Positions 1 to 64,000 of a stretch of 64,000 nucleotides of DNA are shown in pieces. The stretch's first letter is position 1; each line of letters opens with the position of its first letter. The position numbers were made by a program, and so were the translations under genes. The notes below the pieces were generated by a model that did not search any database, was not told where the DNA came from, and was given only the letters and a program-made list of their open reading frames with translations. The stretch comes from Paragordius varius (Eukaryota; Animalia; Nematomorpha): contig OZ176053.1 in the NCBI GenBank assembly GCA_964247055.1, positions 6,758,001 through 6,822,000 on the forward strand, given 5' to 3'.

Positions 1-3000
1 ATCTGTAAGAAAGTCAACTTCAATATTTGATCTTTAATGGGTCTTTATTGCAAAAGCGTTTGATATTTTTTTTAACCTAGTATTTGTAATTATACCTTAA
101 TCTATCGAAAAAATTGATTTAATTTTTTTTGTGATGTAATTTGTTAAATCGCAGAAAATATTAGTTTAAAAATATATCTATAGTACTCAAATGTTGCTAG
201 AATGAGAGATAGAATGAGTGAGTGTTAAAATGATAAACATTAAATTTTTGCGGGAGAATTATATTATATAATTTTATACGTTAAGATATATAATATATTT
301 TACTTAAAGCTAGCTAGCAATTATCCAATTTATTTAAATTGAAATTCAGCTAATGCATTTTCACATACACATACATACACACATATTTCATCTCCATTTC
401 ATTTAATTTGTTAAAATGTTTTTTTTTGTAGTAATTTTGATACAAAAAAGCTTTTAACCAAAACATCTTTGTTCATAAGACTTCTTAAAGAGTTTTGCAG
501 ATGTCAGAGAATATGCTTGCAAATTATTTAATGTTAAATTTTTAAATATCCTGAAAAATAGATATAAATGATGTGTAGAAAATTTTAAAAATGTGCGAAA
601 ATATATCGTAATACTTCTACCGCTTTTAGTAAATAGTAAATAGATATATTGGTTAAAAGTGATCCTAAATTGGTGAATAGATGAAAAATGGAATATAGTA
701 AATTTTTTGATGTGTATGATTAAAAATAACTAACATTTTTTCTTGATTCACCAATAAAATGACTCTTATAAACCATATTCTGTCTGTTGACTTGAGATAA
801 AGAAAACGAATATTTTTTATACATTAAGTTTCCATATAAATTATGACATATAAATATATATATTTATTTAATAACATGCAAAAAATTTGGAGTTTATTCC
901 TTGTTATTGCTTCATCAAAAAAATACCAGATAATATTTTTAATACTAACTGAGTTAGTTACAATATGTATAAAAACGAAAAATAAAAAATACGGTATAAT
1001 GGTATTTGATTGAATATTGAACATATGCGTTGATTAAGTGAACACTAAAGTGAATTCATCATTTTTACAATATTATAAATTTTAAACAAAATATTTAACA
1101 CAAAATCCAATAATATATAGATAATTGATTTCCTCCCTTCTTATATTGCTTGAGAATTGACATTGACTTGACAAATCAGTTAAAATATTTTTACAGCATA
1201 AGTTAAATGAAGATTATTGATAGATATGATAATGTATAATTGAAAGTTTAAGGTTTAATATTTGGAAAAAGTATTAAATATATTTCAATAAAGTATCTGG
1301 AGTATCCAAATCTATCTGTTAAATACTTTGACTGAGTCAAAATAAATAAGTTAGAATTTTTATTTCGTAATGGAAAACAAGTAGCCTTACACGAACAAGA
1401 TTAGTAATTTCTATTATTCAGTTATTTTTATTTTTTTGATATTTTTAATCAACATTTTAACCCAATGTTTGAAAAATATATTAAAAGTTAATAGGAAAAA
1501 AATATTTCTTTTAAATAGTTACGGCCTCAATCTTTCTTTTCTAAATATTCTGTCTTACTGTTAAACCGAATTTGAAGTAATACAATAAAAACATGGTGTG
1601 ATTTTAAAAGTCTATCTTAAAATTCAGAAAATCTTATTAAATTTTGGTAGTTAGATTGGATTTTGAGTAATCCCTATACAATACACCACTCATCAACAAA
1701 TCATCAATTAAAAATATTTCATTTCACTTATCAGTTGTGCTGGATCTCCAAAATATTACTCAATATTCTTTCTGCCTTGTATTTTTGCTTTTATTTTTCA
1801 CAAATCAATACTTAAAAACATATATAATTGATGCTTAAATCAAAATTCATTAAAAAGATAACCTATTATCATATGGAGTTGATTATTACGACTTATGGGG
1901 CAAATTTTAACTCTAAAATTAATCTATGAGGCATATACTCCTTGACAAATGCAAACTTTTTTTGTAAAATTTTTAATTTATTATCTGAATTACTTTTTGT
2001 TCTTGTTCCGTACAAAGTGTAGCATTTAACTCTGTCTAATGGTGTCCAAATTTTATGGCTTTTCACTTTTTCACCAAATCTGTGTTGTCAATTTAAAACA
2101 ATTAAAAGTGTTTTTGACACGGAAAGAAATAACGTCCAAAAACACTCTTTTTTTCTAAAAAATAAATGTTTGATATATCAAAGCAAAAATATCACACCAC
2201 ACTATATAGAGTATATATATATATATATATTCATCCGTATATTTTATAAAGTATATATATTAGTTTGTATTATTGTATATATAATTGGTTGTAAGTTTTA
2301 GCTGTCGAAAAGATCGAAAAACAAAGATAAGTGTCATTTTTATGTCTTTTTTGGTGTGTACACAATATATGTTTAATAAACATTGTTTTGGTAAACTTTG
2401 GGATATACATAGATATTTACAGTAGCGTATGGTAAAAAACAGCAAATGATCCAAATTAATTTTATCACCCATCCTTTAACATTAAATTTGTTTATTTAAT
2501 TTTGGACAAATGCTACTGTAGTTTATACTTTTAATGCGCAACGAAAAATTGTTAGCCAAAACTTGATAAAATGTATTACGAAAAAACTTTTATACATAAT
2601 ATACATATATAACTTACTTATTCATAGATATATAAGTGAGATTGGATATCGTAATAATTTTTTACATTTTTTTATGGTTCATTCTAAATATTGAATAATA
2701 TTAATATTATTAATTTTTTTTGTAATAATATTTTATTTAAGCCTAATAAGTCATTGATTTATCACCATTACCGTATCTTTCATTTATGTAAGCAATAGCT
2801 TTTCAATTGCCATGTATAATAAGAAACTTTTTGAGTAACTACATCAAAACTAAAATATTTACCAATTCATTTATTTAAAGTAGTCAACCTATAACCAAAA
2901 ATATCTTCTGATATGTCACCATTTATTAATATTGTTATATTTGGCACAAAAAACTCTGATAACAATAATGTCAATATGAGGCTGGTGTTAGATGTGCTTT

Positions 3001-3211
3001 TTTTGTTCGTATTCTCAGGAGGGTATTTAAGTCAAACCATAATATATAAGCATGCATTTGTATAGCACGGGAAAAATTTACAAAATTTTTGGATGTTTAT
3101 TTAGTAGAGTCTTTTGTACTTAAACTAATATGTTTATGCCTTTAATTCAATAAAATAGCTGAAAAAGGCGGCGATGAAATTTAAAAAACTTTGAACACTG
3201 TGTGTTAAAAT

Positions 3212-3611
3212 CAGGGGCGTATCGAGGGGGGGGGGCAAGGGGGTGCATCATGCCCCGGGCACCGTTATTTAGGGGCGCCTAAATGATTTTTTAATATTTA
3301 AATTTTAATTATGCAAAAATAATAAAACTTTCAAATGAGATTTTTCAGCAATTTAGGTAATAATCCCTATAATATATATTCTATTATTCACCTAATTAGT
3401 ACCATTGAATAAATTTAATATCATATAAATATATATATTTAATAGATTTAAAATTTATATGAGTGTGCTGTCTTATCTATGGTGTTTAGGTTACAACGTT
3501 TGTATTTTTTTACTAAAATGTTTTATTGGCCTTTAAAAAAAGGGGGGGGGGGGGGGGAGGCGCCATAAAAGTTTTATGCCCCGGGCGCCGCAAATGCTCG
3601 GTACGCCACTG
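3212..3611 (+). mobile_element. Non-autonomous hAT MITE (~400 bp)
   Basis: Ends are CAGGGGCGTATCGAG...CTCGGTACGCCACTG. A perfect 8-bp TSD GTTAAAAT flanks it (3204-3211 and 3612-3619). It shares both ends with the longer copy at 62691-63919. Confidence 0.9.
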
Positions 3612-5469
3612 GTTAAAATAGTGAAGATATTTTTACAGTAAACAATGTTTTTTGGGAAAACAGTGGGCTGGGTCATTATTTAAAATGCAATTATTCGTAT
3701 AAATCAAATTATACGACATAAGTGAAATTTGGCAATCATTATATCACCAAAAAGTGGATTATTTACCATTTGCATATCAAAGATACCCACCTCACTTGCA
3801 ATTTTTATAACATGCCATGCCTCTCTTAAATATTTCAAATTAAGTCGAAATTTTTTTTTTGAATTTTTGGGTTATTTTAGCTCAAAATCGAGATTTTGAA
3901 AAAAATTCCATGTCAAACTACTTCGACGCCATTTTTATTTTACAAAATTTTTCAAAATATCGTGTTTATTTAATTTTAAGGATAAAATTAAAGCTATTAT
4001 GTTATTTAAATTACATCTATCATTGATAGAAATAGAAAACGGTTTATTTTGTATTATTTTTTAATTTTACCATTTCATACATGTCACGATGACGAAATTT
4101 TTATCTTTTGGTTTTAGCTTAAAATAATTAATATTAAATATTTTTGAATAAAATTTTTTATATATTTCGGTTTATTAATGTTATATAAGTGCAAGATTTT
4201 GCCATAGTTTCGATTCCTTCCATATATTTTAAAGAATTTAATTTTAAACATGCCTGGGGTATCCAACTACCCCAATTTGAATCGAAGGACTAAATGAATG
4301 TGTTGTATCCAAGTGTTAATATAAAATACATCTTTATGGCATAGTTTATTATTTTTTCAGTATTATTTTACTTTTGAACAAAATTTTATTTTTTAAAAAT
4401 ATATTAAAATATTAATTTTTAATTTAAAAATATATAATTTATTTAAGGGTGAATTTGAACTGTAAATGGTATATCTATTTAAGAGAGAAGTGAGATAGAG
4501 AGAGTAGTACAATAAATTTTATCGAATATTTTTATGCTTTTATTGACAGTCGTGTTGAATACGGTTCAAAATTGAAAGAGCCTAGTTTTGAAATAGAAAC
4601 TGAAACAAACTGCATCGCGGAAAAATATGTTTATTCAAATTTTGGGGATCACTTTCTGATTTGTGTGTGTGGTGGTTTTAATGCCAGACCTGCTTTTTAT
4701 GTTTGATATCTCATATATATAAGCAAAAACTCTATTCTAAATTATTTTTTTCAGTCAATTTTCTGCCAAACATACATACGTTCAACATTATTATTATACG
4801 ATAAAATGTTAAATGTTAAAATATTTTATGTAAAATTTGGGGAAAACTATTTGCGAAATCTAAAGTAATAAGTTTTTTGCTAATATCGATTTTAGCAAAA
4901 CTTTTTATAGGGCCCGGGGCATGAAGCAACCCTTTTCCTCTCTGTACCTTATAATTCATAATTTTAAAAAAATACCTCTTGCCACTCATTTGGACAAATA
5001 ATAAAATTTTTTTTAAAAAACAGCAAAAAAATATATTTTTGCATTTCACTTCTCAAATCTTTTCACGACATCTCACATTATCTTGAATGACAATCAAAAT
5101 CTTTTTAGTATATTTTTATACAATATAAACTCTTTTGAAATTTATTAGCTATTGTATGGTATGGTACAATAAGAAACTTGTGTCAAATAAAGTTGCCTTT
5201 CTCATAAATATTCATATGCTATTATAATCTACTAAAATTTTCCATATAATTTAGACATTTGCTTTTATTAGACACTCTTAGTGTCATTTGTAATAATACG
5301 TTTAAAACTTAAAAAAATCTAACAACATAAAACTCTGCTCTCTGTCTAATTTAATATTTTGTATTACATTATATGGAGATAATTATTTGTAAAGTTAATA
5401 ACAAAAAAAATTTGTAGGAAATTATACGTATATTATATACCAATTCTATATTTACATAATATTGTATAG

Positions 5470-8400
5470 ATATTCTTTCGACAAATGATTATGAGGATGA
5501 TGAAGTCAATATCATTACGAATTCAGACGTGAAAAGCGAAAACCAAAATTTATTCATACCACCACTTAAACATTGTAACAATACTAAAAATCAAAACATT
5601 CCTCAGCATAATAATTATGATAATATCCCAGTTGACGGGAAGCAGAAAGTTAATCAAAACACAGAATATAGGATGGGACTAAATCCTACGAAACTTTTAT
5701 TATTACACAACAATAATGACAATATAGTACATGATAATGTTAGGGATAATGAGACAATACAGGAAACTGCTTCGGTCAAAAAAATAATTCAGGGTAATGC
5801 CAATCATAGTTCTTCTTTTGGCGAAAGACTTATATCTACCACAAAATATGAAGGGAATAAAAAAAGGCCGCCGTCGCCGCCATGGGTAATTTGTAATAGA
5901 GAGTTCGCAAGCAAGCATAAAAACCTTGAATTATGGGGAGCATGTGAGAAAGTAGAAGATGTGATTGATAGTTACCAATTTCATAGTGTTAGTGATGAAC
6001 TAAATAGACCCAAATTTACGGCGGGAAAATTTTCTCCGCACAAAAGTTCATTAGAAGAAACCAGTGATGAAAGTCAGTGCCCTACAGAACAAATTTCTAA
6101 ACTACAAGATGATAATACTCCTAGTCCATCGTCACTGTCTCAAAGAAAAGTTATCAGCATTTTGTCACAATCTACCCCAGAAACTTTATCAAGTGCTCAC
6201 AGTCCTAGACCCGTGTTTGAAAATAGGGGTGATGGACAGGGCCTATCACCATCTAGTAATACAACCCTAATAACTCATCAAAAAACAGTCAAAAAAGACA
6301 TGGCGAACAATAAAAAGTTTTGTAAACGTATCAATAAAAAATCGCTTGAAACAACAGAATCTTGTATTGAAACTGAACCGCTAACATCAAAAACAATAGT
6401 TGGTCAGGCAACTACTGCACTTCCCGCACACCCTATGTTCAAACATGTCCGTTGTAAATTAGAGTCAGATGAACTTTGGAAAAAGTTCCATATGCTTGGG
6501 ACAGAAATGATTATAACAAAAACTGGAAGGTACTTTTCAATGAGAAAAGTAGTATTAAAAACTATTTATCGAAGTTTAAGGATATTATAATTATAACCTA
6601 AAATAACATAAGTAGCTAATGAGGCAAAAATTGAAGTATAATATCGATGGAATTCGATTTCGCAATTCATATAATTTTTATTAAAAATTAATAGATTTGA
6701 TCTGACACTTTTGACAACTTAACTATATTATTTTATGATAATTGAATGTTCATGAACATTTTTAATCCTATATAAAAAACAAGATAATTCAAATTGAATC
6801 GCTCACTAGTTACATTAAATATTTTATGCCGAGTTGAACAATATTCCAAAATTTTTGAGTGTCTTTTGTCCCATTAATCAGTTTATGGATCAAAGTACAG
6901 AGCTTTATTTTTAGTTTAGTTTGTCAATTTGTAAAATTTTCAGTGACTTTAATTCCTATTGTAAAAATGTAAGTATAAAACCATAATGAGACTGTTAAAA
7001 GAGATTTTTTTACATTTTTCGGTATTTTTATGGCTTTTTTCCCTTTGTGTTGTTGATTTTATTTTATTAATATGCGAAATTATATATGAGTTTTAATTTT
7101 TTAGTTATCATTTTATACATTACCTATTGTGGTAAGGAGATGATATATATATTATAAGTATATATATTGTTAACAATTTTGAACGAAAAAACGCTTTTTT
7201 AGATTTTAAAAATAATGTTAAACTTGTCTTTGTAGTATTAGTTATTTTAAACCAACAAACACTGTAATTTTGGATATACTTAGTTAGATCTTAAATACTT
7301 AATTGGTTCCTCATTCTTTATCAAATTCATATGAATAAGAAACTTGTGCTCTTTGATTAGCGTTAAAATAGCTATCTATTTTACTAATTATATTTTAAGA
7401 TGTATGAAATTATTTTTCCCGTAAACTTGAAGATTATTGATAATATACTTTTAGTAATTTTATGTTATGTAAGTAAAGAACTATATTTTGCAAGTAATAT
7501 TTTTTTTTAATGAAAAAAATATGTCAAACCCTTAATCCCCCCATTATTTTTGTTATTATATATATACATACACAGTTTGAGTCATTTTTTGTTTAAATTA
7601 AAGATTAATTTATATTGTATATGTTATTAATTTGGTTTGCTCCTTCTAAGAATTTTTTGACCAATTTATACTTCAGTTAACATAAAAGATGTTTTTAATT
7701 TGATAGATATTATATCGTATTACAATGGTGGTTTTACTTATGGGAAATTCTTTTATTTAATATTTCAAATTAGAGAGGAAACAAGGGAATTTTTAATATA
7801 ATAATTGGATTAATAAGTCATAATTCATTTGGCGAAAAGAATTAATTCTCTATTAACTTAACAAAAATACTTCTTTATCAGCTGGATGTATTAAATTAGA
7901 GGATTATTATTTGATAAATTTGTAGCTAAAAATCAAACTTTTATATTTGCAATATTTAAAAATATTTTTTCTTACAAAAAATATAAATGTTAATTTTAAA
8001 TTTCACAGACGAATGTTCCCAACCCTCCGAGTAAGTTTTCACGGTCATATAAACCATAACAGTATTGATCAAAACGTAAATTCTTTCGCTTCCTCTGAGC
8101 CCCAATCTCCAATGATACCAAACATTAAAGCAAAAAAGCAAAAAATCCAAGCAAAAAAATCCTCGAATTCAACATGGCTATCTAAGGATAACGAAAGCCA
8201 CACAACACAAATGGACTTAGAAAAGCACACTTTTGGTAATTTATTTTTGTATACTAAAGTAGATTTTATTTTGAAGTATATATGCCGTTATGGTATTTAA
8301 TTTTACATTATACAAAACAAAGCGAATAAAAATATGTAATGAAAAAAAAGCACAACACATCTTTTTTGGGATGATCTCTAATTTATTTAAGAGACACAGT

Positions 8401-9163
8401 TAATATAAGAGTGCTTTGGTAATTTAATTAAAAATTTTAAACGTTTAGTCGAGTCCTTGTTATACCGAGCGATTCGGTGTGCATATACCCTTGATAGCGC
8501 TACCCTTTCTCAAATATATTAATCAAAATTTTTTTAAATGGGTTCGATATCTTAAAACCATTTCACAATTATATCCACAATATACAGAGTTTCCTTTAAT
8601 GTCCAGCCCACAAGAGGGTAAATTCATACCCAGTTTTCCACCTCCAAACCAATCATATTTTGGTATATCATCCTCCTATTCATCTACTACACCGCATCCA
8701 ATCAAAACCAAAATGGATTTGAACGATGCAATATATCGTTTTAGTCCACAAATACCACCCAAGAACAACTGTTCCAATTCTAATAATCATACAACAAACA
8801 TAACAGTTAGCCCTATGATGAAATTATACGTTTTGCTTGACATTGTGCCCATGGATGGTAAACGGTATAGATATGCATACCATAAATCATGTTGGTTAGT
8901 TGCAGGAAAAGCAGATCCAACACCCCTAGATCGATTTTATACGCATCCAGATTCCCCTTTTGGCCCTGAACATTTGTTTGGATGTTCGATGAAATCGAAC
9001 CATCCCGGTCCCTCAGAATCCCATTGTACAATAAATGAAAATGTTAATGCTGATAATTCACAAAATAATGGCCAACATTTTTCTTCAGGTCATAGTATGG
9101 CGCCTCATATCATAAGTTTTGAGAAAGTGAAATTAACAAACAACGATGCAGATAAATTTGGAC

Positions 9164-9205
<42 letters not shown>

Positions 9206-11260
9206 TCTTAATGTGCTATTTATCGGTTATAAAATTAAAACTTAAAATAGTTTTTTTAGATTACAAGTGTTTTATACAGTAAAGAGAGCTATTATTATAA
9301 ACCATTTCGGTATTATAAATGAATGGTAAATTATGTACATGCCTGTTGCCACGTGTGTATTGGGCACATACTCTTTAATTAAACACTGTATTTTTCCAAA
9401 AAATTTTTTAAAATGTAATCCATACAAACAAAAGAAAATGTCATATATGGCAAGAGATATATAAATTAAATCCCCCTTTAGCAATTTAAAATACCAAAAA
9501 GGGTCATAAATTCTCGTTTACTTTAGTTTTATAAGTTTATAACTTAGTGCATTTAAAATAAACGTCAATCATACATTATTTATTTTGTCTATATATGTGT
9601 GTTAGATAATTTTAAACTCAATGCATAAATATCAACCAAGGATACATTTGGTAGCAACAGTAGAGGGTGAAACGCATTTAGATCTCCAAAAAACTCCCTT
9701 AAGCCAAAGACCCCATAAAACGTTTGTCTTCAAAGAAACGTCGTTCATGGCCGTCACAGCTTATCAAAATCAATTGGTATAATTAATGATAAATTTATTT
9801 TAAGTTTTGAAAACTTTTTTTATAAATACTTTTTAAAAGAATGCTTGCATCGCTTACAAACATATATTAAAATAGCCAAGGTGAAAAGTAATTAATAAAC
9901 GGGAGACATAAGATAGATGGATTAGTTCACAAAACTTAAAAATAAATCATGATGATTGTGAAAAAAATGAATTAATTAAAGCCATTTTTTCATTGGTATT
10001 TGTTTCGATGTCAAAACTTATTTAAAAATACGGTTTTATTTTGGTTCTTTATTTAAACGATTTTTATTTAGACATTGAAACTAAGGGATAGCCTAATTAT
10101 TTACATAAAATATGGATAAAGATCAAATTAAGCATCTTTATGATAAATAATGTAGAATCCCCACATCGAAAAAATAATTAAACAATATTTAAAAATAAGA
10201 TTTCGAAAAATATTCCACTTAATTTTTGGACCCATACCACGGTTCTCCGCATCAATCTAAATCAATGTCATTTATTTCCTACACCTGCATAAATTTTAAA
10301 TGTCCATTTTTCTTTGTTAGATTACCAAACTCAAAATTGACAGTAACCCATTTGCCAAAGGATTTAGAGACTCTTCGCGAATCACCGAATTCGATAAGTA
10401 CGTTTTTCTATTACATTATTATCTAACGCGTTATCGTATAAACTACTATCCGTTCAATATTACTATAACTACTGAATTTATAAGTCATTAATTTTAATAA
10501 AAAAATGGAAAGATATTTTATGCTTCTCATAGTCATTATTCGGATATAAAGAGTTGGGACATCTCAATAATGACTGTATCTTAGAGATTTAATTTTAACA
10601 TTTTTTACACTAATGTAATAATTTTTTAACCATGCTTATAATTTAAAATCCATAAATTTTAATATCAAATATAGCTTTGAAGCCCTTTTCCATCCCCGCA
10701 TGATGTTAGGTTCACCCGGAGCGTTAATCTCAGGTGGAGCATCCATGTATGGTGGGGTCAGTAACAACCCGCTACAATTGAGTTTACCCCATCTCTACTA
10801 TTACTATACACAACATCAACAAAATGCCCAATTTAATTTTCATGATTTAAATAATCTGTTTTCCTCTACACTAAATGCACCGAAAATGTCACTTGGCACA
10901 ACTTCTAATAGCGAGGAAACAAAAATCAATGACAATACTCCAAATGTGAATGTGAAAAAAATTGAATTAAGCCATTCCCCAACATCTCCAGACAACAAAA
11001 AAAGATTGGAGAATGAAATGGTAAACCCAACATTTCAACCCATAACGTCCTCTCCAATCATACAATATTATGCCGCCTTGTTTGCAGCCCATCAAAATCA
11101 AAATCAACAGCAGCAAGAACACTTTAAACATATATTTAATTCAGCGTCAACTCAAATGAACAATTTAAATTCCTGTACTATATCATCAGAAACAAATACT
11201 ATAACACAAAATGATGTGATAACTTGTAATATTGTTAATTCTCAAGCACACACAAATTAA
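5470..11260 (+). CDS. TBX20: T-box transcription factor, Tbx20/H15/midline subfamily (5' end not located)
   Basis: Phase-consistent GT-AG exons: 5470-6529, 8009-8235, 8588-9165, 9606-9776, 10321-10397, 10675-11260 (TAA). Motifs [132 protein letters not shown] and GFRDSSR are Tbx20 signatures. The start-codon exon was not found. Confidence 0.93.
9166..9201. repeat. (TA)n microsatellite starting at the donor of a Tbx20 intron
   Basis: GTATATATA... begins at the GT of intron 9166-9605. Other (TA)n tracts lie near 2212, 21522, 28244, 48896 and 63728. Confidence 0.95.
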
Positions 11261-12009
11261 ACTTAAAAATGTCTTATTAATTTTGAGTTCACTATCTTTT
11301 CATGGAAAAAGAAAGTTCATATTTAAAAAATCTTGGTTCCTTCTAATCTTATGTAATAAAATATCCAAAACAATTAAGCCCATTGATCTATTACAAAGAT
11401 CTGATATAGACAATTATTAATATCACTATATATTTAAATTATTATAAAATATAATTAATCATAACAAATTAATGTTTGATAAGACGCTTACATATTTTTT
11501 ACCACTAATAAATAATAATAAATATTTGTATAAATGAATATACAAAATATATATTTGGATAATTTTATCAAAAATTATTTTTCAAGAGTCCCCACATTCA
11601 AAGTTAATTAGGTGTTAATAATTTGTCGGCTTCTTATTTTTTCGCTTACTGGCTGGGGTAAATTATCAAAAAATTTCATGCTGATTTGTATTTTATCTAA
11701 ATTTTTGCTATATGAGATTTTTTGTAATGATAACAAAAAATGAGTTTTGGAGTACTGAAATATCTGATGATCCTTTTATTTATGGGTTTATGTCATTATA
11801 AGGGCTACTTATATCTCCTCACTCATTCAAAAATATAGCCTTTCATTTTTAAATAACTAAAGTTTATAAGGTTTTTATATAAATTATAAAATTTTGGTTC
11901 CCTACAATTTTTTACCAGGAGTTGATTTTTACAAAAAGCTGTTCATTAGTATTATCTTGTTATTCTTGAAAATTATATTTTAACCATTTTAGTCATTTGG
12001 GACCAATTT

Positions 12010-12480
12010 AGTACGGAATCGCCGAGGGCAGCACACTTTGTGAATAACATTATGAAAGGCCTAATTTCATTGTCCCTTATACGAATAGTATACGTCTATT
12101 CAGTCTGCAATCTTTATTGTGAAACTATACAACAGACAGGGGTTGTACGATATTTGGTGTTGTCGGCGTAAAAATGTTAAATATCATTTTCCCCTAAAAA
12201 AATATAATATAACTGTTGTCCTTCAATTAGTTAAACACCATCGATTGTTCAGTGAATTTTTAAACCATTAAATACAGGAAATTGTTCACAGAGTACCATC
12301 GCCTCATTGTGTTTATATATAAATATTTTAATACGCTCGCCCCGTAAGATTTGTGTTAGGAACCCTGGTCCAAACTTTATAAAAGATTTTACCTGTAAAT
12401 GTTTTGTTAGGATGCGAAGTTCACCCGATAACCACTCAAATTTTGTTGGAGTGAAAAAAATTAAGTATAATTCTTTTCAT
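12010..12480 (-). mobile_element. Highly decayed non-LTR (CR1/L2-like) reverse transcriptase fragment
   Basis: Minus-strand remnants read FYADNTKY (YADD-like), then RLQTE and ...FTKCAAL, resembling the FADDTK...LQ.DL...FN..KC.VL stretch. Many stops are present. Confidence 0.35.
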
Positions 12481-12675
12481 TTTTCTTTTGTTAAAACTTT
12501 CTGAAGAATACGAAACTATGCAATGTTATCCCGAAGAGGTTAACAGTCAGATAATTGATAAAAATTGTACATATACGAACACGATGTTCTATATTGTATT
12601 ATAATAATATAATGTTTTATACCTATTAATGATTTGATATTTTTTTGATTTGATATTTTTTGATAACAGATCCCA

Positions 12676-14197
12676 ATGTCGACACCACCAACTTATTTTA
12701 ACTTTAAGCTTCTGATTATTTTATCTCTCGCATGCATTATATTGTCAGTTAAAAGTCATCATGATAACAAAGTAACATTACCAATTCGAAAAAGACTTTG
12801 TGATAATGATAAAGGGTCTTTGACATGTTCACATGTAATGCGTATAAAAAGGCAAGTCCCCAACAATCACCAAAAACTCTTTCTTCGACAACCCTCGGCC
12901 CAAGGACCCAGGCAACCTTGGCAAAAAAGGCCAGGCCCTGCCAACAGAGTTCCAAATCAAAGGAGAGTAGTTGCATCCGTGACTCAAAAAGGTCCAATGC
13001 ATCCACGGAAAATGATGACTCAGCAGAGAATATTGAATGTTGCTCGGCAATCTAGGAGAACTAAAGGGATTCCCATCTACAGGAGTCGTAGAACACGTGG
13101 TCCAAACGTTGCGCGGACCAGACGAATGAAGCAAACTCTAGGGCCAAACATTATACGGTCACGTCGTACGCGTGGACAAAACATTATACGGACCCGACGA
13201 ATACGTAACCAGAACAATGTTGTAAGGACACGAAGAACACCGGCTGCCGGGATTAATAGATTTAACATTCGAACTCGCCGTCCTAAAGCAATGCGTGGAA
13301 ATCCACAACGTCACAATATGCAAATTCAAAGATCCGGAATAAGTCAACAGGAATTGCCTATACAGAGACACCAAGTTGCAGATGAGCACAGTCAAATGAA
13401 TCAAAACCAACAAATGGATGAAGATTTATCACCTCCTCAAAACTCCGATGAAAGTATGGAACAACCGGTAGAAGATAATGAGGTTGATACCAACGATCAA
13501 TTAACCTTCAATGATAATTCATTATCCATGCCTGCTAATAAGAAAATGGATGTAGATAATTGGAACAATCCACAAAGCAATAACGGAGTAAGAGACATGG
13601 ATATGCAACAAAATATTCAGAGTAACAGAAATACTGGTGGTATGTCGAATTCTCATTTCCAGAATCAACCTTCTTTCTACCAAAAATATAATGACCAATA
13701 TGAGAGGTATCTTAATTATCTAAAATCCAAAAGTAATTCGTCATCAGACGACTCACACTTTCATCACCACCCAAATCCGCAACATCCCAACAAAATTATA
13801 AATGTCATTTATAACACAAACGATAACAAAAATGAAAATGTTAATAAAAATGAAAATAAAAATTTAAATACAAACACTAACACAAATGGCCAAAATATGA
13901 ATAATCAGGCCCTAGGCTCACAACAAGGGCCGTACTTTGGGCTTAATAACATGGTACCACATCAGTTTTATATTCCTTATATTCCATCTGCATATTCCAA
14001 TAATTTACCTAGCAATGGGAATGTATCATCTGATCATAAACCGAATAATCAAATTAATATGTTGCAGCCAACGTCAGAGCCAATGGGTAAACCTTCAAGT
14101 ACAGGCAAAACTAAAAATCCTCCTACAAAAAAAGTATCAAATGATAATGACCTGATGAATGATAAAAAGATAGCAAAATCATATATTGAAGAACAGG
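12676..14197 (+). CDS. Exon 1 of a secreted protein of unknown family (signal peptide, furin-type sites, Arg-rich repeats, Q/N/D-rich region)
   Basis: Stop-free frame of about 507 codons in AT-rich DNA. It starts with ATG and a hydrophobic leader (FKLLIILSLACIILSVKS), followed by IRKR and RIKR sites. It ends at a strong donor G|GTAAGT (phase 1). Confidence 0.8.
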
Positions 14198-15637
14198 GTA
14201 AGTGCGTTTTCTGGAAATTATTTCATAATAAACATAAAACAAAAAGTTAGTTTATAGCTGTTTTCACGGTATGGAGACGAGTTATAGAGATTATAAAATT
14301 TTTTTGCAAGAATTCACAATAGTTATCTGTGCTTGAAACGCTTTAAAATATTTAGCTGCTTCCAATTTTCAGTATTACTCTTTCATGCCCAAATTTCCAA
14401 AATTATTTTACTTTCACATTTTGCAACTATTTATTTTACTATACCCAAGTTGAAAGTTAATTCTGAGATGTAAGGGGTTTATTTTTGATATTTCTAGCAA
14501 CACTATTATATAACTTTTAAAGCGGCTACAAAAGAAAATACACTTTTTATTAATTACATTTGATAATGCGGGTAAAAAACGTGACTTAGTAAAAGGCACT
14601 TGGAGAGAGGAGGAAACATTAGGCGAAGGCGAGTTTCAATTATGATAATGTTCTATTACAAGTCGAAATTTATCTATATACGTATTAATTGCTGATTAAC
14701 TCTGAATTTATTATACTTGCTTGATTTATGATGATCCAAAAACGACCCTGTTTGCGAGATTGTAAATCTCCAATTTTTTGGCCATTTATTAGAAAAATTA
14801 GTTGAAGTAGGTGGAATTAACCTTTTATTCGCATAATATATTTTTACTCTATTAATAAGTTTGTTATCATTTAAAACAATTCCGTTTGTGATTAATTTGT
14901 GGGGTTTGATCTAACGAGATTTTTGTTTTCAATCGATAAAGAGGCCTATTGATTATCCATTTTACCTGAAAACAGTTCCATAACGGTTCTAAAATAGCCG
15001 TAGTGCTTAGCAAGGTTTTTAAAATATAAAATCGGTTTAAATAGTGGCATTTAAAAACGAAAATTCCCCTTTTGTTTGCACCTGTTATGCAGTTTATATG
15101 ATAAACCACATGTAATCCAGGATTCCAGCACAAATGGCTTAGCGAGCCGCATTTTCTAACTAAATTGGTCGCACTAGAATATATGGGAATATATATTATA
15201 TAACATTTAAATATAAGACTGTGAAAAATTAAAAAAACAATATAACTACTATTTACACTAATTTTTGCTAGTATTTGCCTTGGACCTTGATTTTTGAAAA
15301 TTATGGAATTTTGGTTATATTTGTAATTTTTCGAAAATTCGAGGATCGCCTAACATACTCTATCTGGGCACCCGGCTGTAATATTATTTTATCACTAGGT
15401 AAGGTGTAACTAAATAATAAATTGAATAAAATTGATTTTGTATATTTTTGAACAATATGAGTTATTCATTTAATATTGCAAGAACGTAATCATTTATTAC
15501 AGAAAGATATTGTTGGCTTATATTACACCAAATTTTTTACCTTTCAACAAATAATTGTTGGTATGTATAAGCTAAGAAAAAACTAGCTGTATTTTTACTG
15601 CTACTGCCGTAAACCATAATTTTAATTTTATTTTTAG

Positions 15638-15891
15638 ATGATAAAGATTTTGCAGGAAAAAACAATAAAATCACAAAAGCACCCAAATTAAAATGGTTCT
15701 TTGCAACGAGGTTTGAGACTATGGAATACACAAGTTATTTTACTTATTGGCTCAATCAAACATTCACGGAAATTTATTGGAAGTTATACGATCAATCGGG
15801 CAACGTTGATAGAAAATCAAAGAAAAAGAAATTTTTCTCAAAAAAATTAGAAGATAAAATATGGAAAAAAATTAACCCAAAACATCCTTAA
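15638..15891 (+). CDS. Probable terminal exon of the secreted protein (DDKDFAGK...KINPKHP*)
   Basis: Acceptor TTTTATTTTTAG. Its phase-1 start fits the 14197 donor, and it is open for 84 codons to TAA. Intervening exons are possible. Confidence 0.55.
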
Positions 15892-16305
15892 TAATTTATA
15901 TTAGTGTATTTTAATTTATCCATTTTTTTCTAATAAATTTGGGAAATTTTAAGTATAAAGTGCTAAATAGCAAAAATATTTTAGGGTTAAGTTAGCTTAA
16001 AATTTACAGCCTCACGGTAATTATTAAAAAAAATTATCAATTTTTAAAAAGTTGGATTTTTATTTTTCAAAAACTATAATAAGAAAAAATAATGCGGTCA
16101 AGATAAAGTTAATTACTAATTATTCACATTTCTTTTTCTCGTTAAAATTAAGATTCTGTACCAACCATTATAATGGTTTCATTAGTATATATATTAATCG
16201 GCTAAATTTATTACATAAACCAAATAAAATATAAATTTAATATATACTACTTTATAAAACCCAATGTTGAATAAATATAAATGTCACAATGTAAAATGAT
16301 GAGTG

Positions 16306-19300
16306 TCAAAATATCATATATATTAGCGCGGCTTCTTTGGATGTGAGGTTTTGTATTAAATACTCATTATCTAAAAATGTAAATTAAATAAATAAAAAAT
16401 TATAATAAATTAAAGATTAGCGGGAAAAATAACGTAATCGAAATACCGACAAATTGCATTTTGGTGATCTTAAAACATAATAAAATTCTTTGGTCAATTA
16501 TTTTAGAGATATTAGATAGTTTCAAAAGATATTTTTCTAAAGCAGTTATTAATTTTAATAAAAATGCAGGTGTCATATATAATAAAAATTTTATTTTTCT
16601 TTTTAATTAATAAAATATGAAATGAATCAATGAATACAAAAAATGTGCTGTATTGATTTAAATACAGTGGACCACCTGTGAGCTTTTCCCAAGCTAATGC
16701 AAATCAACACTATTCCGAATTTAAAACTAAGTTCTATTTTTAAAATTGGTTAAAATTGATTATACCCACCCTCATTCTCTATGGGTATTTTTAAACTTTT
16801 TTTCATATACATATCCGTAATATACTATTAAATATAATTAAATTAAATAAATAATAAAATATAATATATGATTTCATTAAAAAAGGGTCATAACGCAAAA
16901 TTTATGGCGTGTATTGAGAGGTATCCACTGTACATACTGATAAATTAATTCAAGAAATATAAATTGCTTAAAAATAATTTATAAACCTGGAGGGACAAAC
17001 AAAAAATCTTTTCGCTCCAAGATAGTTTTTGATTTGTTTACAATAGCTAAAACAGTTCCTCGTTCCACTATTATTAGCTATATGTTAAAAATAGTAATAA
17101 ATTTAATATTAAAATAAAAAACTAAAATGAATCCTGAGATAGCATACAAACCGCCATAAAATTCTTATAGTTTTAGAATCAATTAACGACTTAAGTTGCA
17201 AATAGGGTTGCTTTTCTGACTGGTCAAAAAATTACCAGTCTGGCCGCTTATAAATACAGTGATCAATGGTCATAACCAGTTAATATTGCAAATTTAAATA
17301 CCAATATATTGAAAAATTAAAGAAATTATTTTATACCACTAAAAATTTTCTTGACCAAAGCAGTAACCAGCAACATCATAAATAGATTAATACAAAAGTA
17401 GCACTTACTATATTTGTGTTACAAATGGCGATTGGTTTAGCCTTAAATGGCCGTAAAACAAACAATCCGTTTGTTAGATGAGGGTGATCGAAAATTCGGG
17501 TAATGTAATAATCGTCTTGTGGCGTGGCTGGAATAAGCGTTGGTCCTAAACGAATCACTTTGTCAGCGTCCTTATTGTAATGTATGCATTCTAACAACCA
17601 TGCACAATCAATAAAATAATATAATAATTTTTCATTATATTATTGAAAAAAAACACTTGTATATGAATGATTCTCTGCTTATAAAAAGTCATTTAAAACC
17701 AATCGGCACTTAAATCATTTTTGTTGTCTATGGTTACGGTTCTACAAAATTGGACAAAATATTCTAGATTTTTTTGCCAAAAAAATTGGTTTCTTCTCCA
17801 AAGTTTAAAATAGTTGTGTATTCGGTTAAATTTAATACGATAAAAATATAGATATACGCTTAGGTTGTTATTTTTCTAAAAAAATGTATGATTGAAGTAA
17901 TTTAACAAAAATAAAAGATCATAATAAAAATGGCAAAAAAGAAAAAACCATTGTTCCGATCCTTGACAAAAAATGGTTTAAACCGTTATTTCAAAAGATT
18001 TATGCTAATTGTACAAATTATTTACTCATTGCTATAGGGTGTATCCCATTCGACGAAGTATAATTGACTGTAATCATGGCACTTTGGGCATTTGGGATAA
18101 CTATATAAAGGAACAAAGCATGTTATAATAAAATATTAAAAATTATAAAGACAAAACATGAAAATGAGACAATAAAATTATTTTAACCTTGCTAATTAAA
18201 AATTTGAACTAATGTCCTTCTTTTTAAAAAATTTATTGGTATACTTGATAATTTCAATATTTACTGTGTAATATTGTAAAAAATATATCTTAAAAAAGTG
18301 AAGATCAAATACAAAATCTACATACCAATTTGATTATTGCGATCGATTTGTAGTTTAACGTCATACTTGGTAGCTATATCATTGATGGCTCGTTTAAGCC
18401 TTTTCCTTTTACGACGTTTTCGTTGACTCAACTCTTCAAGCGTTATAAGGTTCGGTTCTTCTTGCAGTTCATCATCATCATAATTTGGGTCATTATTACA
18501 ATGTTTGTTGTTGGGATTTCTATGCATTATTTTTCTGGTCCTTTTTTGTGTTGTGACGGAATTATTTATACTTCCATTGATATCATCATCTGAATAATTG
18601 GATGAGCGTGTGTTGTTAATGTTTTCGCCCAGAACGGACGAGTACTGTGAATATGAAGAACTAATAGAGTAGGCATTGGAATCCGTGTACGTTGAATCAA
18701 AAGAGTTTGAACCAGTCTCATCACTATTATTTTGTTGTGATGGCTCAATCATGGATATAATTTCAAGGTCCTCATCAGCAACATGATTAGACCTTTGTTG
18801 TTGCTTATTAATGAAAACACTTTGTTGACGCTTTAATTCTTTTGACCGCTGTGCGCCATCTCTTTTATGAATTTCTTGTTGTTTAGTTGCTTGTGTTTGT
18901 CGGTTAGAAGATGAAAGATACTCATCTCTGCTTATACTTGATTCATCAAATGATAAACGACTTAAATCTCCCCAATGATTATCATCACCATTATTACCAA
19001 AATTTGGATTATTGCTCTGTTTTTTAGGGGTGTTATTATTATTATTATGTGCAAAACGGTGTTTTTCATTTCGTGTCATATTATTAAAGGTGCTCGCTAA
19101 AAATTGAGCCGTTTTCATGTATAGCTCTTTGGGTGTCGAAAATTTTCTAATGACAATGTGTAAAAAAACCCTTAAGTAAAAAATTGTCCTATTCTAAATT
19201 AATAATTAATTATATGATAAATGTACCGAAAAAATGAAAGATTATACTTTAATTCCTTTTTATCCCGGTTTCTATCTCGTCGTTTAGTGAAGAGCTCATC

Positions 19301-21515
19301 AATTTTCGTTCGAAAATCGTATTCATCGAGTGAGTCCAGCAAATCGTCTATATCTACACTTTTTTCTTTTTGTAATCTTTGACCTGTAGATAATGTTTCA
19401 CTTTTTCTTGCATAAGTTATCATATTTTCTCTGTAGTTAGAAAAATTATATTTATGAATATATGATTACTCTCGATATTTTGATATGAAAAATAATCTAG
19501 TTATACTTATATTAAATGATACCCAAAACATTAGATCAAGTTACAAGTCATTTTTTCCCCAAAAAAATATAAAACCTCCAAATTCTTAAACAACCAATTT
19601 AGAATATACAAAAGAAAAATAATATAAACTTTTAACAGACCTAGATAAAAATATTTAAATTATAGTCTTGTCTATATGGATACAACACAATATTTAAAAA
19701 CAAAAAGTTATTATTAGTAATAATCACAAGTTAATTTGATGTACAAATCCATAAAATTTGACATATTGACAAACACATAAGGCAAAACCTAACATATAAT
19801 CTCCTAAAAAATAAATGATAACGATGTCTGCTTATTCAGAACATCAAAAAAATTATTAACGAAGGCACACAAATCAACCTTAATATATTTGAATATTCGT
19901 AAATTAATTTAAATACATACTTTGGTTTAGATATATTTGATGACGACTTAGTTCTTGATTTTTCCATTATCCTTATGGATTTAGGAGTGTCGGCTTTCTG
20001 AGTTTCCCTCTAAAAACGAAATTAAATGTTGATAAGACCCATTTAAATAAAAAGACTATATTCATATACACTTTTTATTTATTGTTTTCAATATTATTAC
20101 AGATGTATAATTAAAATCCAGCCGTTTGTAGCTAGAAAAGGTATAGCAAAAACATTGAGAGTAAGTTGTTTATGGTTTTATAGTCAAATTATTTTTAGAT
20201 GAAAGATAAATCTATAAAAAATTAGTTTTCAAAAAGTAAAGAGGTACTCGTAAATTTAAAAAACTATGTATATAACAAAATTAAATTCTCCATAACTAAT
20301 TTTATTATTTTTAATTGGTATTTTAAAAATTTCCTGACATAGAATAAACCTTCTTTTAATTTTGTCATTATAACCATATTTTTTACCATTCGGTGCATTA
20401 TATTTAGACAATTTTGTTCAGATGCCAAATCTAATATTATCCCCTTAAATATGATTAATAAATGTTTTAAAATAAATAGACAATGTTTTTGCAACCAACT
20501 ATGCACAGTTAATTAAAACAAAAAATATAAAGATAATTACATAACGTGAGGATTCAATATTTTTCCCATGGCTAGCGAAATAGTCATCAAGTTTACGGGC
20601 GGCATCTTTGATAGAATTCCTTAACTTTTCGTTCGATGTTGGAACAACGGAGCTGCTGTTTGTTGCATCTGTCCTTGATTTTACAGGATTTCGATTGTTT
20701 AAAGAAGGATAGATATTGATGTTATTTATTGTTTTGGCAATCGTGTCATATGTAATGTTTTGACACTCTACATTCAGATCATATATAATTACTATCTATA
20801 AAAAAGATTCATGGATAAAACGTGACAAATATATGGCAATCATAATGAATGAAATAATAATTAGGTATATATTTATCACACAAACTATAATACTGAAAAT
20901 TGGCATGTACCATAAATTATAATATTTTACACTTATCTCTGGTAAAATTTATAAATCTATTAAATTAATTGCTAAAGCACCAAATTTTAGGTTATTCAAA
21001 TCTCCAAATCTAAAAGCCTCATTTTTTGCGGCACCATGATATAAATAATAATATTATGGAATATCATTCATTCAAACACAAAAGATATGTAAATCAAACC
21101 TGACGTTTCCCGAAACGTGCTGGATATAGTTTGCCCTTCTTCATTGTCTTTATTGTTCTCAATACCTACTTTTTCTGTCGTGATTGCTTGTTGGTTTTGC
21201 TCAGAAGCCTGAGATATTATAGGGGGAGATGGTATGATAACTCTTTCAATAGAAGAAGAACGATAATCATCGGCTTGTGAGCATTCCAGGGTCGGAGAGT
21301 AATTAATATCGCCAGGAGGTAGTGCAATGGTGTTAATTGGCTATACATATACATTAGGTACTTGATAAAAATTAACATATATTGATAAACATCTCTTTAT
21401 GCGATATAGAAGACCGCACAAAAACAAATAATCATAATTGTTTGGTGTAAAAAAACATTTTTTCTGTGCGAAAAAAATTTCCATAAATATAAGGAAATAA
21501 GCATGATTACTTGTG

Positions 21516-21555
<40 letters not shown>

Positions 21556-24500
21556 TGCATACAGAAAAATGTTATTAAATGATATAAATTGATTTATTTA
21601 TTTGGAGTATAGCGATTTCATTGAACTTTTAAGCCTTTGTATACCATTAAAGCATTATATTTTTCGGTGAAACCCCTTTTAGCGGTAAGCTTCTTTTATG
21701 TGTTTTTTGTTAGACCTTTTTACCTCTGATTGTGCGATTTAGATTTTATTAACATTTTGTGCGAATGTCAAGAGGCCCTTTAGGTATTTTTTGATAGGTT
21801 ATTTTTCGCTTTTTGTCTACTGTTTTAGTCTGTTAAAATTAATTGCAATGTCTAGTCATATTAACTGCAGTTTAAGAAAGTTTGATGCCCAAAAACCAGA
21901 ATCTTTCGGGTTCGAAAATAAGTCAAAAAATGGAATAATAGATGTTTTTTCATTCATCGAATTGTATAAGTTGTATTTATATATTGGAGAAATTCTATAC
22001 TACTTTCGCTTTGGTGCAAATCCTCAAGAACTTTTTATTTATATAAGGCTATTCTCAAAATTACAAATTTTTATGATTCCATTTAATGTCAAAATGGGAT
22101 TTTTTTATTCTTGTAAGTCCAACTTGGACCCCTTTAAAAAATGTAAAATCTTTACCGGTCATAACTTGCGCGATTATCCCTAATCGTATCAGCTAATAAA
22201 ATTTAGATCACGCATTTTACTCAATGCATTTATATGCAACCTAATGTCATATATAATGCAATTTCGTGATTTGGCTAATGGCATTTAAACTATGTTTTGG
22301 TATTTTACGCTATTTATTGTGATAATTTTTATCCCAAAGTCTTTAGCTATTAAATGATAAATTAATAAACATTTATTTTTTTATCCCCATTATATGAATC
22401 TACCTCTTTGTGTATAGGTGTCATTTGAGATTGGTTTCGTTGAATATCTATAATAGTAGGTTGGACATCCGAATTGGCAGGAATACCATTTAATGTTAAA
22501 TTGCATTGTAATGTGGGATTGTTAGTGGGAACGTTGTCATGGTTGTGTTGTTGTGATGAGATGCGGGCAGCTTTAACGTATGGCGTAGATGTTAAATTAT
22601 TTTTATTTGGGATTTGAAAGGTCGTGTTGAGTAGATTATTATTGGTTTCTAAGGGAATTTTTTCTGCAAAAAATTAATACATAAATTTATACCAAATATT
22701 AATATATTTACATTATTTTAGTGTGCGATAAATGGTAAAAAATAATTTTAACCCAACGTTTTGAAAAATGGAGAGAATATGTTTTATTAAATTCCAAATT
22801 ATTTTAAATAATTGTATGTAATTAATTGTGATGATATTCAAGACTGATTTTTTGCATTTTATCTTTTTTGGTTGATGAAATGAGATTTTAATAAAAATTT
22901 ATAAAAAAAATAATTAAGCCCTATTATCACCATTTCTTATTATAAATGGATATATAAATAGATACTGTTTAAAGACCAGATATTATGTGATGTGAGAAAA
23001 TTAAATTATTGTTGATATTCGGTTGATTATTTTATAAGCCAAAATTTTAATTAGTACTTAAAATAAATTTAATATATTTTCTAATAACCAAACGTATTAA
23101 ACTAAATATTTTTCAATTAATCTTGGAATATATCCTGAAAAACAGATCTATCAGCATATTTCAAAGTGCAGGTGTTAACAAATATATATTGCTAGTTTTT
23201 GATTAAAATTTGCCAAATAGCATTTACAGTAGGGATAAATTTAGTGGTTGAAAGGAAAAAAAAGAAATAAGGTCAAATTTAAGCCAATCACATCGCTATT
23301 TTGTATAAATTCAATCTGTTATAAATAAATTAGAACTAGTAATGTACATTACTCACACTACAATAATTTATATTAATTTTTTTTACAAATTATACCTTTG
23401 GGTTGATTTATAGGTGGACTTTTATCATGTTTTGCATTGGTTGAATGATGATTCACCATGGAGGGAATAGTATTATCGTCACTTTCAATGGAAAAAACAT
23501 CAAAGAAATCTGGCAAGTCATTTGAAAAGGGCGTGATTGCATTTTTCTTTGGCTTATGCATTTTTCTACTGTTTTGAGAATCTTTGGTGTTTTTGTTGTG
23601 ATTAACAACCGTGTGTTTCCTATGCTTAGATTTTGTGGAATGTTTTGTTGAACTATTTTGTGATTCCTTTGACAAATATTCTAAACGCATTTTTATAAAT
23701 ATATTATTTAATAAACTGCAAGCAATGACATAACACCTAATATAGCCTTTTGGTTGTTAAATTGGTTATAAGTATAAAACTTTTGCAAGATAATGATAAA
23801 AATTTGCAACTTTGAAAATAATATATTTAAAAAATGGTAAAGCTGTTAACTCATACATGTACTCTTTGGAAAATATAAATTTTTGCCTACAATTTATATA
23901 CAACTAACTCATAATATATTAATAATTGATTTTAAACTAGGGAAAGTTGATGCTTCAATGTAACGAAAGATGCTAAATCATGATTTAATTAAAGAATTAT
24001 AAAATGCTCCCATAAAAAAATAATTTTGATACATTTTGAGATTATTTAAACAAGCATAAAATGATTGCATTGGCTTTAAGGAGGTGTTTTGGGCTTTTAC
24101 ACATTCAACAAAATATATTTAAATCAAGCCTTTTTATTTCAAACGATATTTAATAATTTATATTTTTATATATTACTTTTGTAAGGTCGTATAACTTTAT
24201 GTGAAGGCTGACTATCAAGAGTTGATTTATTTTCTTTGGTTTGATGTTTGGTATGATTTTGCCTATTTTCCTTGTGGTGATTGGAGCCGAATCGTAACCT
24301 GTGCGATTTCCTGGTGGAAACGCTCCCTATTTCATCTTGATCTTAAGAATTAATAATAAAATATTGTTTTTAATTTCAAAAAGGGAATTTATATTTTAAG
24401 GATAATAATAGGATATTAAAATAATAATTTACCTCAGCGCCAATTATGAATAGGTTAAGGGCAGATTTTTTATTGCAAGCCAATCATAAAACTTTTTATA

Positions 24501-25678
24501 TAATTATTGAAGTTATAGTAAATTACAAAAAATGCATGGAATGGCTTTACACTATTCAGTTTAGAATAAACAAAAGTTTATTTGATCAACTAAATTATAA
24601 AAATGTAAAATTGGATAATTAAAACTCAAAGCCAGACTGTCTTTTAATTAAGATACAGGATCATTTCTGTAGTGTGATAAGTGCTGAGCTACACCAAGCT
24701 TACTAGTTACTTTTTAATTAAATTAAACTTTTTAACAAACCTTAAAAAATTATAAATTAAATTGGAATTATATAACGACTATATTAAAATGGCTTTAATG
24801 AATTTTTTTAATATCATTAAAATGCATAAATCAAATGTTAACCTCAGGTCCTTAATATTCAATCGCTAAAAATTTAAATAAAAATTCTCATTTTAAAATA
24901 ATTTCACTTAAAAATAAATATTTTTACAAATTCCCCTACAATATCAAATTATGTATTTTAAAAGTGAGGAAATATTGGTGTCCTATTAATTTTTGAAATT
25001 TTTTGGATAAAAATATATTAACAAAATTTTTGACCTTTTAAAATAAAAGAGAAGAGCTTATTGAACGCAAGAAATGGAAAGATTATATATTGTCGAACAA
25101 ATAAATATACTATGACAAATATATAAAAAAATTCATATATTAAAATTGTATACCTTCAAAAATCAGCACATGTTTTTCTATATTTTGAGCAAAATCTATC
25201 ATATCTTTTCTTGGATACAAAACTAGTTTTAATAATTCTCTATTCATTTTTGGTTTCTTTATTTTTTCTTTTTTGTTATCTGCTGCTAGTTTTGGTAAGT
25301 GATTTTGTTTTTCCAAATTATCAAACGTTAAATGCGACATGTTTATAACATTATTTGGTTTTGAAGGTAAATCAGTGGGTGGAGATTTTTCTATACTGTA
25401 AACAATTTAAATACCCGCAACCATGTTTGGAGTTACGGTATTCCCAGTAGGCTCTGGTTCCTTACTAATTTGGTTGTCTTTGTTGGCAATTTCACTAGTG
25501 TTAGTAGCTATTTCTTTTAATTTATGGTATTTGCGCATTGAATAAGATTGGGGAGACGTATTTTTCCCATTTATTTTGGATGACCTATAAATTAAAATAT
25601 AATTAACGTGTTGCTTTTGCCAGAAGATTTAGTAAAATCGTCAGAGCTTGCAGTCAAATCATAACGAAGAAATCTCAT
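16306..25678 (-). CDS. CENPC: CENP-C/Mif2-like protein: long disordered N-terminus plus C-terminal cupin domain
   Basis: Phase-consistent exons: 25678-25608, 25584-25415, 25390-25154, 24341-24177, 23680-23396, 22663-22404, 21340-21100, 20791-20541, 20009-19921, 19430-19248, 19146-18326, 18100-18026, 17590-17409, 17077-16987, 16370-16306. The C-terminus IFDHPHLTNGLFVLRPFKAK...LIIVERGTVLAIVNKSKTILERKDFLFVPPDNEYLIQNLTSKEAALIYMIF aligns by eye to the human CENP-C cupin (LDTPFFSTGKLILGPQEEK...FYVPSGNYYNIKNLRNEESVLLF). The first two exons and the 18326-17590 linkage are less certain. Confidence 0.7.
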
Positions 25679-27530
25679 TTCCCCAATCAGACAATATTCA
25701 AATTTTAGGGGGAAAACTATTATTCACTAAGAACACATGTAAGCAAGTGAATTATGAAAATTACGGTGTTTTTATTTTCACCTTATTTATTTTTAACGCT
25801 TTATATTTCATAAAATAAATACTTTTTTTCTTATTTTCTAAAAATATATTAATCCAAAATAATAGTTATGCATAATGAAAGCAATTATTTTTTAACCTTC
25901 TGAACTAAAGTATTCTAATTTGTGTCTTCTAACAATTTATTATTTAGGGTGTTTTACTACCGCCAGGCAATATTAAATAACAGCATATAAAAAACTATGA
26001 TACTGAGCCAAATACAAAAGATTCGTTATATGCCCTTTGATGCGCAATAAGCGCAAAATATTTAGGGTATAAAATATATCCTGATATAATATTTATATGT
26101 TGATAAAAAATATACCTAGATTAATATGATTCTTATAGTTTCGGCTTTAAGTGCTTTATAAAATCATACCATATTTGTTTAAATTGCTTGATATATGAAT
26201 TGAGCCTAATTTGGCAAATAATTTTTTTTGAGAAAGCTAAATGTTTCACCCAAATATTTACCACTAAAATATATCTTTAACTATATATGTAAGAACTTAA
26301 CAATATTAGTAATAAAAATTTTAAATTGTTCCCGAAAAATTCGAAACATCTTAAATGAATTAGTCTTAAAGGACGCAAAACTGCTTGTGCGGTGAGCATT
26401 TTAACCAACATTACGATTTAAAAGATAAATATAAAGTTCACAAGGTGATTTTGGTCCTTGGTTTTATGATTAACAAAAGATTTTCACATTGATAATTGAT
26501 TAATATGAAAAAGCAATATTTGCGCATATCAGTTAAATATTTTGTTTCAATGTTTCACAAAAGCTTAAAAACTTAACTTATAGCAAATATTGTCGAGGCG
26601 TACTTCTTATTTTGAGTCATGATGAACGGTATAGCAATTGAGAATTATATAAACAATTTTACTATATAATTCGATGATATATATCAGCTCAGAGGTTTAG
26701 TTTAAAGGTTCGCTTGCTTTTAAATTTGAGTAAATATTTTTTAAAAAATCAAATTTTATTTAATATAAATTTTCGCACGTAATACTTTTGAAATTCTTAG
26801 GTAAAAGTAATGTTCAGCATCATTTAATTATGTAGAAAACGGTACTTTTATAATCTAAACGTTTTTATACCGTTTCTATCATGCTTAAAATTGCATGATT
26901 AGGCTCCAACAAAATTGGTTATAAATTAAATTTTTAAGCAAACTGTTTATTTTTTTGGCATTTTTGATTTCAAAATTTAACATACATTTATAATTTTGTC
27001 GCGCAATCTCAGCTTTTTCGAGTTTATTTTAAGAGATCTAAGCCATTAGCGGCCAATAATTTAAGACTTTAGGTGTCCACATCTAGAAATTAAAATTTCA
27101 AAAATTTAGTTTTGCTTTTAATATATGGTTTGTGATATTTTTAGCGATAATTTAATCAGGCATTTAGCTTTAACAAAAAATATTTATTTACTAAATGCTC
27201 ATTTGCCAATATGAATGCCCAGTTACAATAAAAGCAATATTTTCTTATATCATCAGAGACCAGAGCACTGTACTAACCTTGATACATTTTTATATCACAA
27301 AATTTATATTTTATTATGGTATTTTGTATTAGCACTAATTACCAATAAAAATATTCTCATAAACCCTAAATTTAATTTTTTTTAAATAGCTAAAAAATTT
27401 TGCAAATAAATGCCCATTATGGTTAAAAATAAATAATCCTAAAATATTCATTATAGTAGGCAAAATTTTAATTATTAATTGATAACTAATATTAATAAAT
27501 ATAAGTGATATCTAGAGCTTGACTTTAGAT

Positions 27531-28028
27531 CAGGGGTATTATCATGCGGCCCCTGCTGGATGCCAACCTCCAAAAAAGGTTTATGGCCGAGAAAAATTTT
27601 AAAAAAAACAATTTAAATATTATCTTAGAATCATAATATATATTATAAAATATTATTTTTTAATAATTTGTTAAAAATTATATCTATTTGTTTATTGAAA
27701 TCACCAATTGTTCGGCAAAGTATTATTTAAGGCGGCGTTAAATATTTATATACCTCTTATTACACATAAATTGGATTTCGTTAAATATTCTTTTGAAAAT
27801 AAATATTATTCATTGAAAATTTTTTTAGAGTAAAACTGTAATTATCATCTGCAAATCTTTAACGGGAAATTTTATATTTAATGTATCGTGATCGTTAATT
27901 TTTTACAGTTCCTTTGTAAGATAATAAAATATGAATTGATCTCCATTTATTATTATTTTTTCAATTCGACCCGTTAAATTTTTATGATGAAAAATGAGGC
28001 CCACGGCAATCTGTGTTGAACACCCCTA
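27531..28028. mobile_element. hAT-type MITE
   Basis: Imperfect TIRs CAGGGGTATTATCA...TGTTGAACACCCCTA with GC-rich subterminal motifs like the other hAT MITEs here. No clean TSD. Confidence 0.5.
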
Positions 28029-28241
28029 TTTAACCTATTACAATTGTGTTACCAATTTACATCTCCATTCTATATTTCGCAACCCAAAATGATGAGGTAT
28101 ATTCAAAAAAAAATTAATTTAAAAATATCGTCTTTATAAAAAATAACTTTTTCTTATTTAAATTTTTATTCAGTTACGCTTCCAACCAGTTTTTTTACAA
28201 AGGTTGTTTAACCACTCTCTCAAATGTGTTTACGAATTTTA

Positions 28242-28282
<41 letters not shown>

Positions 28283-28328
28283 AAACCCAAATTTTAAATT
28301 TTCTATATTTTAATATATCTTTTAAAGC

Positions 28329-29608
28329 TGTTACACATGCAAATTTTAAATATATATTTTGTATGTATGCTATATTTTGTGTTTGCATTTTCTTATTTTT
28401 TTATTTTTGTATTATTTAAATAATATATCCATTACTCGAAATTTTATTTGTTATCATGCAAATTATATTTACTTAAAAATAGTATATAGAGTACAAAAAA
28501 ACCGAATAAATATCTTTCAAGTTTTAAGACTTATACTTTTTTTACTTTTTATATTTGGTGGCCAATCGAATCCAAACTAATCTAACAAATCTAACATAAC
28601 AGTGGAGCTCCCACCGAGTTCCAAACTCGAATGGTGGATATAGAGTCCAAAGTGCAACAACCATGACAATGTCAATTGCCAATATCACCAACATGTCCAT
28701 CAAAAAAAATGATAATACCAATTATAACAATGGTAATAATTTTAATTGATTACAACAATCAAAACCTCGGACACATTTGCGCAAGGGTTATGGGAGCATT
28801 CATGGGCCAAGCAAATGTCCCGCACCACAATTGCAAATGCGGAACCCAACCACTTCGTTAAAATGTGTAGATCAAAAAACGCTACCAAGAGTATGTTCAC
28901 CGCCAGATCCATAGAAAAGCAAAGCCATCCGCCAGCGCAATGAAAGCGAACGGGCTAAGAATTTGTAGCGACTCTAGAATCACGATCAACAAATGGCTGA
29001 CTTCCACATCATTCAACATTTGATGGTTGTGTAAGTAAGATTGGCGCGGACAATCTTTTAATATTGATCTGTATGGCTAAAGAGTCGCAACACCCTCTAC
29101 GATTTAAACGCAAAGAGGATGTTTCTTACAAAAGGATATCGTTCAGATTCCCCCCAGCGCCGATAATATTTCAATGAGACTGGACCAGTTTAACAAGTAA
29201 TGCTCCCGGAGCGTGTGGCATAGATCAAATGAAACGCGTCAACACACACAACACATTATGTTATTCTTCAAACTATGATGTTACTTATGCTAATATTCGT
29301 CGACAAACACAACACATGATGTTATCTTTCAAACAAGTATTATATCTTACTAAGGGTGAAGTGATGTTACATATGCATAATTATATATTTTGTATGTATG
29401 CTATAGTTTTTTGTGAGATTTGCATTGTCATTTTTATATTTTTGTATTATGTAAATATCATATCCATTTGTTACTCGAAATTTTATTTGTTATCATGCAA
29501 ATTATTTTCACTTAAAAATAGTTATATAGAGTACAAAAAATCGAATAAATATCTTTCAAGTTTTACGACTTATACTTTGTTACTTTTTACAAAAGCGTAA
29601 ATATAACA
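28329..29608 (+). mobile_element. Internally deleted, decayed Ty3/gypsy-type LTR element (~1.3 kb)
   Basis: Direct repeats 28329-28601 and 29365-~29608 both start TGTTAC and end TAACA. PBS TGGAGCTCCCACCGAG lies at 28603 and a purine tract AAGGGTGAAGTGA precedes the 3' LTR. Remnants include a gag zinc knuckle (HGPSKCP...NHFVKMCR) and an RT N-terminus (NGLRICSDSRITINKWL). Confidence 0.8.
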
Positions 29609-30178
29609 ATTTTAAAATCAGCTGACTGCTTATCGTTTTTTTCACCTTCTTATTCAAGATTAAAAAGACATTTTTGACCCTAGCACAGTATTGTATATAT
29701 TTTTGTATACATTGTAACAGTTTATTTTCTTAATGAATTAATAAATTATTTCATAGTATGTTCAAATTTAAGATAACTAGAAATTATTAGACCTCTATTT
29801 TGGTTAAGAAATAAAAAAAATTGGTGTAATGAATGTATTTTTTATCTAACACTGATTTTCCTTGAAACTTAGTAAATTATACCATACGTTTATTCAATAG
29901 TCATCAGTTATTGCTTTATTGCTAAAAACAACTTTTTACGTTATTTAATCATTTATAAATATTATAAGAAAATGGCTTACATGTGCAAATCGATGCCAAA
30001 ATAAAGAAATATAGGTTTATGATCACTGTTTACCGGATTAGTAAAGTCAATAAAATAAATATAGTTGGCAAAAATGCACACTAATAACTAACGCACATTT
30101 TATAAATAAAAATGATTTGGTTTAATCAAAATTTTGTTTTAATCTGTCATTTCTTATTGTATTCTCTGAGCTGGGATT

Positions 30179-31165
30179 CTGGGCAGGCCACAGGTATTTA
30201 TGAGGATTTAGAATTTTTTTAAAAGACTTGGTTGACCAAAAACAATTATAGTACTGACCATTTTATGCTTTCTCTTCCTACCTAACATATTAATATAGAA
30301 TATGTCGTCGGTACGCCATTAAGGTAAAAATAACGTTAAAATAAAAAAAAGACTCCGATAATTTTTAAATAAATTTTTTATATACATAAAAAATATACAG
30401 TTTAGAGTATTTTTTTTCTTTTTTTGTCAAAGGGTAAGGACTTAAATTGTATACGGACATGTGAAGGCTTTAACACTCGCCTGCTCAGGGCTGACAATGA
30501 TGATGGAAAAATTGCGTAGTTTAGGAGTTAAAATTCTGGCATGCAGTGTAAGAGTCCGGCTCCCTACCTACTATACCATCATGCCTTTTAAATAATTTTT
30601 TTTTTAAAAAAAATAAATTTTTATTTATAACATGGGTTATTCTTTGATATATTTTTTATACCTGATTATCTAAAAAATAGCTGGGCAGGCCACAGGTATT
30701 TATGAGGATTTAGAATTTTTTTATGACTTGATTGACCAAAAACAATTATAGTACTGACCATTTTATGCTTTCTCTTCCTACCTAACATATTAAAATAGAA
30801 TATGTCGCCGGTACGCCATTAAGTTAAAAATAACGTTAAAGAATTAAAAAATACCCCGTTAATTTTTAAATAAATTTTTTATTTATAAAAATATATACAG
30901 TTTAGAGTATTTTTTTTCTTTTTTTGTCAAAGGGTAAGGACTTAAATTGTATACGGACATGTTTAACACTCGCCTGCTCAGGCTGACAATGATGATGGAA
31001 AAATTGCCTAGTTTCGGGGTTCAAATTCTGGCACTGAGTGTAAGAGTCCGGCGCCCTACCTAATATACCATCATGCCTTTTAAATAATTATTTTTAAAAA
31101 AATAATTTTTATTTATAACAATGGTTACTCTTTGCTATATTTTTTATACCGGATTATCCCACAAA
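30179..31165. repeat. Tandem duplication of a ~500-bp unit (two copies)
   Basis: Units start CTGGGCAGGCCACAGGTATTTATGAGG at 30179 and 30681 and are colinear throughout, with scattered substitutions and small indels. Confidence 0.92.
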
Positions 31166-32026
31166 TAGACTCGCGTTTAAAATTAACTTTGTACAATTTT
31201 GAAAAATATTAATTTAAATTTGCTAAATAATAGTTGTGAACAACTTTCATTTTTAACTCTGTATAAAAATTTAACTTTGAAATTCAAAGTATTTGACAAT
31301 TGCTTTTTTTCGAATCAAAATTTTTTGCAAAAGATTTTTCGTTTTTTTGTGGTAAATGCCAAAGAGGTTATAAGAATTCTATAATTTTTTTATTATTCAT
31401 TATATGATACAATCGCTTAAGTTATTTAATATTGGATATTTTAGCTGGCCATTTAACACTTCATTATTTTTTCACTTTTTTGTCCTGGTTATTTTTTGGG
31501 GTAGTTTTATATTCCAGTGCTCAATTTTGTAAAATAAACTACTGTTTTAAATGTTATTTTAGATATATCATCAAACATTGTTCTAATTTATTAGTTAATA
31601 AATTTACATATTTTACAGTTTTAGGACTTTTAGAGTTTATTGGGACAGCTCCAAAACTCGATTAAAACGAACAGCTGATATTAAAATCAAAATTTATTAA
31701 GTTTTTGCTAATATAGCATGAAAGCTGCTTAAAATTAATTATATTTTCTAACCACAACATACATTTGTTTACCTGTTGCATTGGCAATTTTAATATAAAA
31801 TTATAGAAGAAAATGGTGGCAAAAAAGTTTGAGATGTAGATTTTTTTACAAATTTACATTTTTTTAAAAAATTTGTATAATCCGCCTAAAAGGCTAAAAA
31901 AGCATATTTTTAAATTCGGCTTTATACTCTAATTTTTAAGATATTCAAATTTTAAATCGCTCTGGGAGGTAATGGAATGTTATTAGTGAATGGATACTTA
32001 AAAATATGTAATATATTTATTTTTAG

Positions 32027-35000
32027 AAGAAAATGTGAACGAACCGATCAGTGATGAAACAATTTTTTTCAACAATACATCAAGTAGAAACATTATATTA
32101 ATTGATGATTATAAAACCATAATTATTTCATTATTTCCTAAATATTTAATAAATTTTAATATCATTTATTTAGGTGACTTAATCATACCTGGATTTTTCG
32201 TACCAGAAGGTGAGTTTATATAATACCTAACAAAAGAATGATTTTTTTATCATTTAAAACGGTAATAAATTAGTTATGAGATTATAAAGACAGGTAATTT
32301 TCCTAATATATGATTTTTTTTAAATTTCATTATAACATTCAACGATATTTTATGTAAAGCTCTAAAAACACTGTTTAAAAAGGTTGAAAATCATTATTAA
32401 ATTTTCTCTATTTTACAGTTTATTATATAATTTTGTTTGCGAAATTGGTGCATATTATTAAATACAAATAATTAGTATATTATTAAATTTATATTTAAAG
32501 TGAATATTTTATTGATAATTTGCATGAATTTTTTAGCGCCCAAAGATTTAAACACCATCCCAAGTATTTGATTTTTCATGTATAATGCTCAACAAGTTAA
32601 TCGATTGTTCGCATAATTTAACATTTAAATTTAACACATCTTAATAAAATAATTTATAAATTTTAAATTAAAAATATTCATTAGTAGGCATTTTAACGGT
32701 TGCTTATTTCACACTATAGTTGGGCATTCGGAACACAGTAGTGTATGGTAGAAAAAAATGTTGAAAAAACAATCTTTTCCTTTCTTTTTTCGATACACTA
32801 CTGAAGGCGTCGGGAAACTAGGGCTCGTCGCCGTGTGTTTTTTATATTAATAAACTATTATATTGACATAAAGTGCTATATTTTCAAGAGTCGCCTAAAT
32901 ATTTTGAAAACGACTTACCTCCAAAAAATGTCCGACCCTGTATTACTGTGTATCAAATTCTAATATAGTGTATAATAAGCAACCATTTGTATAACGAGGT
33001 GTGACAGAATGATGAATGTTTTTATAAATAGTTGATATTTTCTAGGTGGAATCAGAATCGTAGGTATGCATATATTTATATGTCGAAAACTGTATTATTA
33101 AATAACTATTTAAAACGGTTAATATATTTAATTATCCATTTTTCTTCGAGTTTATACACTATACTATTTGTCATTAGTTTAACAAAAAATTAAGATAGTA
33201 TACGATATTTTAATGATGATCCTGCTAAGGGCGATTTGGGTAAGAGTTAAAAAATATAGACGCAAGAAACTATGTCGCTAAATTTGGATTTTAATCATAT
33301 TTTTTTTAAAAAAATGATATTTATTGACATATTTGAATGGGGTTAATTTAATTGTAAAAAATATGTTATAATATATAGATAATACGTCGCTATCACTATC
33401 AAACAGTAATTCATAATTTATTAATATTTATTTAAATATGATTGCTAATATATATTAATGCCTTAAATAAACATGTATCTGGATTATTTGAATAAAATAG
33501 GAAAGTACTCGGGTATATTTCATATTTAGGGAAAATAAGTGATTTAACACTAAATATTTTTTAACATGAAACTATTTATTAATCACATTTTATTAATTCC
33601 AAAATTAATTTTTTTGACAATTAAACAATTTTTTCAGTTTAACGTCTAGAAAAACAAAATGTAGGTTTTATAAAATCAGGCCTTTTCCTTTTTTAACCTA
33701 ATCTATATATTTATAAAAATGGAAAATGCTGGCTTTGTGATCTGTTTCCGGAAAACCCATTCAAACCCAAATTTCGAAAAAATATAATCATTAATGAATG
33801 CCCCGACATTAGTTTCGCCCTTTTTTTGAAATATGCCCCCAGTTCGGGCCCACCCCGTGTGAAAAACGGGTTTTTTTTGAAAACAGAAGTTCACAAAAAT
33901 CGTGTCTTGTGACAATATTCCGGAGAACGTGTTGGACCATTGAATTTCAAATATAATTTTTGTTTACTTGTTTTCGATTGCGCCGAACATGGTCGTCTCG
34001 CTTTTTTAATTTAGGCCCTCTTTTTACCCACCCCGTAAAATGCCATTTTTTCAAAAAACAAAGTCCACAAAAATAATTTTTTGAATCTATTTTTCGCCCA
34101 AGTAAACAATATATTAGTATGAATGCACCGTTTTGAAATTCCTACGATATCATAGCTATTAAATCATGTTTCGAAATAAATCACATATGTGGATTTTTAT
34201 TGTCCCTTTCTTTAAATAGCCCCCCCCCCCCCCCGAAGTCCGAAGGACTTCCTCGGGCTGCGTAGCAGCACGAGATTTACGCTATTTTTTATATTTTTAT
34301 TTTTTTTTAATTCATAGATTGTCGCCAAATTGAATGCAATCTTATCTGTCTGTTTGGTTACAAATTTAAGGATGGTTGTCCCATTTGTGAATGTGCAATT
34401 TATTTTATCACCAATATTTTATAGATATATATATTACCCTAAATAATTTTTTAGGTTTGTTAATTAATAAACTTATTTTATTGTAACTAAATAATTAGAA
34501 TTTAATATTTGACTACCAACGGGAACCATTAGCTTTTTTGGAACTGTTTTCATATCAAATAAAAAATCAAATTAAGAAACCGCAGTTCTAAAGAATAATT
34601 TAATTTATTTAATATTTAAAAAATTTCTGGCAATCGGCGAACAAAAATTATTTTAAAGAAAAATCTTTGTATCCGAACCATACAACAACAAACTGTATAT
34701 ATTTTAACTTTTAGGTTAAAATTTTATCATTGTTTCGGTCATTTTGTATGCAACTAATAAGCTCTATTTTATTAGGTTGTCCGTTTTGTTCACTAACATG
34801 TCTCCCTCGACGATTCCTCAATTACAAAAGATCAATAACCAATCATTGTTACGAGTGCCATTGTAAATTCTATAATATACTATGCATTTTATTTTAAGAT
34901 TATTTAATAACTAAATATCAATTTTTTATTATGACTTATAGGCTGCAAAATTCCTCCAGTCAAATGTAAATATGGATATTTATATAATCGAAAAGGATGT

Positions 35001-35051
35001 CCTATATCTTGCAAATCCATTAGTGCCTTTAAACCGTTAAACAGCAGATAA
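32027..35051 (+). CDS. Multi-exon gene for a probable secreted protein with three antistasin-like Cys modules (5' end not located)
   Basis: Cys-module exons: 34318-34392 (DCRQIECNLICLFGYKFKDGCPICE), 34776-34862 (CCPFCSLTC...HCYECH), 34942-35051 (CCKIPPVKCKYGYLYNRKGCPISC...*). Module 1 fits the antistasin pattern C-x4-C-x3-C-x2-G...GC-x2-C-x-C. Candidate upstream phase-1 exons are 32027-32083, 32174-32209, 32537-32563, 32889-32939, 33046-33063, 33195-33239; these are less certain. Confidence 0.62.
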
Positions 35052-37920
35052 CTACCTTAAATAAATATTATTTTTTAAAAATATTAATATTTAGCTAAAT
35101 GTTATGCGTAAAGTTTTTTCATACAATAAAACATTCATTTAAAAGAGATATTTAATTAGATCCATATGAACAAAAAGTACTTTTATTTCAATCTTGATAA
35201 ATATATTCCGCCTAATAAAATAATTGGGCAATGAATATTTTTGTTGATATATTGTAGAATTTTATTATATATTTGCTATTTTTTGACTTCACATCGATAT
35301 CGATTTCCATGTTCATAGGACGATTGGTATTTGATCCATTATTTAATGTTTATGTTTAAAATTAATTCCATTTATCAGGTATAGAATGAGGGAGGCCCTT
35401 AATGCTCAAAACAATTTTGAGTTTAGCAAGCGTTAATGAAGGTTATACATAACGGATAATTAACATTGTTAAAGATAGCGAAAAATATTAGATTGTAGGA
35501 ATCTAACCTATAATCTCGTATGAAACATAATAAAACATGATAATCAGGCATTGAATGCGCCGAGCAATAATGACAAGTGGTAGAGGGCGCATTCATAAGG
35601 TTTTTTTCCTTTCTCTTGGCACTCCTTCTTAGGTGCAGGGCGAATTCTTCTTTTAAAAATTAAGTTTTTTATTTGGTGTAATGGTTTTGACAGACCCCAG
35701 CGGATTATATGTAATCAGTCACCCCTTTAATTTCTTTATTTATGTTACTACATCTTTTAACACATAGATAAAAACTGACGCAGAATAATAAGTTTCGATT
35801 TGATAATAAAAGGTCTAATTTATTACATGTTTTAAGAAATCAAACATGTAAATAATGTTAAATGTTGTTTTTGCTCCTTTTATATGAATAATTTTTGGGG
35901 TAAAAATCCCTAGAGCCTAAAATTAGTATATAAAAGATATTTTTAAACACGATTACATTATTCTGATATATTAATTGAAAAAATTATTCTTTTAGGGTTT
36001 ACATAAATGAAAAAGAATGTAAATCAATTGAAACAAAAAAATAAAAAAAACTTAAGAAATATCCAAGACTACTATTATAAATATAATTAAGTTAATATAT
36101 TTTATACAACACACATTCATATTTTACAGTATTCGAGCTATTTAAAAGAGTCCCAAAAACATTTGGCAGCTAAAATCTATGGTAAACCTGTGTTTACAAA
36201 TTCCTCTTTTTTATAAAATTTTGTAATGCGCCAAAGGCTATAGAAAGTATGCTTTTATTTGCCTTATATATATCAATCTATAAAATAATATTTACAATCA
36301 TAATGATCTAGAAACAAGATCATTAATTTCATATAATTATATGTTTATGATTAACAAATAAGTCCAAAGTTTAGCTTTTGTGAAGTTTGAAGATAGTCCT
36401 ATGAGGGAATTTCTTAATAATAATTAAAAATTATACTTGGGCCAAATTTATAAATATATGTTCTATGGGCTTTTAAGCCTATTATACGTAAAACATGTAA
36501 AATACAAAAAATCCCTCTCCGATCTTATAGCCGACATCCTTAATTTTTAAAAGAGCAGAAAAACCTGACAAAATTGATTATGGTTAAATTTTTTTTGGGT
36601 GGTTTTGTATCCAAAAATGTCAAAAGAATCTGTAGCGCATCTTAATTTCTTATGAATTTGTAAAAATGTAGTTCAAATATTCTCACCTCAAACATTTACG
36701 CCGCTAATTTTTTTTTATATTTTTTAAATAGCTAATACAACCACAAATAAATGTTTATTATGGTTGAAGATATAATTAATTATTGAACAGCTTTATCACA
36801 TTTACAGAGTGTCTGGATGTTTCTTGATATAGCTGTTTGCCTCAAACGTATTTGGAATTAGCCAATTCGAAAGCTAGAAGTTAAAAACTGTAAAAAATAT
36901 AAGTTTTTCTAATCAGTATAATAGTGTTAATAATAGAAGTTTGACCAAAACAAAGGGTAAAAAATCAATTAATATAAGTGTCATATAAAAGTATCCAAAA
37001 TGTCATTGTCAACAAAAAAATGAAAAGGTGATGAAGTGTTAATAAATTATTATTAAACTATTATAAAACCTTTAACGGATTTTAAGCCTTAACTATTTAA
37101 AAGCTTTAGGTTCGGATTCAAATAATTTTAAACTGGTTTAACCCAAATTTTATTTCATAAGATCTTACGTTAAATGCACTAGAAATTTCCTTTCTATATC
37201 ATATTTAACATTTCCATTTTATGAGTTGATATTTCCGGGTGGTTTCCTACCCTAGAACTTAAAGTAATTCAACTGTTTAGAAAGTTGTTTTGATTAAAAT
37301 ATGATAATCAAAATTTCTCATGTATTAAATATTTTATACTTTTTACATTTTATGGCTTCTATTGCCCTAATTCAGATAGCTTTCGATTAAGATTAAAAAT
37401 TTACAAGTAACTTGTAATATAAAACCTATCCAAATGATTTATATTTAATCATAATAAACATGGCTGTTGTATTCGCAATTTAAAAAATCTAAAAAAAATG
37501 GTGAAAGTTTGAGATGAGGATATTTGGCATATTTTAAATATTATTTTAATCATGCGCATAAAAGGTAAAGGATAGCATATTTTTGATATAAACCAATGTT
37601 AAAAATATTTTTTAAGATATTTTTAAATGTCCCTAAAATATATTACCCTGTATTCATGTAACAAATATTTGGCAAACCAAGTTAGTTAGGACTTTTGTCT
37701 TTTTTAAAAGAAAACGAAATGTTTTAACATAATTTTTAAAAGCTTAAAAAAGCTTATAAGGAATTTTAAATCTAATTTAAAAGGTTTTAAAATTTATACA
37801 GTATATAATTGAATTTTGATGGGCTACCATGTCAGTAATATTTGTATTTATTATGTTTCCCATACCTTGGTAATCTATTGACGAACCAATCGTATCAATA
37901 CAAATACACGCTTTATCGAT

Positions 37921-38993
37921 ATGCGAAATACTCTCGTTTACATTTTTTATTTGGCATCTATCTCGTTAACATTTATATATTCTAAAGAGAATAAATGTGA
38001 AGGTTTTTTTATATTCTATATTTAAGTGTGTGAAAATGTATTTAATAAGTATCTTGAAGAATATTCACCTTACACAACCAATGAATCGTTTGAAACATTC
38101 CGTGACAATTTTCATAAATTTTGTGAAAAACTTACAGTTAAGGAGGAAAAAAATTTAGTTTTTTATTTATAATATTTAGTGTCACACTTTAGGTGCATAT
38201 CCAAATTCTATGGAATCGTTCATGAAAACTGTATATGATAAACTAAATTTGTTTTCTACTTCTGATATAATTTGCAAGAAATTACAAGATATAAAAGGAG
38301 TCTGCACCAAATACGGTATTTTATTTTGCATCATACATTTACCTTTTAACCCCTTTTTAATGCTTTGACATGATTTTTAATTTTATGAATCAATAATAAT
38401 ATCACCCAAATATATACTACATTTATAAAATATATATACATCAACATTATATTGTTAAAAACCGATATTCATTAAAACGGTAAGTATTTTATTTTATTAA
38501 ACTTTTTTTTTATTTCGATTTTACTTTAGCCTTTTAATTGTTATAACCTCACAAAACTCTTTATTTTCATTATCCCTGCAAGGGTGCATAGTCTTTGTGG
38601 AACCAAAATCATGAGCCTTTTATTAAAACGATTCGTTACCATTTTTAAAAATTTGGGCAATTTATTTGGCTTTTTGTAAATTTAAACATTTTGATCAACT
38701 CCTTTTTAATAATATATGGAACTGGAATCAAGAAAAAAATCTTGAACCATAATCACAAACGATTTTAATTTAAATCCCTGACATCAATATGTTAACTCGA
38801 TTATTATATTTATATAGAAGTTTTACCGGATTTCAGTAAGCCAGAGAAGTTGAGTGTTAAACAATTGAAAAAAATACTTAGTAACTGGGGAGTCCGTTGT
38901 GATGGCTGTCTCGAAAAAACAGATTTTGTAAAACGATTCGAAGAAGTCAAAGATCAATATATAAAAACAGAGACACCAAAAAATGAACTATAA
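37921..38993 (+). CDS. MANF: MANF/ARMET (CDNF family) ER-resident neurotrophic factor
   Basis: Exons 37921-38002, 38027-38157, 38180-38315, 38818-38993. The protein has a signal peptide, then CEVC, KFC...[49 protein letters not shown], and a KDEL-like C-terminus KNEL*. It is absent from the ORF track because of its tiny introns. Confidence 0.95.
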
Positions 38994-39249
38994 TATTTTT
39001 ATACTTAATAATTTTAAGAATAAGGGGATATATGAATTATTCTTGTCATAGTTTGGTTGTTATTTTACGGAAAATATATTGTAAATTATTATCTGATGCA
39101 CATCATAATATTATAACATTCTTATAAATGCTCAATATGTAAATAATATTTTAATAAATTTTGATTTTCATGTTAATTTTGCCACAATATCTTGGTGACA
39201 AAATAACATTAGACTCCTCAAATAATAGCGCAATTAACGCCAGAATAAT

Positions 39250-39700
39250 CGTACCTGGGGAAAATACCATCAGCTAAGATACATACTAAAACAAAAGCAC
39301 ATCCCTCAAAAATTTATAAAATGGGTATAAGACCAGTTTTGAAGGCCACAGAAACCATGGCATTAACACAAACTCTCAAGAGAAACGTTTCATCAGCGCT
39401 GAAAATCACATACTACGCCTGATGTCAACGCAACTTAATCACCAAGATCTCCGCAATTACATACTGGGATCAATAAACAATTCAAAAGAATGAGATACTA
39501 CGGTTACCTTGACTGTATGAATCCTGATAATCCGATCAGAACCTCATTTGAATAATCCCGCCTGGATACAATAAACCCGATCGTCCTCGTTTAACTTGGG
39601 TTAAAAAAGGTTGATCGGGATTTTTAACAACTTAACCTCCTAAAAACAGATTGTATTGATAAAGAACTATTTCACAAAAAGCTGGATAGTTTACGATGAT
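39250..39700 (+). mobile_element. Decayed RTE-like LINE 3' fragment
   Basis: Remnant translation IYKMGIRPVL...ETMALT, KRMRYYGYLDCMNPD and DRPRLTWVK matches the C-terminal part of RTE ORF2. Confidence 0.65.
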
Positions 39701-40026
39701 GTGCCATCAACTCATTATTAAACAACAACAAATTGTGTTAATATATATAATTTCGGTTTGGTAAAAATTAGGTGACTAATATAATTTGTAAGACACACGT
39801 AGTTTTAAAATGCTATAAAGACTAAGATATAGTTGTGTATATTGATATTTTTCACCGTTGTATAATATTAAATTAACACTTTTTAGGGACAAAATAAGCG
39901 TTATTTTCTATAAAAAAATTTATTGGATAATTGCAATTTATTGATTATACGTTAGATTGGAATGATAAAGGTGTTCAAACATGATTTATCATAAAAATCT
40001 TTGATTTAAAACATTACTTTTCAATC

Positions 40027-43000
40027 TTAAAGTATAGATAGTGCAGCGGAAAGAAAATTTTCATATGAGAATGTAGCTTGTCCGTTGCGATATGTATCAA
40101 ATTTAGCAAATTCATTTGTGAGATTCTAACATAATTAAAATAAATGTTGAGATATAGCTAAATATTTATATATTTATAACAAGTATTACATTCTAATATA
40201 AATGTAATTGCGTCCACATAAAACGGATTATATAGTTGACTCTCAAATTCCTAATTTTTCTATTTTATATTAAAACAAATAGTAAAAAAATCTCGATTGC
40301 TGTATCTAATGTTTGACCCATCTATATATGCTTAGACGAAAAGTTAATTTAAAAAGTTTATCATTTTGGTGAATCCATGTGCACTAACATGGCAGGAAAA
40401 TAAACTTTTTTATTAAAATTCGGTGTAAACAGTGGACATCATGACCCCATTTCATGATGAGCTTTTTTTTTATAAAAATAGCGCTTTTTCACTAATTAGA
40501 TAGTGTTGAATATATAAATTCTCAAATTATTAATCAAGGGTTAATTATTATAATCTTTTTGAAAACACCTTGAAAAGCTTTATAAAACCCCTAAAGAGTC
40601 TAAAATAAAAAAATCAATCAGTTTTTAAATTTTAAAAAAAGCTCCAGAATCTTAATAAATATATATTATTGAATAAAAAGTTAATTTTATAATGACATAT
40701 CTATTTTTCTCATAATCGGGGTATTATGGAAAGGGTAGGATGTAAAAAAGGAAATCAGTCAAGAAGGATTATATTCGGTTTTATTGAAGCAGTTTGATTA
40801 GCATATGGAGAATGTAGTACACAGGATTGTGCATTTGACTGCTTTTTTAAAAAAGCCCGGTCAGACCATGGTCATGACCACTTTTTACATAGGTAAATAT
40901 CATGCGATATTGGATTGTGAAAATAATGTCATGTTTTTTCTTAAAAGTTTGTATTATACATTTTTTTTTATTTTATTATTTATAAATTTCAATCAAATTT
41001 ATACAAAAATTTTGTTTTTAAATAAATTTTGCTAAATGTTTGTGGCCTTCAGAATCTGCATATACATAGCTAATAATGCAAGATATTTCAAATAAAATTG
41101 TACATAGCTTGTTTTACACTTACTTCCAATTATGAAATATTTTTTCATTTTATTGGTTCTCATATATGGAAAAATTGCATATTTTGCAATGTGCTTGATT
41201 GTTTTTCGAAATAACTGGATATGCTTAAATGCTAATGTTATAAGGATGCATGTTTAACAATTTTATATTTTTTAAAAATATAAAAAAACAAAAAATCTCA
41301 TTATCACTCTTCCAATAAAATATACCAACTTTCAAAAAGCAGCTGTTTTTTTAAATGACCATGGTCAAAAAATAAATAGTCATTGACTTGGTCAGCACAA
41401 CCCTAGTAGTACAATTAATATGCATTTAAAATTACCGTAAAAATTTTAAGTTCATTTATCCAATGGCACTCCTGTTTCCAAAAGCACGTAAATGATTGAA
41501 AAAAAGTTATGACATCAGATAAAAAAATAACTAAAATATCCATGTTTTTGTGACACCAAGAAAAATTGTTGTGCTCATTAAAAAAACTAATTGATACAAT
41601 AAATACTAAAATACAAAGTTGGATATAAGAAAAATCGAATATATTTAAAATACAGGAGTTATTTATTATTAAAAATTATAGATTCATAATTGCGAAAAGC
41701 ACCTATCAATGTTTACATCAATAAAAGGTATTTGCCCAACCATTTCGCATGCAATCAAACCTAGAATACCAAAAGTCAATCAGCTATACATGAACATATA
41801 AGATATCTTAAAAAAAATATATTAAGTCGGTGTCCATTCAATCTTTAAATACGCGAGTTGTATGACGATAAAACTGGAATAAATACTACTAAATTATGGA
41901 AAAGTAATGATATTACTATGAAAAATAAAGTAAGAGTTTTGAAATGCATGGTTTTTCTGGTAGCGAGTAATGCTGCAAAAGGTTGAGCATTATAACTTGA
42001 GAAAGTGTTGAATATAAGGAGGTCTGATAAGGTTAAGACTGAAACAATAAAAGAAAAATTAGATGAGAGCTTAATGGAAACTATAATAAAAAGTTTACAT
42101 ATATAAGGCACATTTTAAAAAGTACATCCCTTAAGAAAGATTTGATTTTTGGGAAAGTTTGAAAGAAAAAAGGAAGATAATATTAAAATGGCTGGAGACT
42201 GTAAAGAAGGAATTTGGTACAAGTATAACTGAATTAAAGGATATGGGAAAGATACAAAGTGAGGGAAGTAGTTAGTTTAATTTCCAAGGAGTGGGAACCG
42301 ACCTTAGTAATTCCTGCCTACCTACCCTATATTACAATCACAAAACTGTAAAAATACCAACATAATATATGAACTAATATTGTAATTTTTGTTTATTGCG
42401 TTGTTAAAATTTGAAAAGAAAAATTTAAATTTGCCTCCATTTTTTAAAAAAAAGAAAAAATTGAAATTATTCTCCAGTTTTCTTCTATAGAAACTTTGAT
42501 GGAATGACATTATTACTATAATTCATATTAGTCTACAAAATCACATTTTAAGGGTAATATGTGGTATATATTAAGATTAATCCCCTTAAAGTAACCCTTT
42601 GTTAATTAACATAGATGATATAATTCTGAATAAATTATTATTAAAAAATAAATTATATTTTAAGTAAATAATATTAATTTTTTATTTTACCAAGATATTT
42701 TGATAAATTAAATATGTATTTATTTTTTTCACATTTTTCGCGGGCCGGATTCTTCTTTTATAAAGACGCATGCGGCCCGAGTGTTGCAACACCTGGTCTA
42801 AGGGTTTCTCATACGAAGAGCGGTCTTTATAGGGAATTTTAACAGAATTTCTTTAATCTGGTATTGAAATCGCAGGATTTTCTGCCACGTTTTCGAAAAA
42901 AATTAACAATTTTATATGGTATCACTGGTTATTATATAATTGCAAAGATATGATGTCTTATAATGTTCAGAGTATGATATTTTTCCGTGAAATCGATATA

Positions 43001-43841
43001 AATAATTTTTTTGGGATTATTCCTTCACCAAAAAAACTTCATGTAACGGAATTAAAAACAAAACCATATCATATTTAATAGAGAAAAAAAATAAAAACAA
43101 AAATAAATTTTAGACTAGACGTTTCACAAAAAGGTGGCCAATGTAGGGAAATCAGTAACCTAATAATGATGAAGAGTTTGATTAATATAAGTTTTATAAA
43201 ATAATTACTCTACGAATGTAAAACCTAATTTTACATAACCAATCAAATAATTATTATCAAAATTAAACACAATTCTAAAATACCAATTTAATTCCAAGAT
43301 AAAGATATTATATATACTATGTTTAATTTGTAATTATAGTAAACGTAATTTATATACTTGTAATGCAAGACAGCATCTAATAAAGTCATCAAAGTAAATC
43401 ATATTTTTTCGCTGGCGATCAAATTTAAGAAATAATATTTGGTATATGGTGTCGCTTAAACGAAAACCTGTAATTATTATTAAATAAACCTTGCGTTTGT
43501 AATAATTGTTTAAGTTCATCCTTAGATATAGAACCACTTTTATCCTTATCACATATTTGGAAAATTTTTTGCCAATCATTAATATAATTCCATAAATTTT
43601 GAAATTCATTAAAATTAAGTTGTCCTTTGTAATTTTGATCAAATTTGGACATGAGCATTTTTATAGTTTCCATATGAAATGGTTCCCATGTCCCTTAAAT
43701 TAAAAATATGCATACCATTTGATAAACATTGCTGCAATTCGGTACAACTTATTAATCCACTCCCATCTTTATCAACGCTATTGTATTTTTACAAATTATT
43801 TACTGATTAAAAATGTTTTTCAATTGAGGATCATATGACAT
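40027..43841 (-). CDS. PDCD6: Programmed cell death protein 6 / ALG-2 (penta-EF-hand protein)
   Basis: Exons 43841-43804, 43777-43716, 43693-43490, 43467-43358, 40125-40027. Spliced product (~170 aa): [39 protein letters not shown]...NLWNYINDWQKIFQICDKDKSGSISKDELKQ...GFRLSD...KFDRQRKNMIYFDDFIRCCLALQNLTNEFAKFDTYRNGQATFSYENFLSAALSIL*. The short N-terminus favours PDCD6 over peflin, sorcin or grancalcin. Confidence 0.95.
40822..41405. mobile_element. hAT MITE (TAGGGTTG-type TIR) inside PDCD6 intron 4
   Basis: Perfect 8-bp TSD GTAGTACA (40814-21 and 41406-13); ends with CAACCCTA. It is colinear with the copy at 53762-54378. Confidence 0.88.
41860..42270 (+). mobile_element. Decayed RTE/BovB-like LINE 3' fragment inside PDCD6 intron 4
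   Basis: RHILKSTSLKKDLIFGKV and KWLETVKKEFGTSITELKDM resemble the RTE ORF2 C-terminus (GHILRR.SLEKDLMLGKVEG...RWLD.IKE). Confidence 0.7.
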
Positions 43842-44922
43842 TTTAAAATACGGCTTCACTTTTCACCGTATAACAAATATTTTTCACCTATTTGCATCTT
43901 CCCAATACTTATATAGTTCATGGGACCCTATTGGTTCACCAATTCGAAGGGGTGTGCCCCGTCCTATTGTCATTGTCAACATAAACCGGCGGTTTAGTAT
44001 TACGCCACAGTTTTTAACTCTTTACTCTTATATAACGATTTTATAAAATGGGTTTTTCAATAACATTTTTATCATATCCGTTTATTGATTTGCAAATACG
44101 GCCTAATTTAAAATAATCAACAATTATTTTATCAATATAATGTTATATCCCTTTTGAGCGTTTATAACATTGGTACTTGAACCAGGGCTCTCGGGCTGCA
44201 TGCCATCCCAAAAGCTCCTTTTTATGCGCCTGAATTCATTTTATTTTTGAAGTACTAATTAGATGTTTTAATATATGCCTGTGTCAAACAGTATGCAAAA
44301 AGCACCCAAAAAATAAAGGGCTAAAAAATTTATCTTGTCCCAAGGGCCGTTCACCATATAATACCGATAAACTTTATAGCCGTTTGAAACATTAGATATT
44401 TATACCCAAAATAAATACATAAAATTTTTCTAAATAATTTAGGAGCATAAGCTGTACAATATATTTTGTTATTCTAGGATGCGGGGCCCTTGAGAAAAGA
44501 TAATATTTTTTGCAGCCCTTTTTTGGTAATAACCACTGATCAATAAAAAAATTTATATCTATAAAAAATTTGGTTATCTTAGAAGTGATTTGTATATGAG
44601 CTATACATGACGGAATATAATGGCCAATATACATTTAAAAAAAGCTTTCAAATGACCTGATAATGCTGATAGTGATGTGTAAAATTATGTCTTCCGCATC
44701 GATATATTTAGTTAACATAAATAAATCAAAAATCAAGTGAATGACTAGAAATTCATATAATATTAACTGCTTGTTTAAATGAGTGGATTACTAACTTCGT
44801 TTAATAACCTAGTTAATACGTTTCAGCTGGAAATCAAATTTTATGCAATTCGCAGCATTTTTTCTAGACTTCCGCGCGATAAAAATAAAATTCATAATAT
44901 GCATGTATGTATGCCTGTAGAT

Positions 44923-47100
44923 CGGTGGCACTCAAACCACGGCTCGCGGGCCGCATGAGGCCCTAAGAGTCCTTTAAAATTGCCATATGACCATATTGAT
45001 ACTTAGATGATTTTTTTTATTGATGAATCTAAAAAACACTAAACAAATTTTCGCTTATTTTAATAGTAATTTATTTTCTTTAGATTTAATTTTGGTAATT
45101 TTTATTTTTTACCCAATTTGGAAAAATATAATCTACATTAAATTTTAAAATTTTGGCACACGTTGTTTCTGTTTCTGTATTCTATTTTCTTTTCTATTTC
45201 GAAATTTTTATTGCATTCCTTTTTTGTATTTAAGCAAGCCTTTCACCCAAACTTGCATATACATATTAACATAATTAATTTCGACCTGTTTTTTTATAGC
45301 AGAATTCAAATTATCCTATTTTTTAAAAAAAATTTACATAATATTTTAACATATATTCAAAGAATGACATCTAATGCTAAAAAACGTAGATTTCCCGATG
45401 AAAATCGCCCCTTAAAAATATTGGGAAGAAAAATTTTTTGTCGTTTTTAAAGAAAAATGTTGTTACCTGCTTTATATGTAAGGACAACAAAATTATAAAA
45501 AAATCAATATGAAAAACATCGCGATGTGCGCTCTTCGTGAGATTTTGCAACGACAACATATTCAACGAAGACTATTTAAAATTTTTAAATTTTTACCAAT
45601 GAATAACCAAGAAAGGAAGTAATTTTCTCGAAATAATTAGCACTTTTTTCGATAGTAATGATATATCTATGAAAAAATTGGTTTTGATCTGCTCAGATGG
45701 CTGTCCCTCTATGATAGAAAAAAGGATTTATTCCTCTTTAAACAAATATAATTTGCAAAATATTTTATCCTTTCACTGCTTTGTTCATCAGCAAAACTTG
45801 GTTTCGCGTTTAAAAGATGAATCACTCAATTCAGTAATTAAAACGATTGTGGATATAGTTAACCACATCCGTGGCAGAGAAATCAACCGGCGTAAATTCA
45901 ATTATGAGAGATATCCACAGTGAGTTTGATGATATTCTTCTGTACACTGCTGTGAGATGGCTAAGCCTTAAAAAGTATTAAATAGATTATTTGTTTTAAG
46001 ACATGAAATTCTATTATTTATAAAAGATAACAGAAAGTTTGACGAGTAAATTAATAGTGACAAACGGTTGGTTTTATTAGCCTACCTTTACGACATTACT
46101 TACAAGCTTAGTATTTTTAATAAAGGTTTTTAAGGGAGAAAAATAATAACCCAATTCGCTAATTAAATATTTGCTTTTGACTAAAAATTTATAATATATA
46201 AACAAAATTTTATATTTAAACACTCCTATCTAACACTTAAAACGATTCATTAAGAAATAGTGGAATTTACCGCGGATATTGATTTAGTAATAGACAAGCA
46301 TTTAATATTTTTGTATGATGAGATGAAATTCTGTTTTCAAGAATTAATAACTATTAAAATTGATTAAAACTCGCTGAAAATCCATGATAAGGATATATCC
46401 AATATTAAGCAACTTGAACATTTCGGTTTTAATCAGGCGCATATTATTGAACAAGATTTTAAATGATTTCAATTTGGAGTCTATATTCAAGGAGAATCGT
46501 AGAGAAGAAAGATTTGTATAATTTTGGCATAATGTGCCAAATAAATATGTAAAAAAATGTGCTCAGGTTATCCCAACTGTTTTTCCCCAACTTACACGTG
46601 AGAGTGGCATATTTAAATATGAAATATGTCAAGAATACATATAAAAATCGCTTAACCGATGATCATATGGACGTCGTATAAAGATTGGCCTGTCATGAGG
46701 CAAAAACCAATTTGTCAAAAATTATTGGTTAATATCAAAATTTGTTATCAAAATATTTTTTTTCAAAATGGTGCCATTCTCTTTTTTAATGTTTTGGGAT
46801 GATATATAAGGTTTGTGAGTCATTTGCTTCAGTTTCTGGAACATTGGCTGCATTAATCCTTTTTTGTTATTCAATTCAAAGTAAACGAGGCCGACCACCG
46901 ATGATGTGGTTGGATATCATAAAAGAGGAGACTAAAATGACATTGAGCGATCTCAATCTAGTGGTAAAAGATAGAAGAAAGTGGAAAGAAATAGTGAAAA
47001 CTTTATCCAAAAAGTCGTTTACGACTTAGGAATAACCAACCAACCAAATGGTGCCAAACGAGTTTTTAGCTGGATTTACGTGCGATCCGCGAAAAATTTA
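44923..47100 (+). mobile_element. Decayed hAT transposon, Buster/Charlie/SPIN group (GTF2IRD2-like transposase pseudogene)
   Basis: 5' TIR-like end CGGTGGCACTCAAAC. Transposase remnants MTSNAKKRRF, KLVLICSDGCPSM, FHCFVHQQNL, IVNHIRGREINRRKF, LLYTAVRWLS, LAYLYDI. Many frameshifts; the 3' boundary is approximate. Confidence 0.85.
46777..47045 (+). mobile_element. 5'-truncated RTE LINE insertion with TSD
   Basis: KRGRPPMMWLDIIKEETKMTLSDL...KDRRKWKEIV is followed by an (ACCA)n-type tail. An 11-bp TSD AAATGGTGCCA flanks it (46766-76 and 47046-56). Confidence 0.85.
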
Positions 47101-47144
47101 TTGTGCTGATTTAGAGTATAAATATGTGCATAAGTGTCAAATAG

Positions 47145-47543
47145 CTATGGAATATTTGCCATTATAAGGTTCATGGCCTTCGAAAAAAAAGATATTTTAT
47201 TTGGCCCGTCAAATTTTTTGGTGAGTACCACTGATGTAAATACTTTCATTTCCGTACCGGACCTGGCTAATATTTTGTATACTTTGTTGAAAACATCCCG
47301 GAACCTTATTTCTGTAGCCATGTAGCAATAATTAGGCTCATTATTTATTTCTCCACACAAATTAATGACTGGGCACACTAAGTCCTGATAGTATTGCAAT
47401 GTTTTTGTATGTGCGAAATCTATACATAACAAACGACTGTAAATAAGGTAAATGTGCAAGATAGGTTTTAAAGCAATGGACGAATTGCAAATAAGTAATA
47501 ATTTAAAAAATTTATTAAATGACAATGCTTTCATCAAACACAC
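47145..47543 (-). CDS. Unassigned ORF or terminal exon, no recognisable family
   Basis: A 132-codon open frame is long for this base composition, and the 3' half looks protein-like (CPVINLCGEINNEPNYCYMATEIRFRDVFNKVY). I could not build a consistent gene model. Confidence 0.35.
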   Translation of the reverse strand: MCLMKALSFNKFFKLLLICNSSIALKPILHIYLIYSRLLCIDFAHTKTLQYYQDLVCPVINLCGEINNEPNYCYMATEIRFRDVFNKVYKILARSGTEMKVFTSVVLTKKFDGPNKISFFSKAMNLIMANIP

Positions 47544-48238
47544 CCATTTATAAGCATGATCCCAATTTATTTATGATGGTATATGGCAAAAGTTGCTACC
47601 ATTTATCCCCATTCAATATCGTACTGTAAATACTTTGATGGTAAATATTTTATAGTTTAATTTTAATATATCAAAATAATAAAAAAACGAAAAACTAAAT
47701 ATCTTTAGACACAAATGCAAAGAAAACGAACAGTATCCACCTTTAGTAACCAATTGACAACATACTATATTGGTAAACAAAATGTTAAAATTAAACAATT
47801 TAAATTATTTAATTATGGACAAAATTTGTTTTAATAACACACGCTACTGTATAATCAATGCAACAATAAGGTGAAAAGGCCAGCCTAAATGTGCATACTG
47901 TAATCAAACTTAATAAAATCTTAATATATGCTAAAAGGTATCAAAATATTATAATCCAATACTTTTTTAGGTTTAGAATCTGACTACCGAAAAATGGCGG
48001 ATATAATTAGGAATACAACAACGATGGAATCAAAAACATTGTTGTACATTAAAGATAGTATAAACGGTAAAAGTTGTGGTGCTACCTCTAAAATATTGAA
48101 CAATTGTTTGTAAAACACATCGCTGCCTTAGAAATATGGTGGTGGATGCTTAAAGTTGTCAAATATGAAAAGTGAAAGTAAGATAAATTTTTATGATTAA
48201 GGGCAACATAAAAACGATAGCAAAAAGTCATTCATTTA

Positions 48239-48523
48239 CAGTAAAAACTGAGAGTATACGGACAAAAAGTAAAAATATAAAGACAACAATTTATTCTAAA
48301 AGACAACCATACTTTTATAAAGCTTAATTTTTCTCCTATAAATTATATAATTACAATTGTAAAATATATAATTGATTTTGTAACCAATATACATATCAAT
48401 TTTATAACTGCATAACAATGTATCTTTTTATAAAATAAGTCTAAAAAGTATGGTTGTCTTTTAGAAAAAAAACAATTGTCATTATATTTTTAGGTTTTGT
48501 CAGTATAATTTTAATTTTTACTG
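48239..48523. mobile_element. TA-flanked MITE (Tc1/mariner-like) with ~80-bp imperfect TIRs
   Basis: TA|CAGTAAAAA...TTTTTACTG|TA. Arms at 48239-48315 and 48445-48523 are reverse complements with mismatches. Confidence 0.65.
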
Positions 48524-48597
48524 TATTTAGGTCATCGAAGTGCGATTTAATTTTCAGAATAAATAAGGGAGAAAAGGGAAAGGCTTATGGCTTAACA

Positions 48598-48892
48598 CAG
48601 GGTTGTCCAACACAAATGGCATCACGAGCCGTATTTAAAATATATATAAGCCCCTGTTATAGTGGTAACTGACAGGCTAATTTGAATGAACCTTTTATTA
48701 TACTATTAGATTAACAGCACAAACAACATTCGTTATATATTATTATATTAACCTCTTAACTTATGTGTGTAGTATTATTATATTTTTATAACCTGACCAC
48801 CACGTGTGACTATTATTATTATACCTTGATTAATTGTATAAAAGCAGGCATCTCACTTTGATATATGTGAATACATTAGACCTAATTATCTT

Positions 48893-48927
<35 letters not shown>

Positions 48928-51540
48928 TAGATAGATCATTATATGCCAACGAACATATATACAATAAATTTACCGTTATTAACGCTACTTGTAGTCCCCA
49001 TTTATTATTGGAGGCCAAGACGAGTATGGCAGACGAACCAATGAATATCACAGATCCTCACGCTAGCATTGCCAATTTATACATAGAAAAATACAATGAT
49101 AATAATAAATTCGAAGATTACCTCGAGTATATTAGCATCGTACTAGAGGCAACGGAACGCTTAAATCAACTTTACTAGCATATGGCAGATTCATGATAGT
49201 AAGAAAGATTAACAAACGCCTATACCCCAAGAAAATAAAAGACGCCACGTGGGCGGAAATTACGGAAACGGGGAAAAAATATTCAATCCGACAAAATCGA
49301 AATTCCAAAGCCGGTTTGAATTTTATAGGCTGGTACGCAACGATGGTGAAAGTTTCACGCAATTCCTTGAACGTGTCAAGATAGGAGCAGAAGAAGCTCA
49401 ATTCACTGAAGCCATGGAACAGCGTATACTGGATGCCTTCGTAATAGGATTGCGACAACCTCAACTAGTAGATATCCATTCCAGGTACCCAGATGCTTTG
49501 ATAAACGGTATTCCTGTTCCAATAGAAACAATCGTAGATCTCGCACTAGCACCTGAGGCTGCTAGGGCTGGATTACAGAACAACAATAATAGTAATAACA
49601 ATAGCAATCGATATAGTAACAGCAATAATAATATCAATCGGTTACATCATAATAAATCCAATCGACAAACAATAATAAAATCTTCTACTACATGTAAATA
49701 TTGCGGCACCACACACCCACCCAATAAGTGTCCAGCCTGGAGACGATCCTGCAACAAATGCGGAAAGCTGAACCATTTTGCTAGGATGTGTGTGGCCAAG
49801 AGATAAATACCCAACTTCAATAGGCAATTATTGAAGGAAGTCAAGGTAGGTGGTAATGCGCAAACACCCTTACTGATAACATTAGTAATAAACGGTTTAA
49901 AAAAAGACTTTATCTACGATACCGGTTCGTATATTAGTGTAATAAACTTTACACGTGGTAGCAAATTGGTAAACCCAAGCTAAGACCGACAACACCAGTG
50001 AAATCTTACAATAACACGACAGTGCCAATGATGGGGACATCAAGCGTCAAGGTCCAGGTAAATGGCAAACAAATGGTGGGACATATGTGTCCTAAGCAAA
50101 ACGATGGGGATGGCTCCGCTGATCTGTGGACTGGACGGCTAAATTCCAGATTGAGATGCCACAGGTTAAAGTTAATTATTTTAAATTAAATGAGATTTGT
50201 GAAAATTTTAAAAACTTATTCGAAAATAAGTTAGGGTGTTATAAAGACCCTGTAAAAATTCGCATTGCAGCGAATGCGATCCCGAAAGTATGGCCATGTC
50301 GCAGGGTGCCTTTTCCATTAAGAGAAAAGGTGGAGAAAGAGGAGGCTAGAAAAGTTAGGCATCTTAGAACCGGTTGATCCTAACATTACACCTGTGACAT
50401 AGGCCACGCCTACGGTTAATGTACTTAAACCGAATGGCGAATTAAGAATATGTAGTGATTTTCGGGTAACGATTAATAAGTGGTTGCAAGAAGACTCCCA
50501 TATAATCCCCACGTTTGATGCCTTAACCTGGTTAAATAGTAGGGCGAGATTGCTAGATGCACCGGCCCCCCGACGGCAGTTTGCCATTAATGACCTGGTA
50601 ATGATTAAAAATGAGTTAAGTCCAGGGTGGCGTGACGGAGAGATTACGGACCGTACAGGGTTTTTTTCATACAAGGTATGGGACAAGGACCGGGACAAAG
50701 TTGTGAGGAACACGCTGACCAAATGGTACAACAACCACAACCTACCACTTCCAGCAACACAGTGAGGAGGATGTACCACTGCCAAGGATGATGGAACAAT
50801 CGCCGAAACGCAACCAAACACGATCAATCCAAGTGACGAAACCAAACCGATTACCCCGACAGCCGAAAGTCCAAATAATGATAATACCCAGGATTCTGCG
50901 ACAACCAGCTCCCCCGCAAAAATACAGGAGCACGATACCCGACAAGAGGTCGTCAGAAACCCGCCTTTCGTCAGAAGGGGGTAGTGATGTTATAGTGGTA
51001 ACTGACAGGCTAATATGAATGAACCTTTTATTATACTATTAGATTGACCGCACAAACAACATTCGTTATATATTATTATATTAACCTCTTAACTTAGGTG
51101 TGTAGTATTATTATATTTTTATAACCTGTCCACCACGTGTGACTATTATTATTATACCTCAAGTTAATTTTATAAAGGCAAACATCTCATCTTGATATAT
51201 GTGAATACATTAGACCTAATTATCTTAAATAAACATATAGATAGATCATTATATACCAACAAACGTATATACAATATATTTACCGTTATTGACGCTACTT
51301 GTAGTCCCCATTTATTAGCCCCATAAATGATTTCCTAAATTTCCACCATAAATATGTAAAATAAAAACACTATTAACGATTTTTTCTTGTTCTTGCCAAT
51401 TGGATAGGCTATTTAGAAAAGTTATTTAGGAAATATCAATTTTACTAAGATGTCGTAAGCAATATTGGGAAATAATACATTTCCAAATTTTTCGCGGGCC
51501 GCACATAAAGTCGCGGAATGCCGCCTGTTGGAAACCGCTG
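48598..51540. mobile_element. Buster-type hAT MITE split by the LTR insertion
   Basis: 5' end CAGGGTTGTCCAACAC at 48598 and 3' end GTTGGAAACCGCTG at 51540. Flanks GCTTAACA and GCTTAGCG form a degenerate 8-bp TSD with central TA. A similar 3' end occurs near 42735-42797. Confidence 0.7.
48655..51317 (+). mobile_element. Internally deleted Ty3/gypsy-type LTR retrotransposon (2.66 kb)
   Basis: LTRs at 48655-49007 and 50988-51317, 5-bp TSD GCCCC, PBS TGGAGGCCAAGACGAG at 49009, and PPT AGAAGGGGGTAGTGA. It has a gag double zinc knuckle (CKYCGTTH..CPAWRRSCNKCGKLNHFARMC), a protease DTG motif, and an RT N-terminus (LRICSDFRVTINKWL) fused to the integrase C-terminal tail. Frameshifted. Confidence 0.95.
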
Positions 51541-52061
51541 GCTTAGCGTAAAGAAAAAATATGGACATTAATTTACCGGGAAATGGCTTATGAAATAAAA
51601 GTGTCGATTTCATCTTAAAAAAAGAACGAAAATTATAAGCTCTAAATTTTTTTTCATCCTTACAAAAAAGCGTCTTTTATAAGATATATATATATATATA
51701 AACCATTGGAAACTCCATCAAAAATTCGGGCACGTTTTGTTAATCCTTTAATTCGCCATATACGGTAGCGTGCGTTTCGAATTTAAAATATATGATAGAA
51801 ATTACATATTTAAAATTAGTTTATTAATGAATTAAAATTATATATCTTGTCTGTTTGCCAGAAACAAAAGCAGGGGCGAAACTACGGGGAGCTAGGGGAA
51901 GCAGTGCGGGGGGGCCCAAGAACCGGGGTCCTTTTTTATTATTTATATTAAATTTGGGCCCCCTTTCTATTTTGAGGGGGGGGGGGGGGCAAAATTCCAT
52001 ACCTTTTTTATTTTCAGATATGTAAGTAATTGCCTGTTTGTAAGTATACTGGCAAAGAATA

Positions 52062-52243
52062 CAGTAGCGTATGCAGTAAAAGATTGTTAGTGCAAAATAA
52101 TCTTAATGAACACAAAACAGGAGGATATTATGGATATGTTTATAAATAGGACTGAAAGATAATTAATATATGAAAATTGTCCTCCTGTTTTGTGTTCATT
52201 AAGATTATTTTGCACTAACAATCTTTTACTGCATACGCTACTG
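52062..52243. mobile_element. Young TA-flanked MITE with perfect 64-bp TIRs
   Basis: 52062-52125 is the exact reverse complement of 52180-52243, with TA on both sides. The same CAGTAGCGTA terminus occurs near 2418-2520, 47840 and 61423-61538. Confidence 0.93.
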
Positions 52244-53761
52244 TAAAGAGAATTATTATTGAAAGGAAGAAAACGAGAAAAAATGCATTTTTTCACAATC
52301 TCAATAAGCGATTTTATTATAAGTTGATATACCTTTAATTCTCCTCAGTTAACACCTCAAAAAAGTGAAAATAGTTAAAAAATTAATAAATGAGTATATG
52401 ACTCCAAAAATAGAGTGAAGCTTATAAATTTTCAGGTCCTAAATTATTTGGTGATTAAAAATAATAGAATTATAGTTTTATGAAATTTCACAAGATTTTG
52501 ACAGATGTAATTTTTTGCCTCTGTTAAATTAAAATAATTACAAATAAACTCATTTCCATAATATATTCATATAGCGTAAAAATATATTTAGTTTTTGATG
52601 TAGTGTGAAAGACAATTTACATATTTTAATTTTTATGTGGAAATGGGTTCATGTAAATTTTTGTATTATTGAGTTAAAGGAAGAAAGAGCAAAAAATGCA
52701 TTTTCTTCACTATCCATTAAATTTTAGCCATAATGATATTGTTTGTTTTTCTCTTAATTTCTCGCAGTTTTAATAGTGAACAAAAAACAGGGAAAAAAGA
52801 AAAACAATCATAACAATATTCCATAATCTCAATTTATTAATTTTGATTATACAATATCCAATTTAATGGAGGCCAACTCACATAATGTTGGCAAATTCAT
52901 CCTGTGGTAAAGTATGAGAATAACAATTATTTTGTAAAAAATGTTTTTCAATGCATACATTGTGAATGAAATTCATTAAGAATCGATTCCTGTTCCATTT
53001 TTAAATTAGAGTCCGGTTCTAGGTCCACTTTTTTGGGACCGGTTCGAAGCCCTGTTATTATAATTTAAAAAAGCTATAATATTATAAAAAATATTTAATA
53101 TTCTGACTACACAGCTGTCGAAATTATATTTATCTTAATTTCAAAATTATAATTTTAGCAATTTTTTGTTATTTAAGAAGTTTCCGGCTATTCCTAGGTA
53201 GGCCCGTATTCCGCGCATATGTTGACAATGTATTTATATGAAAAACGGCAAATAGAGAAAGCTTCACTAAACATGCTGTCCCATTGATGAATTAGAAATT
53301 AAGTGTTCATAGTAAAATAGGTTTATAATTATGCCCAAGTTAGTGACAGCACGTCATAGTTTATGTTTAATCATTTTATTATGGTCACTACCTTAAGGGC
53401 TGCACAAACGGAAGGGTTTCCGACCTCTGAACTAAAAGATTTTGGAGATTCGCATCATGTTTACACAATAATCGCATAGTTAAAATTTTATTACAAAATA
53501 TTTAATACTAAATGATTTTTTTTATTAGCAAACTTAAGCGGAGGGCAAAAACGAAAAAGAGCGAAGGAAAACGCAATAAGCGTTTCAAAAATAAAAAATG
53601 ACAGATTTTTTAAAACCCATTTAGTCAAATGTGTCCTTTGATGCTAGCTCACACAAAAAAACCGTTGAGATCAGTAATGGTGTAGATAATTTGGATAGTT
53701 TGAATCATACTATTGAACCTAGCTCTGCTAGGACTAGCTCAAATGAGAAAACGGTAGTGAT

Positions 53762-54378
53762 TAGGGTTGAGTATTTGACTGCTTTTTCAAAAAAATCCAG
53801 TCAGACCATGGTCATGACCATTTTTACTTAAGTAAGTATCATGCGATATTGTGTCAAAATAAGGTCCGAATTACACTTGCGTTTTACTAATTGATATTTA
53901 TTATTTACAAATATTTTCAATCGAATTAGATCAAATAATTGTTTCAAATAAATTTTGCCACATGTTGTGGTCTTCTGAATCTTCAAATATATATAGCTTT
54001 TAATACTGTATATCAAATAAAATTTTACCTAGTTTGTTTAACACTTTCTTTCATGATTGAAATATCCAATTATAAATGTTTTTTCATTTATTTGTTCATA
54101 TGGAATAATTGCATATTTTGCAAAGAGCTTGATTGCTTTGTTTTTCGATATAACTGAATATGCTTAAATACTTATGTTATAAGGAGGCATGTTTAACAAC
54201 TTTTAATATATCAATAAGCATATTTAAATATTTAATTTTTATTTTTTAAATATATAAAAAAACAATAAATTCTTATTATCTGTCTTCCGATAAAATTTAC
54301 TAGCATTTTTTCAAAAAACAGCTGATTTTTAATGACCATGGTCAAAAAATAAATCATGACTTGGTCAGCACAACCCTA
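53762..54378. mobile_element. hAT MITE (TAGGGTTG TIR) nested in the transposase pseudogene
   Basis: TAGGGTTG...CAACCCTA with a perfect 8-bp TSD GTAGTGAT (53754-61 and 54379-86). Same family as 40822-41405. Confidence 0.92.
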
Positions 54379-56886
54379 GTAGTGATTAGCAACAAAAGTG
54401 TAGATGATTTGGATAGTTTGAGTAATTTTAATGTGGAACGTTATTTAAGCCGTTTTTCAGAAAATTCCGATATGGATTAATAAATACAGAATTATCAAAT
54501 GAAGAAAACCGAATTCTGATATCGTTTAGGTTCTTTTAAAATAGATCCTTTTAAAAAAATCGTTGCTTTTCAGATTCCTATACGGAAAGAACACTAAATA
54601 TGGGTTTGCAAAGATATAATGGATAATTTACAATATTTTGGATGCAGTCTACGAACCGTGCTGGCTGTTCTCTAATGACAATAAGGATGTGGAGAAAGGG
54701 TGTGAGGAATCGGAAAGCGCTATCCAAAAACATGAAGGAAGTAAGTATCATATGCTGCTGCTTTATTTATGATAAATGTAAAGAGGGTAAAACGATTGAG
54801 CGATATTTAAAAAAACTTAAATAAAGAAACAAATTTTTAGAGAGATTAGTTAATATAACATTATCTTTGTTAAAAAGTTCTCTGTTCCGTGGTCATCGTG
54901 AAAGTTTGATAATATCTATAATGGTAATATTTTAAGTCAGGTTCAACCTTTAGCAAAATATGAGAGTATAATGAAGCAAGTTCTGGATAAACCTAAGGGT
55001 AACACTAATTTTTTAGGTCTATTAAAACAAGATAAAATTATAGATTGCATTTCAAAACGTTCGTGAGAAGTAATTATATCTGAAATAAAAGAGGGCGGCT
55101 TTTTACATTCTCGTAGACACTACAGGATATAGCGAAAAGACCAATTAAGTCAAATATTTTGATTTGTTAAAATTATATAAAATGGTATGGCAAAAAAATT
55201 GAAATCAAGGAAGTGTTTTTAGGATTTAGAGAAACTGATAAACATTCAGCATATGAGTTATATAGTAATATATAATCAAAAAATTTTCAAAAAACTATAA
55301 TTTATTACAAGATAAGTGTAGCCGATGGAGACAGTGTTATGAGCGGAACTTACAGAAAATTCTTTTAAGAAAGGATCAGCCCCAGGCAGTTTTTGTTCAT
55401 TGCGCCGCTCATAATCTAAATTTAGCTATAAATGTTAAACCTTGTGGAGAAGCATCCGATTTTTTCGCAACTCTGGAGGCAAATACATTTTTGGATACAG
55501 TATAAAAAGATGGAACTTTTTGAGAAGTTCTACTCAGGAATCTGAAATAAGTTTGAAAAAATCGAATCTCACTCGTAGGGCTGGTATACGTCTCTTTTAT
55601 CAATAAAATATCGTTATTTATATAATTAAGGTTTTAACAAATATAACATTAACGAGCACTAAGAAAAATGAGCGGGAAGAAGCTTCTTTTTTAATTAAAA
55701 AAAAGTAAATTTTATTTTATTTTTTTCCATATTTTTATATCATATATGATAAAGTACAAGAGTCTACAACATTACAATCAATTGATATTGACCTTATAAA
55801 AGTAAAAACACGTAAATATATACTTATTAAAATATAGAAATGACTATATAACCACAAAAAAGATGTCATGGAAATAGCATAAAATGGGTCATTAAACTTG
55901 TTGATAAGAGATTTAAAATTATTAAAAGACATATTGTGAACTTTCCAATGACAGATTTTCTAATTTAGATAAGAGAGTGAATTTCAATAAAATTTTAGAT
56001 ATTGTGATTTTTCAGTTAAAAAACAGATTCGACAGTTTTCATAGCGTAGCGGATATGTTTTCATTTCTGCTTCCATCAAAGTTAACTAAAATGAAAGAAG
56101 TAAAAATTATCCAATTCAGCTAAAAATTTGATAATTAATTATCCAAACGATTTGAGTGCATATTTCCCGATTCAAATAGTGTCAGTTTCTAATTGGCTTG
56201 AGGATGAGATCACTTAAATTAACAATGCCGGGCGATTTGCAAAACTATTAATTAAGTGCCCAACAGTTTTAGCCAGTTGTGATGAAGTTATAACTGCAAT
56301 ATTATTGTTTTTGACTGAACCATTTACGGTTACTACAGCGGAACATTTAAGTTAAAAAAAATTACAAATTATCTTAGAAGCTCGATGGCAGAAAAAAGGT
56401 TAAGCAATTTATCGTTGGAGATGGCGGATCAAATGGATAGAGATATAATTGAAAATGCTCAAGCAAAATCGAGAAAATGAAATTTTAAAACATGATTTTC
56501 TGATTAATACATTCTCCTAATAAGTTATTTAATTATTTAAAAATTTAACAAAAGTTTAGGAATTGGTGGTGGTTAGGGTTGGCGGGTGATTACTAAGCAT
56601 TATATATAAAAATACCAGGAACGCAAAACTTTCAGACTCAGGATGCCAAACCATGTAAATATTATCATTTTTAAATTCAATAATTCTTTACGAATATAAG
56701 TAATGCGCCAGGTGAAAAATTAAACAAATGATTTTTTGGGGGGAAGGGGGGCCAGTATTAAAACCTTGCGGGAGGGCCCACAAATTATAGTTTCTCTCAG
56801 TGAAGAGCATTTATTAATCAGAAAATCATGTTTTAAAATTTCGTTCTCAATTTTGCGTGAGCAAATTTTCTAATTATATCTTTTTT

Positions 56887-57264
56887 ATCCATTTGATCCG
56901 CCATCTCTGCTTCAATTGCTAGTATCAATGAATTCCCCAACCATTTTTCAGCCATCGTGCTTCTAATATAATTTCAAATAATTTTAACTTTGAGAATGAA
57001 CGTTCCGCTGTAGCAACCGTAACTGGTAAAGTCAAAAATAATAATAATGTGTTATAACGTCATCACAACTGGCTGCAATTGTTGGGTAATTAATAATTAA
57101 TAGCTCTGCAAATTGCCTGGCATTAATTTAAGCGATTCATCCAGCGAATTAGAAACTGACTCTATTTGAATCAGAAAATTTTCACTCAAATCGTTTGGAT
57201 AATTAATTATTAAGTTTTAGCTGAATTGATAATTTCTATTTCACTCATTTTAGTTAACTTTGAT
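56887..57264 (-). mobile_element. Inverted second fragment of the hAT transposase 3' region
   Basis: Reverse-complement homolog of 56075-56439. It reads LPVTVATAERSFSKLKII...STMAEKWLGNSLILAIEAEMADQMD (hAT dimerisation domain). Confidence 0.85.
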
Positions 57265-58549
57265 CAAAGCGTAACTGATAAATATGTATAAATATACTAA
57301 TTAAATGGAATATGAATGCGCGGACAGCCAATATTTTTTAATTTTAAAATGGCCCGCTGAAAAAAATGCGACCCCTGTTTTAGTGTGTGGTGAAAGTTTA
57401 ACGGAAATATTAAGTTTTAGAACGAAAAATAAATTTGAAAATAACATGCATCAAAGGTTAAAAAAACAATGAATATTAGCTAACAAATGGTGTTTATTAA
57501 TTATCAACTTATATAAGATCGTTTACATTTTATCCTTATTCCCTTCTCTTATGATTTTATGATAACACTAGTCGACAAATTTGGACATTTTTGAGCACCA
57601 CACTCAAATTTTAAATTATGGCTAATTTCTGTGTTTTAAAACCGAATCTGAAAAAATTTTGATTCCCCCAATTAGAAATCTGAGATATTATAGGTTTTTC
57701 CATTTTTCAAAAACAAGAGAAAATCGATACATAATTAAATATGACTTTATAATAAAAAGCTATTATATTATAAAATTAATATTTAATAAAGCGTTTTAAA
57801 CTCTATCATTTGAATATAAATATGTCATTTAAATATGAAGGTGAAAAAAATAGTACGGATATAAACGTCAAAATATAGTCTTTTTTTTAAAGTTAATTTT
57901 AAACACGTATAAATTTATATTAAAAAAATACTAAAAGAGGCATTCTATGGTTTACTTCTGCTTTTAGATAGGCTATATTTATTTTGTTAGTTTTCGTTAT
58001 TTCTGGTACTTATTAGGGCTTTTCTATTAGGTCGATTCTTACAAAAAATCCTCTTACTTATACCTAGTGGATAATTATTTTTAAAATGATTGTCTGTGGT
58101 GAATTCGAATTCCAAATGGATGATAAGCAGCCACTTTTATCACCTGGATTTGTACCATAATTTTATGCAATAAGATTTGAACTTACTAATCTTCTTATTC
58201 GATCACATGGTTAAATCTGTCTAACTCTATTCTGGAATTGGTTAATTTGACATGTCAATTTTAGATTTGGCTGAAGTTAACTACGTTATATTGCAGTCCC
58301 TACCGAACTTTAATCACCTCATTATTGTATACCTTTGCCATATCTAGCATGAATATAGGATTGCTTGGATTTTTCCAAAGATTGTGCAAGCCGCCGCGAT
58401 ATCATACTACTCACCATATAGTCCTTTTCGATTTTTAATATTTTTGATTTTTAATACTCTTTGCCTCTTAGCAATATATTTTAATTCTTATTCTTATAGT
58501 TTTTTATTAAATGCATATAGAATTTTTAATTAACATATTGAATAAATTG

Positions 58550-58800
58550 TTATTTATTTATTGCATATTGTCTATTTTTTTGTCGAATAACAAGCCCGCT
58601 CGATAAGACGTATTTCTCGTGTAGAAGAGATAATAAACCATAGGCAGCGATTTCAAGCAGTTTATATTTTAATAAAATGATCGACGACATATTATATAAA
58701 TCATCAATAACATTTTCTGCAGATTCTTCGTTAATAAAAAAATCTTCTGTGGTATCGTATACTCGGGCTGGTATATTTGGATGATTTTTGGATTTTCGTT
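58550..58800 (-). CDS. Candidate exon of an unidentified minus-strand gene
   Basis: Acceptor TTTAATTTTAG is followed by ~83 open codons (RKSKNHPNIPARVYDTTEDFFINEESAENVIDDLYNMSSIILLKYKLLEIAAYG...). No family recognised. Confidence 0.35.
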
Positions 58801-60359
58801 CTAAAATTAAATAAAAAACCTGGCTTTAGAATACCACTTGTATTGAATGCTCGTTTAAATATTTAAATAAATGTATACGAGGAATAATGCTTTTGAAATT
58901 AAATACAAAATTTAAAATGAAATTTTAAAAAAAACCTCAAAATTTTTATTTGTTTTGGCCTTTCCCACGCCATTAACTTACAGAAAATGCAAAAGAATGG
59001 GGTGGTGCAAAACCTTGTTTAGCAGTGTAATGCATACCCATACTATTGAATTAATATCGCTCATCGAAAATATCTAATCATCTTGTTAAGATAACCTCGC
59101 GCGTCAGCAAGTTTTAAATTAAACTTTATAAAGATCTACTTATCTATGATAAATTGATCTTAACTATAGTTGTGCTTATCAAGATATGAACCTATTCGAT
59201 CACCATTTTTATGGACATTACCCATTTAAAACTTATAACAATTAATACAAATTTTATCAGATTTTTAATAGAATTAGGAGCAGACAATAACTTTAGTTAT
59301 TTTAGCCCAATTACTACATACACTTCAAAAAAAGATTTAACCAGTGAAGCGTTTTCAGAAAAAACACTCAGACATATGTGATATATTTAGCCACAATTTA
59401 ATAATTATATATTACAAAAACTCGGCCATTTATATACTTTATTTTTATGGACGTAAGAATTTGGAAAAATTGCCAATTTAATCACTTTCAAAAGGTATAT
59501 AATCTTTTACATACTTATGATTATCCATTATATGGAGAAACTTGTCTCTATTAAATACAATCTCTAACATGACAACGATACGTCAAGTATTGCGATATAG
59601 GACGATGATGTCATTATAATAATATAGTTATTTTATTTTATATCCAAAATCTGTAATATATTCTTTAATAAATTAAATAAAATATATAATCCGAAAAAAT
59701 GTTGATATACTTACTTTTTAAAAAGGGTCATATTTTTAGGAGAACGCGAGTCCAAAATAGTCGTCAGACATTTATTTTTTTTATATTCTCCGATATTGCA
59801 TGTATTTAAATAAAACATTTTTGTCAAATACAGACTCTCCTTTTTTTAGTTAAAGTTTTTACCATAAAAATGAGTGTTAATATCGAATACCCCAGATATT
59901 TTTCTGAAGGTCATTAACTGTAGTGAAGACCTATGTCTCGGGTTTTTGGAAAAGTTATCAAACGTTCCATGAAATCATAACGCATAGTTTTTTATACCAA
60001 CGATTGGAATGTTCACTGTAGTTGTGTTTACAGGAATCGCAAGTTTAATAAAACAAACTAATCAGGGATCCCATAAACGATCTTATTTTATCAATTAGAA
60101 TAATGCATGCTATTTAGCTGATGTAATAATTGAGAATTTTTTTGATTACGATTTAGATTGATTTGCAAAAGGGAATAACTTAGTTTGTATACATCATTAC
60201 ATACATATATAAATATATATAAAAAACTAAGATAAAAAATCAATTGATAATAGAAACTGGCCGGTACTGTTACTAGGTAAAACTGTATTATTAAAATATA
60301 TCAATTTTGTTGTAAAATATTTATTTTATGAATAATTAATGCTAATTACATTGTATGAT

Positions 60360-60640
60360 ATCATTTCGAGCGGTCATATTCGTAAACTATTTCGCCATAA
60401 AACTGTCTATGGCGTCCTCGCGTTTTAGGTTCAGTTTTGCCATGTCGTCTGTATCTATCCATCGCGTTTTAGGGCCCTCTTACCTTTTATCTACCACAAT
60501 ATATTCATTAATCTTTTTACTAATAAAGTTGCCATCTCTTCTTTCTATGTGTCCAAATATCTTTAACATTTTCTTTTGTGTTATCGATTTAATTTCTTTT
60601 CCACTAATGTATGAATTCTTCACTTTGTCTTTGTTCGTTA
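60360..60640 (-). mobile_element. Decayed RTE-like LINE 3' fragment
   Basis: KMLKIFGHIERRDG...GPKTRWIDTDDMAKLNLKREDA matches the RTE ORF2 C-terminus. Confidence 0.75.
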
Positions 60641-61422
60641 CACTGCACATCAATCTAGCATTCTCATATCAATAACTTCAAAGTGATCTTTAGTACCCAT
60701 GTCTGTGAGTTATACATTATTGTTAGCTGTACAACAGGACTGTAAATGTTACTTTTAACATAATCATTATATTCTCAAAAAACATTTGAGATTTTTTATA
60801 ATTGGTCCAAGTATTTTGGATTTTAAATATATATATATATATATCTTACGTTAAGGAACCTGCAGAAATCGCTCCTTAATGTTTGCATTCATCTGATCTT
60901 TTATACCCAACCTTATTCTAATCCTATTTCACTCACTACACATAATCAGTTTTCCATTTTTTTATTTTTGAACCCCACCGTTGTAACAAATAAAGATCTA
61001 TATATAAATCGTAGTATCGTATCGCAGAAATAATTTTTTCAAAAAGTATTTGACAACATATTACATCATGACAATTCAAAATTTAAAAATATTATTCTTG
61101 AATATTTTTTTTCCTTTTTTATGGACTATCATTGTATTTCACCATACGTTACTTCCTAAACTTTACAATGGATAGTACCAAATTATGGATAATATCAATT
61201 TATTTATGAGAGGTAAAATTTAAAATGACATATCTGATGTTATATATAATTGCATTCATGAACAGTGATCGGCTTTTTGCAGGAAAAAGTGTCGTAATAG
61301 GGAGCAAAGTTTTGCAATGTTAAATCGATCCTATAGAAGCAAAAAATAAAAATAATGTTTAGTTAATGAAACTATATTTTCAGTTATTACAACGCAGGAT
61401 AACAGTACCCACTTTGGCAATA

Positions 61423-61538
61423 CAGTTGCGTATAGCATAAAGCTTATTTTGTCCATCGTTAAATATACAAATATAATGTTATAAGATAAAAAAATGTTTA
61501 ATTTCACCCATATATAGTCTTCCATCTATACGCTACTG
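61423..61538. mobile_element. Short TA-flanked MITE of the CAGTAGCGTA family
   Basis: TA|CAGTTGCGTATAG...CTATACGCTACTG|TA. It sits inside another small inverted-repeat pair (CAGTACCCACTTT / AAAGTGGGTGCTG). Confidence 0.7.
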
Positions 61539-62690
61539 TATTGCCAATAGCCAAGAATAATGTGAAGTGACCAGCAATAAAGTGGGTGCTGTAAATACAA
61601 ATTTTATTTATTCAACAAGTATAATAAACCCAATTATGTAACTTTACTAATATTTTCAAATATATATTCAGGAAATTAGGGTAGCTAACCCAGGCTTGTG
61701 TGAGGCAAGATTTAAAACAAGAAATCAATGTTGCATTTACAGGTGAAAGTTATGGATCTACAAAATATTTTTGTGGTATATGGGACTATATTTTAATTTT
61801 AGATTGGTAACATGAGCCTAGAATAATATATGGTTTAGTTAAACATTTTTATTTTTTATATATTTTAAAATTTATAATTAAGTTTTTGAATCAAGAGGCA
61901 TAGGACAATCACTTTATAGATGGCCAATTGGTGTTACATTATGATACAAAGCAAAATTTATCCATAATTCAAGACAAATTAATGTTAAAAGGTTGAAAAA
62001 ATTATTTAATTTTAATAATGACTAACATTATGTAGGTACTGTAAAATCTTTGTTATATATTGGACAGGAGCAGTAATCCAACTTAAATAAATTATAAAAA
62101 TGATTATAAATAGATTATCGACTGCTATATGATACATTATTAAAGTATGATTAAATTAAGCAGGACACCTTCATATTCTAGGAAATCTATTTTAAATAAT
62201 ATAATACAGGAATGATATGATATGTTAGTGCGATTGAAAATGTAAGGAAAATATAGAAATTATTTTTTAGGTAAACGAAAGTTTTCATATATCTAAATAG
62301 AAAATAAAATAAGTAGCAAACCTTTGTGAACCTTGGAGGTGGTCATCAATAGTTGGTAGAAGATCTCTAAAATATGGCTTAGTTGCTATGCAAAACAACT
62401 GCATATGAATAATATTAATATAATAGGCCTCAGACAAAATTAAATTAATACAATATTATACCTTTGAATATTCTACTAAGAATTGCCTGTTTATTTTGTT
62501 TAAGTCCTGTGTTTTGAAAGTGATCGTTTTTAGCAAAGCCTAAAAAAATAATATAAAAATGGTTAGGACATAAAGCGTTATTGAATATATCATTTAGCTT
62601 GCCACTTTAATATATTTCAAAAATTATACACACATATATTGATAGCGTTAAAATGACTAAGGCAGACAATATTCTTTTCATGGTTATTCT

Positions 62691-63726
62691 TAGGGGCGTA
62701 CCGAGGGGGGGCAAGTGGGTGCATTATGCCCCGGGCGCCGTTATTTAGGGGCGCCTAAATGATTTTTCAAAATTAAATTTTAATAATGCAAAAATAATAA
62801 GAACTTTCAAATGAGATTTTTCAGCAATTTAGGTAATAATGCCTAAAATATATACTCTATTATTCACCTAATTACTACCATAAAACGAAAATATAATTTT
62901 AATCAAAAATCTGGGAAATTATGTTTCAATAATATTTTTCATTTTTTATCGCAATTTAAAAATCCATATACACATTTTACATATACCATGATCCCCTAAT
63001 TTTGTATAAACTATTCATAATATGCCCCTGTTTTTTTAAAAAAAAATGTTTTATCCTATTTTGCACAAATAATGTTTTATGCCATACGCTACTCTGATAT
63101 AAAAATTTTATAAATGAGATCAGCAAACATTATGCAAACAACTTCAACTTTCATTTAAGTATTCCCTTCAAAATGTTCAAACTTATTTTTCAAAAAACGT
63201 TTCTTTATCACGCACATATTGTTAATTCTTTTATTGTCTTTATTCAATTATTTTAACTTCTTTCTCTGTTCAAAACCTTATTTCTTATGCTTATAATTTA
63301 TAATTGCTTTATTTTAATCATATTCAATTTCAAAACCCAATTTTATTTATTAATCCCCAAGATCATTCCATCTCTAACAAGGTAGGTTTTTATTATTAAT
63401 ATAACATTGTATTTTTTATAATTATTTTCATTTTTATCAGATATCAATGCCTAAACTCAGCGGTGCAAATAGGAAACGATAAATCCAGGAAGAGAATAAA
63501 ACAAATAAAATGGGAATAATTATGAAATCTTATTTAACGAAAATATCTGACCATAACATTGAAAAAGTGTATGCGACACAAACATGACGGTACCCTTTAA
63601 TAATAATAACTTAACTACACCTGTAACCCTAGTTATTGATCCAATAAATAGAGATGATAAAACTACTAATATACAATAAATAACTCCAAACGCTATACCT
63701 ATATAAATTAATGATGTCGCCTTTTT

Positions 63727-63764
<38 letters not shown>

Positions 63765-63919
63765 ATAGATTTAAAATTTATATGACTCTGCTGTCCTATC
63801 TATGGTGTTTAGGTTGCAATGTTTTTTGTTACTAAATTGTTTTATTGGCTTTTAAAAAGAGGATGGGGGCGCCATAAGATTTTATGTCCCGGGCGCCGCA
63901 AATGCTCGGTACGCCACTG
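62691..63919 (+). mobile_element. Non-autonomous hAT deletion derivative (1.23 kb), same family as 3212-3611
   Basis: Ends TAGGGGCGTACCGAG...CTCGGTACGCCACTG with TSD GTTATTCT/GTTATTGT. It retains a transposase N-terminal remnant MPKLSGANRKR near 63447. Confidence 0.9.
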
Positions 63920-64000
63920 GTTATTGTTTAAACTTCTCACACTTAAAGAGTATAACCGATTGAATGGGGTTTAGAAAACATATCCCTCGATTAGCCAAAA

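Follow-up and report, generated by a model that had tools for sequence, protein, structure and literature searches.

Three GT..AG segments of 22 to 26 nucleotides as probable shrunken introns in a PDCD6/ALG-2 gene of the horsehair worm Paragordius varius

The question raised by this locus is whether three very short segments that break the reading frame of a PDCD6/ALG-2 gene are spliceosomal introns, or whether they are remnants, errors or insertions that happen to look like introns. The gene lies on the minus strand of a 64-kb stretch of DNA, referred to below as the window. With a probability of about 0.9, the three segments are U2-type GT-AG spliceosomal introns, shrunken from ancestral bilaterian introns, of a working PDCD6/ALG-2 gene.

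The gene model and its product

The three segments, of 26, 22 and 22 nt, were reproduced letter for letter at the minus-strand coordinates given by the original prediction, and their removal restores the PDCD6 frame. None of these lengths is a multiple of 3, and without the three segments four pieces lying in different frames become a single open frame of 414 nt starting from the ATG at 43841. The features of the gene, in the order of transcription, are as follows.

43804..43841, minus strand: PDCD6 exon 1, 38 nt coding with the ATG at 43841; the MSY start aligns with MAY/MSF starts of orthologues
43778..43803, minus strand: PDCD6 micro-intron 1, 26 nt, GT..AG, phase 2; same column and phase in fish, snail and tapeworm
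43716..43777, minus strand: PDCD6 exon 2, 62 nt, EF-hand 1 loop, profile match; equal in length to fish exon 2 and snail exon 3
43694..43715, minus strand: PDCD6 micro-intron 2, 22 nt, GT..AG, phase 1; same column and phase in fish and snail
43490..43693, minus strand: PDCD6 exon 3, 204 nt, equal to the ancestral 45 + 159 nt
43468..43489, minus strand: PDCD6 micro-intron 3, 22 nt, GT..AG, phase 1; same column and phase in fish, snail, tapeworm and nematode
43358..43467, minus strand: PDCD6 exon 4, 110 nt, profile match; equal in length to the fish, snail and tapeworm counterpart
40126..43357, minus strand: PDCD6 intron 4, 3,232 nt, GT..AG, phase 0; same column and phase in fish, snail and tapeworm
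40027..40125, minus strand: PDCD6 exon 5, 96 nt and a TAA stop, EF-hand 5, profile match (E 9.3e-6), AG acceptor

As to the extent of the gene, the original prediction was right in placing three micro-introns inside 43468-43803, but its model stopped at exon 4, and a fifth exon lies beyond the 3.2-kb intron. This exon was found by searching the six-frame translation of 40000-46000 with a PDCD6 profile, in which the C-terminus of PDCD6 matched 32 codons at 40125-40030, preceded by the AG acceptor and followed by the TAA. Another EF5-like peptide at 43297-43205 (ELNWYF...) was considered as the last exon and rejected, being reached by no canonical intron and having no significant profile score. 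The coding sequence is thus made up of five exons (38, 62, 204, 110 and 96+3 nt), 513 nt in all, with a product of 170 aa. A BLAST search with the 5′ part of the gene revealed no PDCD6 paralogue in the 64-kb window, and no Rfam RNA family was matched within it.

The identification of the product as PDCD6, made at first from the sequence alone, is borne out by both structure and protein databases. Residues 7-169 align without a gap to the human ALG-2/PDCD6 structures (3AAK/2ZN9) with an E value of 2.5e-53, and PDCD6 chains match at 1e-52 to 1e-53, whereas sorcin, grancalcin and calpain reach 1e-31 to 1e-35. Every named protein among the top 46 database matches is a PDCD6, with 42-59% identity over most of the query; the closest PDCD6 protein listed is that of a fish (59%), and peflin is 36% identical. 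The product is matched by EF-hand Pfam families, and five EF-hand repeats align along the whole length with the ALG-2 structures. The predicted canonical Ca-binding loops of EF1 and EF3, a 12-residue loop and DKDKSGSISKDE, align with the loops of the orthologues. The penta-EF-hand arrangement is shared with human and other vertebrate PDCD6 (PDB 2ZN9, 3AAK, 1HQV), whereas the N-terminal tail is very short here, with 12 residues ahead of the first EF-hand helix region. The Gly/Pro-rich tail is not present in the product, whose N-terminus is just MSYDPQ; the wasp and tapeworm orthologues are likewise short at this end, and the tail was treated as a variable feature of PDCD6 and not as disqualifying.

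The window (28% GC) contains about 9.5 GT..AG pairs with a spacing of 20-30 nt in each kb of a strand. Chance pairs being this common, the mere presence of such segments is no evidence for introns, and it is their placement that counts. All sets of up to four GT..AG removals of 15-60 nt each that open the PDCD6 frame were therefore enumerated, and the resulting 108 sets were ranked by their score against a profile built from 22 PDCD6 orthologues. The predicted set of three introns came out on top with 197.7 bits, followed by 176.0 bits for the second. The chance of finding GT and AG at the six fixed positions is about (0.044 x 0.039)^3, or roughly 5e-9, given the dinucleotide frequencies of the window. 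Retention of any single PDCD6 micro-intron leads to a premature stop, at codon 14 for intron 1, codon 59 for intron 2 and codon 123 for intron 3; since the frame is shifted and translation ends early, unspliced PDCD6 copies would give no full-length protein. The micro-introns have an AT content of 84% and the exons 71%.

Two other open regions of the window were recorded. On the plus strand at 5529-9282, a T-box domain (Pfam PF00907) is divided between two long ORFs (E 6.5e-7 and 2.8e-13), with an unusually long open stretch separating its parts; the presence of a T-box gene supports an animal origin of the DNA. A 524-aa ORF with an ATG start at 12676-14250, also on the plus strand, belongs to no Pfam family and has no match among 5.8 billion proteins.

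Intron positions in other animals and the segments in sequenced DNA

Intron positions were compared with those of four annotated PDCD6 loci (Arapaima, Biomphalaria, Echinococcus and Pristionchus), whose proteins were mapped exactly onto their DNA. The introns of the window gene lie at columns 44, 65, 133 and 170 of the joint alignment in phases 2, 1, 1 and 0, and these columns and phases are identical in the fish Arapaima and the snail Biomphalaria. Three of the four positions are common to the tapeworm Echinococcus and one of the four to the nematode Pristionchus. Exon lengths agree as well: the coding exons measure 77, 62, 45, 159, 110 and 96 nt in Arapaima, the final coding exons 62, 45, 159, 110 and 99 nt in Biomphalaria, and the coding exons 47, 107, 159, 110 and 99 nt in Echinococcus. 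The ancestral intron at column 80 is missing in the window, where the flanking exons are fused (45+159 = 204 nt). The original prediction had stated that the short segments stand where vertebrate PDCD6 has introns, and the annotated gene models agree with it, four introns sharing column and phase with fish and snail. Since fish and snail show these very columns, phases and exon lengths, the PDCD6 micro-introns are best read as shrunken ancestral introns. In comparison with vertebrate PDCD6, one ancestral intron has been lost here and three have shrunk from hundreds of bases to 22-26, while the intron positions are those of the fish gene.

Contigs of four sequencing runs (X2, X5, X11 and X12) were aligned to 37905-43900 at 90% likeness. 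X2 and X5 behave as DNA runs, as intergenic sequence is covered and contigs fall in two haplotype-like depth classes. Insertion or deletion errors are conceivable when AT-rich DNA is assembled from long reads into a draft, and the segments might on that account be artefacts absent from the real genome, an objection that the original prediction had itself named. Contigs from other samples nevertheless run through two of the three without a gap: record 31 of X5 spans 43723-43900 and includes intron 1, and record 15 of X12, at low depth and under another organism label, spans 43584-43731 and includes intron 2. Among the gaps listed for any run, none at PDCD6 measures 22 or 26 nt, and errors are unlikely to come as pieces of 22-26 nt with GT..AG ends at ancestral intron positions. 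Assembly error is accordingly given a negligible probability, and the segments are taken as genuine parts of the genome.

The X12 run (organism label D) consists over 38395-43731 of low-depth pieces, mostly of 151 nt, several of them identical to the window and some from intergenic DNA; parasite DNA within a sample taken from a host may account for these pieces, as may a difference in labelling.

The original prediction placed the gene in a transposon-rich genome, and a repeat-rich setting is indeed found at the locus itself. A repeat within PDCD6 intron 4, at about 40705-41504, has an X2 word depth of about 1e5 as against a few hundred over single-copy parts, which is several hundred times single-copy depth. 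A second repeat at 39305-39704 has an X2 word depth of 1.3e4. Both repeats show many variant joints and loose ends and are covered by X11 at low depth, and a palindromic TGACCCGGTCAATTGACCGG-like motif is situated near 41384-41395 among these joints and loose ends.

Transcript evidence and splice signals

Whether segments of this size are removed from RNA could be read directly in the neighbouring MANF gene, about 5.5 kb away, which contains introns of the same class.

38003..38026, plus strand: MANF micro-intron 1, 24 nt, GT..AG; absent from an X11 contig, kept in X2 and X5
38158..38179, plus strand: MANF micro-intron 2, 22 nt, GT..AG; also absent from that X11 contig, present in X2 and X5
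38315..38816, plus strand: MANF intron 3, 502 nt, GT..AG; likewise missing from that X11 contig, which joins 38314 directly to 38817

The X11 contig has a length of 578 nt and a depth of 712, covers 37951-38314 and 38817-39076, and is missing exactly 24 nt at 38000 and 22 nt at 38157; within alignment ambiguity these small gaps match the GT..AG segments listed above. The skipping of the 502-nt intron shows the contig to be a spliced transcript. Over most single-copy intergenic DNA the X11 depth is zero, and over MANF exons it is high; from this exon-only coverage and the spliced contig we infer that X11 is an RNA run. The shortened MANF forms have a depth of 0 in X2 and X5, the latter from the same sample as X11, and they are therefore neither a retrocopy in the DNA nor the result of removal from the DNA of most cells. 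The MANF contig is direct evidence that this species removes introns of 22-24 nt from RNA, and with it the earlier proposal that the spliceosome of this animal handles introns of about 22 nt gains its support.

Without its micro-introns MANF encodes an intact protein of 174 aa that begins like a signal peptide and ends in KNEL; its homologues carry ARMET domains, and none of the matches in the protein database exceeds 30% identity. The 24-nt intron is the only one of the five micro-introns divisible by 3, and it holds an in-frame TAA, so that for all five examined (three in PDCD6, two in MANF) retention means a frameshift or an in-frame stop. At position 38073 in MANF exon 2, X5 has T at full depth and X11, from the same sample, agrees with the window in having C; the two codons (TAC/TAT) are synonymous, and the difference probably reflects polymorphism within pooled or heterozygous material and not editing. 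MANF (37921-39076, plus strand) and PDCD6 (40027-43841, minus strand) are convergent, with about 950 nt and a repeat between the last MANF-covered base (39076) and the PDCD6 stop (40027).

A further possibility is a removal of the micro-introns that bypasses the ordinary spliceosome, either by precise DNA excision in expressing cells or by a cytoplasmic cut of the IRE1/XBP1 type. A length of 22 nt would leave very little space between the splice sites for early spliceosome complexes, and there is a precedent in XBP1, whose 26-nt intron is the classic tiny intron of animals. The GT..AG ends and the conserved spliceosomal positions and phases are against such a route, as are the zero depth of the shortened MANF form in DNA of the same sample and the fact that the very X11 contig without the two micro-introns is also without the ordinary 502-nt GT..AG intron. 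Removal by these means is very improbable, and the PDCD6 micro-introns are probably removed by the ordinary spliceosome.

On PDCD6 itself X11 has a depth of 0 at every exon, although the record filters apply and such a hole proves nothing; in the X11 word index, 0.47 of the sampled words of PDCD6 exon 3 are present, which hints at expression. The lack of RNA-like contigs would fit a decaying or unexpressed pseudogene in which the segments are frameshifting insertions that resemble introns by chance, and so would the presence of X2 and X5 contigs with a 1-nt deletion in exon 2, at 43768, inside an A run and in an AAA codon belonging to the EF1 loop. X2 and X5 contigs also have a 1-nt deletion at 43796 in intron 1. 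Both deletions could come from an allele with a frameshift, from a paralogous copy in another part of the genome or from the alignment of contigs at 90% likeness. Insertions by decay would, however, have had to fall three times at the exact column and phase of an ancestral intron and to end in GT..AG each time. The spliced frame is moreover open for 170 codons and gapless to human ALG-2 with both predicted canonical Ca-binding loops intact, the exon 3 words are found in X11, and the sole exon variant seen in other samples, GAA to GAG at 43683, is synonymous; the remaining variants shown near the gene affect intron 2 and the sequence ahead of the ATG. A pseudogene is on balance improbable, if somewhat less so than a non-spliceosomal route. 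The frame, the orthology and the positions, together with the removal of the same class of intron in MANF, point to a working PDCD6 gene whose three micro-introns would likewise be spliced from its RNA.

The 5′ ends of the PDCD6 introns 1-3 are GTAAAT, GTATGC and GTTTAT, and both MANF micro-introns begin with GTTTTT; the 3′ ends are ATAG, TAAG and ACAG in PDCD6 and TAAG and TTAG in MANF. Stretches resembling TAAT, CAAT or CTAT are found by eye 5-9 nt ahead of the AG in the five introns, an observation offered as description and not as statistics. A normal pyrimidine tract does not fit into 22 nt, and recognition of the splice sites across the intron is for this reason probable. Such recognition would be carried out by the ordinary U2-type spliceosome in the absence of a pyrimidine tract, with a minimal GT, an A-rich stretch and the AG as possible cues, and the A-rich stretch about 5-9 nt before the AG may act as a candidate branch site. 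In both genes the introns on the 5′ side are the micro-introns and the last intron is the long one (3,232 nt in PDCD6 and 502 nt in MANF); proximity to the cap may, speculatively, help in their recognition.

Hairworm micro-introns among known tiny-intron systems

In the unicellular lineages of ciliates and nucleomorphs almost every intron is tiny, and these introns resemble those described here in size class and in that retention causes a frameshift or an in-frame stop. For animals, the original prediction had rightly named dicyemids among the lineages with introns of 20-30 nt but omitted the myxobolid myxozoans. According to a study of 51 animal genomes (PMC13644364, Mol Biol Evol, September 2026), introns below 30 nt are confined to myxobolid myxozoans and Dicyema japonicum, with a median intron of 22-27 nt in Dicyema and the myxobolids; Nematomorpha go unmentioned in its main text. 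As that study describes them, the introns of these parasitic animals are like the present ones in being of the GT-AG type and 20-27 nt long, in keeping conserved positions with conserved exons on either side, and in having weak splice-site motifs, reduced to 'GTa...AG' with a weak A run shortly before the AG (PMC13644364). They differ from the hairworm introns in that here one and the same gene holds micro-introns, at the 5′ positions, and a long intron, which is repeat-filled and 3,232 nt long in PDCD6 and 502 nt long in MANF.

The introns below 30 nt come from the two genes examined and measure 26, 22 and 22 nt in PDCD6 and 24 and 22 nt in MANF. A long intron in each of the two genes suggests a length distribution of two classes and not a uniform shortening. 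No report of micro-introns in hairworms was found in the searchable literature. The genome preprint of the hairworm Gordionus montsenyensis gives 26.93% GC, 63.8% repeats and 71.6% BUSCO completeness and does not contain the word 'intron'; the 28% GC and the repeat load of the window are consistent with its figures for GC and repeats.

It is conceivable, at somewhat less than even odds, that horsehair worms are a third independent animal lineage with introns below 30 nt, in which two classes exist side by side, introns of 21-30 nt at the 5′ ends of genes and kb-sized, repeat-filled introns beside them, in a genome of roughly 290 Mb. On the same tentative footing, many hairworm gene models may be broken, as the minimum intron length in common aligners and gene finders is near or above 21-30 nt, and part of the low BUSCO score and of the 'rampant gene loss' of the phylum could in that case stem from annotation. 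Such default minima would frameshift genes of this kind, which bears on the gene loss reported for nematomorphs (Gordionus BUSCO 71.6%). If hairworms are indeed such a third lineage, their large genome with its many repeats would mean that extreme intron shrinkage has no need of overall genome compaction, and they would offer a natural system in which one spliceosome deals with introns of 22 nt and of several kb within a single gene.
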